Positions 1-64,000 of a DNA stretch of 64,000 nucleotides are shown here, in pieces. Numbering within the stretch: position 1 is the first letter of the stretch; the number at the start of each line of letters is the position of its first letter. The stretch is from Zootoca vivipara (taxonomy: Eukaryota), in assembly GCF_963506605.1 (NCBI RefSeq), contig NC_083283.1, forward strand, positions 34,782,001 through 34,846,000, written 5' to 3'. Under the pieces are notes generated by a model. The model worked only from the letters and a program-made list of their open reading frames with translations, searched no databases and was not told the DNA's origin. The translations under genes and the position numbers were made by a program.

Positions 1-264
1 ATTATGCTTTCATTGAGCTTATTTAGGCTAAAGTAGCCTGAAGTTTCCATGAACATGCTCATTTAAAATATATTTTGGCAGAGAGTGAATAAAATAAATG
101 TAGCTGTTAGCAAAACCCATTCCAAATATAGTGGTGTCCACCCAGCATGCTCTGTTGTCCACTCTTTACAACAATGATGGAAGGCCAATAAACAAGTATT
201 AATAAGCTTCTGTTAACATCAACCCATTAAAAATTTTTGTATAATCTTTCTTTTCTATTAATAT

Positions 265-400
265 CATAGAATCATAAAATTGTAGGGTTGGGAGAGACTA
301 TGAGAGTCGTCTAGTCCAAGCCCCTGCAATGCAGAAATCTTGTCCAACATGGGACTCAAACTCATGACAGTGAGATTAAGAGTTTCATGCTCTAATCTGC
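265..400 (-). mobile_element. tRNA-Lys-derived SINE with CR1-type 3' tail (degenerate)
   Basis: Minus strand reads TAGAGCATGAAACTCTTAATCTCACTGTCATGAGTTTGAGTCCCATGTTGG (tRNA-Lys-like head), then ...GGGGCTTGGACTAGACG... and ends in the CR1-type ATTCTATG tail. Confidence 0.7.
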
Positions 401-480
401 CTAAATATTCTGTTCACTGATTTGGAGTCCCTTGGTCAAAAAAGTGGTATGCAAATAAGCCACAGCATAACATTTAGTTA

Positions 481-1710
481 AGAACATAAAAAGAGACTGC
501 GGGGTCAAGTTAATAGCCCATCTAGTTTAGCATCCTGTTCTCACAGTGACCAACCAGATGCATGTAGGAAGATCACAAGCAGGACCAGAGTACAAAAGCA
601 CTCTCCACTTCCATAGCTTCCAGCAACTGATGTTCAGAAGCATTCCTGCCTCTCATAGTGGAGGTAGAATATACCGTATTTTTCGCTCCATATGATGCAC
701 CTGACCATAGGATGCACCTAGTTTTTAGAGGAGGAAAACAAGAACAAAAATTTATTTTGCTTTCTTGAATTGTCCTAGGCATAGCAGCCAACTCCTAGAG
801 GCCTTTGCCCCCCACCCCATTAAATATTTGAGGAAGCTTCTTTTGCAAAGGGAGAAAGCTCCATTTTTTTGAGGATCAGCTCAAAGTTGTGCAGCTTTTT
901 TGCAAAGGGGGAAAGCTCCATTTTTGAGGATCAGCTCAAAGTTGTTGAGCTTACCTTGCAAAGGGGAAAAAATCCAGTTTTTATGGGGTTCAACTCACAG
1001 TTCTGCAGCTTCTCTAGGAAAGGAAAGGGACCCATTTCTACAGTTTCCAGACAGATAATCTAATCAGCCAGTCACATGTCGCTGGGGAAACAAGCAGCCT
1101 TCCTTATACAGACAACAATTGAGGCCTGGGCAAGGGGCCTGGGTGGAGTGGGAAGGGAGCTAGCTCCCTTATCTCCCTCACCAATCTCTTGCAATCAGCT
1201 GCTGAGTGGGTGCTTTCGACACTCTCTTTCCCTCTTGTTAGCCTTTAGCTCTTATATATATATATATATATAGCATGATCTGCCTTTCGCCCCTGGGCAA
1301 TTCAGCTCCAGGAACCACACATTCACTCCATAAGATGAACAGACATTTCCTCTTACTTTTTAGGAGGAAAAAAGTGTGTCATGGAGCGAAAAATATGGTA
1401 GCCCCCATAGTTATAAGCATTGATAGTCTTATCCTCTATGAATTTGTCCAATCCTGTTTTAACCCATCCAAGTTGATAGCCATCATTGCCTCATGTGGGA
1501 GCAGATTCCATAATTTAATTATGTACTGTGTGAAGAAATACTTTCTTTTGTCTTTCCTGAATCTCTCAACATTAGGCTTTATTCAAGTTCCCCAAGTTCT
1601 AGTGTTATGAAAGAGGGAGACAAACCATTGTCTATCCACTTTCTCAACATCAAGCTTAATTTCATCCACCTCTGCCATGTCTCCTCTTACTCACCTCTTC
1701 TTTAAACTAA
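481..1710 (-). mobile_element. CR1-clade LINE 3' fragment, interrupted by a Tc2-type MITE
   Basis: Begins AGAACATAA..., continues CATCTAG..AGCATCCTGTTCTCACAGTG; resumes after the MITE at 1401 with GTGTGAAGAAATACTTTCTTTTG, typical antisense CR1 3' sequence in squamates. Confidence 0.7.
674..1398. mobile_element. Tc1/mariner (Tc2/pogo-type) non-autonomous DNA transposon
   Basis: TIRs CCGTATTTTTCGCTCCAT / ATGGAGCGAAAAATATGG; TA target duplication at 672-673 and 1399-1400; internal ~60 bp tandem duplication near 838-960. Confidence 0.85.
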
Positions 1711-2359
1711 AGGCCATTGAAATGCATTGAAATGAATCATGCACATTTCAATGATAGCCCATAGCAAGATGAATAACATAGGTTTTAACAGAAGCTGAAC
1801 TGTAGCAGAGCAGAAATAGTTCTGCTTGCAACAAGCCAGGACAGGTCAAAAATTACTGCCTCCTATATTTAGCTGAGCAACACCATTGGAGACAACCCAA
1901 AGTGGTTCGATTTTCTCCAAATCCTGCCACTATTACCATTTTCAGTTAGAGGTGCCTTTTACTTTAGAACACTAAACCTTTTTCGAAGTGACAGCTCATC
2001 CTTCACGCCACATGTCTATTTATTTTGGAAGTTAACACACCATTCAGTAGCTTGAGAAGAGGTCTGATTGCTATGCTAATAGTATTCAAAAATATGTTGA
2101 CACCAATAAAAACTAGTAAACTAGGGCTAATTCATAGAGTGCATAATAAAAGGTAAGGAGGAATCACTTGGGCTCCAGTTTCCACAACTGGAATCTTAGC
2201 CTGCAATTTTATTTTTATCCCTGTGATGAATAAATTTTGTTCAATAAGCACGGTGAAATTAGGTTAATTATAAGCTCTCTGTGTTGTAAATAATTTTGAT
2301 TCTATAGAGTTATAGGGCTTTTTAAAGGAAAAAATCAAGGACCTATATATTATTATAGA

Positions 2360-2438
2360 GAGGAAGGAAGGAAGGAAGGAAGGAAGGAAGGAAGGAAGGA
2401 AGGAAGGAAGGAAGGAAGAAGGAAAGAAGGAAAGGAAA
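2360..2438 (+). repeat. (GGAA)n microsatellite
   Basis: Direct reading. Confidence 0.95.
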
Positions 2439-3382
2439 GATCTTTGTATCAAATTGTCAGACAACAACATAGCTTTCCCGGAATTTTAAAATGTAATAGT
2501 GGAATAAACTAGAAGTCATGTGGTTTGCTATGTGTACACCTCTGACAGCCTCTCAAAATCCCTCTGGGCTGCCTTCCACACATTTCAGCTTTATTAGTGC
2601 ACAAAGAACTACAAAAACCATGAAAACATGTCACAGGTCTATTACAATGTGTGCATTTGCATCAGGTGCACATGATGGGAGCACCCTGCCTTTCATGACT
2701 TCCCAAGGCAAGTCCTCCAGAAAGTAAAAATACACAAATTGTAGTCTTCACCTTTAATGCTTGTGCATGGGAGTTGCTACCATGTGCACTCATTAGAGAT
2801 GTGTTGGGATCTTTAAACAAGAATCACAATGTACTATGGCAAAAACTAGGTTTTCTAGGAAGGGGTATTTAGCAACAAGACAGTAAGCCACAATTTAGAG
2901 TGAGTATGTAGTTTGTTACAAAAATAACCAGAAAAAATTAGGGGTCATAATCCTCCTACCAGTAAGATGTTAAGTGATTTCCCTTTCCAAGTTTGGGAGT
3001 GATGGCCAAAGTTTGGGTAGGAGTGAATGTCCCAAGAGTTTTGAAACCATTTTCTTCTATTTAACTTTCCTCAAAGTAAGTGAGATACCACCTCGTTTGA
3101 GAAGCCTCTCTCAAATGAGGTGGTGTCCAACAAACTTGTTGCATTAGCAGGATTTCTGCTTGCCATAGTGCAACTTTTCCCTTTAAGGAAATTTAATGAG
3201 ATGGAGGAAGAGGAGAAGTTCAAAGGTTCTGAGGTTACTTTGTACTAGAAGCAACACCTATCCCCAGAACATCAAATGACATTTTCTCCTAACCCCATGG
3301 ATGCCAGGAGAACAATAAAAGAGTAATAAAAATGGAGACCAGGGAATGTGGGGAAGAGATAAATCTGGGAAACGTAAGTACC

Positions 3383-3522
3383 TAAGAAGAGGCCTGCAGG
3401 GTCCATTCAATCCAGCAGCCTGTTCTCACAATGGATAACTACATGCCCATGGGAAGATCGCAAACAGAACATGAGCACACAGCAGTCTCCCCACTCATGA
3501 TTTCCAACAACTGGTATTCAGG
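3383..3522 (-). mobile_element. CR1-clade 3' end remnant (same family as 481-670)
   Basis: Aligns by eye with 485-640 (CCTGTTCTCACA, TTCCAACAACTGGTATTCAG). Confidence 0.6.
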
Positions 3523-3556
3523 AACAGTCAAAAATAAAGGTCTGAATGGATTAGAT

Positions 3557-3692
3557 CAGGCATCCCCAAACTTCGGCCCTCCAGATGTTTTGGACTACAA
3601 TTCCCATCTTCCCCCATCACTGGTCCTGTTAGCTAGGGATCATGGGAGTTGTAGGCCAAAACATCTGGAGGGCCGCAGTTTGGGGATGCCTG
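3557..3692. mobile_element. hAT-Charlie MITE (136 bp, near-palindromic)
   Basis: TIRs CAGGCATCCCCAAACT / AGTTTGGGGATGCCTG; perfect 8-bp TSD GATTAGAT at 3549-3556 and 3693-3700. Confidence 0.9.
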
Positions 3693-4626
3693 GATTAGAT
3701 CCTCATGTCTAGCTGGGTATTTGTATTATAGGCCCATTTATATGAGGGAGAGGTTTCTCCTAAACTGAAGGAGGGCATTGATAGTGCAAGAGGGGTTTTC
3801 CATTTTCTGTAGTGGGTGACCATCGTGTGGCATGTGCATCCTTTTGGCAGATATCCCTAACTATCGTTCATGCTAATGGGTTCCTCACTTATTTACACTA
3901 TCGTTTTCCAGTGTTTCCCTCTCCAGGGCTCTGGAATGCCAATCAGTCATGCGAGAGGGAATTTCATTAGAAATGATGTGGGTTTGTGTGCATATTCCAG
4001 AGATCCCAGATCTGCTGAAGAGAAAGTGGAAACTCTCCTATGTTAATAGTCAGTGCACACATGTTCCTTTATTGCCTTGTGTGATGAAGTCACCGCTTAG
4101 CATATCTGTCCCAGGCAAAATGGAGATTTGGAGCCAAAGTGCTTAGAAAAAATACTTAAAATTGTGTGTGTGGGCATACTTTCCTGGTATTGGTATGTTT
4201 TGCCTATAGAAAAGAAAGTCATGTGTAAAGTCCCCACTCCTGTTGATTATCTCTGTTACCTGCAAAAAAATAACAAGTGTTATATTTCTATATTTTTATA
4301 GAAGGTTAATTCCAATAATTATACTCAGTTATTACCAATTAACCATTTTAATATTACTAGAGTGAAGCAGAGAGGTAATTTAATCAAATAATGCAAAATG
4401 TCACTAACGAGCAAATGAATATGCAAGATAAATTAGCATGCACATATGTTGATATTAAATAGACACAATTAGATTTTGGTTTTTTGTTTAAGTGTTTAAC
4501 CGTTCCCCTGGATATTTAGTGAAATAATGGTCCTAAACACGTCTTACTCTATGCTGAACAGCATCCAAGGTTTTTGGTGGCCAGTGCCTCTAACAGCCAG
4601 TGCCTCTAACAGCACTCTAACATAAG

Positions 4627-5022
4627 TGTTGGGAAATTCCATTCCACTTTAAGGAGCAGACGTGTGAGATTGTTACATGTCACATGTCTGTTTTCAGTTC
4701 CAGCCCAGTCTGCTGGGAACTTTCGTTGTGTACAGTTTTTGCTTTTGAGACTCTCTCTGAGGAGACAAAGGAGAGTTGACTTGTTTTTCTTTGTCCTGAT
4801 TTATGCTTAATAAATCTGCTTGTAATTATGCTTTCACAAGCCTCTCCATGCCGCTTCTGTTCACACAGCGCACTGCTAATTTAGTGTGCTCAGACTTCTG
4901 AAGTCTGAGTCGCTGGCTACATCACTCCAGAGATTTGGGGATCATCCAGTTTGTCGGCTGGAAGGGCATGATCCAGCTGGGGGCTAGTCAGCTGGCCTCT
5001 TGACCCCCTCTGGATGGCGACA
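4627..5022 (+). mobile_element. Solo LTR (396 bp)
   Basis: TG...CA termini (TGTTG/CGACA), 5-bp TSD ATAAG at 4622-4626 and 5023-5027, AATAAA near 4809. Confidence 0.75.
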
Positions 5023-5069
5023 ATAAGACCTTAAAAAAAAACGTATTAAAATGCAAGTTATCAATTTGG

Positions 5070-5200
5070 AGAGTCAGTGTGGTGTAATGCTTAGAGTGTT
5101 GGACTAGGAGTGATGAAACAGAAATTCAAATCTTTGCTCCGCCGTGACTGGATGACCTTGGGACAATCAGACTCCTTCTGCATAGCATACCTCAACAGGT
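5070..5200 (+). mobile_element. Squam2/MIR-like tRNA SINE (degenerate, 5' half)
   Basis: A-box-like GTGTGGTGTAATGCTTAGAGTGTTGGACTAG, B-box-like ATTCAAATC, core TGACCTTGGG. Confidence 0.65.
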
Positions 5201-5694
5201 ATGGATACAATGAGGAAAGGCTTTTCCCCTCCATTGATTGTGGGGCTTGCCTGAACTACTTTGTGGCCCTGTCTCTTTTTTCTGCTCTTTGAGATCTAGC
5301 AGCTATTTTGTGTCACACAACACATCTATCAGCCAATTTCTGACTGGTACTCAATGAACTTTCTCAAAATTCCAAAAAGGTTGCTGACCCCATAACATCT
5401 CCTTTCTTTTGATGCAGTTCCCTTTTCCTGAGACAATATTTCATATTAGCAAGGGTGTCAGCTATTCTACTTCTCCAAGACCTACAACATAGTTGTGCCA
5501 CTTCTCTCTCAGAGAATAAGTATTTTTATATCTCCCTCTCTCTCTTAAACAGATGGTTAATTGGCTCCAGAGTGGGCTCCAGAAAAGTCGTGCTATTATT
5601 GATCTTTTGAATTTATGACCTCACTGTAGCTCCAGCGTTTTAATTTGTAAGGTACCTCTGCAATCTGAATTTCCTTTTGGGTGAAGACAGAGGC

Positions 5695-7080
5695 AAAGTA
5701 CCAGATTTTTAGAAGACATCTGAAGACAGCCCTGTTTAGGGAAGCTTTTCCTTTTTTCAGGTAAGAAACAGTGTTTATTCTCTTCTTTGACTGATGGACA
5801 GTTGACTGGTCCAGAATGTCAATCTTTTTTTTTCCTTTCAAATAATAGTTATTCATTTTATAAGAATGAAAAAATACAGAATACAAAAATACACAAAAAA
5901 GAAAATAAAACACAAAAATACAAAAAATGGAAAAGAAAAAAGAAATCCATCTTTATAATTCTTATATCTTAACATTTATGACTTCCTCATGTACCCCTTC
6001 ACTGTGTTTCCTTCTAAATCATCTTTAGTAATTTATATATCATAATTCCAATCATCTTATATCTTGTTAACATTCATTTCATTTCTTATTTAACACTTAT
6101 ACCTAAATCCTAAAATACATTAACATATTTTTCTCTACAACCTCTATGTACTTCCAAATATAAATTAAGCACTTCCAAAATTACAATTATTTTTTATATA
6201 AACTTTAAACTTCTTCCAATCTTCTTCCATCGACTCTTCTCCCTGATCACGTAGTCTCCTGGTCAGCTCAGCCAGTTCCATATATTCAATCATCTTCATT
6301 TGCCATTCATCCACTGTTAGTACGTCTTTCATCTTCCAATTCTTAGCTATCAAAATTCTTGCTGCTGTTGTGGCATACAGAAAAAAACGTAATATCTTTT
6401 TGGGAATTTCTTCTCTAACTATTCCAAGGAGAAAGGCTTCTGGTTTTTTAATAAAGGTGTTTTTCAACATTTTTTTTTTCATTTCATTATAAATCTTTTC
6501 CCAGAAGTCTTTTACTTTGGGGCAGGTCCACCACATATGGTAAAAGGTTCCTTCCGCATTCTTACATTTCCAACATTTATTATCTTGTGTATGATAAATC
6601 TTAGCTAGTTATACCAGTGTTAAATACCACCTATACATCATTTTCATCATATTTTCTCTTAACACATTACATGCGGTAAACTTAATATTCTTCTTCCACA
6701 ACGTTTCCCAATCCTCCATCATGATATTATGCCCCACATCTTTCACCCAATCAATTATTACAGATTTCACTTGTTCATCTTTTGTATGCCATTCCAACAG
6801 TAAATTATACATTTTAGAAAGATTCTTTGTATTAGACTCTAACAATTCCGTCTCCAATTTGGAATTTTTTCAACTGAAAACCAACTTTCTTATCCATTTT
6901 AAACATTTTATTTATCTGATAATATTGTAACCAATCATTTACATTATTCTTCAACTGTTCATATGTTTTTAATTTAACAGCAGAGAAGCTTTTAATGTTT
7001 GACAGACTATTGTATTTTGATATTTTGTTGGAAGGCACCCAGAGTGGGTGGGGAAACCCAGCCAGGTGGGCGTGGTATAA

Positions 7081-7128
<48 letters not shown>
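5695..7128 (+). mobile_element. L2 LINE 3' tail split by an L1 insertion (L2 parts 5695-5749 and 6985-7128)
   Basis: TTTTAGAAGACATCTGAAGACAGCCCTGTTTAGGGAAGCTTTT | AATGTTTGA...CCCAGAGTGG...GGAAACCCAGCCAG...(TTA)n is colinear with the uninterrupted L2 tail at 10940-11119. Confidence 0.85.
5750..6984 (-). mobile_element. 5'-truncated L1-clade LINE (ORF2 C-terminus with CCHC knuckle, 3'UTR, A-tail)
   Basis: Minus-strand translation KCWKCKNAEGTFYHMWWTCPKVKDFW (L1 ORF2 cysteine-rich domain; ORFs 6165-6536 and 6609-6857, disrupted); 9-bp TSD GAAGCTTTT at 5741-5749 and 6985-6993. Confidence 0.9.
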
Positions 7129-7131
<3 letters not shown>

Positions 7132-7420
7132 AGGCAATCTGCTCCAGGAAGGCATCGTCCAAGTCTCCAGTCTGGGTTGGAAGTGTATAGCAGACACCTA
7201 CAGTAGGGTCATTGTTGCTTCCCTCTTCCACAAATTTTACTCATATCTTCTCAATCTGCCTTTCATGCTCCAGATCATGGATCTCTTCACAAGTGTACAC
7301 ATCCTTTATATATATTGCTGCTACTCCTCCCTTCCTGTTTCATCTACTCCTATTCAGCAGATTGTACGCCTCAATTTCTACATTCCAGTCATGAGTCTCA
7401 TCCCACCAGGTTTCAGTTGC
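7132..7420 (-). pseudogene. CR1 ORF2 apurinic endonuclease fragment (in-frame stops)
   Basis: My minus-strand translation: TETWWDETHDWNVEIEAYNLLNRSR*NRKGGVAAIYIKDVYTCEEIHDLEHERQIEKI*VKFVEEGSNNDPTVGVCYTLPTQTGDLDDAFLEQIA; ETWWD, GGVA.Y and VGVCY are CR1 APE motifs. Confidence 0.85.
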
Positions 7421-7879
7421 TTTTCACTTCTGTATTGCGGAAATGATAAACAGTCATACGCCACATCAATAAAATTGATAGGTAGAAATACCTACCGCAA
7501 AGGACAAAGCTTCCTACAAGGGAAGAATGGATAGTTTGTGTCTTTGAGTCTCACTGAGGGGACTGAATAGAAGCAGAAACCTAAAGTGTCACAGTGTTGC
7601 CTCAGTGGAGAGGTAATCTTTTGCAGTGGGGGAAATTCAGGGAGAGTGAGCCCCTTTACTGTGGACAAAAGGGAAAGTCTCGTAAATAGTCCAAAAGGTG
7701 CAAATGATACCAGGCTGCGTGTGCTGGAAGAAAAACCTCATTCCTATCAAGCCCACGGGGTAGAAGGGTTTACAGCAAGGCGAAAGGGAGAGAGGGAGGT
7801 TAGTTTTACCTCAGGATTCCCTAGTAGCTCTTTAAGTGTAATATAGAGGTTGAAGTGGAAAAGACGAAAGAAAAGGATT

Positions 7880-8677
7880 TCGTCGCAGGCTGCCCCTAGC
7901 TCCACTCTGTGGGGGGCAGCGAACTCTGTGGGGGGCAGCAATCCTCTGCACCTCCACCATCAATGCGCGACATGGCCGCCGCCATCGAAGAGAAGCCCTG
8001 ATGTCCTGGCTGCAGGGGCGTAGCCATTCGCCACTCAACAGGGCGAGGCAGCTTGCCGCACAGAGCTTGCTGGGCATAGCACTGTAAAAGGACAGGCTCC
8101 CACGTTGCCTTAAAAGGCTTGCATCATGACTGCGCGTGTAAGCGACTGCCACTTTCTTTCCATGCAGGGAGAAGGGATACACGGGGCTGTTGTGCCTCCT
8201 TCCTCCCATTCTCCCTGCACGGAAAGAAAGAAGAAAGCGGACTGCGCTGGGAGGCGAGAGGTCTGCGCACTGGTCTAGAGCCTCTTTTGCTACAAGCGTT
8301 GCTGTGAGAGCGGCAGTGGCAGCAGGAGAAACAGGACCGGGGGCGGGGGTTGCGCAGCAAATAAAACTGCCCCCGCTCGGGGTTGTGCCCTTGGCCCCAA
8401 ACCAGGGAGGGAAGGAGGGGACCAGGCGAGAGGAAGGACATCGCGCCTAGCAGAGCTGTGAGGAGGGTCCGGTACCAGCTGGGCCGGGCTAGGCCGCTTC
8501 ACCCTCGTCCACCTCAGCACCCTCAGGTACGCACTGGAGGCTTCCGTGAGCACGCACATTGTGATGCCGTGCGTCACGACGCACAACACAATGCATGCAC
8601 GCCGCGGAGACCTCCCCCCCCCCGGGGCTGCCTTTGGGTTTGCCGCCCAGGTGGCCAAGCGGCTCTGTTCGCCACTG
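7880..8677. mobile_element. CpG-rich segment ending in a hAT-like terminus (probable truncated non-autonomous DNA transposon)
   Basis: Right end GCTCTGTTCGCCACTG (reverse CAGTGGCGAACAGAGC), abrupt return to AT-rich DNA at 8678; no left TIR or TSD found. Confidence 0.5.
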
Positions 8678-9790
8678 TATGCATCCCACAAACTATGAAT
8701 CTAAACAAAGCTCTTTTGTCACTGACCATTTTGGACATCGACCAGATGAAGATTGTCCATATTCTTAGTATTTAGGACATTCTCTATAACATGTATAGTT
8801 TTATATGCATTATTCTGGATGCATTTAGGTCATATACTATTAAAAATGCATCCTGCCATTTCTCTCCCAGTTTCCTAATCTTCATTTACCCATCTCCTGC
8901 CACTTACTAATCTCTTCCTCAGTGGTGCCTCATCCTCTCCCAGCTAGAAAAACAGTAAAACTATTAAATATAGCTACACAGGGAGAGATTATGTAATTAT
9001 GTAAAACTGTAGCACGGTTCAGGTGAATACATTATTTTCACGGAATATTTTACAGAGGAGGTCAGTTCTCCAGAGCATAGCAAACGACCAAGTACTGTAC
9101 AAACTTTACATCAGATAACACTTTTAAGGGATAGTCCTTTTGTATTTGCCTTCTCCCTGACTCCTTCCAGTTACAGAGCCTGCAACTATAAACAACCAAA
9201 GGTAGTATTTGAAATTATAATGACTGGTGCTTTGTGGAATGGCATCAGTAGGTACTTTCAGATTATCCACAATCTCTGAGCAGTGTGATATTCCAGGGGT
9301 CCAGGCACTTACCCGGGGTTTGTGTTTCCTTTAGAAATGAGGCAGAGTGGAATCTGTGGTGTCTTTATGGTCTATTTACACATATTTACAACCTGAGCCT
9401 GTGATGAAGGGGCTCACAGCATTACACTCCAAGAGGTTCTTGGATGCCAGTAGAAATCAAATGGTGCTCTGTCCCTCTGCCCAGCTTGCCTGCCTTTAAC
9501 AGACTGCCACTTTTCTCTCCATCTCACATCCCAGCAAACTGCAATTCTAAAAACAACTCTCCTTCCAAGGCCCTTGCCTTTCTAACTTATACTGAGCTGA
9601 GGTAGGAGCCTCTTCCATTTGCCCTCTGGCACAAAGCCAATTCTTTTGCCCCCTAGCAATTCATCTTTAGCAGGCAAAATGGTTCCTGGCTTGAATTTTA
9701 ACATGCTAAATCCAGTGTCTGGTACCCAGGAATTGGAAGGGAAATCCAGGCACCCCCAAAACTCATAACAATATTTACTAGTGAGAAAGC

Positions 9791-9960
9791 ACTAGGAGAA
9801 GGGGACGACAGAGGACAAGATGGTTGGACAGTGTTCTCGAAGCTACAAACATGAGTTTGACCAAACTGCGGGAGGCAGTGCAAGACAGGAGTGCCTGGCG
9901 TGCTATGGTCCATGGGGTCACGAAGAGTCGGACACAACTAAACGACTAAACAACAACAAC
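9791..9960 (+). mobile_element. Bov-B (RTE) LINE 3' fragment
   Basis: GGGGTCACGAAGAGTCGGACACAACTAAACGACTAAAC(AAC)n tail; 11-bp TSD AGTGAGAAAGC at 9780-9790 and 9961-9971. Confidence 0.95.
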
Positions 9961-10639
9961 AGTGAGAAAGCCACATTGAAACATAGTGAGATTTTTCTTC
10001 TGTGCCAATATGGATAGCATTTACTGTTTTAAGATGCCATTTTGGACCATCAGAAATTGCCCAATCTCCTTTATGAAACAGTTACCATACGATATCTTTT
10101 CCTCCTTTCACTCCTGTTCACCCTGTTGCTAATTACTTTTCTTTTAAGAACTGTTTTTGAGAGAAGTCTGTCTCCCACTGCTTCCTTCACTCTGGTGTCT
10201 TGCCCATTTGGAAAAGATCACAGTACACACCACGAAGTAATAAAGATTAATACTTTTCTCAAGGCCACAGGGATCCACCATGGGAATATTAGAATTAAAA
10301 TGTCTGTATGCATCCAGCAGTTCTTTGGGTCAAGGAAAGAGGAAAACAGAAGTAGAGTCATTAAATGATTTTTTTATAATGTCAGGTTATGTAAACAAGA
10401 GAGGACTTCCCTTGAGCTCTGTAAGGTAAACGAAACAGGTTGTAACCAAGAACGCTCTGGGGAGGGGGCAAAGCTGCATTGGGAGTGTTAAGGACCAGCT
10501 TAGCATCAGTCACAGAGGTATCATTGAGTGTGTGCCTCCCCCAAAATAGTAAAGGCTGCTCTTAATACCTAAAGAAAAAGGTTAAGCACTGTTTGGAGGC
10601 AACATTCATCATTGTCATCATGCTTATTTGTATGCCATG

Positions 10640-11076
10640 CCACATAACACCGGTCCTGAGAGATCTACACTGGCTCCCAGTACATTTCTGAGCACAGTTC
10701 AAAGTGTTTGTACTGACCTTTAAAGCCCTAAACAGCCTCGGTCCTGTATACCTGAAGGAGCGTCTCCACCCCCATCATTCAGCCCGGACACTGAGATCCA
10801 GCACCAAGGGCCTTCTGGCGGTTCCCTCATTGCGAGAAGTGAGGTTGCAGGGAACCAGGCAGAGGGCCTTCTCGGTAGTGGCACCCGCCCTGTGGAACGC
10901 CCTCCCAGCAGATGTCAAGGCAATAAGCAATTATTTTACTTTTAGAAGACAACTGAAGGCAGCCCTGTTTAGGGAGGTTTTTAATGTTTGATGCTGTACT
11001 GTTTTTAATATTCGGTTGGAAGCCACCCAGAGTGGCTGGGGAAACCCAGCCAGATGGGCGGGGTATAAATAAATAA

Positions 11077-11119
<43 letters not shown>
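10640..11119 (+). mobile_element. L2 LINE 3' fragment with (TTA)n tail
   Basis: ORF FKALNSLGPVYLKERL...RAFSVVAPALWNALP (L2 ORF2 C-terminus), lacertid-type tail. Confidence 0.9.
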
Positions 11120-11120
<1 letters not shown>

Positions 11121-11440
11121 TTGCCCCACAAAATTGTTTCCAAAGCATCTCAGAGCATATCAAATTAACAATAAGTGTAACAATAAAGGAAATAAAGAAA
11201 AAATCATAATGGATTGTTTCCAAAGTAGTGCTGAGTAATGCATTCCATCAGTGCAAGGATTCCTGTTTTCTCAATGGGACTTCCACCTCCCCTGCACCCC
11301 CTTAATCTGTTCTATGGGGTCCCCCCTGATCCTGTGGAGCAGATTTGGGAAGGACAAGGGGCCCACACAGGGGGATGATGGGACAAAAGTCAAACACTGT
11401 GTGGATACTATATAAGCTTACCTAATTTAACAGTTTAATA

Positions 11441-11750
11441 GGTAAAGGTAAAGGTACCCCTGACCATTAGGTCCAATCGCGGATGACTCTAGGGTTGCGG
11501 CGCTCACCTCGCTCTATAGGCTGAGGGAGCTGGCGTTTGTCGTGGACAGCTTCCGGGTCATGTGGCCAGCATGACTAAGCCACTTCTGGCAAACCAGAGC
11601 AGCACATGGAAACGCTGTTTACCTTCCCGCTGGAGCGGTACCTATTTATCTACTTGCACTTTGATGTGCTTTCGAACTGCTAGGTTGGCAGGAGCAGGGA
11701 CCGAACAACGGGAGCTCACCCGTCGTGGGGATTCGAACCGCCGACCTTCT
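11441..11750 (-). mobile_element. Sauria SINE (Squam1), 5'-truncated
   Basis: GGTAAAGGTAAAGG tail, GGTACCTATTTATCTACTTGCAC core, B-box GGTTCGAATCC on the minus strand. Confidence 0.9.
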
Positions 11751-13865
11751 GTTCCAGACAATAGACACTCAGTCTTCAAAAATCCAAGGTCTTCACCCCA
11801 CCTCTCATATGGGGTGGTGCAAAAAACCCCACCTTGGTTGTTGCACAGAGGGGCCTTATGCCCACTGTTATGTCAAGTTCTCACCAGAAACTGCAGCCAG
11901 TAAGTTTCCTTCCATACTCTCCTGCCAAGCAGCATACATTCCTCCAGGCTGGGTACTACAAACAAATTCCCAGGGGGTAGTGCTTTCACCCTTGTGGTGA
12001 CACCCAAAATGGCAACATTGGGCCAAACGTTTATACTGCATAGTTGTCCAACTACCACCATCAGGCAGTAGAAGGTTATTCTTGGAAAGGGAAAGGAACT
12101 ATTGAATGTCAGACTAGAACCTGCCCCTTGCTACACTAATGACAGCATGCTCAGGAGAGGGCATAATAGAGGTGGGAGGTAGGATTGAGAGAAATCCCAC
12201 CAAATTAGATGGAATTTTGAAAACAGTTATTTATATTCATCTACAGAATGCTCTGTTGCTTCATTGCAATCTGGCTTTTGCTCTCTTGTTAATGCAGGAT
12301 AATTCTATACTTTATTGACAAGAAATATAAACAGAATGGATATCTAACTCCTATGTATTATGCATCTCAGCATTTTATATTCAAATCCAAATCCTTGGGT
12401 TCTGATTTTCCACTTTCTCTGAATAACTGGGTCATCGGGTTTTTCCATTAATAACGCTTTAACAGAACATTACAAGTTTAACTCTATTAAATTTAGCCAA
12501 AGTATGATTAAACCCTTCCAATTTTAGGATCTTGTGCAACAACATTTCTTTCCATAAAAGATGAAATTAAAATCATTAAATATTTAAAAATATTTGAAAC
12601 ATTAAAGCGTTCCTTATATAGAAACATTCTAATATAATTTAAGGATGAATAAAGCCCTATTTCCCCAAGCTAGCCTAGATTCATTCTTTGAGTTTTGAAA
12701 CAATGGAACATGCCCAAAGTTGTATTTTAGATACCAAAACCAATACCTATGAGACATTTTCATAGGTAAGTTTCAACCCAGCACATGACATAACAAAGCC
12801 CAATACAAAATACAATTAGTGCTGTTCAGGATTAAGTGGCTGAGGAAGTCAACTGAATTAATTAACCGAATTGTACATTTCGGATTTAAGCCACATTAAA
12901 AGCTTTTTCACAAATGACATTTTACCTACGATAGATGTAGTGAGATGGGTGACAGACACACCATACATTTAAATAACACTTAAAGCATGTGACTTCTCCA
13001 AAAGGATCTTGGGAAAGGCGTTTTGTTAAGGAAGCTGGAAAGTTTGTTCCAGCCAAGATAACGGAGGGGACATCACTGTGCACTTGGCAGGTGCCAAGTG
13101 GAATGACTCTGAAAATATAATAAATGGGACACCTGACTCATAAGCACAAACAAAAGCTTTGCTCCCCAACACAAAGATGCACCGAGCAGCTAAGTGCAAA
13201 ATTGCACACAAGATGAATGATTCGGGGCTAGTGTAAACGAAACAGCTATCGTTTGGGGAGGGGCAAATAACCTGGTGCACCTGACTGGCTTACTACATAG
13301 AGACATTCACCAGGAGGAGCAATGTAAAGGAGCCTTAACAAAGTCCATCTCATGCATAACTGCATGATTTAGACCTGTGCAACAAGACATTGGAACAAAA
13401 CATGTGGCCAAAAAAATTGCTTATTTGGAATAGAGCTATTTGGATCCCAAACAGATTGCTTCTAAATGCAACAAATACATATACAAGGTGAATCTTGCAG
13501 TTGCTAAAGTATATGGAGAGAAAGATAGAATCAACACATGCACATACACATAAATAGAAAAAGATTTAAAAAGGTTTATATATGAATAACTCTAATTGTC
13601 TTTGCAATGTTCAATGAATGACTATTTAACAAATTAATTCCAGCCAACTTTGAACTTTTCCCCCCTTTGCCATTTCTCCTCAGTTCTCATGTAATGAGTT
13701 AATTTGGCCAATAATTTGGCCCAATTCTACATCTGTCCTTACTCTTTTAATCACAGCACGTGTGCATGTGTCTACACGCATCCTGTATTATTTACTGTAT
13801 ATTTGATTATGGCATGTAAATGTGATATGCTGAACACAGGGCTTTAAATACAGTATTAGATCCAA

Positions 13866-14787
13866 TCATTCCTTCAGTAGCACCTTAAAGACCAACTAAG
13901 TTTTTATTTTGGTATGAGCTTTCGTGTGCATGCACACTTCTTCAGATACAGTGAAATGGAAGTTTCCAGGCACTTATGTAGAGAAGGGGTGGGGAGGGGT
14001 GGGGATGGGGAGGGGGGATCACTCAGAAGGGTGGTGGAAATGGGTGATTGACTGACTGATAGCTGTTGATGACCGCAAACGACTGCAAATGGTTTTGCAT
14101 GAAAAAGCAAGGGTTGAGATGGCTGAAGATCGCTTATCATGTATAATGAGATAAGAACCCGATATCTCTGTTCAAACCAGGTCCCTCCATGGTTCTGAGC
14201 TTGGTGATAAGTTGCAATTCAGCAACTTCTCTTTCCAGTCTATTTCTGAAATTCTTTTGTAGTAAGACAGCTACTTTGAGATCTTGTATAGAATGTCCTG
14301 GGAGATTGAAGTGTTCTCCTACTGGTTTTTCTGTCTTCTGGTTCCTGATGTCAGATTTATGTCCATTTATCCTTTGGCGTAGGGTTTGGCCTGTTTGTCC
14401 AATATAGAGAGCTGAAGGGCACTGTTGGCATTTGATGGCATACACAATGTTAGAGGATGAGCAATTAAATAGTCCTGAGATGGTATGTTGGATGTTGTTG
14501 GGGCCAGTAATGGTGTTGTCTGGGTGTATGTGGCAGCAAAGTTGGCATCTGGGTTTATTGCAGGCTCTGGTACCAGTGTCCATGTTAAGTCTGGTGGTTG
14601 TATTATTGTGGGTGAGGAGTTGTTTAAGATTGGGTGGCTGTCTGTAGGCAATGAAAGGTCTTCCTCCCAGAGCTTGAGAAAGGGAGCGGTCATTGTCCAG
14701 GAGAGGCTGTAGATCTCTGATGATGCGTTGTACTGTTTTAGCTGGTTTCATGCAAAACCAGCTCCCAAGCTAAAACAGTACAACGCA
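13866..14787 (-). mobile_element. Penelope-like element, 5'-truncated: GIY-YIG endonuclease region plus pseudo-LTR
   Basis: ORF 14137-14751 contains CNKPRCQLC and NIVYAIKCQQCPSALYIGQTGQTLRQRINGH (GIY-YIG); typical pLTR TAGCACCTTAAAGACCAACTAAG. Confidence 0.93.
13912..13949 (-). ncRNA. Minimal type I hammerhead ribozyme motif in Penelope pLTR
   Basis: Minus-strand RNA GUAU-CUGAAGA-A-GUGUG(CAUG)CACAC-GAAA-GC-UC-AUAC: conserved CUGANGA, GAAA and UH boxes, stem I GUAU/AUAC, stem II, palindromic minimal stem III AGCU. Confidence 0.8.
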
Positions 14788-15930
14788 ACTCAATGAAAAC
14801 CATCAGCTGTGCGTCAATGGGGATTGGAATAGGGCAGGTCACAGAGAAGATGTGTTTCCTTCTCGTGACTTGTTCCCATAAGTCAGCATAAAGACATTGC
14901 TTCTCTTGGTGAGAAGGTAAAGACTATGCATTCATAGCAATAATTGCTTTTCTAATTCATTGCAAATATTTGAGAGCAGCAGTTCTAACACAAATAAATA
15001 GGTCAGCCTTCTGCTGAGAGAAGGTTCAACGTAACTACTAACAAAGGCATTGCTTTAAAGTCTGTGTTAAGGTCTCAGAAACCCTGAAAGGGCAGAAAAC
15101 TGTTTGGAAACAGTTTGTGTCCCCCACGGCCCCACCCTGTATTCAATATTCATCTATTGTTTTGCCTTCTGCTCTGTCAAAAACGATATTTAAAACATCG
15201 TGCCGGAAACTAAACCATTGTGGGTTGTTTTATCCTTCATGATGCCATGAATTATTCATATTATTTGATTTAATGTAATCACTTTCTTTCCTGTATTAAG
15301 TTTCTGTGAATGGTCTCCTATGCAGCTACAATTTAAAGGAACTTTATAGACAGTACTAGTGGGGAAAGCAACTGGCATTAACTGACAGTGAATTAGGCTT
15401 AGTGTCAGTTTGGGTGGGTGGGGACACAAACTTTGTAATTTAATTCTTAATCATATGTATATCCTGATTCCAATGGATGTCTCATGGTGTGTGCATGTCA
15501 GGGGCGAGTTGACATTGAAAACAACTGGAGACATAGGTAAATGAAAGTCAGACAGAGTTATGGAACCCACTGAGGATGATGCAAACACTCAACTGCAGAA
15601 CAGTATTTTGTCCTATGTTCATTCAGCACCAGGAATTATTTTGAACACCCATTAGCTCGCTCTTTCTTTCTTTCTTTCTTTGGAAGAATCAAGAAGTTAG
15701 GAAAGGGGGGAGGACTTGCTAATTGCACCAATTTTGTGCAAATTCACCCTTTTAGCAGATACAATAATTTAACCTGCTCTAAGTTGTTCGCGACTGGACT
15801 TAATTGTCAGCGGTCCCTTTACCTTTAAAGCTGAGTAAAGGACACTGGTTTCCTGTTTTAAAAGATTTGTACCTCTGATATTTCAGCTAGCAGAACTCAC
15901 AAGAATTAATGTTTTGGATATGTAGTTATT

Positions 15931-17081
15931 TCCCAGAAGTGCAAGCTGGATTTCAAAGGAACAGAGGAACTAGAGACCAAATTGCAAACATGCACTGGAT
16001 TATGGAGAAAGCTAGAGAGTTCCAGAAAAACATCTACTTCTGCTTCATTGACTATGCAAAAGCCTTTGACTGTGTCGACCACAGCAAACTATGGCAAGTT
16101 CTTAAAGAAATGGGAGTGCCTGATCACCTCATCTGTCTCCTGAGAAATCTCTATGTGGGACAAGAAGCTACAGTTAGAACTGGATATGGAACAACTGATT
16201 GGTTCAAAATTGGGAAAGGAGTATGACAAGGCTGTATATTGTCTCCCTGCTTATTTAACTTATATGCAGAATTCATCATGCGAAAGGCTGGGCTGGGTGA
16301 ATCCCAAACTGGAATTAAGATTGCCAGAAGAAATATCAACAACCTCAGATATGCAGATGACACAACCTTGATGGCAGAAAGTGAGGAGGAATCAAAGAAC
16401 CTTTTAATAAGGGTGAAAGAGGTCCCATCACCTCCTGGTCCCATCACCTCCTGGCAAATAGAAGGGGAAGAAATGGAGGCAGTGAGAGATTTTACCTTCT
16501 TGGGTTCCATGATCACTGCAGATGGTGACAGCAGTCACGCAATTAAAAGACACCTGCTTCTTGGGAGGAAAGCAATGGCAAACCTAGACAGCATCTTAAA
16601 AAGCAGAGACATCACCTTGCCGACAAAGGTCCGTATAGTTAAAGCTATGGTTTTCCCAGTAGTGATGTATGGAAGTGAGAGCTGGACCATAAAGAAGGCT
16701 GATCGCCAAATAATTGATGCTTTTGAATTATGGTGCTGGAGGAGACTCTTGAGAGTCCCATGGACTGCAAGAAGATCAAACCTATCCATTCTTAAGGAAA
16801 TCAGCCCTGAGTGCTCCCTGGAAGGACAGATCGTGAAGCTGAGGCTCCAATACTTTGGCCACCTCATGAGAAGAGAAGAATCCTTGGAAAAGACCCTGAT
16901 GTTGGGAAAGATTGAGGGCACAAGGAGAAGGGGACGACAGGACGAGATGGTTGGACAGTGTTCTTGAAGCCACGAACAAGAGTTTGACCAAACTGCGGCA
17001 GGCAGTGGAAGACAGGAGTGCCTGGCGTGCTATGGTCCATGGGGTCATGAAGAGTCGGACATGACTAAACAACAACAACAA
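15931..17081 (+). mobile_element. Bov-B (RTE) LINE, 5'-truncated, RT region to tail
   Basis: QAGFQRNRGTRDQI...FIDYAKAFDCVDH...NNLRYADDTTL RT motifs; stop near 16224; (AAC)n tail. Confidence 0.97.
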
Positions 17082-17125
17082 ATTTGTTATACCCCACCCA
17101 TCCTCCCAAAGTGAGCCCAGAGTAG

Positions 17126-17315
17126 CAGGGACAGCCCAAGACATTTTGTTGCTTGGGGTAAAACGTGCTGTCCCTCACTGCTCCTACCCTCCTGCAGATC
17201 CAGGCTTGCACCCTGTGGCAGCCCAGGAGCAGAGAAAGTTGAGTAGGCTGTGAGCGATGTGCCCCTTAGGCCGAGATCTGCCCCCTGAGGTGATGGCCTC
17301 AACTCACCAGGCCTG
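17126..17315. mobile_element. hAT MITE (degenerate)
   Basis: Left end CAGGGACAGCCCAAGACATTTTG, right end ...GGCCTG, imperfect 8-bp TSD CAGAGTAG/CAGAACAG. Confidence 0.6.
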
Positions 17316-17454
17316 CAGAACAGCTACCAACACAGAAAAATACAGCACAATAAATTGTATCACAAAAAAATAATGAAAGCAATGGTCAACATAGCACAGA
17401 TAAAATGACAGGAGTTAATATATCTACTATTGTTTACCAAGTGCATCAATGAAG

Positions 17455-18035
17455 GATATTTATTTGTTGTGTTTATATCCCACCTTTGTCTCCATGGAGC
17501 TAAAGATGGTATCCATGGTTCTCCCCCTCCTCGTTGATTCCCCAAAATAATCCTTTTGGGGTAAGTTAGGCTGAGAGGTAAGTTAGGCTGAGAGGTAGTG
17601 ACTGCCCCAAAGTCACCCAGTGGCCAAGTGGGGAGATGAACTCTGGTTTCTCAGGTCCTAGTGTGACCTTCAAGGGACGCAGGTGGCACTGTGGCGTAAA
17701 CCACAGAGCCTAGGGCTTTCCGATCGGTAGGTCAGTGGTTCGAATCCCCGCAACGGGGTGAGCTCCCGTTGCTCGGTCCCTGCTCCTGTCAACCTAGCAG
17801 TTCAAAAGCATGTCAAAGTGCAAGTAGATAAAAAGGTACCGCTCCGGCTGGAAGGTAAATGGTGTTTCCATGCACTGCTCTGGTTTCACCAGAAGCGGCT
17901 TAGTCATGCTGGCTACAAACGTCCGCTCCCTCAGCCAGTAAAGCGAGATGAGCGGGCAAGCCCAGAGTCGTTCGCGACTGGAGTTAACAGTTAGGGGTCC
18001 TTTACCTTTTTTTTACTGTGACATTCTAACCACTT
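17455..18035 (-). mobile_element. Squam2-type SINE interrupted by a Sauria SINE
   Basis: TTTATATCCCACCTTT tail, AGGCTGAGAGG..GACTGCCCCAAAGTCACCCAG core; resumes ...CTAACCACT after 18014. Confidence 0.65.
17674..18014 (+). mobile_element. Sauria SINE (Squam1), near full length
   Basis: GGGACGCAGGTGGCACTGTGG head, GGTTCGAATCCCC B-box, GGGGTCCTTTACCTTT tail. Confidence 0.93.
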
Positions 18036-21000
18036 GACTGCATTTTAAAAGTCAAAATGTACATCTGAATATGTTTCTATTATGAAACACAAACTTGCAT
18101 GAACGGTCATTCAGGTTCCAGAAGCCAAACGTAATCTAGTTCAAAAAGATGAGGTTGAAAGCAGCATTGCTCTCAAGGATATGTCCACCATTTTGCTGTT
18201 TCAGTACTACATTGTGCAAATAATCTTCTCCGTCCCACAGTGTGCTACTTTATTTAGATACACATGGAATCCAAAGGTAGACCATCCAGCATACCAGCTG
18301 ACCCCGTTTGCAACTATGCAATAAAATGCCCAAAACAAACATTTATTTGGGGCTGATCTGGCAAGGACATTTTCTAGCTTCCTTCCCCTTTATCCCAGGT
18401 GGCCGTGCTCCTTCTCCATCTCTCCCCACCACCACCACGACCCCCTGCCACGACAAACATCCTATGAAAGCACCGGTTTGGCCCCCCCATCACAATAATT
18501 ATGCATTTTTATTTATTAATCACATCTGCTATGCATTTGAACTCCCCTCTCTCTCATCAAAATTGTGAACTGGGCCAGAAGATGTGGCAGCCATGTCACT
18601 TTGTATCAGCTGCCTCTTATTTATTCCAGGACCACTTTGACCTTCAGCTATAGTGTCATGTGCTTCTCTAATGGCTCTTGTCGCTTTCTTCCTCCAGCAG
18701 CCATTGCTCCCTAGAGATTATCTGCATGGGAAGATAACTTTAGGAGCCTCTGGGGATCTGCTTTCTGTTGGCTCCCACACTGCCTTTTTTATTTATATAA
18801 AAAAAAGGAAAATCAGTAAGGGGGGGGAATCCATTTGTTCAAATCCAGAACATTTTTGTGCTTTATTTAAGGAAATCTGTGTGTCTATGGGGAAGGGGGA
18901 GAAAAACCACCCATCTCTGCAAAGCTACCACCTAATTACTGCCTGCTGAGTAGCACGGTTAAACAGAGTCAGTCAGAGAGCCTTAAAGATACAATATCCT
19001 CTCTCGTGAACTGTCTGCTTGTCAATTCAGAGTCACCCTCCTGCTTTAAATCAACCAACCACAGAGCTGTTATGAACAGCAACTGATTTCCCATGCAGCG
19101 CTGCAAAACAAAAAAATATCACACCATATCCTGTTTTTAATGGGCACAGTTTTTCAACTGCGTAACAAGAGGGAGCTGGCACTGCTGAGCCGAGCCGTAT
19201 CAGGAGAAGAAGAATGGGTTCAAGGAGGAATCAGGTGGAGGCCTTGAAGTGTTACGAGCGCAGTCCCAATTACACAAGCATTGTGATGCTTGGCCCCAAT
19301 TACAGACAAATAACAGTGGAGTATGTTCTCTTCATCACTGCTTGTAGACATTGATGGCCCTTATTATTTTTGCATGGCAGAATACAATAAACTAGTTTGA
19401 GCTCTAACTAATATTGTTTTGTTAATGCAGTGTATGTTTATGCTTTGAAACATTCCTAAAAGGGATCGCCAAAAGAGCTTCCTTCAGCAAGCTCACTTAA
19501 GTGCATGGGTGTGATTAATATGTTGCAGGAGCTTATATTTAGATCTCCTCTTGCAATATTGCCCCAGCAGAAAATATGATATACGGTATATGGGAAAGTG
19601 GTGGGAGAGGGGGAGAGAGAGAGATCTTACAATCTTTTGTGGAAGTGGGGGGAAGAAAGGAGTTATTACTTCAAAATAGAAAATTTAGACTAAAAATGGT
19701 GACCTCTATGAAAGGTTTCATTCAAATGTGGCTATGTAGGGGAAACACTGAATGTTGATAATCAGGAGATTAAAATCACAATAAGGATAAATATAGCAGG
19801 CCTACTGTATACATAATATTTTATATCCATTTAAATTAGAGATGTACTGAAGCATTTTATGCAATGAACTGAAAAGAGATATTTAGAATAGTAAGGTCTA
19901 TTTTATTCTGTTTTTAGCTTATTAGCTATTTTAATGTTTTAAATAGTTTAAATGGTGTTTTTTTACTAGTAATTGTTTTATTCTCTTTGTAAAATGCTTT
20001 GAGGTTTTTTTAAAATAATCAGGTGGAGTATACTTTTTAATTAATTAATTAATTGCAAGGTGGTGCTAATTAAAGGACATCTCTTAGTTTAGGTTCCACT
20101 AACATGCGCCATTGTTCTTATAGCCTGTCTTTCCTGAATGAAGCAAACAATTTTGCCATAGTGGCCAAATGGTGTAGCTAATACGCATCTCATATTAATG
20201 TGAAATGCTGCTCCTGGACATTATACCTATTTTAAAGCATCTTCTCTAGCCACATGATTATACTTGGAACTGTTTCAAAATGAGTTCATAGTAGGAAAGG
20301 GAGGAAGCGTCTCTTTGGATCTGCCAACTTGCACATCAAAGACAAGAGTGCTGGAAAAGTTTTGGCACAGCACTGCCATTCTGTGTAGCCACTTAGACTA
20401 CAAAGTGGAAGCTCTTTGTAGCATTGTATAAAATGGGGTTCATCTACTGACAGAAGGCAGGGAGAGGCAATGAGTGAGAATCTCCTTCCTTCCCATTCCA
20501 CCAACAGAAGTTATCACTGGATCCACTAGTCTCTCGCCAGTCCATGCACAGCCAGCCTCACCTCTCTACTAACCTTTTACGTGTCCTGTTAATCCCCCTC
20601 GGGTCCCTTTTACAAACTAAACAATGTGTGACTGCACCAACTTAACAGCAGACCAACATAGGAAATCAGCTGAAAACTCCCGGTAGCCAGGAGACTGAAT
20701 ACCTTCCCCTTGAGCAAGCCAGTGTCGTTGCTGGCCAGGTGAACAAATAACAACATGGGCAGAAGCATGTCCTGGTTCATGATCCTGCCACCCAGCCCCT
20801 GTACTGTAGCCCACTGTCTCAGGCCCGCCTGGCTGCCAGAACATGAATGTGCTTCTCAATGGCTGTAGCTGCAGATGACAATGTGAAACTGCTCCAGCTG
20901 GAGACAGACACCTGCTAAGACAAAAAGTATAGTTGAAAACAAACCTTAAGCTATTCCCCCCTCTCACTTCCTCTCACGGGAGCCAGGTGACTCGCATGAG

Positions 21001-21134
21001 AGCTCAGCACCAAAAGTGGGACATCCAGTCAGACGTCAGGGTGGCTCCTGTAATTCTGGGATGTCCCAGTCAAGTCAGGACTGTTGAGGGGTAAGTTACT
21101 GCTATTAAGTAATTAACACTTGCACTGTCATTAA

Positions 21135-21185
<51 letters not shown>
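21135..21185 (+). repeat. (AAT)n microsatellite
   Basis: Direct reading. Confidence 0.95.
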
Positions 21186-21186
<1 letters not shown>

Positions 21187-22608
21187 GGTTGAGTACAATT
21201 TGTTGCTTCCATCAAGATAAATATACACAACAAAGAATCCAACCTATATTCCAATGTCTCTACCGCTGTCACTATTCTTACTATCAATTTGCAATGTACA
21301 TGAGATTGGAATCATCAAAAGCATAATAACCGGTAGCTATTTCTGGCTGTTTCTTGGAATTAATGAATAAATAACATTTTATTTACTTACATTCACAGTT
21401 TAATGAATAGGTCTATAGGTATTTGTTTTATCTAATTATGCAGAATTGGCATTTCATAAATATAACTTGAGCATGCATTCATTTCTTCTAGATGGACAGT
21501 TTAAGTATGGCAGTAGCTATTTGATCAATTGGGGTATTACTTGGTTTGGAAACTCAGTTTGATGTTCTTTTGTGCAAGTTGTGAGTTTTTACATAGGTGG
21601 AAGATAAAATTGTAGAGATTAACATGAACAAGCCATCACCAAAGAGGACCTTAGATCTGAAGTGTTGGAAGGCATTAGGTGTTTCTCTTTGGGGTTAAGT
21701 TAACATAATGGAAATGGAAATTTCAACTCATTTGATTTATTCAATTAGAGGCCTCCATGTAACTGGACATTTGCCCAACTTTAAAAAAAAACCCACCAAG
21801 TGTTATATTCTGCAATTTTCTCTTGGATAGGAAATGACAGCTTAGCTCATTTTCAAAACTACTGTTGCCAGTTGAACAGGGAGCTTTCCACGTTCCTAAC
21901 CTTTCCATTTATCAAGCAGTCCTCTTAGTTTCACAAGCTATTAGGCAGCAGCCCAACACCTCTTTTAAGCAAGTGAAAACTAACACCATTGCATTACTAT
22001 ATGCAACAAAAACAGAGGAAACGATGGCTTGCTTACTGTAAATTCTCCAAAAGCTATGTGGAGGAAATTGGGCAAAGAATTGCAATTTGATCCATTTATT
22101 TATTTTATTACGTACATTTAAATACCACCCCATAACAAGGCAGTCACTAACCACAGTGCAAAAGGCATTATCAGTCCTGTGCTCAGCACTTTGGGAAGCC
22201 CTGAGCACAGGACTGGCAAAATGCTTCTTTCTTCTCTCTCCATCAAGTGGAGAAAGAAGTTTGGCCTTTTGCAAGCTTTGGCCGCAAGCAAGACTTTTCC
22301 CACTTGCAGACAATGCTTGCAAATAAATAAATAAAAAGGGTGCTTCCTTTGGTTTTGTGCACCTGTTCCCAGTAGGGAAGAGGCAAGCACAGTCAAAGTG
22401 AGCAGTACTTAACCTCCCACTTGTCAGCTGACAAACAGGTAGGTTAAGTCATTTTGCTTTGGCTGTGAGTACCTGTTCACTGCTGAGAACAGACCCTTGT
22501 AGCTGAGGCAGAACTGAACCCCACTCTTTTATCCATTGGTTGGTGCCACAAGTGCCACAAGCTGATTAAGAGGTTGGTATGGATTGAGGAAAATGGCCTC
22601 ATGGGTCA

Positions 22609-23315
22609 GATAGAATCATAGAGACCACAAGGGCCATCCAGTCCAACCCCCTGCCAAGCAGGAAACACCATCAAAGCATTCCTGACAGATGGCTGTCAAG
22701 CCTCTGCTTAAAGACCTCCAAAGAAGGAGACTCCACCACACTCCTTGGCAGCAAATTCCACTGTCAAACAGCTCTTACTGTCAGGAAGTTCTTCCTAATG
22801 TTTAGGTGGAATCTTCTTTCTTGTAGTTTGAATCCATTGCTCCATGTCCGCTTCTCTGGAGCAGCAGAAAACAACCTTTCTCCCTCCTCTATATGGCATC
22901 CTTTCATATATTTGAATATGGCTACCAATCACCCCTTAACCGTCTCTTCTCCAGGCTAAACATGCCCAGCTCCCTAAGCCGTTCCTCATAAGGCATCGTT
23001 TCCAGGCCTTTGACCATTTTGGTTGCCCTCCTCTGGACAGGTTCCAGCTTGTCAGTATCCTTCTTGAACTGTGGTGCCCAGAACTGGACACAGTATTCCA
23101 GGTGAGGTCTGACCAGAGCAGAATACAATGGTACTATTACTTCGCTTGATCTAGATGCTATACTGCTATTGATGCAGCCCAGAATTGCATTGGCTTTTTA
23201 GCTGCTGCATCACACTGTTAACTCATTGTCAAGTTTGTGTTCTACCAAGACTCCTAGATCCTTTTCACATGTACTGCTCTTAAGCCAGGTGTCACCCATC
23301 CTGTATTTGTGCCTT
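22609..23315 (-). mobile_element. CR1 LINE 3' fragment
   Basis: [47 protein letters not shown]; ATTCTAT-type tail at 22609-22622. Confidence 0.95.

Positions 23316-23319
<4 letters not shown>

Positions 23320-23371
<52 letters not shown>
23320..23371 (+). repeat. (CT)n microsatellite
   Basis: Direct reading. Confidence 0.95.
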
Positions 23372-23376
<5 letters not shown>

Positions 23377-24514
23377 GATTGGACCTCCAAGATTACTCAC
23401 AAGCCCACAGATACCCCATTCATGGTTTACCATAGAATTATAAAAACAAAATAAAATCTGACACAGATGAGCCAGGATCCCAGGCTAGAGATTTGAAATA
23501 TGCTCTCATCAATTCCACATTCCCCCCACCCTTAGGGACTAAAAACCTAAAGAGACAGTGAAAAATAGTAAAAACGAAGTGAAATTAAAAATGCTTACCC
23601 AAACTACGTACAAGAATTAAGGCTGCTGTCACTACAATCTTACCAAATGGAGAAGAGGTAGTTGCAGTTGGACTTGCAGAGGTAGTAAACAGATTTTATA
23701 TTGGCTGAGGGATTGTTAGGGGGCAGGAGGGGCTTTTTGATGAAAGATTACCACACTTATTCTGGTATGTTTGCATGTTCTTATATTGAAATTCAGTAAA
23801 ACAATTAATCAGAAATAGTATTGCAGTACAAGACACAAGGTAAAACAAATCAGTAGATATGACACAAAAATGTAAATACAGAAGTGTGGCCCTGGGCAAT
23901 CTTTGGCACGGGGACATCCTATTTGCAAAATCTAATGGAGAAGGTGAGCTTCGTGTTTGAAATTTTCTTATTCTCTTGTACAGATCAATCCTATCACTTC
24001 ATCTCTTTGGGAGCCCTGCTTATTTATCACATTATGAGAAAATCTGACCCATCACTCTTATCAGCCTGATAGAAGGCAGAAGGAAGAAGACTCTGATATG
24101 GCAAAAAGGAAAAGTGAGCATGTAGACATGGAAGTTCTTGATGCAGTTAAAATTGATCCCGAGGAGATTTAGTAAGGTCATTGCTATCTGATGGCTGTTG
24201 CGAGCTCTCCGTGAAAATTAATTTAATGGATTTGTTCTGCTTATTAGTGGTCATGTATTTCAAGGCCCAACTTCCCATTACATGAAGCACATGTAACAGA
24301 ACCCTGAAAACATCTCTTTCTCTTTAACAAAAAAAGAAAAGGAGAGATGGTAGAAGCAATTGGATGGTGGCTGGCTGTTCCCGTGCAGCCACACTGTATT
24401 GTCCAAGTCCTTGTTCCTTAAGAAACAGGCCAGAGAAGGTGCAGATCAGGGGTGTCCAATCATGTTTCACCACCTGAGGTAAAATGGGAAGGTGCCTCCC
24501 CCGTCTCCCCTATG

Positions 24515-24781
24515 CCAACTAAGTTTGTCATTGGTATGAGCTTTCATGTGCATGCACACTTCTTCAGATACACTGAAACAGAAGTCACCAGACCCTTATA
24601 TATAGTGAGAGGGTGGGGAGGGGTATTACTCAGAAGGGTGGTGGGAATGGGTGATTGGCTGATAGGTGTGGTAAACCTGTTGAAGACTGTTAATGACTGC
24701 AATTGGTCTTACAGGAAAAAGCAAGGGGTGAGATGGCTAAAAATAGCTTTATCGTGTATAATGAGATAAGAATCCAATGTC
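24515..24781 (-). mobile_element. Penelope-like element pLTR fragment (related subfamily)
   Basis: Colinear with 13892-14165 (CCAACTAAG...ACTCAGAAGGGTGGTG...GTATAATGAGATAAGAA). Confidence 0.9.
24534..24571 (-). ncRNA. Second minimal hammerhead ribozyme motif
   Basis: Identical to 13912-13949 except one C-to-U change at the base of stem II (G-U wobble). Confidence 0.7.
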
Positions 24782-26353
24782 CTTATTGTGCTTTTCTAAA
24801 AAAAATATGAACTTAGTCAAAGTGAAGAAATTTGATGCTCTTTCTGTATGTGGTCCAATAAATGCTCCTTGTCAAAAGCTTTTTAGCTTTCCTGTAAGTA
24901 TGGCATCGAAATTGGCACAATCCACAGGGGGGGAAATCCCTGTGAAAGGACTCATTAATTTCATGGATTGCACCCAGTAGCAGAGCTGGAATCCATAGCT
25001 ATGTCACATCACAGACACATTATGGGTCTTAGTTGGCACCATTTAGATAACTTGGTTATGTATAACCACTGACTACGAGAGAAAACATTTTTTACATTAA
25101 AGATCTCTGGTACGATTGTTCACTTTACATCAGCTCAGTGGTTGATTATGGTGATAATTTTCAAATTAAGGCAAAATACTTGTTTAAATTCGGTGAGTTC
25201 CAGACAGTATTCAAAGAGTGAATCACGGGATATTAATAGAAGAATGCCTTGGGAGAAACTAGTCAACCTGTCTAAATCTATTCAATGAGTCATATTTTAG
25301 TCTCAAATCCTGACTTCTCACACATATAATCTCAGTAAACCCATTTTTACAAGTAACTTCCAGAACAAACTTTAGAATATTACGTACTTACTTAAATGAG
25401 AAACACTATACCTTCAGTGTACAGTTGCCACGTAGTAGGTGTGGGGAACTGGATTCGGCCCGGGGCCAGATCCTTATCTTCACACACCCCTGGGAGTCAT
25501 GTTTCACAAATGAGTGGGGCCATTTCTCAGCCACCTAATCTCACAATGAGGGCTTCACCAGTGCCAGCAATTGGCTGATGGTGCTGGGCAGCCTTAGGCG
25601 CAGTGCATCCTAGTGCACGCAATCAGCTGACTGTTGGCACTGGTGAAGCCCTGCATGCAGCGCTACTCAAGTCTTGAAAGTCTTGAAAAATCCATTGATT
25701 GTCTTTGCTTGGGAAACCTTGTTCACAAGTGCTGGCAATCAGATGGCAGTTGGCTCTTGGGACACACTGCACAAGAGACTTTTAAGTACCTCCAATCATT
25801 CAGTACCTTCCAAAACTGCATTCAGAAAAATGCGTATTAAGAAGCTGGTGAATTTTCAAGCGGATTTCTCTCTTTTTTTAGAAAATTGCTGTGGAAATAT
25901 GGAGAATGGAATTTAAGATATGGGAAAATGAGAAACTGAGGAAAAACTGAAATTGACACATCAGTCCATCCCTGCATAAGGCAGGGCATTTTTGGTAGAG
26001 TCACCCTGCTTTTCGAACTCCTTTCCAGACGGCATTTGATATTTAAACACTAGTTGGAAATGTTTTTGTTTATCGAGGCATTTAATCTGTGGCTAGTTTT
26101 ACATCAGGAGGGCATCCCATCTGCCTAGGTATTGATTGTTGTTGCCCTGCTGTATTTTTAGTGTCATGCCATTTTAATGATTTACTATGTGAAGCTGCCC
26201 TGTGCTGCAGATTGGAAATGGCCTAAAGAATAAGTGAATAAATAAATGTGCCAATTATCTGACATATTTCACAAGGGTGATGTGGCCACAAGATCAAATA
26301 CACTGCCCCATTCTCATTATCGGCAGATTCCTTCGTCTTTTTTGACCAAGTAT

Positions 26354-26598
26354 TAGAAGAAGAGTTTGGATTTGGATTTGGATTTGATATCCCGCTTTAT
26401 CACTACCCGAAGGAGTCTCAAAGTGGCTAACAATCTCCTTTCCCTTCCTCCCCCACAACAGACACCCTGTGAGGTGGGTGGGGCTGAGAGACTTCAGAGA
26501 AGTGTGACTAGCCCAAGGTCACCCAGCAGCTGCATGTGGAGACGCGAACCCAGTTCACCAGATTAGGAGTCTACCGCTCTTAACCACTACACCACACT
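26354..26598 (-). mobile_element. Squam2-type SINE, lacertid subfamily
   Basis: GTTTGGATTTGATATCCCGCTTTATCACTACCCGAAGGAGTCTCAAAG tail; CTTAACCACTACACCACACT head. Confidence 0.85.
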
Positions 26599-28260
26599 TG
26601 ATCTACCTGCAAGTGGGGAGCTGGGTAGGGAGGGCAACACTTTCACATGAAGCAGACGGTGCTGCCATCTGAGGAAGAGTCTCTCCAAAACCCTGGCTGC
26701 CTGCCCATGCTCCACTGCATATGTACGTAAAGAGGAGCATGTCCTAGTTTCCTTTGCCTTGATGACTGCAGTTTTCAAATAAGGTGAAGTGGGTGAAGCA
26801 TAGGGCAGGGGGTGAGAGAGGAGAGTGGGGTAGAGGGAGGTAATGTATAAAAAGAACTCAGCATGGCCAATGGTTAGGGATGATGGGAGTTGTAGTCAAA
26901 ATGATGATGAGGACCATACATTGGGCAAATCAGGGATGGGTGGATAGATAGATAAATAAGAGTACATCCCCCCAAATGGTCTCTTGGTGTGTTTTTTTAA
27001 ATTTCTTCTTGCTTTTAACTTGCTTTTAACTTTTTATTGTTTTATTATTTGGCTTTATGTTTTTCTTTGTTGCATGCCATTGTGATATATGATGCAGTAG
27101 TATACAAATATTTTTCTCAATCAATGAATAATAGTTTAACAGCACCTGGCCTCTACTAAATAAGATAAAAACATTAAAAACACTACATGATTGTGCATGC
27201 CTGTATCATATCATTTGCACTATTGTTTTCTGATGGCTTCTAGTTGAGTTGCGGCAATTCAGTCAGCAATGTGCACAGCTGTCTTCTGCTTCACATTTGC
27301 TGAACTTCAACTGTGCCAGAGATGCTGGGTTTAAACCTGGAACCTCTTACATGCAAAATCTCTACTAGTAAGCCACTAATCTCCCGTTTTTGTGAGCGTA
27401 CAAACTTGAGAACAATGAATGCACATGCAGATCAGCCTCATTGCTCTGAAGTATCTAAGCATATCTTCACCCTTTGGTTTCATCTCATCAAGGGTACCTT
27501 GGAGGAATCAAACAGCACCTGGGGTCTTCACCTGAACAGAAGAAATCTGGCATATCCCATTGCTTTTGAAATCTCAGACTAAAACAAGCCCATGCAAGGA
27601 TTCCTGATAGCAGAACAGGAATTTCCCCCTCTCTCTTCCGCCCACATGCACTCAGTACCCTCTCCAAATTTGTTCCGGAGGCTTAGGAGAACCCCTAGAG
27701 CAGAGCACAAGCAGAGGGAAGATCATTTTGTCAGGCAAGCAGAAATGCTTGCGCTGACAGAATTCTCTCCTTAGCACTACATTGAATCTTTCTTGAGTTT
27801 TCAGAAAATAACATTCTTTCCCTTTTTCTTTCTCAAGTCCAGCTTGCTAGATGCAAACATAGCCTTACATGTTGTTATTAAAATATACACCTCCTGGACT
27901 GCCACCCCAGCCCACATCCTCATCAGCCAGCCCACTCCCCTCTAGTACCTGCTATGGTGTCCACAAAACATCAGCAAATACTGTCTCAAAAATCCACAAT
28001 GTACCAGAAAGTGTTTGCTCTTCCTGTTTAGATCCTGTTTGCACAGGTTCAGTCACTCCTACAATGAACACCCTCCTTCAAACATCCTCACATTTCATTG
28101 GATGCTAAGATTGGATGCCTACCCTCCTGTCGGTTCTGAACAGAGGAAAGGTGAGATATATGTCCTTTTTCATAATGATGGAGGACAGATGTTGCTTGGA
28201 TGCAAAGGATCCAATAGCAAGCTATTTTACACTTACGCACATTTGCTTACACTTACACAC

Positions 28261-28265
<5 letters not shown>

Positions 28266-28298
<33 letters not shown>
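28266..28298 (+). repeat. (CA)n microsatellite
   Basis: Direct reading. Confidence 0.95.
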
Positions 28299-28301
<3 letters not shown>

Positions 28302-28499
28302 ACTTTTTACCAGCATATGATATATTTTTTAATGTAATTGCCAGCTGGCAACAAGCAATATATTTTATATTCATGCAAATGACCACAGCACCATGTTACA
28401 TCATGTGAACCCCATTAGCTAAAATTACTTATTATTGTTTCATTATTAAAATCATCTGATACTGAAAAGGAACTCAAAACAGGTAATAAAAACCAAGCA

Positions 28500-29210
28500 T
28501 CTAGCAGTCATGAGGTATCACGGCTGCAGCTTCTTCCTTTCCAAACAGAACATCTACCACTTGACATGTGAACTAATGCGCGTGAGCTAATTTACACTCA
28601 ATTTTTATTACAGAAGGATTACTTTAGGAAGAAATCGCTAACTCTTACTTAAAGAGGGAAATGTATTTTGCTATTGCTAGCATCTTCAAAATGGTGGCAG
28701 ACTTGAAATTAAATTACATCAGATTCCTTTATATTATTCTGCATTAGCTTCTCTTTTATTTACTGTCATCTTGCCAGCGTGATATCATCCTGGCTGAAGA
28801 GGAATGGCAATGCTATTTATATTGTGCTGCACTGTCCTTTAATTGACCTTGTTTCTGCAGCGGAATGGCGGCTTTTCCTCAAGCTGCCAGGCTCTTTTTA
28901 TTGCTGCATTTTGACCATGCACTAGTGGTTCTTTGTGCTGCCGCTAAGTTCAGGAATCAATACTGCATTCCCCGCAGCCAATAAAGGAAAGCTGACAGCA
29001 TGAATTAACTGAATGTAGCCAGTTGCATGGAGGGCCATTGTCTTTAACGAAAATTGGGACGATTACCAGCTTCCATCACTTAGTGGAGGCTTTAATGCAA
29101 AGCGCGAGGTTGCGGTAATTTAATTTTGGCCCGCTGCTCTGACACACTCCCCTTTGCTACCGCTTTGTGGAGGCCAAGCTATTAATGGCTGCAAACCAAA
29201 ACACGTAGGA
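28500..29210. promoter_or_regulatory. Candidate conserved non-coding element (enhancer-like)
   Basis: No recognisable repeat, retained CpGs, many TAAT/ATTA cores, CCATTGT (Sox-like), TGACAG (Meis-like), TGACCTTG; conservation not testable here. Confidence 0.45.
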
Positions 29211-30256
29211 GACAAAGGCAGAGAGACACAGGCACACAGAGGCAGCAGCTACTTCTGATTTAACAGAAGTTGTCTGGTAGTGTTTACAGATATTGGCAGG
29301 CACCATTCTTTCCCCAAAGAGTGCTCACCACTGAAGTAATTCACAGGACGTGAGCCAAAGCAATCTGGCCCGAACCCCTCCACCGACTGCAGGGGCAGAT
29401 ATGAAGAGGGAAGGAAGAATGTTGGGGAGAGACCATATTGCTCCTTATCTCTTGCGCTTCCCAGTTTGGTTGAGATGTTTTACATCCGGAGATGCGCTGG
29501 AAGGATACACAGAACAGGTCTTGGCTAATTAAATGCAAACTTCATAGTTTTTGCTTGCTGCTGTTGCTGGTGGTGATGCTGAGAGGACAAATGAAATGGC
29601 ATTTCGCAAAAAGTAATGGGTTTTACTCCAGGTGCAATGAAATTGAAAACTGTAGTTCCATCTGACAGGTAATATTGCTCATTTGAATGGTTTTAAGCTC
29701 AGTTATTTAAAGGGGCAGTGTATTAGTCACAAACCATTTAACACAAGCTTTTAACTTGTTTTCACATTTGACAGTGGTAGGGGAGTCTGTCTGAGAAGTA
29801 ACATTTTGAAAGCAATCGCGCTCTAAAGTTTTTATCTTCTCTTTGTTTGCTGTGAAGTACTAAGGCGGGTAATGGTGTTGTTGCCTGCTTGCCCTGCTGT
29901 AGAGGCAAAACTGGGAAAGGAGGCCTCATTTGTAAGAACTGGAGAGCAGCTCTGTCCAAAGGATGACCAAGGCCAAGCCATGTCGATTGGCACTAGGATA
30001 CTTCACACATCCATAGAGAATCAAAGGGGAAAGGTTGTGCTGGCTTGCTTCGAACAAAATAATTACTTTAAGGTGTCTCTTATGGTGGTAATAATGAGAA
30101 GAGAATGTTTTATTATCAAACCACTAATATCCACGGATCATGAAGAACACAAACTGTTTTGGTCACCACACTCCAAACTCAATATAAAGGTTTAACATAG
30201 CCTCTAACACTTTGAAGCCCAAATCCGGGATGCCATCTTCCCAGATGCCATCTTCC

Positions 30257-31509
30257 TTTCTTTTTTTAAAAAAATATGTTTATTGGTTTTTTTCTAGCCA
30301 ATCATGAAATCAACACACACAACAAAATCTTAAATGCAAAAATACAAATATTCAAAATAGCAAAAGAAAAACAAAAAACAGAAAAACAGGGGGGGGGAAT
30401 CATTATATAACATAGCTGCCAAGTTTTCCCTTTTCTCGCGAGGAAGCCTATTCAGCATAAGGGAAAATCCCTTTAAAAAAGGGATAACTTGGCAGCTATG
30501 TTATATAAACACATTTCATAACTCAACTTCGACTTCCCCGCCCCTCCCTTTCCGAGCCTTTGTAATATCCAATTTACACAACTTTCAAATTATGACCATA
30601 TTATTCTAAATCATTATACTTTACTATTCATTTATATTCATCACTTATTTTAAAATAAAATAAGTCTCTGCTGTGCCAGAGACAATGCAATTTCCTTTTT
30701 ATGAACCAAGTTCCCATCAATCTGCAAACTAGTATAGTTCCTTTATCCCAATTTTAAAATCCAATCCTTCTTTCCAATTCCACAATCAAAGAGATTCAGA
30801 TCCAGCTGAAATCCACCAAATTAAATCTTTTTTCCAAGTTCAAAAGTTCACTTAATAAGAAGCTTCCTAATCTGATGACATCACAATAGCGGCTAATCAG
30901 AGTCTCCAGTTTTCTGCCCCCAGGGTACCAAAGGGCTTATTGATACACCTTATAGGCTTTTGCGGATTTCAACAAAAAATAAATTCTCCTTCCCTTGGCT
31001 CCGCTGCCGCAGCAAGGGGTTCCAGCTTGAATTTTAAAAGAAAATCAGAGTCCCGTTCCAGCTCTATGGCTGCAGGCTCGGTAGCTGCATTGTAATTTTC
31101 TCAGTGGTGGTGGGGAAACGACCTCCGTTTACTCTTTAAATTCCCCTCCCAAGGCCAAATTCTTTTTAAGTCCAAATCCAAAGATCGATTACTCACATGT
31201 CTATTTTATAGATATTGGAGGTATCCGTCGCTCATTAAATCGCCGGCACGGAGCTTTGCGCCTCAGAGGAAGCGAATTGACCCACGGCTCCGTTCCACTC
31301 TTTCTGCTCGCGGCTCTCCTAAAAAGGAGCTTGCCGGGCAGCGAGCAGGACTTTGAGGAGCTCTGCTGGGTACCCACGTCCCCGGAAAGCTCAATCCGGG
31401 GGTTCTCTGGGAGGCTGCAGCGCTCATACAGCCCCCCCCCCTGTGGCGCTGGGGACTTCAGAGACCGAGGTTTTCCCCGCCAAACGACAATGGCGGCAGA
31501 CCAGAAGCC
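30257..31509 (-). mobile_element. Non-autonomous L1-like retroelement (CpG-rich 5' end, L1-type 3'UTR, A-tail, no ORF)
   Basis: 10-bp TSD GCCATCTTCC at 30247-30256 and 31510-31519; AATAAA plus A-tail on the minus strand near 30260-30284; 3' architecture matches L1 at 5825-6000. Confidence 0.7.
30411..30500. mobile_element. 90-bp hAT MITE
   Basis: 24-bp TIR with one mismatch (CATAGCTGCCAAGTT...), perfect 8-bp TSD TTATATAA at 30403-30410 and 30501-30508. Confidence 0.92.
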
Positions 31510-32299
31510 GCCATCTTCCCATTTTTATCTAGCGAGCATACAGGTCATTTGGGTTGCCGTGATCTCACACAACACCCCCCCGGCAATAAAAAATAATTTG
31601 GGGGGGCCACAGTGCCTTTTAGGCATAGGATTCAATAAGCAATGCTTAAAAACCTAGACTTCCATAATTTAACTCAAATATAAGGTAAATGTATCAGCAT
31701 TCAGAGCAATAAGCACCTTCTTCCTTCAGTGGAAATACTGAAGTGTGTGTTTGACAGATGGACTGAGTAGAGATGTTGTAAGAACCCCAGAAAACATATT
31801 AAACACCACTTTGCTTTGGTGTTGAGTTTAGATGTTGGAGATCTAGCATTAAATACCTGCTCAGTAATGAAAGTCATTGAGTTGTTTTGCGAAAAGCATT
31901 TCTCAGCAGCTTGATTCATCACAGAGCTGCTGAGAAGATCAATGAGACAAGAGAATTTTAAGGTACTTTTATACACCCAAAAGTGCTATAGAAATTATTA
32001 CAAATACATTGTGCAGATGTAGGGCTATTCATGAGTCAATGAGATCTGACCTTATATGTTACTGCTCTAATGGACATCAATAAAAAATTATTAGGGATTT
32101 CAGCATGAACAACCATTATCCCTATGAGACACAAGTTCCACAGTGTCTCTCAGAGTGCCATTTAAGCATCAAGACAAACACATCAAGGGAAATGTTTTAC
32201 AAAAGCTCTCAGTACTTAACTCAGTGTGGCCCTCATATAAGATCCCGTAACAAGACACAGAATAGGGCTGCAGGGACACAACTCTGGCCCCTTCCTGAG

Positions 32300-32627
32300 T
32301 GTTATGTACTAAGCTTGGATCCTAGAACAATAGACAAGTAGGATCCTAGAATGCAACAACTGATTGGCTTGCAGGAGAAGTCCAATCAGGCTCCAGGAAG
32401 AAGTTAATCAGCCTATTAGGCTGGTAGGATCGTAGAATGCAACAACTGATTGGCCTGCAGGAAAAGACCAATCAGGCTCCAGGAGGGAAGCCATATCAGC
32501 CAATCAGACGGGACTCATTGTGTAAATAATGTATATAAAAGCCTGCATTTGGGGGGGCATTTCATTCGCTGTTTTACAAGCTGCAATAAAGAGCATGAAG
32601 TCACTACAGGACTCCGAGTATATTTCA
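32300..32627 (+). mobile_element. Solo LTR (328 bp, 5-bp TSD)
   Basis: TG...CA, TSD CTGAG at 32295-32299 and 32628-32632, TATATAAA near 32533, AATAAA at 32585, multiple CCAAT/ATTGG. Confidence 0.85.
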
Positions 32628-33502
32628 CTGAGGTTGCATGATACTGCACAGAGAAAGCCTACACATATAGACCTCTATGCACATAGGCTTTCCTGGCATT
32701 CTGGACTGTTGCATGATTGAGGTCCCAGAAGATGGAGAAAGCCTGCATGTAGCACCACATGACCTCACATGTGGGGTCAGAGTGCACCCCCACTGTGCTG
32801 TCTGTGCTACACATGTAAAGGGGGCTAGAGTTTTCATTTGAAAGTAGGATCCAGCCTTAGGGCTGCTAAAAATATCAGTCAGGTCACAAAAATGTAATAA
32901 TTCTAATGCAATGTGCTATGCCTCCCTAACACATTTTTTTAAAATTGAAAATATGTTTCGTACAATCTGAAAACACTGACAGCTAGGGAGTTTGGCAATG
33001 TGAAAAATGACTTTTCAGAAAGAAAACAAGGACAATACACATTCAGCTTTGCTTTGAACATAATGAATTATTTGGATTAAAAAGAGAAAATGATGGGGAA
33101 ACAAAAATAATACTAATTAGCATTTCTTCAGTTCAAAAGGAATGTTGCTTTGATAAGTAGTGTTGTATATTTACAGTACACACAAGTCCCCCTGGGAATT
33201 AATGTTTATTAAAATTCAGTTACCAATTTCCATTACACACATTATTTCTCAAGCCCAACTTTCCGTGAGGAAGCTATAATGCTCCATATAATGTCACTTG
33301 ATACAATCACCTTGATTCTGAACACTTAATATGAAAGATTCATTAATTTCTACAGAACATTCAAAGGTGTTGTGAAGGCAACGTTTCTGGTCTCTACATT
33401 CTCATTTTGTGGTGCAATGAAATCTGGAGCAGTGGAGGTGTGATAGATTTATGGTGTGGTCATGTACCAACTACATGTCATTTTAATCACTTCCCCCTCT
33501 AA

Positions 33503-33824
33503 GGGCTCATCCACACTTCTGTTTGTGACGTGATTTCTAGGTCTGTGACTTCCAGACGCAGATCTGAGCAGGTTGTTTTTTCCCTGTCTGCCATATTCCC
33601 TGGGAAAACCTGCTCTCTACTGCTGAATTGGAACAAACGTCAATCTGCTGAAAACCCAAATGTTTGTTCTGATTCAGTGGTAAACAGCCAGTTTTCCCAG
33701 GATTTTTGGCAGGATTTTTGTTTTGTTTTTTGCTTTTGTTTCTAAAAACCTCCTCTGGTCTGTGTCTGGAAATCATGGATCTGTGCCTGGAAATTATGCC
33801 ACAAAGAGAAGTATGGATGAGCCC
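33503..33824. mobile_element. PIF/Harbinger-type MITE
   Basis: TIRs GGGCTCATCCACACTTC / GAAGTATGGATGAGCCC, flanks TAA/AAA (degenerate 3-bp TSD). Confidence 0.7.
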
Positions 33825-35346
33825 AAAGTCCACTTAAAGCAATACCATACTGCTTTACTTCTGAGACTGGCTTCACGATCAATCTCTCTTCCCAGGGAAC
33901 TCTGGGAATTGTAGTTCTGTGAGGGGAATAGGGGTCTCCTAACAACTCACAGTACCTTCAGCAAACTGCAATTCCCAGGCTTCTTTGGGGAAGCCATGAC
34001 TGTTTATAGCGTCATTATGCAGCATGAAATGTGTAGTGCAGATGTGGCCTTGGATAAAACACCAAAATATGAAAGCTGCGATCCTTTCTGAAGAGTACTG
34101 TACATTCTCATCTTAAATCATTTGGACTTACACTTGCACAACTTCTTCTATTGTATTTAAAACATTTATTGCACTAACAGTCTTCATTGTGTTTAGCTTG
34201 CATTTAAATACAAACACTCTTGTATAACTAGAATATCAAAGAAGTGCTTTTCACCCTCTAGAAAATGGCATCTGTTCTGTAATTTTCACCCAAACAACTG
34301 CAAACATCCCAAGATGCCTGCAGGAGCAATGATGAGATGCTCTGAATGAAATACCGAGACCTTGTCAATACATTCTAACATGTTTAAGCAAGGCTAAAAC
34401 AGAAACTTTTTTCTCTTTTTGAAAGAGATTTTCAAGTAGTACTATTTATACAATTTCTACGGAAGGATATGTATATATATATAAACTTCAGAAGCATCCA
34501 TCAGTTACTATGGGTGGAGAAAAGATATCTGTATGCATTGAAGGCTCTGTCTACATGTTTTTCATTGCAACATTTCACAATGACAGTGGCTTCTATGCCA
34601 AATTATGATGACCTGCATTAGCAACTCAGCTCCCAGAATATATTGAAAGCCAATACACCAGCCAAATTTTACAAGGCAAATGTAAAATATACTACTGGAG
34701 AAGCCTGATTGTCTCTCTTATTTCAATTGAGGTAAACAGCTGCCTTAGCTAGAGTTGGCAACTTTACTATCTGAAGGTTCAACTCCCAGGTTTTGATTAT
34801 TATTTTCATTGATCTAGGATTATTTCTGCTTTATTTCTCAACACATTTGTTGCATTATACGTATCTTTGTGTTTTTTAACATTGCAATGACTTGTGGTTT
34901 TAAGCAGTATGTTTGAACTGTTTTTAGAGAATCATAGAATTGTGGAGTTGTGACACAAAGGATCATCTAGTCCAACTTCCTGCAATGCAGAATCACAGCC
35001 ATTTTGATGAATATTTTGATGATATGGCACAGAGTATTTGGAAACACATTTACTGTAATGATGAAATATAAGTAGGGTTGCTTGACAAATTCAATTTTTT
35101 GCAAATCCATATGAACTGACCTGATCTGCACCTTCCATATCACTGAGTAAATAAAAATGCCTTCATTTTGTAGATTTCTCACTTCTCTGAATTTTGTGGT
35201 GCCATTCTCAGCTCAAAAACATACAAAATGCATATAAATATATCTGTTTTATGATAGAATACTTTTAGAAATGCATACTTTGATAGAACATAGTTTAAAA
35301 ATGTACATTTTGTGAGAAAGTACATCCATATATAGTTAAACATGAC

Positions 35347-35566
35347 TGTGTGTGTGTGTGTGTGTGTGGTTTTTAATAATAATAATAATAATAACAACAA
35401 CAACAACAACAGTTTAATGTTAAAACAGGACTGCAAATTACTTGATAAACTCAGCTGCTGCAAATGTCTATACGCATCTGATGATACATACCTTCCTGAC
35501 AATGCCAAACTGGAAACCTCAAAAACTGAGTGTATAAAAATGAATCCTACACTAGGGAAGTTAATC

Positions 35567-35608
<42 letters not shown>
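35347..35608 (+). repeat. Microsatellite cluster (TG)n, (AAT)n(AAC)n, (TAT)n
   Basis: Direct reading at about 35347-35367, 35375-35410 and 35569-35608. Confidence 0.9.
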
Positions 35609-35609
<1 letters not shown>

Positions 35610-36192
35610 AAAAGGTTTATTCTGAAACAATTCTGAAGAATTTTAATTCACACAACATGACCTAATTTATTTCTAATTAAATTTAATGAATAGGCAATGG
35701 TCAATGTTGCTGTTTTTATTTGTGTTGGAATTTAATGAAATGTTGTAGTTGACTTTTCCATCTTGCTCTGCTCCACTGGAATTAGAATCTGAAAAGCTCC
35801 CTAACTGTGAGCTGTAGCCAAGTTTTGTTCTGAAGCCAAGGAGTGGAGAGGAACAAAGCAGCTGCAAGCTCTTCTATGACAGCCCACACATTGAGGCGGG
35901 CCCACTAAACCATGGTTTGGCTTACCATGCTGGGTGTCAGGAACGTGCCCCCCCAGGGTGCAGTGGAAGAGTCTGCCTCAGAAACTGAGCTAAGCGAGTG
36001 AGGGGCTGATTCTGCAGATGAGAGCTGGCTGTCAGTCTAGAAAGGGAAGACGCTGTTAGCTGCCAAGGAGAGGGAGAGCTGGAAGGCGGCCAGAGTGTTG
36101 CCAGGCAGCTAGCAGATAAGCCAGAATCTGAGGCTGTGTCTTCTGGGTATGGGGCGGAGCCAGGCCAGCCATTCAGTCCCTGTACTAGGAGA

Positions 36193-36920
36193 CATGGGCG
36201 TAGGCAGGGGGGCAGGAGGGGGCAATTGCCCCCCCCTAGAAGCAGGGCCACTGGCCAGCCTGCCCGGTGCCGTCTCCCTTCTCCCTGGCTGGCTGTGGGG
36301 CGGGCGGCGGGAAAGCACCAGAGCCGCGCAAAGCGTTTGGCTGGCTTTCCCTCCCTCCGCCCCACAGCCAGCAAGGGAGAAGGGAGACGTCCCTTCTAGC
36401 CGGCTGGCTGTGGGGCGGGCGGAGGGAAAGCCAGGCAACCGCTTTGCGCGGCTCTGGGGCTTTCCCTCCACCTGCCCCAGCGATTGCAGAGGGGGAGGAG
36501 GGGATCGGAGCAGCTGATTTCGGGCTGATCCTGGCTCCCCCTCGTCCCTTCCGATCGTGGAGGGGGAGGAGGGAGTCGGAGCAGCCCGATTTCGGGCTGA
36601 TCCTGGCTCCCCCTCGTCCCTTCCGATCGTGGAGGGGGAGGAGGGAGTCGGAGCAGCCCGATTTCGGGCTGATCCTGGCTCCCCCTCGTCCCTTCCTATC
36701 GCGGAGGGGGAGGAGGGAGTCGGAGCAGCCCGATTTCGGGCTGACCCTGGCTCCCCCTCGTCCCTTCCTATCGCAGAGGGGGAGGAGGGAGTCGGAGCAG
36801 CCCGATTTCGGGCTGCTCCGATGTGGCCCCGCCCCCGCCCCTTGGCCCCGCCCCTTGCTCCCCGCCCCTTGCTCCCCGCCCCTTGCCCCCCCCCTGATTT
36901 TCATCCTGGCTACGCCCCTG
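36193..36920. mobile_element. hAT MITE (728 bp) carrying a 72-bp tandem array
   Basis: TIRs CATGGGCGTAGGCAGG / CCTGGCTACGCCCCTG; perfect 8-bp TSD CTAGGAGA at 36185-36192 and 36921-36928. Confidence 0.92.
36481..36820. repeat. 72-bp GC-rich minisatellite, about 4.5 units
   Basis: GCAGCCCGATTTCGGGCTG recurs at 36581, 36653, 36725 and 36797 (period 72), with a variant at 36510. Confidence 0.95.
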
Positions 36921-37315
36921 CTAGGAGACTGGAGAAGCTCAAAGAACAATGGAAGAGAAGGAGAAGAAAGGCAGGATTTTGGCGTCCTTCCTGTTGGGGG
37001 GAGGGACGGTGAGTCAGACTGATCAACTACTGTTAATGTGAGCAGGCTGAAAGCTGCATTCTGGATGTGCTTTTCTTGTAAATAAACATACATAAAACTT
37101 ACAGAGAGTCACCTCTGCTTATCAGGCTGCTTGCCTGCCAGAGATCATTAGATTGTGTAAACCAATTCCTTCCCCTTACCATGCTAAAGTTATTGTGAGG
37201 AGGGGTCCCATTTATACATGATAGTAAATTTGTCGGGAGGTTTAGAGAAGAGCAAGAGAAGAGAATAATCTGAAGAGATTGCCCGCCTGCCCCCAATAAC
37301 TTTAAGGTTTCTGAG

Positions 37316-37741
37316 CAAGGGCGTACCCACCACGGGGCAAGTTAGGCAGGTGCCCTACTCTAGAAGCAGGGCTGGTGGGCTCCGCCTCCGCCCACCAGCC
37401 CTGCTTCTAGGGAGGGGCACAGCCCGGCGGAGCGCGAGTTCGCCGTTCCCGCCCGCCGCGCTGCGCCCTCCTTCCAGCTCCCCGTCGCGCCCTCTGGCAA
37501 GGCCAAGCGCGGCGGGGAACCAGAGGGCCCGGCGCGGCGGGCGGGAACGCTGAACTCGCGCTCCGCTGGGCTGGGCTCCGCCTCCGCCCACCAGCCCTGC
37601 TTCTAGGGAGGGGCACAGCCCGGCGGAGCGCGAGTTCAGCGTTCCTGCCCGCCGTTCCCGCCCACTTTGTGGCCCCTCCCCTTCCGTGCCTTGGCCCCTC
37701 CCCTTGCCCCCCCCCTAGTTTTGATCCTGGGTACGCCCATG
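37316..37741. mobile_element. hAT MITE (426 bp) with fold-back interior
   Basis: TIRs CAAGGGCGTACCCA / TGGGTACGCCCATG; perfect 8-bp TSD TTTCTGAG at 37308-37315 and 37742-37749. Confidence 0.92.
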
Positions 37742-38190
37742 TTTCTGAGACTTAACATAAATAAGTATGCAAGTCAGTTTATTTAAAACTTTTTTATTTA
37801 AAATTTATTTTTCTACCACAAAGCAGGACAACTAGAAAATTCAAAATGCCATATCTTTTTAATGGTTCTTAATTTCCCCTCCCTTTCAACATCAGTGCTA
37901 TAGAATGAAGCACTAACAAATCCCATTATGTATTGGGCAAAGCTCGCATGCTTGTTCAAAGGCGATAGTGATCTGTGCCTTTATCAATCACACACTTTTC
38001 ATGCTTAAGCGGCCTTTTCCAAATCCCTCTTTTAGCTACAATGATTGTTAAGTATAGCTGGTTGCTGAAAAGAGGCGAGGATAACTTTAAATGATCTTGA
38101 TTTGCTTACCCTTTCAGTTTTCTTTAACCCACAGAAATCTGTCATACTTAGATTCACAGGATCTTGACAAAGGTTCTTTTTACCCCTAGA

Positions 38191-38296
38191 TAACATGAGT
38201 CTGACCAAACTGCGGGAAGCAGTAGAAGACAGGAGTGCCTGGCGTGCACTGGTCCATGGAGTCACGAGGGGTCGGACACGACTAAACAACAACAAC
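38191..38296 (+). mobile_element. Bov-B 3' tail fragment
   Basis: GGAGTGCCTGGCGTGC..GTCGGACACGACTAAAC(AAC)n. Confidence 0.9.
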
Positions 38297-39364
38297 TTGA
38301 GAGAGGTTTAGGTACCATGAGAGAACTTGAGCAGCTCACTTCCACACTAGATTACTGGGGAAGGGGCATAGTCCACATTCCCATCCTAGCATCTGTCTCC
38401 TGATGTGGTCATCTCACTCTGCCTAGTGACAGGAGTTGGCTCAGTCAGAAAATAAGGCAAGCGGATTAGACTTGGCCTGGAACAAATTACTGAATGATGC
38501 CACAGTTGTTGGGCGTGCTTTGCTTACATAAATAATATTTGTTTTGACTTTATTTGTGGCTTAAGTGTACGACACAACGCCACCACAGAAAATTAAAACA
38601 GAAGTTATATTTAAACATGAACTGACAAGAAGATACAGCTCTAGCAATCAGTGTCAGAGTTAGAGTTACAGCCAGCTCCTGCTGGTCTACCTTTTTGTTT
38701 CTTGACTCATGTAAGAAATCTTATAAATAAAATAAAATAAAGTGAGTAATCGCATTCTCCGGAAAGGGGGGGAGTATGGAAGGTGATCTACCTACATTCT
38801 TGCAAATCATTTTAAATTCCTAAGAGTGGACAAGAAGCTAATGGAAATTCTTGAGTGATGCTTATTAGCATAGTAATTTTTAAACAAAACTTTCCTGGTG
38901 GAAATGGGATAGAAAAGTCAACTTTGCTTTAACCTTCTACACTAAATTTCTCTTCCTTGTTGTAAAAATGATACCAGAAGATTTGTCAAAGTTTGTCTGA
39001 TGTTCCATGACACTGGATCGAAAGTGCCATTCTGCCATTGCTTGATAGTAGCCAGTGCAAAGTAATCATTAAGCAGACAGTATTATTTTCCTAATTAGTA
39101 AAAATAATTTTAAAAACTTTGGATTTCCTGGAGTTCTTTCCCGCCGAGCAATCATTTGATTTTGTTTATATTGACAAACATGCAAGTCGCAGACTGTTTC
39201 TTTAATCATTTGACAAAGGCAAATGTCTTATGCATGGGTTAAAGAAAACAATGGCATCCCCTTGCTCCCGGGTCTCCCTTTCTTGTCCAATTGTCACAGT
39301 GAGAAAACTGTACCAAGTGCAATATTCTGCAGCTGTGTTTTACTATCACTGTTGTAAATATGCA

Positions 39365-39485
39365 TCTTCAGGTCGGACTGAGAGAGGTCTGAAACCCTGT
39401 TGAGCTGCTGCCGGCCAGTGTAGACAACACTTAGCTAAGGTGTCAGTGGTCTGACACAGTGTGAGGCAGCTTCCTATGATCCTAA
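39365..39485 (+). mobile_element. Squam3-type SINE 3' half
   Basis: CTGAAACCCTG...GCTGCTGCCGGCCAGTGTAGACAACAC...GGCAGCTTCCTATG. Confidence 0.7.
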
Positions 39486-40220
39486 GAAAGCTTTAGATGT
39501 TCAGACAATGATGGACATGTCACTTCCCCCCTCCCAACATGAAGATTAATATCCATGTTAGGTGGGGTGGGGGTGGGGAGAACAATTTATGAGGTGGCCT
39601 TTAACCTCAGAGAAACAGGATGACAATTCCAACATTTCTAATGTATGGTTGCCCTTACTTCTTGCATTCCTAGGGTCACCACTTCTGCATCTTCCAAAAG
39701 CAGGAAATTAATCACCAAACAAGAAGACTAAATGTTTGTGAACATATACCACTTTATGAGTCTGCCCTAGTTTTGAGATCTTCAGTGGGGCTTTTCCCTG
39801 GTTTCCTCCCGCACCCACCCTCACAGGGGCATTTGGTAAGAAGATGAGAGAGCCTTCTCAGTGGTTGCTCCCAGATTGTGGAAGTCCCTTCTAGCCTGGT
39901 CCCCTCTCTGATTTCCTTTCAGTGTCAGCCAAAGATAAATCTTTGACCACTAACTTTCTGTTGCAACCAGGGTCTTTTATTGATGCTTGTTGCCTATTTT
40001 CTTCTCCTGTTGTGGTTTTAAATTGGTTTGATTCAATGCTCTTTTTAATATTGTAACTTATCTGCCTGTATTTATTTTAATATTTATAACTGATTGGTGT
40101 ATTTTCTAGCTGCATATACTTATGTTGTGAACTGCCTGGGGTCCTGCGCTGGGAGAAAGGCAGGATATCAAACAAATAAACAAACAAACACAAACGGAAA
40201 CTTAGAAATGTTTATTATAG

Positions 40221-40819
40221 ATTGAGGTTGAATCCTGACAAGACAGAAGTACTGTTTGTGGGGGACAGGAGGCGGGCAGGTGTGGAGGACTCCCTGGTCC
40301 TGAATGGAGTAACTGTGCCCCTGAAGGACCAGGTGCGCAGCCTGGGAGTCGTTTTGGACTCACAGCTGTCCATGGAGGCGCAGGTCAATTCTGTGTCCAG
40401 GGCAGCTGTCTATCAGCTCCATCTGGTACGCAGGCTGAGACCTTACCTGCCTGCAGACTGTCTCGCCAGATTGGTGCATGCTCTAGTTATCTCCCGCTTG
40501 GACTATGCAATGCGCTCTACGTGGGGCTACCTTTGAAGGTGACCCGAAAACTACAACTAATCCAGAATGCGGTAGCTAGACTGGTGACTGGAAGCGGCCG
40601 CCAAGACCACATAACACTGGTCTTGAAAGATCTACATTGGCTCCCAGTACGTTTCTGAGCACAATTCAAAGTGTTGGTGCTGACCTTTAAAGCCCTAAAT
40701 GGCCTCGGTCCAGTATACCTGAAGGAGCATCTCCACCCCCATTGTTCTGCCCGGGTACCGGGGACCTTCTGGCGGTTCCCTCGTTGCGAGAAGCCAAGTT
40801 GCAGGGAACCAGGCAGAGG
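40221..40819 (+). mobile_element. L2 LINE ORF2 internal fragment
   Basis: RLNPDKTEVL...VRSLGVVLDSQLSM...VHALVISRLDY; frameshifted, internal deletion near 40755. Confidence 0.92.
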
Positions 40820-43800
40820 TTCTATTGATCAATTAATGATAAAACCAACTCCATGTTGTGTATATTTTCGCACAGATGCCACATTCAAAGTTATAGTCAA
40901 ACATGAGCTGAAGGGAAAAGCTTTTTGAAAATAACATTACCAGTTTGGGCAAGCAATGAAAATTTCCTGTAATTAAGGATCATGTAAAACTGGGATTTTA
41001 AGTACACATGGAATATTTTGCTATTATCCATATTTTTCCTAGGAGATAATAGTGATAGACTATCATACACAACCACCTTCCATTGCACCTTTTAAAAAAA
41101 ATTATGTGCTTAATGTTACAGGTTAATTGGTGGTGTTTGCAAGCATCTTGTTTTTACTGGCACTTAAAATACACTGCTAGCAAATCAACCCACACCTCTC
41201 CTCAGTCAGCACCCTTACCTCCCTCGTAGTTTGCAGCTGAAATATATTAACAATGAGGGCAAATGAAATAAACCCAGGCAGCCTGGATGTGGGAGAAGAG
41301 GGAAAGGATGCCTGCAAAATTTGTATTACTTGTTTCTCATACTTCCAAGTCAGAGAGATGGGGTGGGGAGGCAACATTCCCCTTTATTCATTTTGTCAAT
41401 AGTTCAGGACGAGAACGCAAGACACAATTAAAGCATATAAGCTGAAAAATCAGGGGCACTACAGTCTTCCATTGCCCAGCCCTGCTACTCCTTTGCAAGT
41501 GGACTAATCCTCAGATGGTTTGAATCTCTCTTTTTTTAAAAAAACAAAACAAAAACCCTTTTCTCTTTTAAAGAAGCATGCTTTCGAATTTGTCTATCAA
41601 ACTGTTCAGAGAGAGGTAGAAGCTAATCGAGAATTTGCTTTCTTTTATTCTCTCGCCAGCAGCCAGAACTCCGTGAGAGACACCTTTCATTGGTTGTTTC
41701 CATCTCCTGTTTGCTGGCATCACAGTACCCTGCCTCCCTGCACCTACATCAACATCACATGTGTGAGGCTGATGGAATAAGTGATCTGAATCAGCCATCA
41801 GAACAAGCAGAGGCGTCAGTACATCAAGAGCAGTGAAGAAAAGGGGGTGGCAATTTTTTTAAAAAAAAAAACCTGCCAAGCATCAGCTGAGCCCTCTAAA
41901 TCTTGATTTTGCACATCTGCAGAAGCATGGAAAGAAATCACTATGCATGAGAAGCACCCTATTTATAACACTCTCACCCTCTTTCCTATGCAGTGTGAAG
42001 CTGTACAGGGATAAGCTTTCTCACCAAAGGATGCTTTTACCGATTCACCGTATCACACTTGCTGAAGGCCAACCTGGAATCCTGATGCAAGCAGAAAATA
42101 TTTTTGTTTCACAAAAGACCTCCACCCAAAATGGCAAAAACAACATTTATATTCCAAAGACATATTTTCCTTGTTAAAAATGTGTTATTGCAGAGGACGC
42201 AATCAAGTGATAACACTGAAAATATTACACAAAAATATCTTATATTTCACCCATTCCCTCGTTCACTAGCAACAAGAAAGTACTGTTATTGAAGTACTTT
42301 CAAAAGACCGTTGCTAAATTGAATTTTTATATTACATTGTACAAGATTTCAGCAGTCATTACAATATTCCTTTAGTCATATATGCTTAAATGTGTCCTCC
42401 AATTTTTGTATGCCACTACAGATGGATGTATAGACACAGATACATATATGAGTAGATATTAATATAACTTATGTGAGAACTATAGTAGATTAAATAATTT
42501 AAATAATTTTGCGTGATTGCTTTTTATTCTCCTTCTACACACAAAGAGTCTTTTACTCACAAAAGGCAGCTCTACTAAATTATTCTGATTTCTCCTTCCT
42601 TTAACCTTCAGGAGTGACCACTAGGGACAGAGAGGGCTATTGTGTAGGCAGATAGGGAAACCCCATTGCTTAAGCTGAATTCCTCTTGCTCTTTTGCGGA
42701 TCCAGCCCAATGAATTCAAACTCAAGCTCACATATTACACTGAACACTGGTACGAGGTGTGAATGAGTGTTTGTTTGGGAAACTGTCTCAGGAGACAAAT
42801 GGCAGAGTGTGCCTTTAGGGGTGAAGTAAAGCCATTGGAGAGTTACAACATACACTTACTGTATATGTACATCTCAACTATTTGTGTACACAGGTATATA
42901 GATTGTTCCCTCACTGGATATGAGCATGCCTTTGGGCACACCGCTTACATTCTACCACCCCAATAAAATTTCCATAGATATGGAAGACATAAGATCATTC
43001 TACTGTGCATCAAGGTATCCAGTAAAATGTTTAAACACACATTTGCATTACAAAGAACTATCATATATGTTTCAAATACAAATGCTTTACAGTGATAACC
43101 CTATAGATTGTACTCAGAAGTAACCCTTGGTAAGTTCAGTGGGACTTACTTCCAGGTAAGCAGGTGGCTGTAGTCCTCTCTGCGAGCACACTTTCACTGT
43201 GGCGCCTCGTTTCTCTGTTCATTACCCAAATTCCATAAGGGAAATTCACATAACATCCCCTCCTTATAATGTGTTAAGTCAATTCCTGAGTCCACGCCTC
43301 TCAACATCAGTGCACTCAACACAAATGCCCCTAGCAGGCACATGTTCAGCATTACTGTGAATGAGCCCTATACCCATGCAGCTGCTTGTACATGCAGCTC
43401 TTACCTGTGATTGGTAACCCTGGCCAATTCATCTCACTGAAATGATACCATGGTAGAACTGTTCAGACCCCTTCCCTATAGATCTGTTCCTTGGGAGCAG
43501 ACCAGTTGTTTATCCCCATTTTCAACCACCCCAGGGAATCCACGCATGGAACTAGTGTCACAGCCGAGGAGCCAGATGGCAGCCTAACATGATCCCTGAT
43601 TGGATTCTGTGGTCACCATCTGCACAAGGGTGAGGTGGAGGAGGGTGATGCTGTTGCAGCATCTCGTACCGTTCTACTTATTTTCAATCAGGTAGAAGAT
43701 GCCTCATATCCCTTCTCTGAATCCTGCCTTGATTACACATTAGTACAGCCCAAGTCTTCCTACTTCTCTGGCTTCCTCCCTTGGTTCCTCAACTATCCAT

Positions 43801-44258
43801 TTACAACAACTGTTTTTTTTACTAAAAGATGGCCCCTTATTCGGTCATTTGTACAATGCCCTTTGGTAGCAGCAACATAGAGTTGATTCAGATTTATCAT
43901 GGGCTGCAGGAAACATATTGTACTGTAATCCCATTCTCCAAAGCCCTTTCCAGGTGTTCCACAAACACATTGAGGATTGTGGGCCAAGCCCCTAAATATG
44001 CTGTCCAATGTCTCCTTCTGTTCTGTTTACTTGTGTCTGGGCCATGAATAGGCTTCCCATATCTTTCTAAACTTCTGTCTCCAATTCATAAGGACTGATG
44101 GTGTGTTTTTAATTCATTCTGCTTCTTGCTGGGTTAAAATTATCTTTCTCACTTGACAAGTCATTTTCAGATATTTAAGCATGAACACAGAGGGTAGGAA
44201 CTGGGATTATGCCCATGGTTCCTGATATCCACACATTAATCACCAAATAAGAAGACAT

Positions 44259-44636
44259 GGGGATGCGAGTGGCGCTGTGGTCTAAATCACTGAGTCTCTT
44301 GGGCTTGCTGATCATAAGGTCAACAGTTTGAATCCATGTGACAGGGTGAGCTCCCGTTGCTCTGTCCCAGCTTCTGCCAACCTAGCAGTTCAAAAGCATG
44401 TAGTTCTAGTAGATAAATAGGTACCACTGTGGCGGGAAGGTAAATTGCATTTCCGTGCACTTTGGTTTTTGTCACAGTGTTCCATTGCACCAGAAGCAGT
44501 TTGGTCATGCTGGCCACATGACCTGGAAAGCTGTCTGTGGACAAACACCAGCTCCCTTGGCCTGAAAGCAAGATGAGCGCTGCACCCCATAGTTACCTTT
44601 GACTGAACTGTCCAGGGCTCTTTTACCTTTACCTTT
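44259..44636 (+). mobile_element. Sauria SINE (Squam1), full length, older
   Basis: GGGATGCGAGTGGCGCTGTGGTCTAAA head to TTTACCTTTACCTTT tail. Confidence 0.9.
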
Positions 44637-44644
44637 TACATGTA

Positions 44645-44921
44645 TTTCCAAAACAATACATGAACTGAGACACAGCCATCTTTTGAAATCCGCACTTGTC
44701 TGCATTTTGAGATGCTGTTCTTCAGCCAAGTAATATGCACGAAAATGCATATACTAAAGAGTGCGTACAAATGCATATATCAGTAAAATCATATACAAAA
44801 TGAGCTATATTTTTCAAAATTGCAAAAATCATTATTATTTATTAAATGTGTATATCGCCCTTCATCTGAAGATCACAGGGCAGTTCACAACACAAAAATA
44901 CAAAATGAGAACACAAAATAC

Positions 44922-44968
<47 letters not shown>

Positions 44969-45172
44969 CCCAATAACCCCCCTCCCACAAAAATGTGCAC
45001 ATTACGCAAAGGTGCACACAAAGATGTGTACATTAGGAGAAAGTCACACTAAACTTCTTGTGAATGTCCATGAAGACTTTTTTTTATTAAAAAGGAACTG
45101 ATGTAGAAATGAATTTCAGATAGGAAAAATTAGAAATGAGAGAAACCCAAACTGACAGATTTGCCCTAGTCT
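44645..45172. mobile_element. AT-rich DNA-transposon-derived repeat with a nested SINE/L2-type tail and (AAT)n
   Basis: Repeated AAAATGCATATA/AAAATGTG motifs and GAGAAACC.AAA.TGACAGAT end shared with 25830-25973; similar motifs at 35075-35330. Confidence 0.5.
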
Positions 45173-46690
45173 ACCACTAAATTCCAATTATTCCTTTTTT
45201 ATTTTTATTTTTTAAAAAAACGAATTTCAAAAGTAACACATATTTGTGGAAGCTTTCAACCCCTCCCTCTTTTCAGTAATACTGATGATGATACCAGCCT
45301 TGCACAGTATAGCCAAGGAGTGAAATAAAAAAAAAATCCTGAGCTACTCCACATCACCGATTGTAGCGTCTCTCTGCAGTCCATTCATCTTCTGTGCTAC
45401 CATTCCTTTCTTTCATTGAAAAGATGCCAGGTCATCAGAAATTCTCTGTACTGACTCAGTGAAAAGTACAGTGCATTGCTTTCTCCGAGGGAATTGTTGT
45501 TCTCACTCCTGCAGCCTGTCTCCTGGCCGTGAGGAGCTGCATTAGGTTTCCACTTCAGTGCAATACATCTCTTTTCCATTAAAAGTGCAATTTGTACAAA
45601 CATCCTTTTATTACTTATCAATTGTTTCACCAGCAAAAACAGAACACAAAAAACTGCAGAGCTTGGTAGAAAAACCGACTGCAGAAGAAAAATCCCAGCA
45701 AGGTTGCAGGGTGTAAGGGATATTATCCAGGATGGTCCTGAATGGGAAAATAGGACCGTTTTGTTTGGCAACCCATATTAAGGGCTTTATTTCATTGGAA
45801 AAGGAATACAGATGTAGACAGGCTAATCAAATCTGTTATGTTGTTTGATCACAGAATAGTCTATTAGTTTCCTGCAGGGCCATATATATAGCATGTTCGT
45901 TTTTCTTACTTGGGTCCATGTGTTCTAAGGATAAGAACCTCTTTGAGGACAAGATGGCAGGGTAAATTCTTGCCTTGATCTGAGCCATTTCACACAGCTC
46001 CAAGCGCATGCAAATCTGGCACAGGATGCCTATGCAGTAGAGAAGTCTGCACTGCAGCTAGAGATGTGGCACGTGGTTTAGGAGAGGGAATTATCCCTTC
46101 CTTTTCTCTGATAATTACTATGCTTCTTGCGGGTGGGGAGAGAAATACTGGGGTGTTGGCTATGGGAACTTCTGTCCAGTCTCCTTAGGCATGATATTGT
46201 GCCTGGGGAAAGTGCAGCTAACAGGCAGAGTGGAAAAAATGCAATTGTTGGATTACAGAGCAGTAAATATGTTGCAGAAGCCTTTGTCATGCTAATTGTC
46301 GAAGCACATGTTTCATCAATAAAGAAGCAAGGTATGCCCAGCCCATAACTTGAAATGTCTGGTGCAAATTGTCATGCTCTGTTCTCCTCTGCAGAACCAA
46401 CATGCATTTATATAGACCTTTCTGCACTGCAATGGCTTTGCTGTAATGGTTTGCATTAGAAGGCTGGGTGCTGGAAATGGGTACAGCTACTCCCTGAGAA
46501 GACCATTGGTCATGATCCAGTGAGGAAAAACCAGCAGCAAACTGTGCAGGGCTGGCCTGCCCCTGCTAACACTGCTGGAGAAGTGAGGAGAAGGACTGAG
46601 CAGCAAAACAGGACAGGCCCATGCTGGGAATGTGTAATAGAATCACAAGCCACTGTGATAGCCAACACAAGTGGTTTGGTTACTCTTTTC

Positions 46691-47059
46691 CAGGGGTTCC
46701 CAGACTACGGCCCGGGGGCCACATACAGCCCCCGAGGCTCTTTTATGCGGGCGGCCGCTCTTACTGGTGCAGTGCAGCATGGCTGCCGACTTCCAACCCG
46801 GAAAAGCGAAGGAAATAGCTTGTGCACACACACAAGCATCATTTCTGGTGTACTTCCGGGTTGGAGGAGGCTTCTGCACATGCGCACAAGCTATTTCCGG
46901 CGCTTTCCAGGTCGGGAGTGTGCAAGAAATAGCATTTGCGCATGGGCGCGCACAGCCACGTGCTCCTGTGCCCCCGCTGCACTCCCCCACCCTCCGGCCC
47001 ACCACGCAATTGGCGCGGCGGGCATCCGGCCCAAAGCCGGGTAAGTTTGGGGACCCCTG
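46691..47059. mobile_element. hAT-Charlie MITE (369 bp, CpG-rich)
   Basis: TIRs CAGGGGTTCCCAGACT / AGTTTGGGGACCCCTG; TSD CTCTTTTC/CTCTTATC. Confidence 0.88.
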
Positions 47060-47120
47060 CTCTTATCTGTTCCCTTCTGCTGTTCTCCTTTAAAACTGAA
47101 GTCACTGTGTATCTCTAGAA

Positions 47121-47329
47121 CAGTGGTTCCCAGCCTTTTTCTTTTGGCCATGCCCCACCTAAGCATCTCTAAAATCCTCATGCCCCCGCCCCCCCATGAT
47201 ATATAATTCTTATTATTCAAAAAGTGATCTCCTATTAACGTGGAGGAAGCCTAAAAGGCCACTCACTATTAATAACTCAATCTTGAATTGCCTCCCTGTT
47301 GGGTGTGTGCCCCACATTGGGAACCATGG
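47121..47329. mobile_element. hAT-Charlie MITE (209 bp)
   Basis: CAGTGGTTCCCA / TGGGAACCATGG; TSD CTCTAGAA/CTCTAGAC (NTCTAGAN Charlie target). Confidence 0.85.
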
Positions 47330-47604
47330 CTCTAGACCCATTCTGGTTTGGTCTCCTCTGCAATACACTTTATACATGATTGCAGCATAATTTATGCATC
47401 TCAGTCCAACACTGACATCTACATGCATGCTATGTTTAATCGTTTTAGCATTCAGTTGTCAGTGGAGGATTATCGCATCCTAAGTTGCTGCTAGCTTTAT
47501 ATGTTGAGATTTTTAGGTTGATCTTTTTCAAGGAACTGCAATTGCACAACATTTACAGCCTCTCTCTATGCATAGAGCCTCAGCCAAGTGATGGCAGACT
47601 AAAT

Positions 47605-47935
47605 GGAAGGAACATAACTCAATGACAGAACACATGCTTTGCACCCAGAAGGTTTGAGGTTCACTCCCTGGCGTCTCCACATATAACTGGGAAACACTGT
47701 TTTCTGAAACCCCTGGAGGGCTACTGCCAGTCAGTGTAGACTGGCTGGTGGGGAACCTGCAGCCCTCCAGATGTTGTCGGATTCCAGCTCCCATCAGTTC
47801 CAGCCAACATGGCCAGCAGTCAGGGATGATGTTATATTCCAGGAGCTTGTAGAGATTCCTCATTGTTGCTACAGCCAATACTCAGCTAGATAGTCCAATG
47901 GACTGACTTGGTTTAAGACAACTTTGTATATTCCA
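47605..47935 (+). mobile_element. Squam3-type SINE with nested hAT-Charlie MITE (about 47742-47870)
   Basis: tRNA-like head (ATAACTCAATGACAGAACAC..GGTTCACTCCC), CTGAAACCC..CCAGTCAGTGTAGAC, insert, then AATACTCAGCTAGATAGTCCAATGG. Confidence 0.7.
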
Positions 47936-48920
47936 TACAATTGGCACTTGCCACGTAATTCCCACCAAGACGACAGCTTCCCACAACGTCACATTCTCCA
48001 GCAAATTAAGAAATGGTGTGCAACTTGATCCATGTTTTGCATCATGGGGCAAACTGCTTCACAAAGCTTTGCTGGACCATCTCATGCTTTCATGGAGAAT
48101 AGATTTTATGAGCCACAATAGAACATCCATGTTCACAGGCTGATGCTAGGAGACAAACAGGTGCAGATGGCTTATTTCTTTCATGCTGAGTTTGTGGACA
48201 CCTGGCTGAGCTCTATGTGCTATTTTGGTCAATGGTAAATTGGTCACAGATGTCAGCTAAGTCAAGGTGTTAGCTCTTCCTGATGGGCCTCTCATTGCTA
48301 TTGCAGTGGATTTTATTTTCATCGCTGTGAAATGGTATCTGTAGCACACACCTCAAGTAAAGGAGATCCCACTACTCTTGACCCACAAAAAGTACAGTAA
48401 AGAAGTTATACACACATGCTTAGAAAGTTATCATTTTCCTCCCTTCCTTCTTTATAATTTTAACCCACTCTTCATCCAAGGAACCCAAAGAGCCCCCTCT
48501 CTCTCTCGCTCTCCCTCTCACAGACACACATTTGAAGGGTGATTTGCAGCCTAATGTGCAATATAAGTGCTATGTAAATATTTACCCTTGCTTTTTAGGA
48601 TCCACCTCATTTCTATTATTGTAAGTTGTTTAAAACTGTTTTTAATATTATATTGTATTGTATTGTAATTGTTGTAACTCACTCAGGAACCTTATGATGA
48701 AAGACGAATAACAGCAAAAACAACAATAGAAAAAAGCACTATAAATACTGTACTAGGGATGTGCATTGGCTTCATGTGTGGTGTGAATAATGAGGTGAAT
48801 TAAGGGGAGGGTCTTTCCACATTCCTGAGTAGGTGTGCTGTCAACAATTTCCTCCCCAGTCAGACCAGAGCCTCCACAAAGGCTTGGATCACTCTGTTGT
48901 TCTGAATAAATATATATATA

Positions 48921-49095
48921 CTAGTATCATGAAGCCCGTTAAATTAACGGGTACTAGAATTAATTAGCGGGGTTCCCCCCCATGACTCACCCACCGCCAC
49001 CACCTCAGCCCCTCACTCAGTCCCTTCCCCGCCCCCCGCCAGCTGCCTCCTCAGCTTCCTCTCTCCCTCCCCATTTCCCACCCTCTTTTTCTACT

Positions 49096-49132
<37 letters not shown>

Positions 49133-49960
49133 CCTCCCTCCCTCCCTCGCTGGTCCCAGTTGCAGCAGCCCTTCCAACCCCCCCCCAAAAAAATCTACAC
49201 ACACTTCCAGGGACTAATTCCCACTTCCCCCGCGGGTGCATCTGCCCGCCCGCCCGCTCTCCTGCTTTTGCCCCTCAGTAATGGCTAAACGATCCTTCAG
49301 CCCAGCAGCCGCATCACTCGTGGCTCGTGCACGCTCTCTATCCACACCCACCTACCCTCCCTTTCCCTTTCGCCAGCACACGCCTGCCTCCTCTCCTTCC
49401 CCTCTAACAGAGAAGAAACCAGGGGAAGAGAGAGAGAGAGAGAGATCCTTCCGCAGCGCAGCAGAGGCAAGGGGAAGCCGCGCACTTTTTTTTTGTATGG
49501 TTGTGTATATGCAAGCATTTAATCTCTCTCACGGTCCTGGTTTATCCCATCCGAAGTCTCTGCGCTCCAAGTCCCAACGGCTGTCCGTAGGGCACATGTG
49601 TTGTAAGGCATATCAGAGGCCTTTAAGACCTACCAGCAGACACAAGCAGAAAGAAAAGGCTGGTGTGAAGCTGCAATCGTTTAAAAAAATGAAAAAGCCA
49701 GAATAAACGCCATTCATCCACTTCCCAATTATTTTAAGCTAAGAAATAGATGAGACAACCCCTCACTCAGCCTTCCAATACAGAATTAAGGAGGAAAATG
49801 AATCTGCTTTAATTCCTCCAAAATAAAGCCCTGGGCCTATTTGTCTGAAGTTTGGTAGGATTAATTCGCTCTGGGGGTGGTGTTGTGCCTGTAAATTTTA
49901 TCCACTTTGGCCAAATGGGACAAAAGTCATCACCATGTTTAGATTTCCTATTATAGTAAA
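48921..49960 (-). mobile_element. Non-autonomous Helitron (about 1.04 kb)
   Basis: 3' end CTAG|T on the minus strand at 48921-48924 with palindrome CCCGTTAA-A-TTAACGGG (48935-48951) 10 nt inside; putative 5' end A|TTTACTATAATAGG (TT rather than TC) at 49960; no TSD. Confidence 0.7.
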
Positions 49961-52900
49961 TGGGGACAGAGCTTCATTTTATACAGAGCAACTTGGAACC
50001 CAAAACCCATATTGAAGAGGAGAGAGCACAGAGAGACTGCAAAACAGGTCAGATTTCTATTTTTTATTTTTTTTAAAGGGCAAGTACAAAGATACAAGGT
50101 GAATCGGGGGGGCATGCACACCTTCAGTATATACACATCCATCTTTCCTCGACACAGGGTCCCTTGATATAATGCCCACGCCACCTTAGCAAAAACAATT
50201 TGAGAGATTTCTACCTCAGAAGGCAAGCGGTGTGACGTCCCCTGCATATGGCCTGCCTTTTATGTTCCCGCTTCACACTCAGACTGACAAGAGGGGCTTG
50301 TGAAGCCTTTTCTTCGTGGCTCCATCTTGACCTTGACCTCAGAGCTTTAGAGAAGGTGGCTTGCATTCGAAGCAGCCATTCTCCACCGTAACTCCTCTTT
50401 TCTTTTGATATTAAGGAGAGTGAAAGGTCATGCAATATGTTCCCCTTCTTAGGTTTAGCATTGGGAGGGGGGAGGGGGGAGTTCTGCTTCTTCCTTTGCA
50501 ATGTATTTTTGCTTGAGTTTTTATTTTGCTCAGGTCAGGTACAGGCAGCATCATTCATTTCTTTCGCTCACATCTTCCTTTTCCTCTTCCCTTCCCAAAC
50601 AGGGAGAGAGAGAGGGAGAAAACCAAATATATATGTGTCAGACATTCAGCTAGGGAAAGACAAAGGCACTGAGTTAATTACCCATCATTTACTGCTGCTG
50701 AGAAGAACAGATGGTAGCAAGCGATATGTGAATGGCATGGGGCAGTGAATTATTCGATCTTTTTCAGATTAATCGCCAATGGCAAAGTAGGTGCTTACAA
50801 GCTGTGACCCTTATATAAATGCATAACATGTATACATGGGCTCTGAGAGGGGGAAGGGTTGTTTAGTTTGTTAAAGGAGTTTAAAATCTTTGGAGGATGT
50901 CAGACACATGAAAGTGGTTGACACAATAGTGGGGAATCACACTGTGTGATTCCCAGCAAATGACATTCCTCTTCAGGTAACTTTAGAAAGCCCCTCAGAT
51001 TTGGGTCGTTTTGCCTGGGCTCATGAACTGGATCACAATTAAACCCCAAAACAGAAACCCATATATTTTGAATGGTTTTCATGAAGGAGAAGGCCGCTTA
51101 CTTGAAGAGTCACTGTGAAGCTGTTGCATGAAACAGGGAGTAGGACCATACCATTTTTAAAAAATTTTTAAAAGCTAATAAAAATAAAGGTTGGAAAACA
51201 ATGACAAATATGATTATTTTGTTGCAAGGCCCTTCTTGGCTGAAGCAGCAAAGGCAAGAAAGGATCAAGGTATTTACTTGCGTCTTTGATTTTTATCATA
51301 TATATATTTAAAAAACAACATCTTTCAGCACCTTTCAAGGTCAGGATGGTATAATTTCCTCTCCATCTTGCTAAAACACCCAACCTTTTTCCTTCCATAT
51401 GGAAGAAAAGGAAGAAAGGTCTATTGCATTTTCAGTTGCATCAATAATTAATTGGTACATGAGAAAAACAGATGCTGTCTTTTGCAGATCATAGAAACTG
51501 CCCCATCATCAAAATGTCTCCAATCACCTAATTATTAAATCTATACAGCGCTAATATTACGGTGGAATTGGGGGGGGGGGAGAGAAGAAAGGGAGGAGAC
51601 GAAGCCAGTGAGCCACAAACACCGTTCCCTGAAAGCCTTCCAATTTACTGCCTTTTCTGACACTTCTTATCTTGTAGGGAAACCATCCCCTTGCAAACAT
51701 CAGGGAGTGGGTGAGTTTCAGGGGGCTTGCTCCGTGCTCCCTCCTTGAATATTCTTCTTAATCAAGCAAATGCAAAGCGTCGCCAATATTGCTGCCTGAT
51801 ATCTTGTCCGTGTGTTGTTGACAGAAGATGCAAGGGGGTGGGAGGGGGCTGGAGGAAGCTGGGGGAATTGGGCTGGAATTGTATTAGTCAGCAGCTCTGG
51901 GTAGTGCATTTAAAACTGCAATCCATTTAGCCTGAATATAGGATTGGGAAGAAAGTGCAGCCCCGGAGAAAAGAGAAGCAGAAACCACTGCAGGAGACTA
52001 GAATTTCCAGTGTGCGGTTTCATTAAAAGCCAGCTTTATATAACACCATCAGTTTAGCTGGTGCCCCCACCCAGATCACTTTCTATATACCATTATGTGA
52101 AAAGATGCAAATAATGCAACAACGCAACACAAACAATGATATGGCTCATGGACTTATCTTACCTACATTAACATCACATTGACTCTGCAAGGAGAAGGCT
52201 TGCATCACTGAGGAACGAAAACAGGTTTGCATACATTTCTCCTTGCTGCGGTTTTCAATTATGAATCTTTCCGGCATCATGGACGCTGATATATATCTCC
52301 TGGCAAAATTAAAAGTAAGACGGTGTTTAAGTCGCAGTGATAACCTGGTATGGGAAGGAAAGGGATGGCCCTGAGTTAGGGAGCTTGAAACAAAGAAATC
52401 ATTTCCACTTTGTGAAATTATAGGGAAAGGAAAAATACCTGCCTCCAACATGGATAATTCAAGCAAGATTGGAAGCGAAATATCCAGTTGGGCTTTGATG
52501 AGCCTTCTGATCCTACCTAGATGAGATAAGGAGGTTCTACTAAAGGGCGCTGTAATGTTTATTTGAACACAAAGGATGGATAATTTATAGCATAGGGTAT
52601 AACTGTACCTGTGAGTGAATATTTATAGCATTTCCTGAAATGTCACACAATCCCTGGCACATTCCAAAAAGCAGCAGCTCTGAAAAAATAAAGAATGGTG
52701 AGTGGGGAGTGACTATTGTCTTGGAAAAGAAATGGTTGGATCAGAATCCAGACAATCTATTTATATATGTTCTTCATGTGGTATGTCAAATTCAGGGGTG
52801 GGGGGGTGGAAGCCATCTCCATGCATTTTATTTTATTTTATTTTGCAGCTTTTTGCTGCTCCAGAAATATTTATTAAGAAAGCTGCAGGTAGCCATTACT

Positions 52901-53722
52901 TATAGCCCTGTAGATCTTTTTTTCTTGTTGTTCTTTTTGATGAAACAAAGATGAAATTGAAATTGATTTTTTGGGGAGACATTTATATTGAAAGGAGGAT
53001 CATTTTATATTTTCCCCAAGGTGAAATCCTCATTCATTCCGAAGCATAAAAAGTGCAGAGGGGCTAAAGGATTGTCATACAATGGCCATTTTTATTTCAC
53101 AGGACATTTTCCATCGCCAATGGAATTTGATATATTCTTCCCTTATAAGGTGACTGGCGTGTGAATGCTTGGGTTTCATAGCTGCACATGTGCAAATATA
53201 TATGTATTCTGCTTTAAACAAATCTGGAACAAATTATTTTTATATCATTAGGCACATAGTAATTTGTTCCTTGGGATTTCTCTCCTCCCTTGTTACACTG
53301 TTTGTCTTCAAAGAAGGACACAAAATAAAATGTGTGCATGTAGGTAGCAATCCTATGCGCACTGAGGCTCTTTTAATCTCAATGAAGTTAATCTGAGTTA
53401 AGCAGCCTAACTGTACACAGGATAGAACCACAGCATGCAATATTTAAGCAAGTGGATCAGCAAATGATATGGGAAGTGACAGTAAAAGAAAATCTTCTTA
53501 CGGGGCCGGGCAAGACGGAGAACTGGAATTCTGGACAAATATGTTAGCATGGTTGTTCTTAACAAAACAAAACAAAATATCAGTGATATCAATTGCTAAA
53601 TTCCAGTATGTCACTAGGCACCTGGGCATTGCAAGGCAGTCCACATCTTCTCAACAATTTTCATTGGGTTCACTATGCCAGCATGATAGCATTCACCCAT
53701 TAGATGAAAACTGTAGGAAATT

Positions 53723-54240
53723 GTTGTTGTTGTTGTTCAGTCATTTAATTGTGTCCGACTCTTCGTGACCCCATGGACCAGAGCACGCCAGGCACTCCTG
53801 TCTTCCACTGCCTCCTGCAGTTTGGTCAGACTCGTGTTCGTAGCTTCGAGAACACTGTCCAACCATCTCATCCTCTGTCGTCCCCTTCTCCTTGTGCCCT
53901 CCATCTTTCCCAACATCAGGGTCTTTTCCAGGGAGTCTTCTCTTCTCATGAGGTGGCCAAAGTATTGGAGCCTCAGCTTCAGGATCTGTCCTTCCAGTGA
54001 GCACTCAGGGCTGATTTCCTTCAGAATGGATAGGTTTGATCTTCTTGCAGTCCATGGGACTCTCCTCCAGCACCATAATTCAAAAGCATCAATTCTTCGG
54101 CGATCAGCCTTCTTTATGGTCCAGCTCTCACTTCCATACATCACGTCTGGGAAAACCATAGCTTTAACTATATGGACCTTTGTTGGCAAGGTGATGTCTC
54201 TGCTTTTTAAGATGCTGTCTGGGTTTGTCATTGCTTTTTT
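53723..54240 (-). mobile_element. Bov-B LINE 3' fragment
   Basis: ORF DSILKSRDITLPTKV...DAFELWCWRR; 11-bp TSD TGTAGGAAATT at 53712-53722 and 54241-54251. Confidence 0.97.
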
Positions 54241-54714
54241 TGTAGGAAATTAGCATGCAGAAAAGTGACGCAGAGGTGCTAAAAGAGACCATATTCAGCT
54301 ACGAAGCCAACAACTGAAAGTAGAATATAATTCACTGTTACTGTAATCAGTTTTATAGCACAACAAATGACATATTTCTCATCTTCCCTCAATAACAATA
54401 TTCATCTGCTTTATACTTCTTTTGCATTAATCTGACCATCCTAGCTGGAGGAAGGAAATAGAAACAAATGTACCTATGTTGCATATGCTTAAAAGCGCAC
54501 ACGCATATATTTAAGCCTGTCTATACATATGTGTGTGCATAATTTGCAATATGTTGTATAGATCAGAAATCATCCTTCATTTAGCATTTATTCTGATATG
54601 TACCTCATGCCGTTCAAGGCCAACTGGACACATAGCTAGGAGATCTGCGATTAGACCTTCCATGGTTATATAGAGTTATACTAATTTTCAGTCCCATGTG
54701 GTTGCTTTATTTTT

Positions 54715-54893
54715 TTTAATTATTCATATCATATATTTCCTTCCTCTTCATATTATCCTCTCAACAACCCTGTGAGGTGTGTTAGGTTGAGAGACTGTGA
54801 CTGGCCCAAGGTCATTCAGCAAGCTTCATGGCTAAGTGGGGCTTCAAATCCTGTCTCCCAGTCCAACACATTAACCACTATACCACACTGGCT
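54715..54893 (-). mobile_element. Squam2-type SINE
   Basis: CAACAACCCTGTGAGG..GACTGGCCCAAGGTCA..TTAACCACTATACCACACTGGC. Confidence 0.8.
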
Positions 54894-55055
54894 TGTATGC
54901 TTTGAAAGTCAGGGAAATAGTGCTCTAGAAGAAGATGTTTTCTTCTCACCCTCTCCCAGATCTAACCCTTGCTACCTCCAGCTCCCTGAGAGGAAATAAA
55001 AGTGCTCCCAAATAATGCTTAATTTGACCCTTTAGTAGAGAACAGTTCCCTTTGG

Positions 55056-55572
55056 GGAAGGGTCATCTCTCGGTGGTGGTAGAGCATCTGCTTTGCCCAT
55101 GTCCCAGGTTCAATCCCCAACATCTCCATGTGGGCTGTGAATTTGCCCTTTCTGAAACCCTGGAGAGACTGTTAGTCAATGTAGACAATCGTGAGGTAGA
55201 ACAAGGTGCTCAATCTTTTCATATAAAGTGGGCTGTAAGAGTACTTTGACATGAAACCCACAGGCCGCACACAGCCTTGTCACACCGGGGGGGGGAGAGA
55301 GAGGCCAAAATTGGACACCCCCACCCCAGTCCTCATGCTGACTTCTCAAAACCAGCTAAGCAAGGCTTTGGGAAGGAGGTGGGAGGACTCCAGGACCCTG
55401 TCAGAGCTTTTAAGCCTCCTTTGCAAAGCCCAGCGCCTCACCTACCCAGCTTTGGGAAGGCAGTGTGAGGCCTGGGGGGGGGACACCTCACGTTGGGCCA
55501 CATTTGGCCACTCTGATCTAGATGGACCAAATGGTCTGGCCTAGTATAAGGAAACTTACTGTGTTCCTATGT
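55056..55572 (+). mobile_element. Squam3-type SINE with nested hAT-Charlie MITE (55202-55515)
   Basis: GGTAGAGCATCTGCTTTG, GGTTCAATCCC, CTGAAACCCTGGAGAG, insert, then CTAGATGGACCAA..GTTCCTATG tail. Confidence 0.8.
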
Positions 55573-56055
55573 TTACACAGGGATCCTAGCAGTTTCTGAA
55601 CTCAGGGAAAGGGCTGCACAATTATTTGTTCCTGTTCAAATGCTAAATATGGTCAGATAACTAGTTTAGGTGTCAGATCACCAATGTACTGGGCACAAAG
55701 CATCACCATTCCATCCACATTTGCATCTACAGTATAGTACCTTGGGCACAAAAGGGGGATCTGCAGATTTTTCAATACTAATCCACATAGGGTTACTGCT
55801 GTACAAACACACGATGGATTGCCCTATGGGTTTTTATCTACAAAGAGAAAAGCACTGTGGATCTTCACCAATATCAAGATCTCATAAGGGACTGCGTAAG
55901 TGAGGTAGTTCTTCTACATGTGCAATATTCTTCTGTGCATGGAAGACATTTGGAGCATCCAATGGTAAACAGGTAACATCCCTCTTCACACGTTACTTGC
56001 ATAAAGATTACGGGGTTATGCTATTATTGCCCCTTCCTTGAGATCGCATGTTTCC

Positions 56056-56204
56056 CATGGGCATAGCTGCTCCCCTGCACCCCTAAATAAACAAAATAAA
56101 CAAAAATACTTAACTAACTGACCAATTGTGTCACAAATAACTCAGTTCTCCCCACCCCAACATAAAGCCTCCCCCCCCCCAAGGCAACCCTGGCTATGCC
56201 CATG
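56056..56204. mobile_element. hAT MITE (149 bp), terminus type shared with 36193 and 37316
   Basis: TIRs CATGGGCATAGC / GCTATGCCCATG; TSD ATGTTTCC/ATGTTTTC. Confidence 0.8.
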
Positions 56205-56364
56205 ATGTTTTCCCCCTCCTGGCCCCTCACACATTGGGAGATAGCTTTTGATGAGGAGAACCTTGGACATATAGAAATAAACCCTCACTGGGTCAGAAAT
56301 TATCCCTCCACCAGGAGGGGGAGTCACGTGACCTCAAGGACAGGGCTAAAATGTGTGGCCGTAC

Positions 56365-56454
56365 CATAGCTGCCAAGTTTTCCCTTTTCTCACGAGGAAG
56401 CCTATTCAGCATAAGGGAATTTCCCTTTAAAAAAGGGATAACTTGGCAGCTATG
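56365..56454. mobile_element. Second copy of the 90-bp hAT MITE
   Basis: Near-identical to 30411-30500. Confidence 0.92.
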
Positions 56455-57271
56455 CGCCTACAGCTCCTTTGGCCAGGCATGTTTCCCCTTTGTGTGAGAG
56501 AGAGACATGCGGGCAGGATTCCATTGGGGTTGTTGCACACACTGATATCCATAATAGCTAAAAAGAACCCATCTTTTGAACAGTTTCCCCCAAGCACAAA
56601 GCACCCACTGCACTGCTGACTTTTGTTCAAAACCCCATTTAGAAAAGCTATGTACAATATGGTGGCTTCATCTTATAATGAACAATTAGGCAAAAGCATT
56701 CATTTCCAGGAGTGAACCACCGTTACCATCGACCAGCCAAGGAAGCATCATCCTGATAGTACGGCTTTAAACAGCTCATTCACATCCCACAAAATCCGGG
56801 AGAGTCAAATCAGGAGATTTACTTTCACAATTAAACAACTAGTCTAGGACCCCTTTGCTTGCAGCCTAAATCAAAGCACTGGAGCCCTCTTTTGGTCAAA
56901 TTGGAAATCGACACTGTTGGCTGGGTTGCTACAAGGACATAAAATGTTACTTTTCCCCAAACCTACTCCCATTGAAATCAATCACAATTCATTCTCTTTC
57001 TCACTTCAGCAGCAGCTGTAAAAGGCTTTTTATAGTGCCAGCCCTTGTTTCTAAAGGGATTATTTTTCCATTTATAAGACAGATCTCTGCACCACTGGCT
57101 TTAAAATTAAGTGTAACCCACCCACCCCTGCTGTTACACACAATAGACTTCTTTCCAGAAACGTCAATTCATGCAATAGTGTTTCTGGAAATGATGCAAA
57201 ACATTTGCAGAAAATTGTTCAGTGCTTCAGCAGACATCCTAGGAACCAAGGTAGCCAGATTTTATGGCTAC

Positions 57272-57272
<1 letters not shown>

Positions 57273-57315
<43 letters not shown>
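57273..57315 (+). repeat. (CA)n microsatellite
   Basis: Direct reading. Confidence 0.95.
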
Positions 57316-57317
<2 letters not shown>

Positions 57318-57949
57318 CGGGGAGACATGCAACCACATAGCCTAAACAATTAATTCACATTTTGTGCTGCATTCAGGCATTCAGCCTCATAATGGGAGGG
57401 CTAAACATGAATGTGTGTGTGCCGGTCCCACCCTCAACATCCTCTGGACACCAGATCCACTCACTCACTGTTTGTAACCTTCATGTATTGATTTCAAAGG
57501 TCCGAAAGGTCTTCTTACCACGTTCACCTGAAAGTGGGGAGAAGCCTCTTATGGAAGGAAACTTTTAAGCTGAACATGCTCAGAAGCCCCCTTCAGGCTT
57601 TCAAAAGTTGACTGAGAGGAGCCCACATGCCAGGGGGCATTGGGAGTGGGGCTTTTATGCATGCCCCTCCTCTGTATACACTTATAACCCTCACTTGTTC
57701 AGGAAAACACTCAGTTACAGTGAAATTGAAAGGCATCCGTGAAAACCTGGGGCCACTTCATGTGTTACTCCTTTCTGACCTAGAAAGCATTTCAGTGTAG
57801 TAAGCACTGTGAAATTCACATAGACATTAGCATTGGGTGTGTGTACAATTAAACAAATGCATTAAATATATGTATAATGGTTGTACATCTCAGTGTATAG
57901 AATTCAGACCAAAAGACACAAAACAATCTAGAGAAATTTGTTCTTGTTT

Positions 57950-58140
57950 TTTATTGACTTACATTTGCATTTCACCTTTCTTCCTAGGTGGTGGGAACTG
58001 GTTCTTGTGGTTTGTCCTCACACAACAACCCTGTTACCTAGGTTAGGTTGAGAGAGAGAGAGTACCTGGCCCAAGGTCACACTAGGAGCTCCATCTGCAA
58101 CTAAGTGAAGATTTGAACCTGGGTCTCCTTGATCCTAATC
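57950..58140 (-). mobile_element. Squam2-type SINE (degenerate)
   Basis: CACAACAACCCTG..GGCCCAAGGTCAC..GATTTGAACCTGGGTCTCC. Confidence 0.7.
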
Positions 58141-58664
58141 CACTAAACTAGGAGTGCTACACTACTCCACCTTGCCTGAGACCACATGGAGAACAAAGGA
58201 ATGGAGTCATACAATGCTGATCAGCTGCCGTGTTTCTGTTGCCAATTTACCTGCTGTCATAGCTCTGGCTTTTCCTATATCATCCTGAAGATGATTCAAC
58301 CTGTTGCCAGCAGCATTTGAGCACCAATAAAAACCACTTCTCTGAAAGCATGCAATGCAATTGCTCCACACTCCCAGAGCATCAGGCTATAACCCAGGTA
58401 ACTTTGATGTGAACTAATCTTCATAATGCTGCAGTGACATTTCCCACAATTCTCCTCCAAGTTCCCTCCTGAAATTTACAACAACAACAGTGGTTTATAA
58501 GCGGTTTCGGGGGGAAACTTTCTATGTCATCCTGCTGGCCCATGAAACCCCATGTGATTGCAATGGAACTGCTGCATGTTGGAGAGTTTGCACATGGTAC
58601 TCTCCGTTCACATGGCACATGTATTGTCAACTAAGAGTGAGACCCCAAATATGTCCAGTATTTG

Positions 58665-59212
58665 TAGAATCATAGAACTGCAGAATCTGAAGGCAACTTG
58701 AGGTCATCTAGTTCAACCCCTCCTCAATGCAAGATCTGTAATGAACGATGTAATGACAACATCCCTGGCAGGTGGGTTCCCAGTTTCTGCTTCTCTGCCA
58801 TTTCCATCCATCGGCTCTAGTTCCTTTACTTTGGAGCAACGGGGAGCATCTCTCTGCTTGAAAACCCTCCAGACATTTGAAGACAGCTGCCATATATCCT
58901 CTTCAACTTATATTTTCCAGCTTAAAAGTACCCAGTTCTTTCAACAGTTCTGCATAGGGCTTGTTTTCCAAACTGCTCACCATCAGTAGCAGCCAGTGAG
59001 TGGCACAACTGCTCACCTGGCTTTCCCACACCATACGGTGCTGCTGGTTACCAAGAGGAGAGGCAGCAGAGAGCTCAGGGTGGTGCAGGTGCAGCAGCAG
59101 AGCCAGATAAGCAATGCCACCCTGCCAGTCCATACTGCTCCCAGTCCTGCTTGACCACCTCTGGATACAATCCAGTGTGCCAATGTCCTTCTTAAAATGT
59201 GGTGCCCAAAGC
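58665..59212 (-). mobile_element. Old CR1 3' fragment with nested insertion (about 58983-59137)
   Basis: AGAATCATAGAA tail; translated WAPHFKKDI..L..IQR and MAAVFKCLEG remnants. Confidence 0.7.
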
Positions 59213-59986
59213 AAAGAGGTTCTCCTGTGCCTGCCTATTACAAAAGATAATCAGTCACATGGTCTTTGAGAAAGCATAACTACAGCCAATCTTCTCTTTG
59301 AGAACCCCTGATCAGCTTTCTAAGGGTCCAGATTTCTCCATAAGACAGTTTGAAAAAAGTACTTGGGTGGAATTCAACATCACACTATTACAAATGTTCC
59401 ATCTGCATAAGCATTTCAGCTTGCCGGACAGGAATGACCCCCCTCAATGCAGTCCTGTAATAGCAATGTTTTGTGGTAACGCCACTGTGGGTTTAGGGTG
59501 GGAGGAAGACAGACGAAGAATTGGACCAATGACTGAAGCCTTGTTGTCCAGTGGGAGACCTCTCCACTTCAGGGCCCTACAAATACCCCAGTGTAGGGCC
59601 ATCAGAGTAACATACTCTCTTTCCAACATGTTGAGTGTGTGAGATTGCAGCCCCAAAAGACACACTTTCTTGGGAGTGAGATCACAGCTCCACAGAAAGC
59701 GCACTTTGGGTGCCGTACTCTCACATGAAAAAACAGGGTGTCCCAATTTTATTGGCACAATTGAGGGGTGGGCTAGCATGGTGGAGCAGGACTGTGATAC
59801 AATAGCACCACATCTGGCCATGAGCTTGTGATGCGGCCTAGTGCTACTGCCATGGCTTTGTGCTGCTTACTTGCTGCCTAGAAATATAGAGAAGTATCCT
59901 AGAGGAAAACACAAACAGTTGCACAAGCACAGGATAGAGGCGGCCTCTATGGTTGAACTACAAGCTGGTAACTGAAGAAAGTAAAG

Positions 59987-60246
59987 CAGGGTGGGGAACT
60001 CCAGGCCTCTCTGCCTGTCCCTGGAGCTCTCCTCAGGCCACACCCCTCACTGGCCCCACATTGCAGCTTCATTGTTTTTGCCTGGCTGGAATGTATCCTT
60101 GAGTTTTAGAAGACACGAGAGTACTATACAAAGGTAGAGCTTACATTTGTTGCTGTACCCACTTTTGTCTCTGTCCCTGCCCACCACATATATGTGGCCC
60201 CAGAAGGTTGCCAAGAAGTTGGGCTGCAAAAGTTTATCCATCCCTG
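59987..60246. mobile_element. hAT-Charlie MITE (degenerate)
   Basis: CAGGGTGGGGAACT / AGTTTATCCATCCCTG; TSD AAGTAAAG/CAGTAAAA. Confidence 0.65.
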
Positions 60247-60552
60247 CAGTAAAATGTCTGACAGCTACTTAGGTCTCACCCAGACTAAGTGTCATTTAAA
60301 GGGCATTTCAGTGTATTTCCCAATCAAGGAATATTTTCATTCAGCTCAAAGTACAGGTGGAAATAAGTAAGGAGAAGATAAGAGGAGTTTGACTTATGTG
60401 CTTCACTGCATTTTCTCCCCACCTTGCTGGGGAAATGGCTGCCTGTCCTTTTTTACATGCTTTCTTTGCTTTTGTACTCCATATTTATTTGACATATAAA
60501 AGTTGGTTTGAAGGGGACTTCTGTCTTTTACAGTCCTGAGCACATTTAGACA

Positions 60553-60750
60553 GAAACCAGTGTGGTGTAGTGGTTAGCATACTGGATGAGAACCTGGGCA
60601 GCCAGGGTCCAAATGCACACTTGGCCATGAAGTTCAGCAGATGACCTTGGGGTCCGTCACTGTTTCTCAGCCTAACCTACTTCACAAGGTTTCTGTGTGT
60701 ATAAAATGGAGCTCCTTGGAAGCAAGGTGGGATATAAATGGGGTAATAAA
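60553..60750 (+). mobile_element. Squam2-type SINE, near full length
   Basis: CCAGTGTGGTGTAGTGGTTAG A-box, TGACCTTGG core, GGTGGGATATAAAT tail. Confidence 0.85.
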
Positions 60751-61317
60751 ATGATTGTGCTAGGGTTGCAGCCTTTGTGCCTCAGAGATTGCATTGTTTC
60801 ATTCCATGAAAAGAGGTCTCTTCTTAGGAGGATAGGGAATCATGATGTGTTCAACTTTGCAAAGCTGAAAAAATACAATCCGATTTAACTTGAGAAAAGT
60901 CAGTGTGTTGCAAACAGCTTGTCTTACTCCCTAAAGTGTTTGGTACTATAAATAGATGGATTTGGCAGATGTCTACAGCACATCCCCTTCAACAGCTCAG
61001 AGGCTCTATAATGCATAGCTTTAGCCAGAATTGGATTGCCAGGCTCACCTGGAAAGCCACATTCGAAGTGTCCATAAATGTGAGCTCTTGAGAAATGGCT
61101 TCCCATTGGCCTGTTGAAAGGAGTTCTTTCTCTTTTTCCTGTTTGTGCAGCATGCTCACAAAGGTTTGAAGTGGCACAATGTGAGTGAAATGAGAAATGC
61201 AATAAAAACAGTCTTAAAGGGAAATCAGAGAAGGAAATTTACACTCGGCATATTTTGAAGAGAAGAAATAATAAAGATCAAAAATACATTAAGAATCTAC
61301 ATAATGAATATACAGTA

Positions 61318-61560
61318 CAGTGGTACCTCTACTTACGAATTTAATGCGTTCCAAACACACATTTGTAAGTCGAAAAAAATTGTAAGTCGAATCCCATAGG
61401 AATGCATTGGGAGAAAAAATTCGTAAGTCGAAGCAACCCTATCTAAAAATTCGTAAGTGGAAAAAATCCTATCTAAACCGCATCCAAGATGGCGGACGGA
61501 GCTCCATTTGTAAGTAGAAAAAATTGTAAGTAGAGTTATTTGTAAGTAGAGGTACCACTG
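61318..61560. mobile_element. Tc1/mariner (Tigger/pogo-type) MITE, 243 bp
   Basis: TIRs CAGTGGTACCTCTACTTAC / GTAAGTAGAGGTACCACTG; TA TSD at 61316-61317 and 61561-61562. Confidence 0.93.
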
Positions 61561-61620
61561 TAATTCAGTATGCCATTTTTTGGGGGGGGGGAGTGAACAA
61601 ACAAAGCCATCTAGACACAA

Positions 61621-61913
61621 AGCTAGACTGGTGACTGGGAGTGGCCGCCGAGAGCACATGACACTGGTCCTGAAAGACCTACATTGGTTCCCAGTACGTT
61701 TCTGAGCACAATTCAAAGTGTTGGTGCTGACCTTTAAAGCTCTAAACAGCCTCAGCCCAGTATACCTGAAAGAGCATCTCCACCCCCATTGTTCTGCCCA
61801 GACACTGAGGTCCAGGACTGAGGGCCTTCTGGCGGTTCCCTCACTGCGAAAAGCAAAGTTACAGGGAGCCAGGCAGAGGGCCTTCTTGGCAGTGGCGCCC
61901 GCCCTGTGGAACG
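61621..61913 (+). mobile_element. L2 LINE ORF2 fragment
   Basis: Near-identical to 40575-40820 and 10640-10900; FKALNSLSPVYLKEHL..AFLAVAPALWN. Confidence 0.9.
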
Positions 61914-62377
61914 CGGCGAAACCTGGAAGTAAACACTTCCAGGTTTGCCGTGTTCTTAACCTGAATAGACACAACCTGAAGCAGATACAACATGAGGAAT
62001 GACTGTAGTATCAAGGAGGGAGAGGTGGGGTACTCAGGAGGGGCCCACTGAGAACTTCTTGCCCAAGCCCACCCCGCAAACCTGGAAGCACCACAGTCCT
62101 GACACACTTTTCCTTTGACCGAAACGCTTTCAAAAAATGATGTGCTGGGTAAGACTCAGGGCACCAGCAGTTGGTCAAGTTGAACACTGGCCCAGCACCT
62201 AAGAAGAATCCTTCATCAGCACAACCCAACTTGCTGCCCTCCTCACAGGCCCCATAGGTTTCACACACCCATGAGCCTGGGCACTATATTTCAGGTAAAT
62301 TAAACCTGTCAGCAACCACCCCGGAGGCAAACTGAGCTTGGTTCCCACTCAAAAGGTACACTGCCACCCACCATTAG

Positions 62378-62819
62378 TGTCAAGTTCAGGAGTTATAGTC
62401 CTTTTATCACAGCATTATGTTGCAACACAAATAGACAACCCTACGCAAGGATATCAGTTGCCTACTCTGACTCCTCCTGACTTTCACAGAAAGAAGGGTG
62501 CCAAAGGGACGTCCCTCCCCTACCCCACATCTCCTTTCTTCTCTGACACATTCGGACCTCCGAGTTCGGGCGGAGGGAGGGGGTTCCCCCTCACTCTCGA
62601 TTGATGTATCGCTCAGTTTCTCCCTCCCTTCTGGTTGCTTAGCTACTATCTCATAGCTGGGGTACCTCCTCGCTAAACTGTGCAGCTTCTGTGTCTCTCT
62701 GTCTGTCTGCTTCTGGAAATGCTGGAAGCGGGGGGGGGGGTTCCTCCTCCTCTTCTGTTAGGTCCTGATCTTCCTGTGATTGCATTCCCCAATCTTCTGA
62801 TCCAGACCACCCCCTGACA
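62378..62819 (-). mobile_element. Solo LTR (442 bp, Gypsy-like)
   Basis: TGTCA...TGACA termini; 5-bp TSD ATTAG/ACTAG (62373-62377, 62820-62824); orientation inferred. Confidence 0.7.
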
Positions 62820-63294
62820 ACTAGATTGTCAGTCCCGGCAGGTTCCCATGAGGAAGGCAGTAAGTGGTGCTGCTGCCTCTGCCATGGCTGCATGGGTAGA
62901 AGGAAAAAATGTGACAGGATCCACAAGGACACACTCTCTGAGGAGCTGGCTTTAGGCACCAGGCCCTTTGGCAGACCAACTCTGTGATACAAAGATGTCT
63001 GTCTGCAAATGTGGCCCCTCCCCCCAGCAAATTTCAAGGACCTGGAGGGACAAAACAGGGAAAGTCCCATTGCACAAGCGGAAGATCATGCACAGGGCTT
63101 CTGCTGACAGGACTAGTTAGGTGAATTCCACCCATTGTGTATGACATTTTGTTGTCTATTGTATTGTAAAGTAAGGCTTTGATAGAGGGAGCTTGTCATG
63201 GACTCGTTGGACACAGAGGAATGGTGGGAGGAACCAGCTGGGATATACTGTAATTTTTAAATGGATATACTTTTAAAACACACGTTGACTAGCA

Positions 63295-63330
<36 letters not shown>

Positions 63331-63338
63331 ATGTGTGT
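63295..63338 (+). repeat. (TGTC)n/(TG)n microsatellite
   Basis: Direct reading. Confidence 0.9.
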
Positions 63339-64000
63339 GTTTAAAATAATAAATAAAAGAGAGAACTGCCATGTGGCCAAAATTATAATTCATTCCACCC
63401 CCACCAACCTCCCAAAAAACCACTCTGGCATATGGCAACCTTGCTCTTTTGTTTAGTGAACTTTTGCACTCGCCGCTTTCCCCCAGAGTTTCCCTGCATT
63501 TCCAACAGCAAACAAGCTGTGAGTTAGCATAAGAAAGCCTGATGGTCCATTCACTTGTTTCTGCTTGACGCCACCTGTGTATGCCTGAAAATGTTATCTT
63601 ATGTCCACTTTTCCTGAGGATGGTGAGGTCTTGCTCTTCCTAAAGCGATTATTTACTTCCACTGGAGCAATACCCTTGGAGAGGTTTGGTCCCCAAACTT
63701 GCCTGATTTTTTACACCAATTCATACACTTTGTCCCTGCATCTTTAGCATCTTAGTATTTATTAACAGCAGTAGCTGTGACTGAAAGTTACACTGCTGAG
63801 TTTCCCTCGTCTTCAAGATAAACGTAATGTGCTAAGTGGGAACACATTTGCAGTGCTTTGGCATCATTTATGCATGAGAGGATGCTTGATTCTAAGGCAT
63901 TTTTTAAAAAAATAAAAATAAAAATAAAACTCATTTTCTTTCCCTCCTTCTATGAAATCACCCCTTGGTGTCCTGAAGCTGTTTGTCAAATGTGTTATTG

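What the first reader, a model, noticed from the sequence alone, without database searches (positions are those of the whole stretch)
13912..13949. Intact minimal hammerhead ribozyme in a Penelope terminal repeat
Seen on the minus strand: GUAU CUGAAGA A GUGUG-CAUG-CACAC GAAA GC UC^AUAC. All catalytic-core boxes are present. Stem I is GUAU/AUAC, stem II is the perfect palindrome GUGUGCAUGCACAC, and stem III is reduced to the palindrome AGCU. Predicted cleavage lies between 13916 and 13915. Established: Penelope-like elements carry minimal type I hammerheads thought to cleave as dimers. Inference: this copy, next to an unbroken 204-codon GIY-YIG frame, is young and possibly active. The class is known; this lacertid instance may be unannotated.
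Basis: partly seen in the sequence, partly recalled or inferred. Interest (0 to 1): 0.7.

Follow-up and report, generated by a model that had tools for sequence, protein, structure and literature searches.

The report
Ribozyme at a retrotransposon's first base
This is a known kind of tiny self-cleaving RNA motif, carried by a very young reptile jumping gene with about 16,000 matching copies; the copies' ends suggest the motif starts at the RNA's capped first base and is usually uncut when copied into the genome.

Summary
The motif is real (13912-13949, minus strand): a minimal type I hammerhead of the published Penelope-like element (PLE) kind, closest to a published turtle motif, with two compensatory pair changes. 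The copy is young (1 mismatch in 876 nt) but not autonomous: 5'-truncated, no reverse transcriptase, no second hammerhead nearby, no RNA reads on its flanks.

The family is the useful part. G000 holds 15,948 exact hammerhead copies and intact 3,030-nt units with a 901-aa ORF of Neptune-type architecture. 3,805 of the 15,948 have a purine instead of the element's T just before stem I, mostly an extra G, 31 nt downstream of a TATA-like box. That is the signature of a capped transcription start. At the cleavage site only 103 of 19,361 show the same break (neighbouring positions: 78 and 50). Inserts therefore come from RNA that was uncut or seamlessly rejoined.

Copies that had crossed the ORF ran past the start site in 40 of 44 cases, and one insert holds ten hammerheads in identical 293-nt units. 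Both fit circular templates, but repeated strand transfer or long read-through RNA are not excluded. Known class; the mechanism is now testable.

The parts
13912..13949 (-). Minimal type I hammerhead: stem I 4 bp, CUGAAGA, extra A, stem II 5 bp with CAUG loop, GAAA, palindromic AGCU, cleavage position after C13916
   Evidence: matches the consensus and turtle motif in Fig. S3 of PMC4209133
13949..13949 (-). Inferred transcription start (+1 G), the first base of stem I; family 5' ends cluster here and up to 3 nt upstream, often with an extra G
13973..13980 (-). TATA-like box TACATAAG, 31 nt before the inferred start (TATATAAG in an older subfamily)
   Evidence: function inferred
14047..14051 (-). 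CCAAT-like box (TCAAT here, CCAAT in the older subfamily), followed by a C-rich tract
   Evidence: motif name recalled, function untested
13868..14136 (-). Pseudo-LTR / 3' UTR, ending 56 nt before the next unit's ATG; no tail and no target-site duplication seen
14137..14743 (-). Codons 701-901 and stop of the 901-aa PLE ORF: Cys linker and GIY-YIG endonuclease, no RT; one private change at 14195
14746..14760 (+). 15-nt templated filler copied from the element's own 3' UTR; supplies the fortuitous ATG
14759..14787 (+). 29-nt inverted 5' piece of the element (unit positions 2091-2119)
24515..24781 (-). Second, older-subfamily pLTR fragment with the same hammerhead, C11.1 changed to U

Best explanation
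This is a minimal type I hammerhead motif in the pseudo-LTR of a very young Penelope-like retrotransposon with Neptune-type protein architecture, carried here by a 5'-truncated passive copy; in the family it likely forms the first 38 bases of a capped transcript, is likely uncut in most RNAs that get reverse-transcribed, and would cleave only slowly as a dimer to release unit-length RNA that likely circularises. Shown: motif, family, truncation, copy counts, and the positions of copy ends. Inferred, with odds: (1) a TATA-type pLTR promoter starts capped RNA at the first base of stem I (about 0.85). (2) RT starts internally about 45 or about 8 nt before the ATG and, on linear capped RNA, runs about 95-130 nt to the cap and copies it as an extra G, giving thousands of hammerhead-only inserts (about 0.85). 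(3) AGCU cannot close stem III in one molecule, so cleavage needs two hammerheads, and perhaps the element's protein (about 0.75, from the literature). (4) Cleavage in two successive pLTRs plus ligation gives seamless circles that template longer-than-unit copies and exact arrays (about 0.4). The window's copy is a product of such a run, not a source.
For: Identity: consensus match and two compensatory pair changes against the turtle motif; 1 of 38 columns variable among 4 subfamily majority sequences versus 8 of 42 downstream and 62 of 91 upstream (p 0.03 against downstream). Cap-type start: 3,805 of 15,948 copies have a purine at -138 (78 G and 22 A in the 100 listed, my count). 45 of 49 fetched are true ends, 34 with G (my reading), against 17 of 39 G at control ends (p 0.004) and 23% G in flanks. 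G is untemplated in 3 of 6 cases with a visible target duplication. The extra G is read as cap copying for L1 in PMC11702581 (passage). TATA-like box at -31 from the start in 3 of 4 subfamilies. Uncut templates: 103 of 19,361 at the cleavage site, versus 78 and 50 at neighbours; 74 of 74 young copies show no scar there. Longer-than-unit templates: 40 of 44 pass the start after the ORF, versus 2 of 18 for products begun at +25 to +328 (p 2e-9). A 293-nt array with ten hammerheads, identical units and a shared private deletion ends at an RT start site.
Against: No cleavage was observed: no pile of read ends at the site in 3 RNA runs (about 6% of each read; signal dominated by short copies inside host RNAs). 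Predicted homodimer energy favours a 14-bp stem II duplex (-28.0 kcal/mol) over an AGCU-bridged form (-14.9, evaluated without stem I). Within-genome covariation is nearly absent (3 double changes at one stem II pair, 2 compensatory). The downstream 42 nt are also fairly conserved, so other constraints may act. A sample from the first 1.8 Mb of C1 had only 2 of 31 purine ends, so the rate varies by region. For the anole Poseidon element, hammerhead mutants did not affect insertion in vitro (PMC11167929). Circles are not distinguished from strand transfer or long read-through RNA by these data.
Confidence: 0.6

Rival explanations
1. Strong-stop-like strand transfer: RT always starts near the 5' end, reaches the cap, and jumps by homology to the 3' pLTR of the same RNA. 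Repeating this gives long copies and arrays, with no need for cleavage.
For: RT does jump at the cap: in many loci G+(-137) is joined directly after sequence ending at +25 to +256. The anole protein needs the first 172 nt of the ORF and uses unprocessed RNA (PMC11167929).
Against: 0 of 74 young copies that run across the start site carry a G scar at -138, though trimming could remove it; 1 older copy does (L297). It does not explain why only N7 varies in the motif.
Confidence: 0.3
2. Long copies come from read-through transcripts of multi-unit tandem arrays or of host genes; the hammerhead only trims such RNAs now and then.
For: Tandem arrays with 3,030-nt period exist. 49 of 149 junctions were not listed, and long arrays may be collapsed in the assembly.
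Against: At most two full-unit junctions per array among the 100 listed, whereas a 40:4 pass-to-stop ratio would need arrays of about ten units if junctions are used equally (my estimate).
Confidence: 0.2
3. The motif is kept as a structure or promoter-proximal element (protein binding, translation control), not for catalysis.
For: It begins at the inferred +1. Minimal PLE hammerheads cleave poorly in vitro (PMC4209133), and 8 of 9 Xenopus dimers did not cleave (10.64898/2026.07.22.740005).
Against: Variation follows catalytic rules (N7 free; stems covary with turtle). The anole motif cleaves with protein and shows C3/G8 rescue.
Confidence: 0.12
4. Chance match of short motifs around a palindrome.
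For: Loose core pattern at chance level; folding z -0.44; no Rfam hit.
Against: 0 of 200 shuffles match the strict descriptor; position in a PLE pLTR; turtle counterpart with compensatory changes.
Confidence: 0.01

Closest known systems
Minimal PLE hammerheads (Cervera and de la Pena 2014, PMC4209133), especially the Chrysemys picta bellii motif in Fig. S3
   Same: Core CUGAAGAA, G10.1-C11.1, 4-bp stem I, 5-bp stem II, AGCU, upstream UUUCACU and A-rich downstream. The closest named protein relatives are turtle ORFs at 61-73% identity.
   Different: Stem I pair U-A versus C-G, stem II pair U-A versus G-C, palindromic loop, C17 versus U17. No Anolis or lizard term found in the 2 supplement files searched (one further file was not searchable). 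The parts I read do not map the motif to a capped start.
Poseidon element of Anolis carolinensis (Frangieh et al. 2024, PMC11167929)
   Same: Two internal RT start sites about 40 nt apart that define the tail; unprocessed RNA as template; no RNA ends at the cleavage site.
   Different: There the hammerhead overlaps the start codon and RT starts inside the ORF. Here the motif lies 100-137 nt upstream of the ATG, RT starts in the 5' UTR, and the protein has the Cys linker of the Neptune/Nematis type.
Non-LTR retrozymes (10.64898/2026.07.22.740005)
   Same: Short tandem arrays with one type I hammerhead per unit, derived from pLTRs; three such arrays (293, 598 and 263 nt) occur in this family.
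   Different: Here the arrays are nearly identical to a recently mobile parent and end at RT start sites. The window's copy itself is a monomer, not a retrozyme.

Membership tests
Minimal type I hammerhead of PLEs | Core CUGANGA, extra nucleotide, G10.1-C11.1, GAAA, UH | tested here: met
Minimal type I hammerhead of PLEs | Short stem I and palindromic, non-closable stem III | tested here: met
   GUAU/AUAC and AGCU
Minimal type I hammerhead of PLEs | Location in the pLTR | tested here: met
   one per 3,030-nt unit, upstream of the ATG
Minimal type I hammerhead of PLEs | Core conservation and covariation | tested here: met
   only N7 varies among 4 subfamilies; 2 compensatory pairs versus turtle; little covariation within the genome
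Minimal type I hammerhead of PLEs | Self-cleavage as a dimer | not testable with these tools
   no end pile in RNA-seq; cofold prefers a stem II duplex
EN+ Penelope-like element | Single ORF with RT and C-terminal GIY-YIG; tandem and inverted copies; optional 30-40 nt tail | tested here: met
   901-aa ORF; tail on one arm in 76 of 91 short inverted pairs
Neptune clade | CX2-5CxxC linker between RT and EN (shared with Nematis; PMC8557442) | tested here: met
   CNKPRCQLC in the translation
Neptune clade | RT phylogeny with reference Neptune and Nematis elements | not tested
   no clade-named reference sequences among the 120 hits listed
Autonomous PLE copy | Full ORF downstream of a pLTR | tested here: not met
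   the window copy holds only codons 701-901
Non-LTR retrozyme | Two or more tandem units with a hammerhead each | tested here: not met
   solo copy; the next motif is 10.6 kb away and altered; met by L346, L041-L044 and L047 elsewhere

The most novel reading that the evidence does not exclude
The genome preserves a record of the PLE cycle: the hammerhead starts at the capped +1 of the transcript. Uncut capped RNA yields thousands of ribozyme-only inserts, while paired hammerheads excise and circularise unit-length RNA that RT copies as a rolling circle, producing long copies and newborn retrozyme arrays. This would be in vivo evidence for the proposed circular intermediate.
Probability: 0.35. 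Interest if true: 0.75.

Novelty: new member of a known kind. Interest (0 to 1): 0.5.

Why it matters
The motif class has been known since 2014, but its role in PLEs is described as unclear (PMC8557442, passage). This family is recently mobile, has intact ORFs and about 16,000 exact motif copies, so copy ends work as a record of the RNA templates. They place the start site on the ribozyme's first base, show that inserts do not begin at the cleavage site, and reveal two template classes. That turns 'what is the hammerhead for' into a test between circles and strand transfer. The single copy in the window matters little by itself.

Tried and rejected
Rfam search: no hammerhead hit. Folding z-scores: uninformative. 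Search for other hammerhead families with shorter stem II: 95 matches, nearly all deletion variants of this family by eye. Covariation at one stem II pair: 3 matches only. Peak of 5' ends at the cleavage site: about 65 estimated ends versus 35 and 28 at neighbours; 4 of the 19 ends inspected are explained by stem I microhomology; at most a weak excess, not accepted as cleavage evidence. Transcription of this locus: zero flank depth in 3 RNA runs, and none of 296 reads at 14195 carries its private base; tissue and individual are unknown, so this is weak. No indexed holder was on record as RNA: not used as evidence. Back-splicing as origin of the 598-nt array: the junction is a 4-nt microhomology, and I saw no splice signals there by eye. 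Lunse et al. (dimer cleavage) was not held; seen only as cited in PMC6765202 (passages). Literature searches listed no paper on this lizard family or on a cap or start site at a PLE hammerhead; most subscription journals and Repbase/Dfam were not searched. Earlier findings of this scan: none.

Full report
Observation. A strict minimal-hammerhead descriptor matches once in the window and in none of 200 shuffles. The loose core pattern is at chance level, the fold energy is ordinary and Rfam gives no hammerhead hit. The identification rests on context and comparison. Fig. S3 of PMC4209133 (main text parts 1-2 and supplement file 2, part 2 read) lists a turtle motif with the same core and flanks, and compensatory changes in one stem I pair and one stem II pair.

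The element. A search of G000 scored 40 of 1,216 candidates; the 39 other loci match at 99-100%. Tandem loci give a 3,030-nt unit with one hammerhead and a 901-aa ORF of RT, Cys linker and GIY-YIG domain. The linker marks Neptune or Nematis type (PMC8557442, passages); no tree was built. The closest named proteins are from turtles. Positions below are relative to the ATG: the motif spans -137 to -100 and cleavage falls at -104/-103.

This copy. It covers unit positions 2100-2975 (13868-14743) with one mismatch, followed by a 15-nt templated filler and a 29-nt inverted piece. It has no RT, and the ATG of the 204-codon frame lies in the filler. No target duplication was seen. In run X17 both flank contigs continue into other sequence, which I read as absence of the insertion there. 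Three RNA runs give zero depth on the flanks. It is young but passive.

Constraint on the motif. Of 408 pLTR copies in fetched loci, 87 reached far enough upstream; 71 fell into four subfamilies (38, 20, 9, 4) and 16 singletons were dropped. Among the four majority sequences, 1 of 38 hammerhead columns varies, namely N7; 8 of 42 vary downstream and 62 of 91 upstream, gaps included. Within-genome covariation is scarce.

Where copies begin. G000 has 15,948 exact matches to -137..-106. 3,805 have a purine instead of T at -138. Of 49 such copies fetched, I read 45 as true 5' ends, 34 with G. Control ends at three other positions had G in 17 of 39. Where a target duplication was visible the G was untemplated in 3 of 6 and ambiguous in 3. 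In junction loci, 22 of 33 ends had G. For L1, an extra G at full-length 5' junctions is read as cap copying (PMC11702581, one passage). A TATA-like box lies 31 nt upstream in 3 of 4 subfamilies; TATA and Inr motifs in a pLTR were noted for a rotifer PLE (PMC3846280, passages), whereas Drosophila Penelope has an internal TATA-less promoter (PMC2377424, passages). I infer a capped start at the first base of stem I, with some starts up to 3 nt upstream. Against this: 31 copies from the first 1.8 Mb of C1 had only 2 purine ends.

The cleavage site. 103 of 19,361 copies have a purine at -104, against 78 at -102 and 50 at -106. True ends were 19 of 30, 9 of 20 and 11 of 20, giving about 65, 35 and 28, against about 3,500 at the start site. 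74 of 74 young copies show no scar at the site. RNA-seq lists no pile of ends there, but the signal is dominated by short copies inside host transcripts. Templates were thus uncut or seamlessly rejoined, as reported for the anole Poseidon element (PMC11167929, parts 1-2 read).

Where copies end. 3' ends cluster near -45 and -8, the two-site tail pattern. 76 of 91 short inverted pairs have one long and one short arm; a one-sided tail is already described.

Two template classes. I examined the 100 listed of 149 pLTR-ORF junctions and sorted them by eye. Of 47 with at least 500 nt of ORF downstream, 3 ended before the start site, 4 at -137 to -145, and 40 ran beyond -170. Of 53 with short downstream sequence, I dropped 15 array junctions and 3 duplicates; of the 35 left, 17 ended early, 16 stopped at -134 to -139 and 2 passed (p 2e-9). 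Many of the short class are followed directly by G+(-137), which indicates template jumps at the cap. L346 holds ten hammerheads at 293-nt spacing with identical units and a shared deletion, and ends at -42. Such products need templates continuous across the start site: circles made by paired hammerheads (proposed in PMC4209133), repeated strand transfer, or long read-through RNA. No G scar at -138 in 74 young read-through copies and the N7-only variation lean mildly to circles. The cofold result, weak activity in the literature and dispensability in vitro lean against.

Verdict. The feature is a new member of a known kind, and this copy is not active. The family-wide end mapping was not found in the searches listed under Tried and rejected and makes an open question testable. 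Figures of the cited papers, one supplement file of PMC4209133 and the bioRxiv supplements could not be seen and may bear on novelty. Interest 0.5.

Noticed in passing
L346 (G000:C3:91.909-91.912 Mb), L041-L044, L047: Retrozyme-like tandem arrays (293 nt with ten hammerheads, 598 nt, 263 nt) derived from the young family, each ending at an RT start site.
   Followed up: partly
L058-L070 and L335-L383 (many loci): Direct joins of element sequence ending at +25 to +256 to a following copy that starts with G at -137, consistent with template jumping at the cap.
   Followed up: partly
L034, L036-L040, L003, L017: Long head-to-head insertions in which one arm ends near -45 and the other near -8, as in the short pairs.
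   Followed up: partly
window 15891-17073: Fragments of another non-LTR RT with a YADD motif, with related pieces at 9789-9961 and 53725-54237; RTE/Bov-B-like (name recalled).
   Followed up: no
window 11591-11721, 17710-17886, 44298-44457: Dispersed SINE-like repeat, Sauria SINE-like (name recalled).
   Followed up: no
window 36296-36875 and 37376-37663: 72-nt tandem repeat with an adjacent 90-nt inverted repeat, and a GC-rich direct and inverted repeat cluster.
   Followed up: no
L362-L365 (G000:C5:3.48-4.02 Mb): Four identical insertion junctions about 110-210 kb apart, suggesting a segmental tandem duplication.
   Followed up: no

Follow-up and report, generated by a model that had tools for sequence, protein, structure and literature searches.

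A 5′-truncated Helitron copy in the lizard Zootoca vivipara with an interior probably derived from the 5′ CpG island of the girdin gene (CCDC88A)

The closest described systems are gene-carrying Helitrons of bats and of Xenopus. In bats, HelibatN3 amplified the promoter, 5′ UTR, first exon and beginning of the intron of NUBPL to about a thousand copies, and gene pieces are present in 110 of 645 Helitrons; they stem from 54 genes and are biased towards 5′ ends (PMC4224331). In Xenopus, the element Heli1Xen1 carries 19 captured coding fragments, 17 of them from gene 5′ ends, capture having been assessed in X. laevis and for coding sequence alone; the same element was transferred horizontally into Lacertidae (PMC12001565). 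The Helitron-1/2_AC elements of Anolis resemble the family described below in being young and in comprising few autonomous and many non-autonomous copies; they were described as internal deletion derivatives, capture is limited to TE fragments in one family, and the available text of PMC3014272 does not mention capture of host genes. Host-gene capture by lizard Helitrons was likewise not found in the literature searched, which was chiefly open-access.

We analysed 64,000 nt of the Z. vivipara genome (contig NC_083283.1, positions 34,782,001 to 34,846,000 of the forward strand; hereafter the window), in which a Helitron carrying captured promoter and first-exon DNA had been proposed as a candidate for an undescribed system. 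The system is not new, since bat HelibatN3 and Xenopus Heli1Xen1 do the same. Our main reading, to which we assign a probability of about 85%, is that the element is a 5′-truncated, non-autonomous Helitron, that its interior comes from the 5′ CpG island of girdin (CCDC88A), that an older variant of the Heli1Xen1 transposase likely carried it to at least 62 sites, and that the copy in the window is probably silent. The window locus itself is an ordinary broken copy; the analysis extends capture of gene 5′ ends by Helitrons from bats and Xenopus to a squamate. The features of the locus are the following.

48921..49598, minus strand: non-autonomous Helitron copy of the cargo-A subfamily (consensus of ~720 nt), lacking consensus positions 1–66, as delimited by comparison with other copies
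48921..48959, minus strand: 3′ terminal module, common to the sister subfamilies and the autonomous element (92% over 39 nt), ending in CTAG followed by a host T
48935..48951, minus strand: subterminal hairpin with an 8-bp stem, 10 nt before CTAG
48960..48974, minus strand: junction of cargo and 3′ module, where longer copies (A+) hold ~230 nt of additional girdin intron
48975..49553, minus strand: captured 5′ DNA of CCDC88A/girdin in sense orientation, from alignment to the parent
48985..48990, minus strand: GTGAGT, resembling a splice donor (sequence only); the parent, from which it was inherited, has it 1016 nt before the girdin ATG
49554..49598, minus strand: remnant of the ~110-nt 5′ terminal module from consensus position 67 onward, the TC end being absent
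49599..50126, minus strand: start of an old dispersed repeat whose ends resemble inverted repeats, outer end approximate
about 48754..48920, minus strand: last part of the old repeat, outer end approximate

The lizard family shares with HelibatN3 and the other gene-carrying Helitrons of vespertilionid bats its TC...hairpin-CTAG termini (PMC4224331, PMC4778049), the favouring of host gene 5′ ends (in the lizard a putative first exon with donor and intron start), the amplification to many copies, sequential captures and compound elements formed from two Helitron ends. It differs from them in having tens to about a hundred copies per cargo, compared to about a thousand in the bat; in a cargo A that is non-coding and a putative first exon, whereas the HelibatN3 cargo includes the promoter and drives chimeric transcripts; and in the retention of intact, near-identical autonomous copies, whereas the bat Helraiser had to be reconstructed. 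With Heli1Xen1 it has in common a TA-rich 5′ end with TATATAA(A) and a CCCGTTA...TAACGGG hairpin (PMC12001565), and its cargo subfamilies are mostly putative non-coding first exons, in contrast to the coding fragments of Heli1Xen1.

The 3′ end of the copy in the window is as originally predicted: a hairpin, CCCGTTAA-T-TTAACGGG at 48935–48951, is followed after 10 nt by CTAG (48924–48921) and a T. This signature occurs at one site in the window (seen on both strands), compared to 0.05 expected from shuffles, and the hairpin has a folding z-score of -3.2; it is not due to chance. A search of the genome with the last 136 nt gave 454 first-look candidates, and all 40 that were scored match at 88–100%; the 3′ 27-mer with at most one mismatch has 271 matches in the genome, and none for the reversed control. 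The expected multi-copy termini at A|T sites were found: among 63 distinct loci of the cargo-A family, A precedes 41 of 41 intact starts and T follows 51 of 51 CTAG ends, without TSD or TIR. The absence of a TSD at the window copy, the GGGCGG boxes, the GA/CT tracts, the TGACTCA motif and the donor TGG|GTGAGT (GT at 48990–48989, minus strand) were all seen in the sequence as well. Within the junction at 48960..48974 the letters resemble what may be a short re-copy of a hairpin arm.

The 5′ end had been placed at about 49960, and this position could not be upheld: beyond 49610 the window matches none of the 29 other copies, and the proposed end falls inside an older, unrelated dispersed repeat. 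Of these 29, 24 match without a break from 49594–49609 to the 3′ end, interior and donor included. Full-length copies are ~720 nt long and start with A|TCCTATATAAT, and the first base of the window copy is consensus position 67. The TC consensus predicted for the 5′ end thus holds for the family, in which alignment begins at position 1 for 41 of the 63 distinct cargo-A loci, and not for the window copy. Since transposition of Helraiser requires its left end (PMC4778049) and the 5′ TC end is missing here, the window copy is predicted to be immobile. Starts at consensus positions 59–67, at a short palindrome in the 5′ module, were seen in 4 of 62 cargo-A copies (49598 in the window; L004, L008 and L027), where junctions in other subfamilies also fall (L138, L174 and the tail of interior F); this palindrome is possibly a fragile site.

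The old repeat around 49605–50010 gave 205 first-look candidates; all 40 scored match, 39 of them non-self at 68–77% identity, and the repeat, with ~70% identity among its copies, has internal inverted similarity. It picks up again beyond the Helitron at 48904–48749, with ~200–300 nt missing at the site. The presence of the repeat on both flanks indicates that the Helitron sits within an older element. Contigs of a DNA run (X7) cross the two junctions by 20 and 30 letters, against a threshold of 31, which suggests that the insertion is present in a second individual.

As had been predicted, the interior derives from the 5′ end of a single-copy gene. A 316-nt cargo-A query gave 78 candidates; the 30 loci fetched all carry the 5′ module, and the parent ranked 39th of 40. 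A 35-nt pattern, with 51 matches, exposed it. Twelve cargo-A places were then fetched by position (ten from the 51 matches of the 35-mer, together with places from the 316-nt search beyond those listed), and a single one, at G000:C3:109.42 Mb (L142), is without either terminus; it lies in a CpG island. This locus is identical to the cargo-A consensus at 522 of 574 positions and to the window cargo at 509 of 602 columns (25 mismatches, 68 gap columns), in a stretch ~1.0–1.6 kb upstream of the CCDC88A/girdin start codon that includes the donor. On the donor's strand, 1016 nt further on, there is an exon with an ATG, followed by another exon; both correspond to girdin N-termini (Anolis and human). 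An exon further downstream is 100% identical to girdin/CCDC88A of many amniotes; neither Pfam nor PDB returned a match when exons 1 and 2 of girdin were searched by themselves. Five A+ copies match the parent for ~230 nt more, and the girdin locus runs seamlessly past the breakpoints of both A and A+. As in most bat cases, the parent is without a Helitron trace: none was found in the 4 kb read, so that the two-element model set out below stands without its footprint at this locus. A native promoter at the window locus was rejected, the interior being multi-copy and flanked by Helitron sequence.

The interior of cargo A is common to at least 62 copies in the genome. Divergence from the consensus is 1.9% at non-CpG sites (42 copies), which at a borrowed rate of 2.56e-9 (PMC12001565) corresponds to an age of ~7 million years, a low estimate because the best-scoring copies were sampled. 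CpG sites number 27 in the parent and 28 in the consensus, as against 21 in the window copy and a median of 20 over 42 copies; the private differences of the parent are found in none of these 42. Read from the sequences, this pattern would fit a constrained, unmethylated source and decaying copies. The CpG richness attributed to the interior is real and moderate, with an observed/expected ratio of 0.56 and a GC content of 0.61 (48980–49490) compared to a ratio of 0.28 for the window. Between 49430 and 49460 one motif of the window copy reads as in the parent, which is the case in no other of the 42 copies; a neighbouring parent letter is shared with two other copies, flanking sites having the family letter; this is possibly a short gene conversion from girdin, or the mark of an early-branching copy.

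The part of the gene that was captured is of interest, as the interior had been described as promoter and first-exon DNA. All five captured stretches traced in this study (see below) are G-skewed on the host-gene strand (GC skew 0.43, 0.32, 0.31, 0.13 and 0.05), and the upstream stretches left behind are C-skewed in four of five. A change to G-skew is the mark of DNA that lies immediately downstream of a CpG-island start. Cargo A begins ~150 nt inside the CpG island of its parent, and in interiors C and D the CCAAT and GC boxes stay in the parent, outside the captured stretch. The G-skew and the start inside the island lead us to read the cargo as a first exon plus the start of an intron; 48975..49553 would then likely consist of a non-coding first exon, the donor and the first ~15 nt of the intron, "first exon" being understood here from G-skew, CpG island and position. 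A mapped transcription start of girdin was not found in the literature, chiefly open-access. The earlier description is supported as to host gene 5′ DNA and unsupported as to a working promoter, the stretch being G-skewed and beginning inside the island. Four of the five cargoes are sense-oriented with a donor-like site. In the window the strength of this site is ordinary: 34 of 3340 minus-strand GT sites score equally well, and ten acceptor-like sites in 38000–48900 score at least as high as 43619, both counts being from a crude, self-made matrix.

Cargo A is one of several interiors that share their ends. With the first 106 nt of a full copy as query, 1944 candidates were obtained, and 30 loci were fetched; the ~110-nt 5′ module is present in all and the ~40-nt 3′ module in most, and the interiors vary (10 A, 11 B, 3 C, 3 D, 2 E and 1 F among these loci picked by their 5′ end). 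All six interiors are GC- and CpG-rich (GC 0.61–0.74, CpG observed/expected 0.61–1.18). For D, the parent is the only one of 30 loci without both termini (L131), lies in a CpG island and has downstream exons of CDON; it is identical to the D consensus at 352 of 373 positions, with an inverted upstream piece at 50 of 52, and the first exon of CDON was found 32.6 kb away. For C, captured in antisense, the parent is again the only terminus-free locus of 30 (L172), in a CpG island upstream of exons with a CortBP2 domain, which we take to be those of CTTNBP2NL. A terminus-free CpG island upstream of FANCC exons (L190) is the parent of F beyond its first ~180 nt. The parent of E, the only one of 39 loci without termini (L338), is a CpG island upstream of promethin-domain exons, head-to-head with a dynein heavy chain 3-like gene. 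Interior C opens with the first 84 nt of E, which indicates that captures were sequential. For interior B no host parent was found: the 30 loci fetched (from 72 candidates, 40 of which were scored) each carry the 5′ module, and part of B is ~80% similar to the 5′ repeats of the autonomous element itself. The links of the parental CpG islands to coding exons are drawn from position and strand. Five different interiors thus lead each to one different gene 5′ end, so that one Helitron family whose members share their termini has five named parent genes. Every one of the five traced cargoes stems from the CpG-island start of a gene; PMC12001565 calls this bias unexplained.

Five further loci (L137, L139, L140, L231 and L082) have the shared termini and mosaic interiors, in which the head of D or F is followed by new CpG-rich or intronic DNA; additional captured genes are likely among such elements. 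A Helitron lies directly beside the 3′ end of another, or nested within ~30 nt, at L017, L322 and L090, an arrangement of the kind that yields compound elements. About 200 nt of FANCC first exon with its donor also occur within a second, unrelated repeat (L193–L218, e.g. G000:C16:18771893-18772094) with inverted ends like those of Tc1/mariner MITEs, at 26 of 30 loci, six of which were read. The MITE pieces share with the Helitron F copies a short insertion that is absent from the parent, and may therefore have been relayed from Helitron to MITE.

Cargo copies are dispersed in the genome, which also contains an autonomous RepHel partner whose ends are related. A genome search with PF14214 gave 24 matches from 33 candidates, eight of them in intact RepHel frames of 1658 aa. 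The five intact copies that were fetched (L249–L253, e.g. G000:C1:43679399-43685978) are 6.58 kb long and 99.86–100% identical, extend from A|TCCTATATAATAA to CTAG|T, and include two on C1 that lie ~10 kb apart in opposite orientation; the near-identical elements of this type, at least eight in number, are likely to have been active recently, or to be so still. Their protein is identical to one named for Zootoca vivipara, and shares a 90% cluster with LOC108706566 of X. laevis, the transposase of Heli1Xen1, at 91.9% identity over 1401 aa; this is an amino-acid value, whereas the 81–100% range of PMC12001565 is in nucleotides. Similarity to the cargo family is 92% in the 3′ module and about 77–84% in the 5′ module. 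The cargo subfamilies, ~1.9% from consensus, are older than the present master, with less than 0.2% between copies. Among the older RepHel regions fetched, one broken copy (L284), 93–97% similar to the master, clearly has the 5′ module of the cargo family (92%), and would fit an earlier Helitron wave as the one that mobilised the cargo family.

The origin of cargo A can be pictured as follows. A Helitron 5′ module of ~115 nt would have joined the putative girdin first exon at a short microhomology (CGGA); there, ...ACTTCGGACGG of the short progenitor and ...GGCGGAGG of the parent both lead into a shared GATAAACC (4-nt microhomology). The unit would then have acquired its 3′ end from a second short Helitron. 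In the A+ copies the 5′ module is followed by girdin DNA (~790 nt) and, after a spacer of ~30 nt, by a complete short Helitron inserted at A|T, which is the compound form known from HelibatN539 (PMC4224331). Internal deletion of this compound could, judging from the sequences, account for the remaining A+ copies and for the main A form, and such a deletion may have produced the compact A form that was most amplified, ~7 million years ago. In the window, the element would have inserted into the old repeat and subsequently lost its first 66 nt with 200–300 nt of flank, a single deletion probably having taken the 5′ end together with part of the flank, to leave an immobile copy decaying by methylation. 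Other capture junctions have microhomologies of 2–6 nt, and D has an inversion; these features could reflect template switching or break repair.

The strongest rival, to which we would give a little less than an even chance, concerns the joining step alone: the capture may have occurred by repair of a break within a Helitron with the gene 5′ end as template, i.e. as filler DNA, with no Helitron ever inserted at girdin. The short microhomologies at the junctions, the inverted piece in D, the lack of a Helitron trace at the parents and the sequential swaps (C being the head of E plus DNA of the CortBP2-domain gene) are all compatible with this. It accounts less well for A+ copies that end in a complete second Helitron at A|T (L068/L090 and L150), the form described for end-bypass chimeras (PMC4224331). 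Young captures with readable junctions, and intact, near-identical autonomous copies in the same genome, make both the mechanism and the exon-trap effect directly testable.

A broader proposal, which we regard as doubtful and put forward tentatively, is that a horizontally acquired and still-active Helitron harvests the first few hundred bases downstream of CpG-island starts, where G-skewed single-stranded DNA in R-loops would invite microhomology-guided template switching. The family would then act as a modular shuttle of first exons (five genes traced, more untraced), with some copies serving as exon traps in the germ line, and with the FANCC first exon and donor relayed to a cut-and-paste MITE and amplified again. 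If this were true, a natural element with eight intact transposase genes in one genome would allow a test of why Helitrons favour gene 5′ ends.

The original prediction went further for the window copy, proposing a minus-strand transcript spliced from 48991 to acceptors such as 43619 or 41282. That this copy acts as an exon trap or promoter, in a tissue outside those sampled (e.g. testis or embryo), appears improbable. Its donor is intact, its cargo is sense-oriented CpG-island DNA, and HelibatN3 does so both experimentally and in bats (PMC4778049). We compared 40800–50200 at 90% likeness with two raw RNA runs of the same species label from one study (~6% of each, tissue unspecified). In these two shallow runs the bins holding 43619 and 41282 have a depth of 0, as have the other unique bins; reads accumulate on repeats alone, depth over the Helitron copy is at most 1.9, and no joint among those listed touches 48991. 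At 49589, 16 of 16 reads of run X11 have the family allele and not that of the window copy. Changes in the window copy affect 5 of 314 non-CpG and 5 of 30 CpG sites, compared to 1.9% and 13.2% for the family, so that its CpG decay is that of its sister copies, and no host coding exon was found in 220 ORFs or by an exon scan that detected the exons of the parents. The proposed splicing is thus not borne out, and the copy is probably silent. One further point in favour of a transcript is a 2752-nt unspliced contig on 41658–44260 from a run of another, related species (X1; RNA by guess). This segment has no depth in the two same-species RNA runs, and the contig is possibly a non-coding transcript or DNA carry-over.

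The weakest alternative, that the interior belongs to the Helitron itself, as subterminal or promoter DNA, and that the girdin match is an insertion that lost both ends or was exapted, draws on the likeness of interior B to the CpG-rich 5′ repeats of the autonomous element and is nonetheless hardly credible, given that the five autonomous copies contain no cargo-A match of 60 nt or more, that the autonomous element has no similarity to the four parents tested, that the girdin locus is seamless past the A and A+ breakpoints, and that five interiors lead to five different gene 5′ ends.

In the remainder of the window, a Pfam search of 220 stop-to-stop ORFs of at least 70 aa gave no host gene, the only domains at or above the curated cut-off being those of retroelements: GIY-YIG at 14140–14769 (minus strand) and RVT at 15891–16964 (plus strand), presumably remains of Penelope-like and LINE elements. 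A weak VIR_N match was rejected as an acidic low-complexity frame, and no exon candidate in the window and 30 kb on each side looked like a protein exon when judged by eye. A CpG-rich tandem array of a 72-nt unit lies at 36481–36895 of the window, with 4.7 copies, 95% matches and GC-box-like repeats of 14/27 nt.
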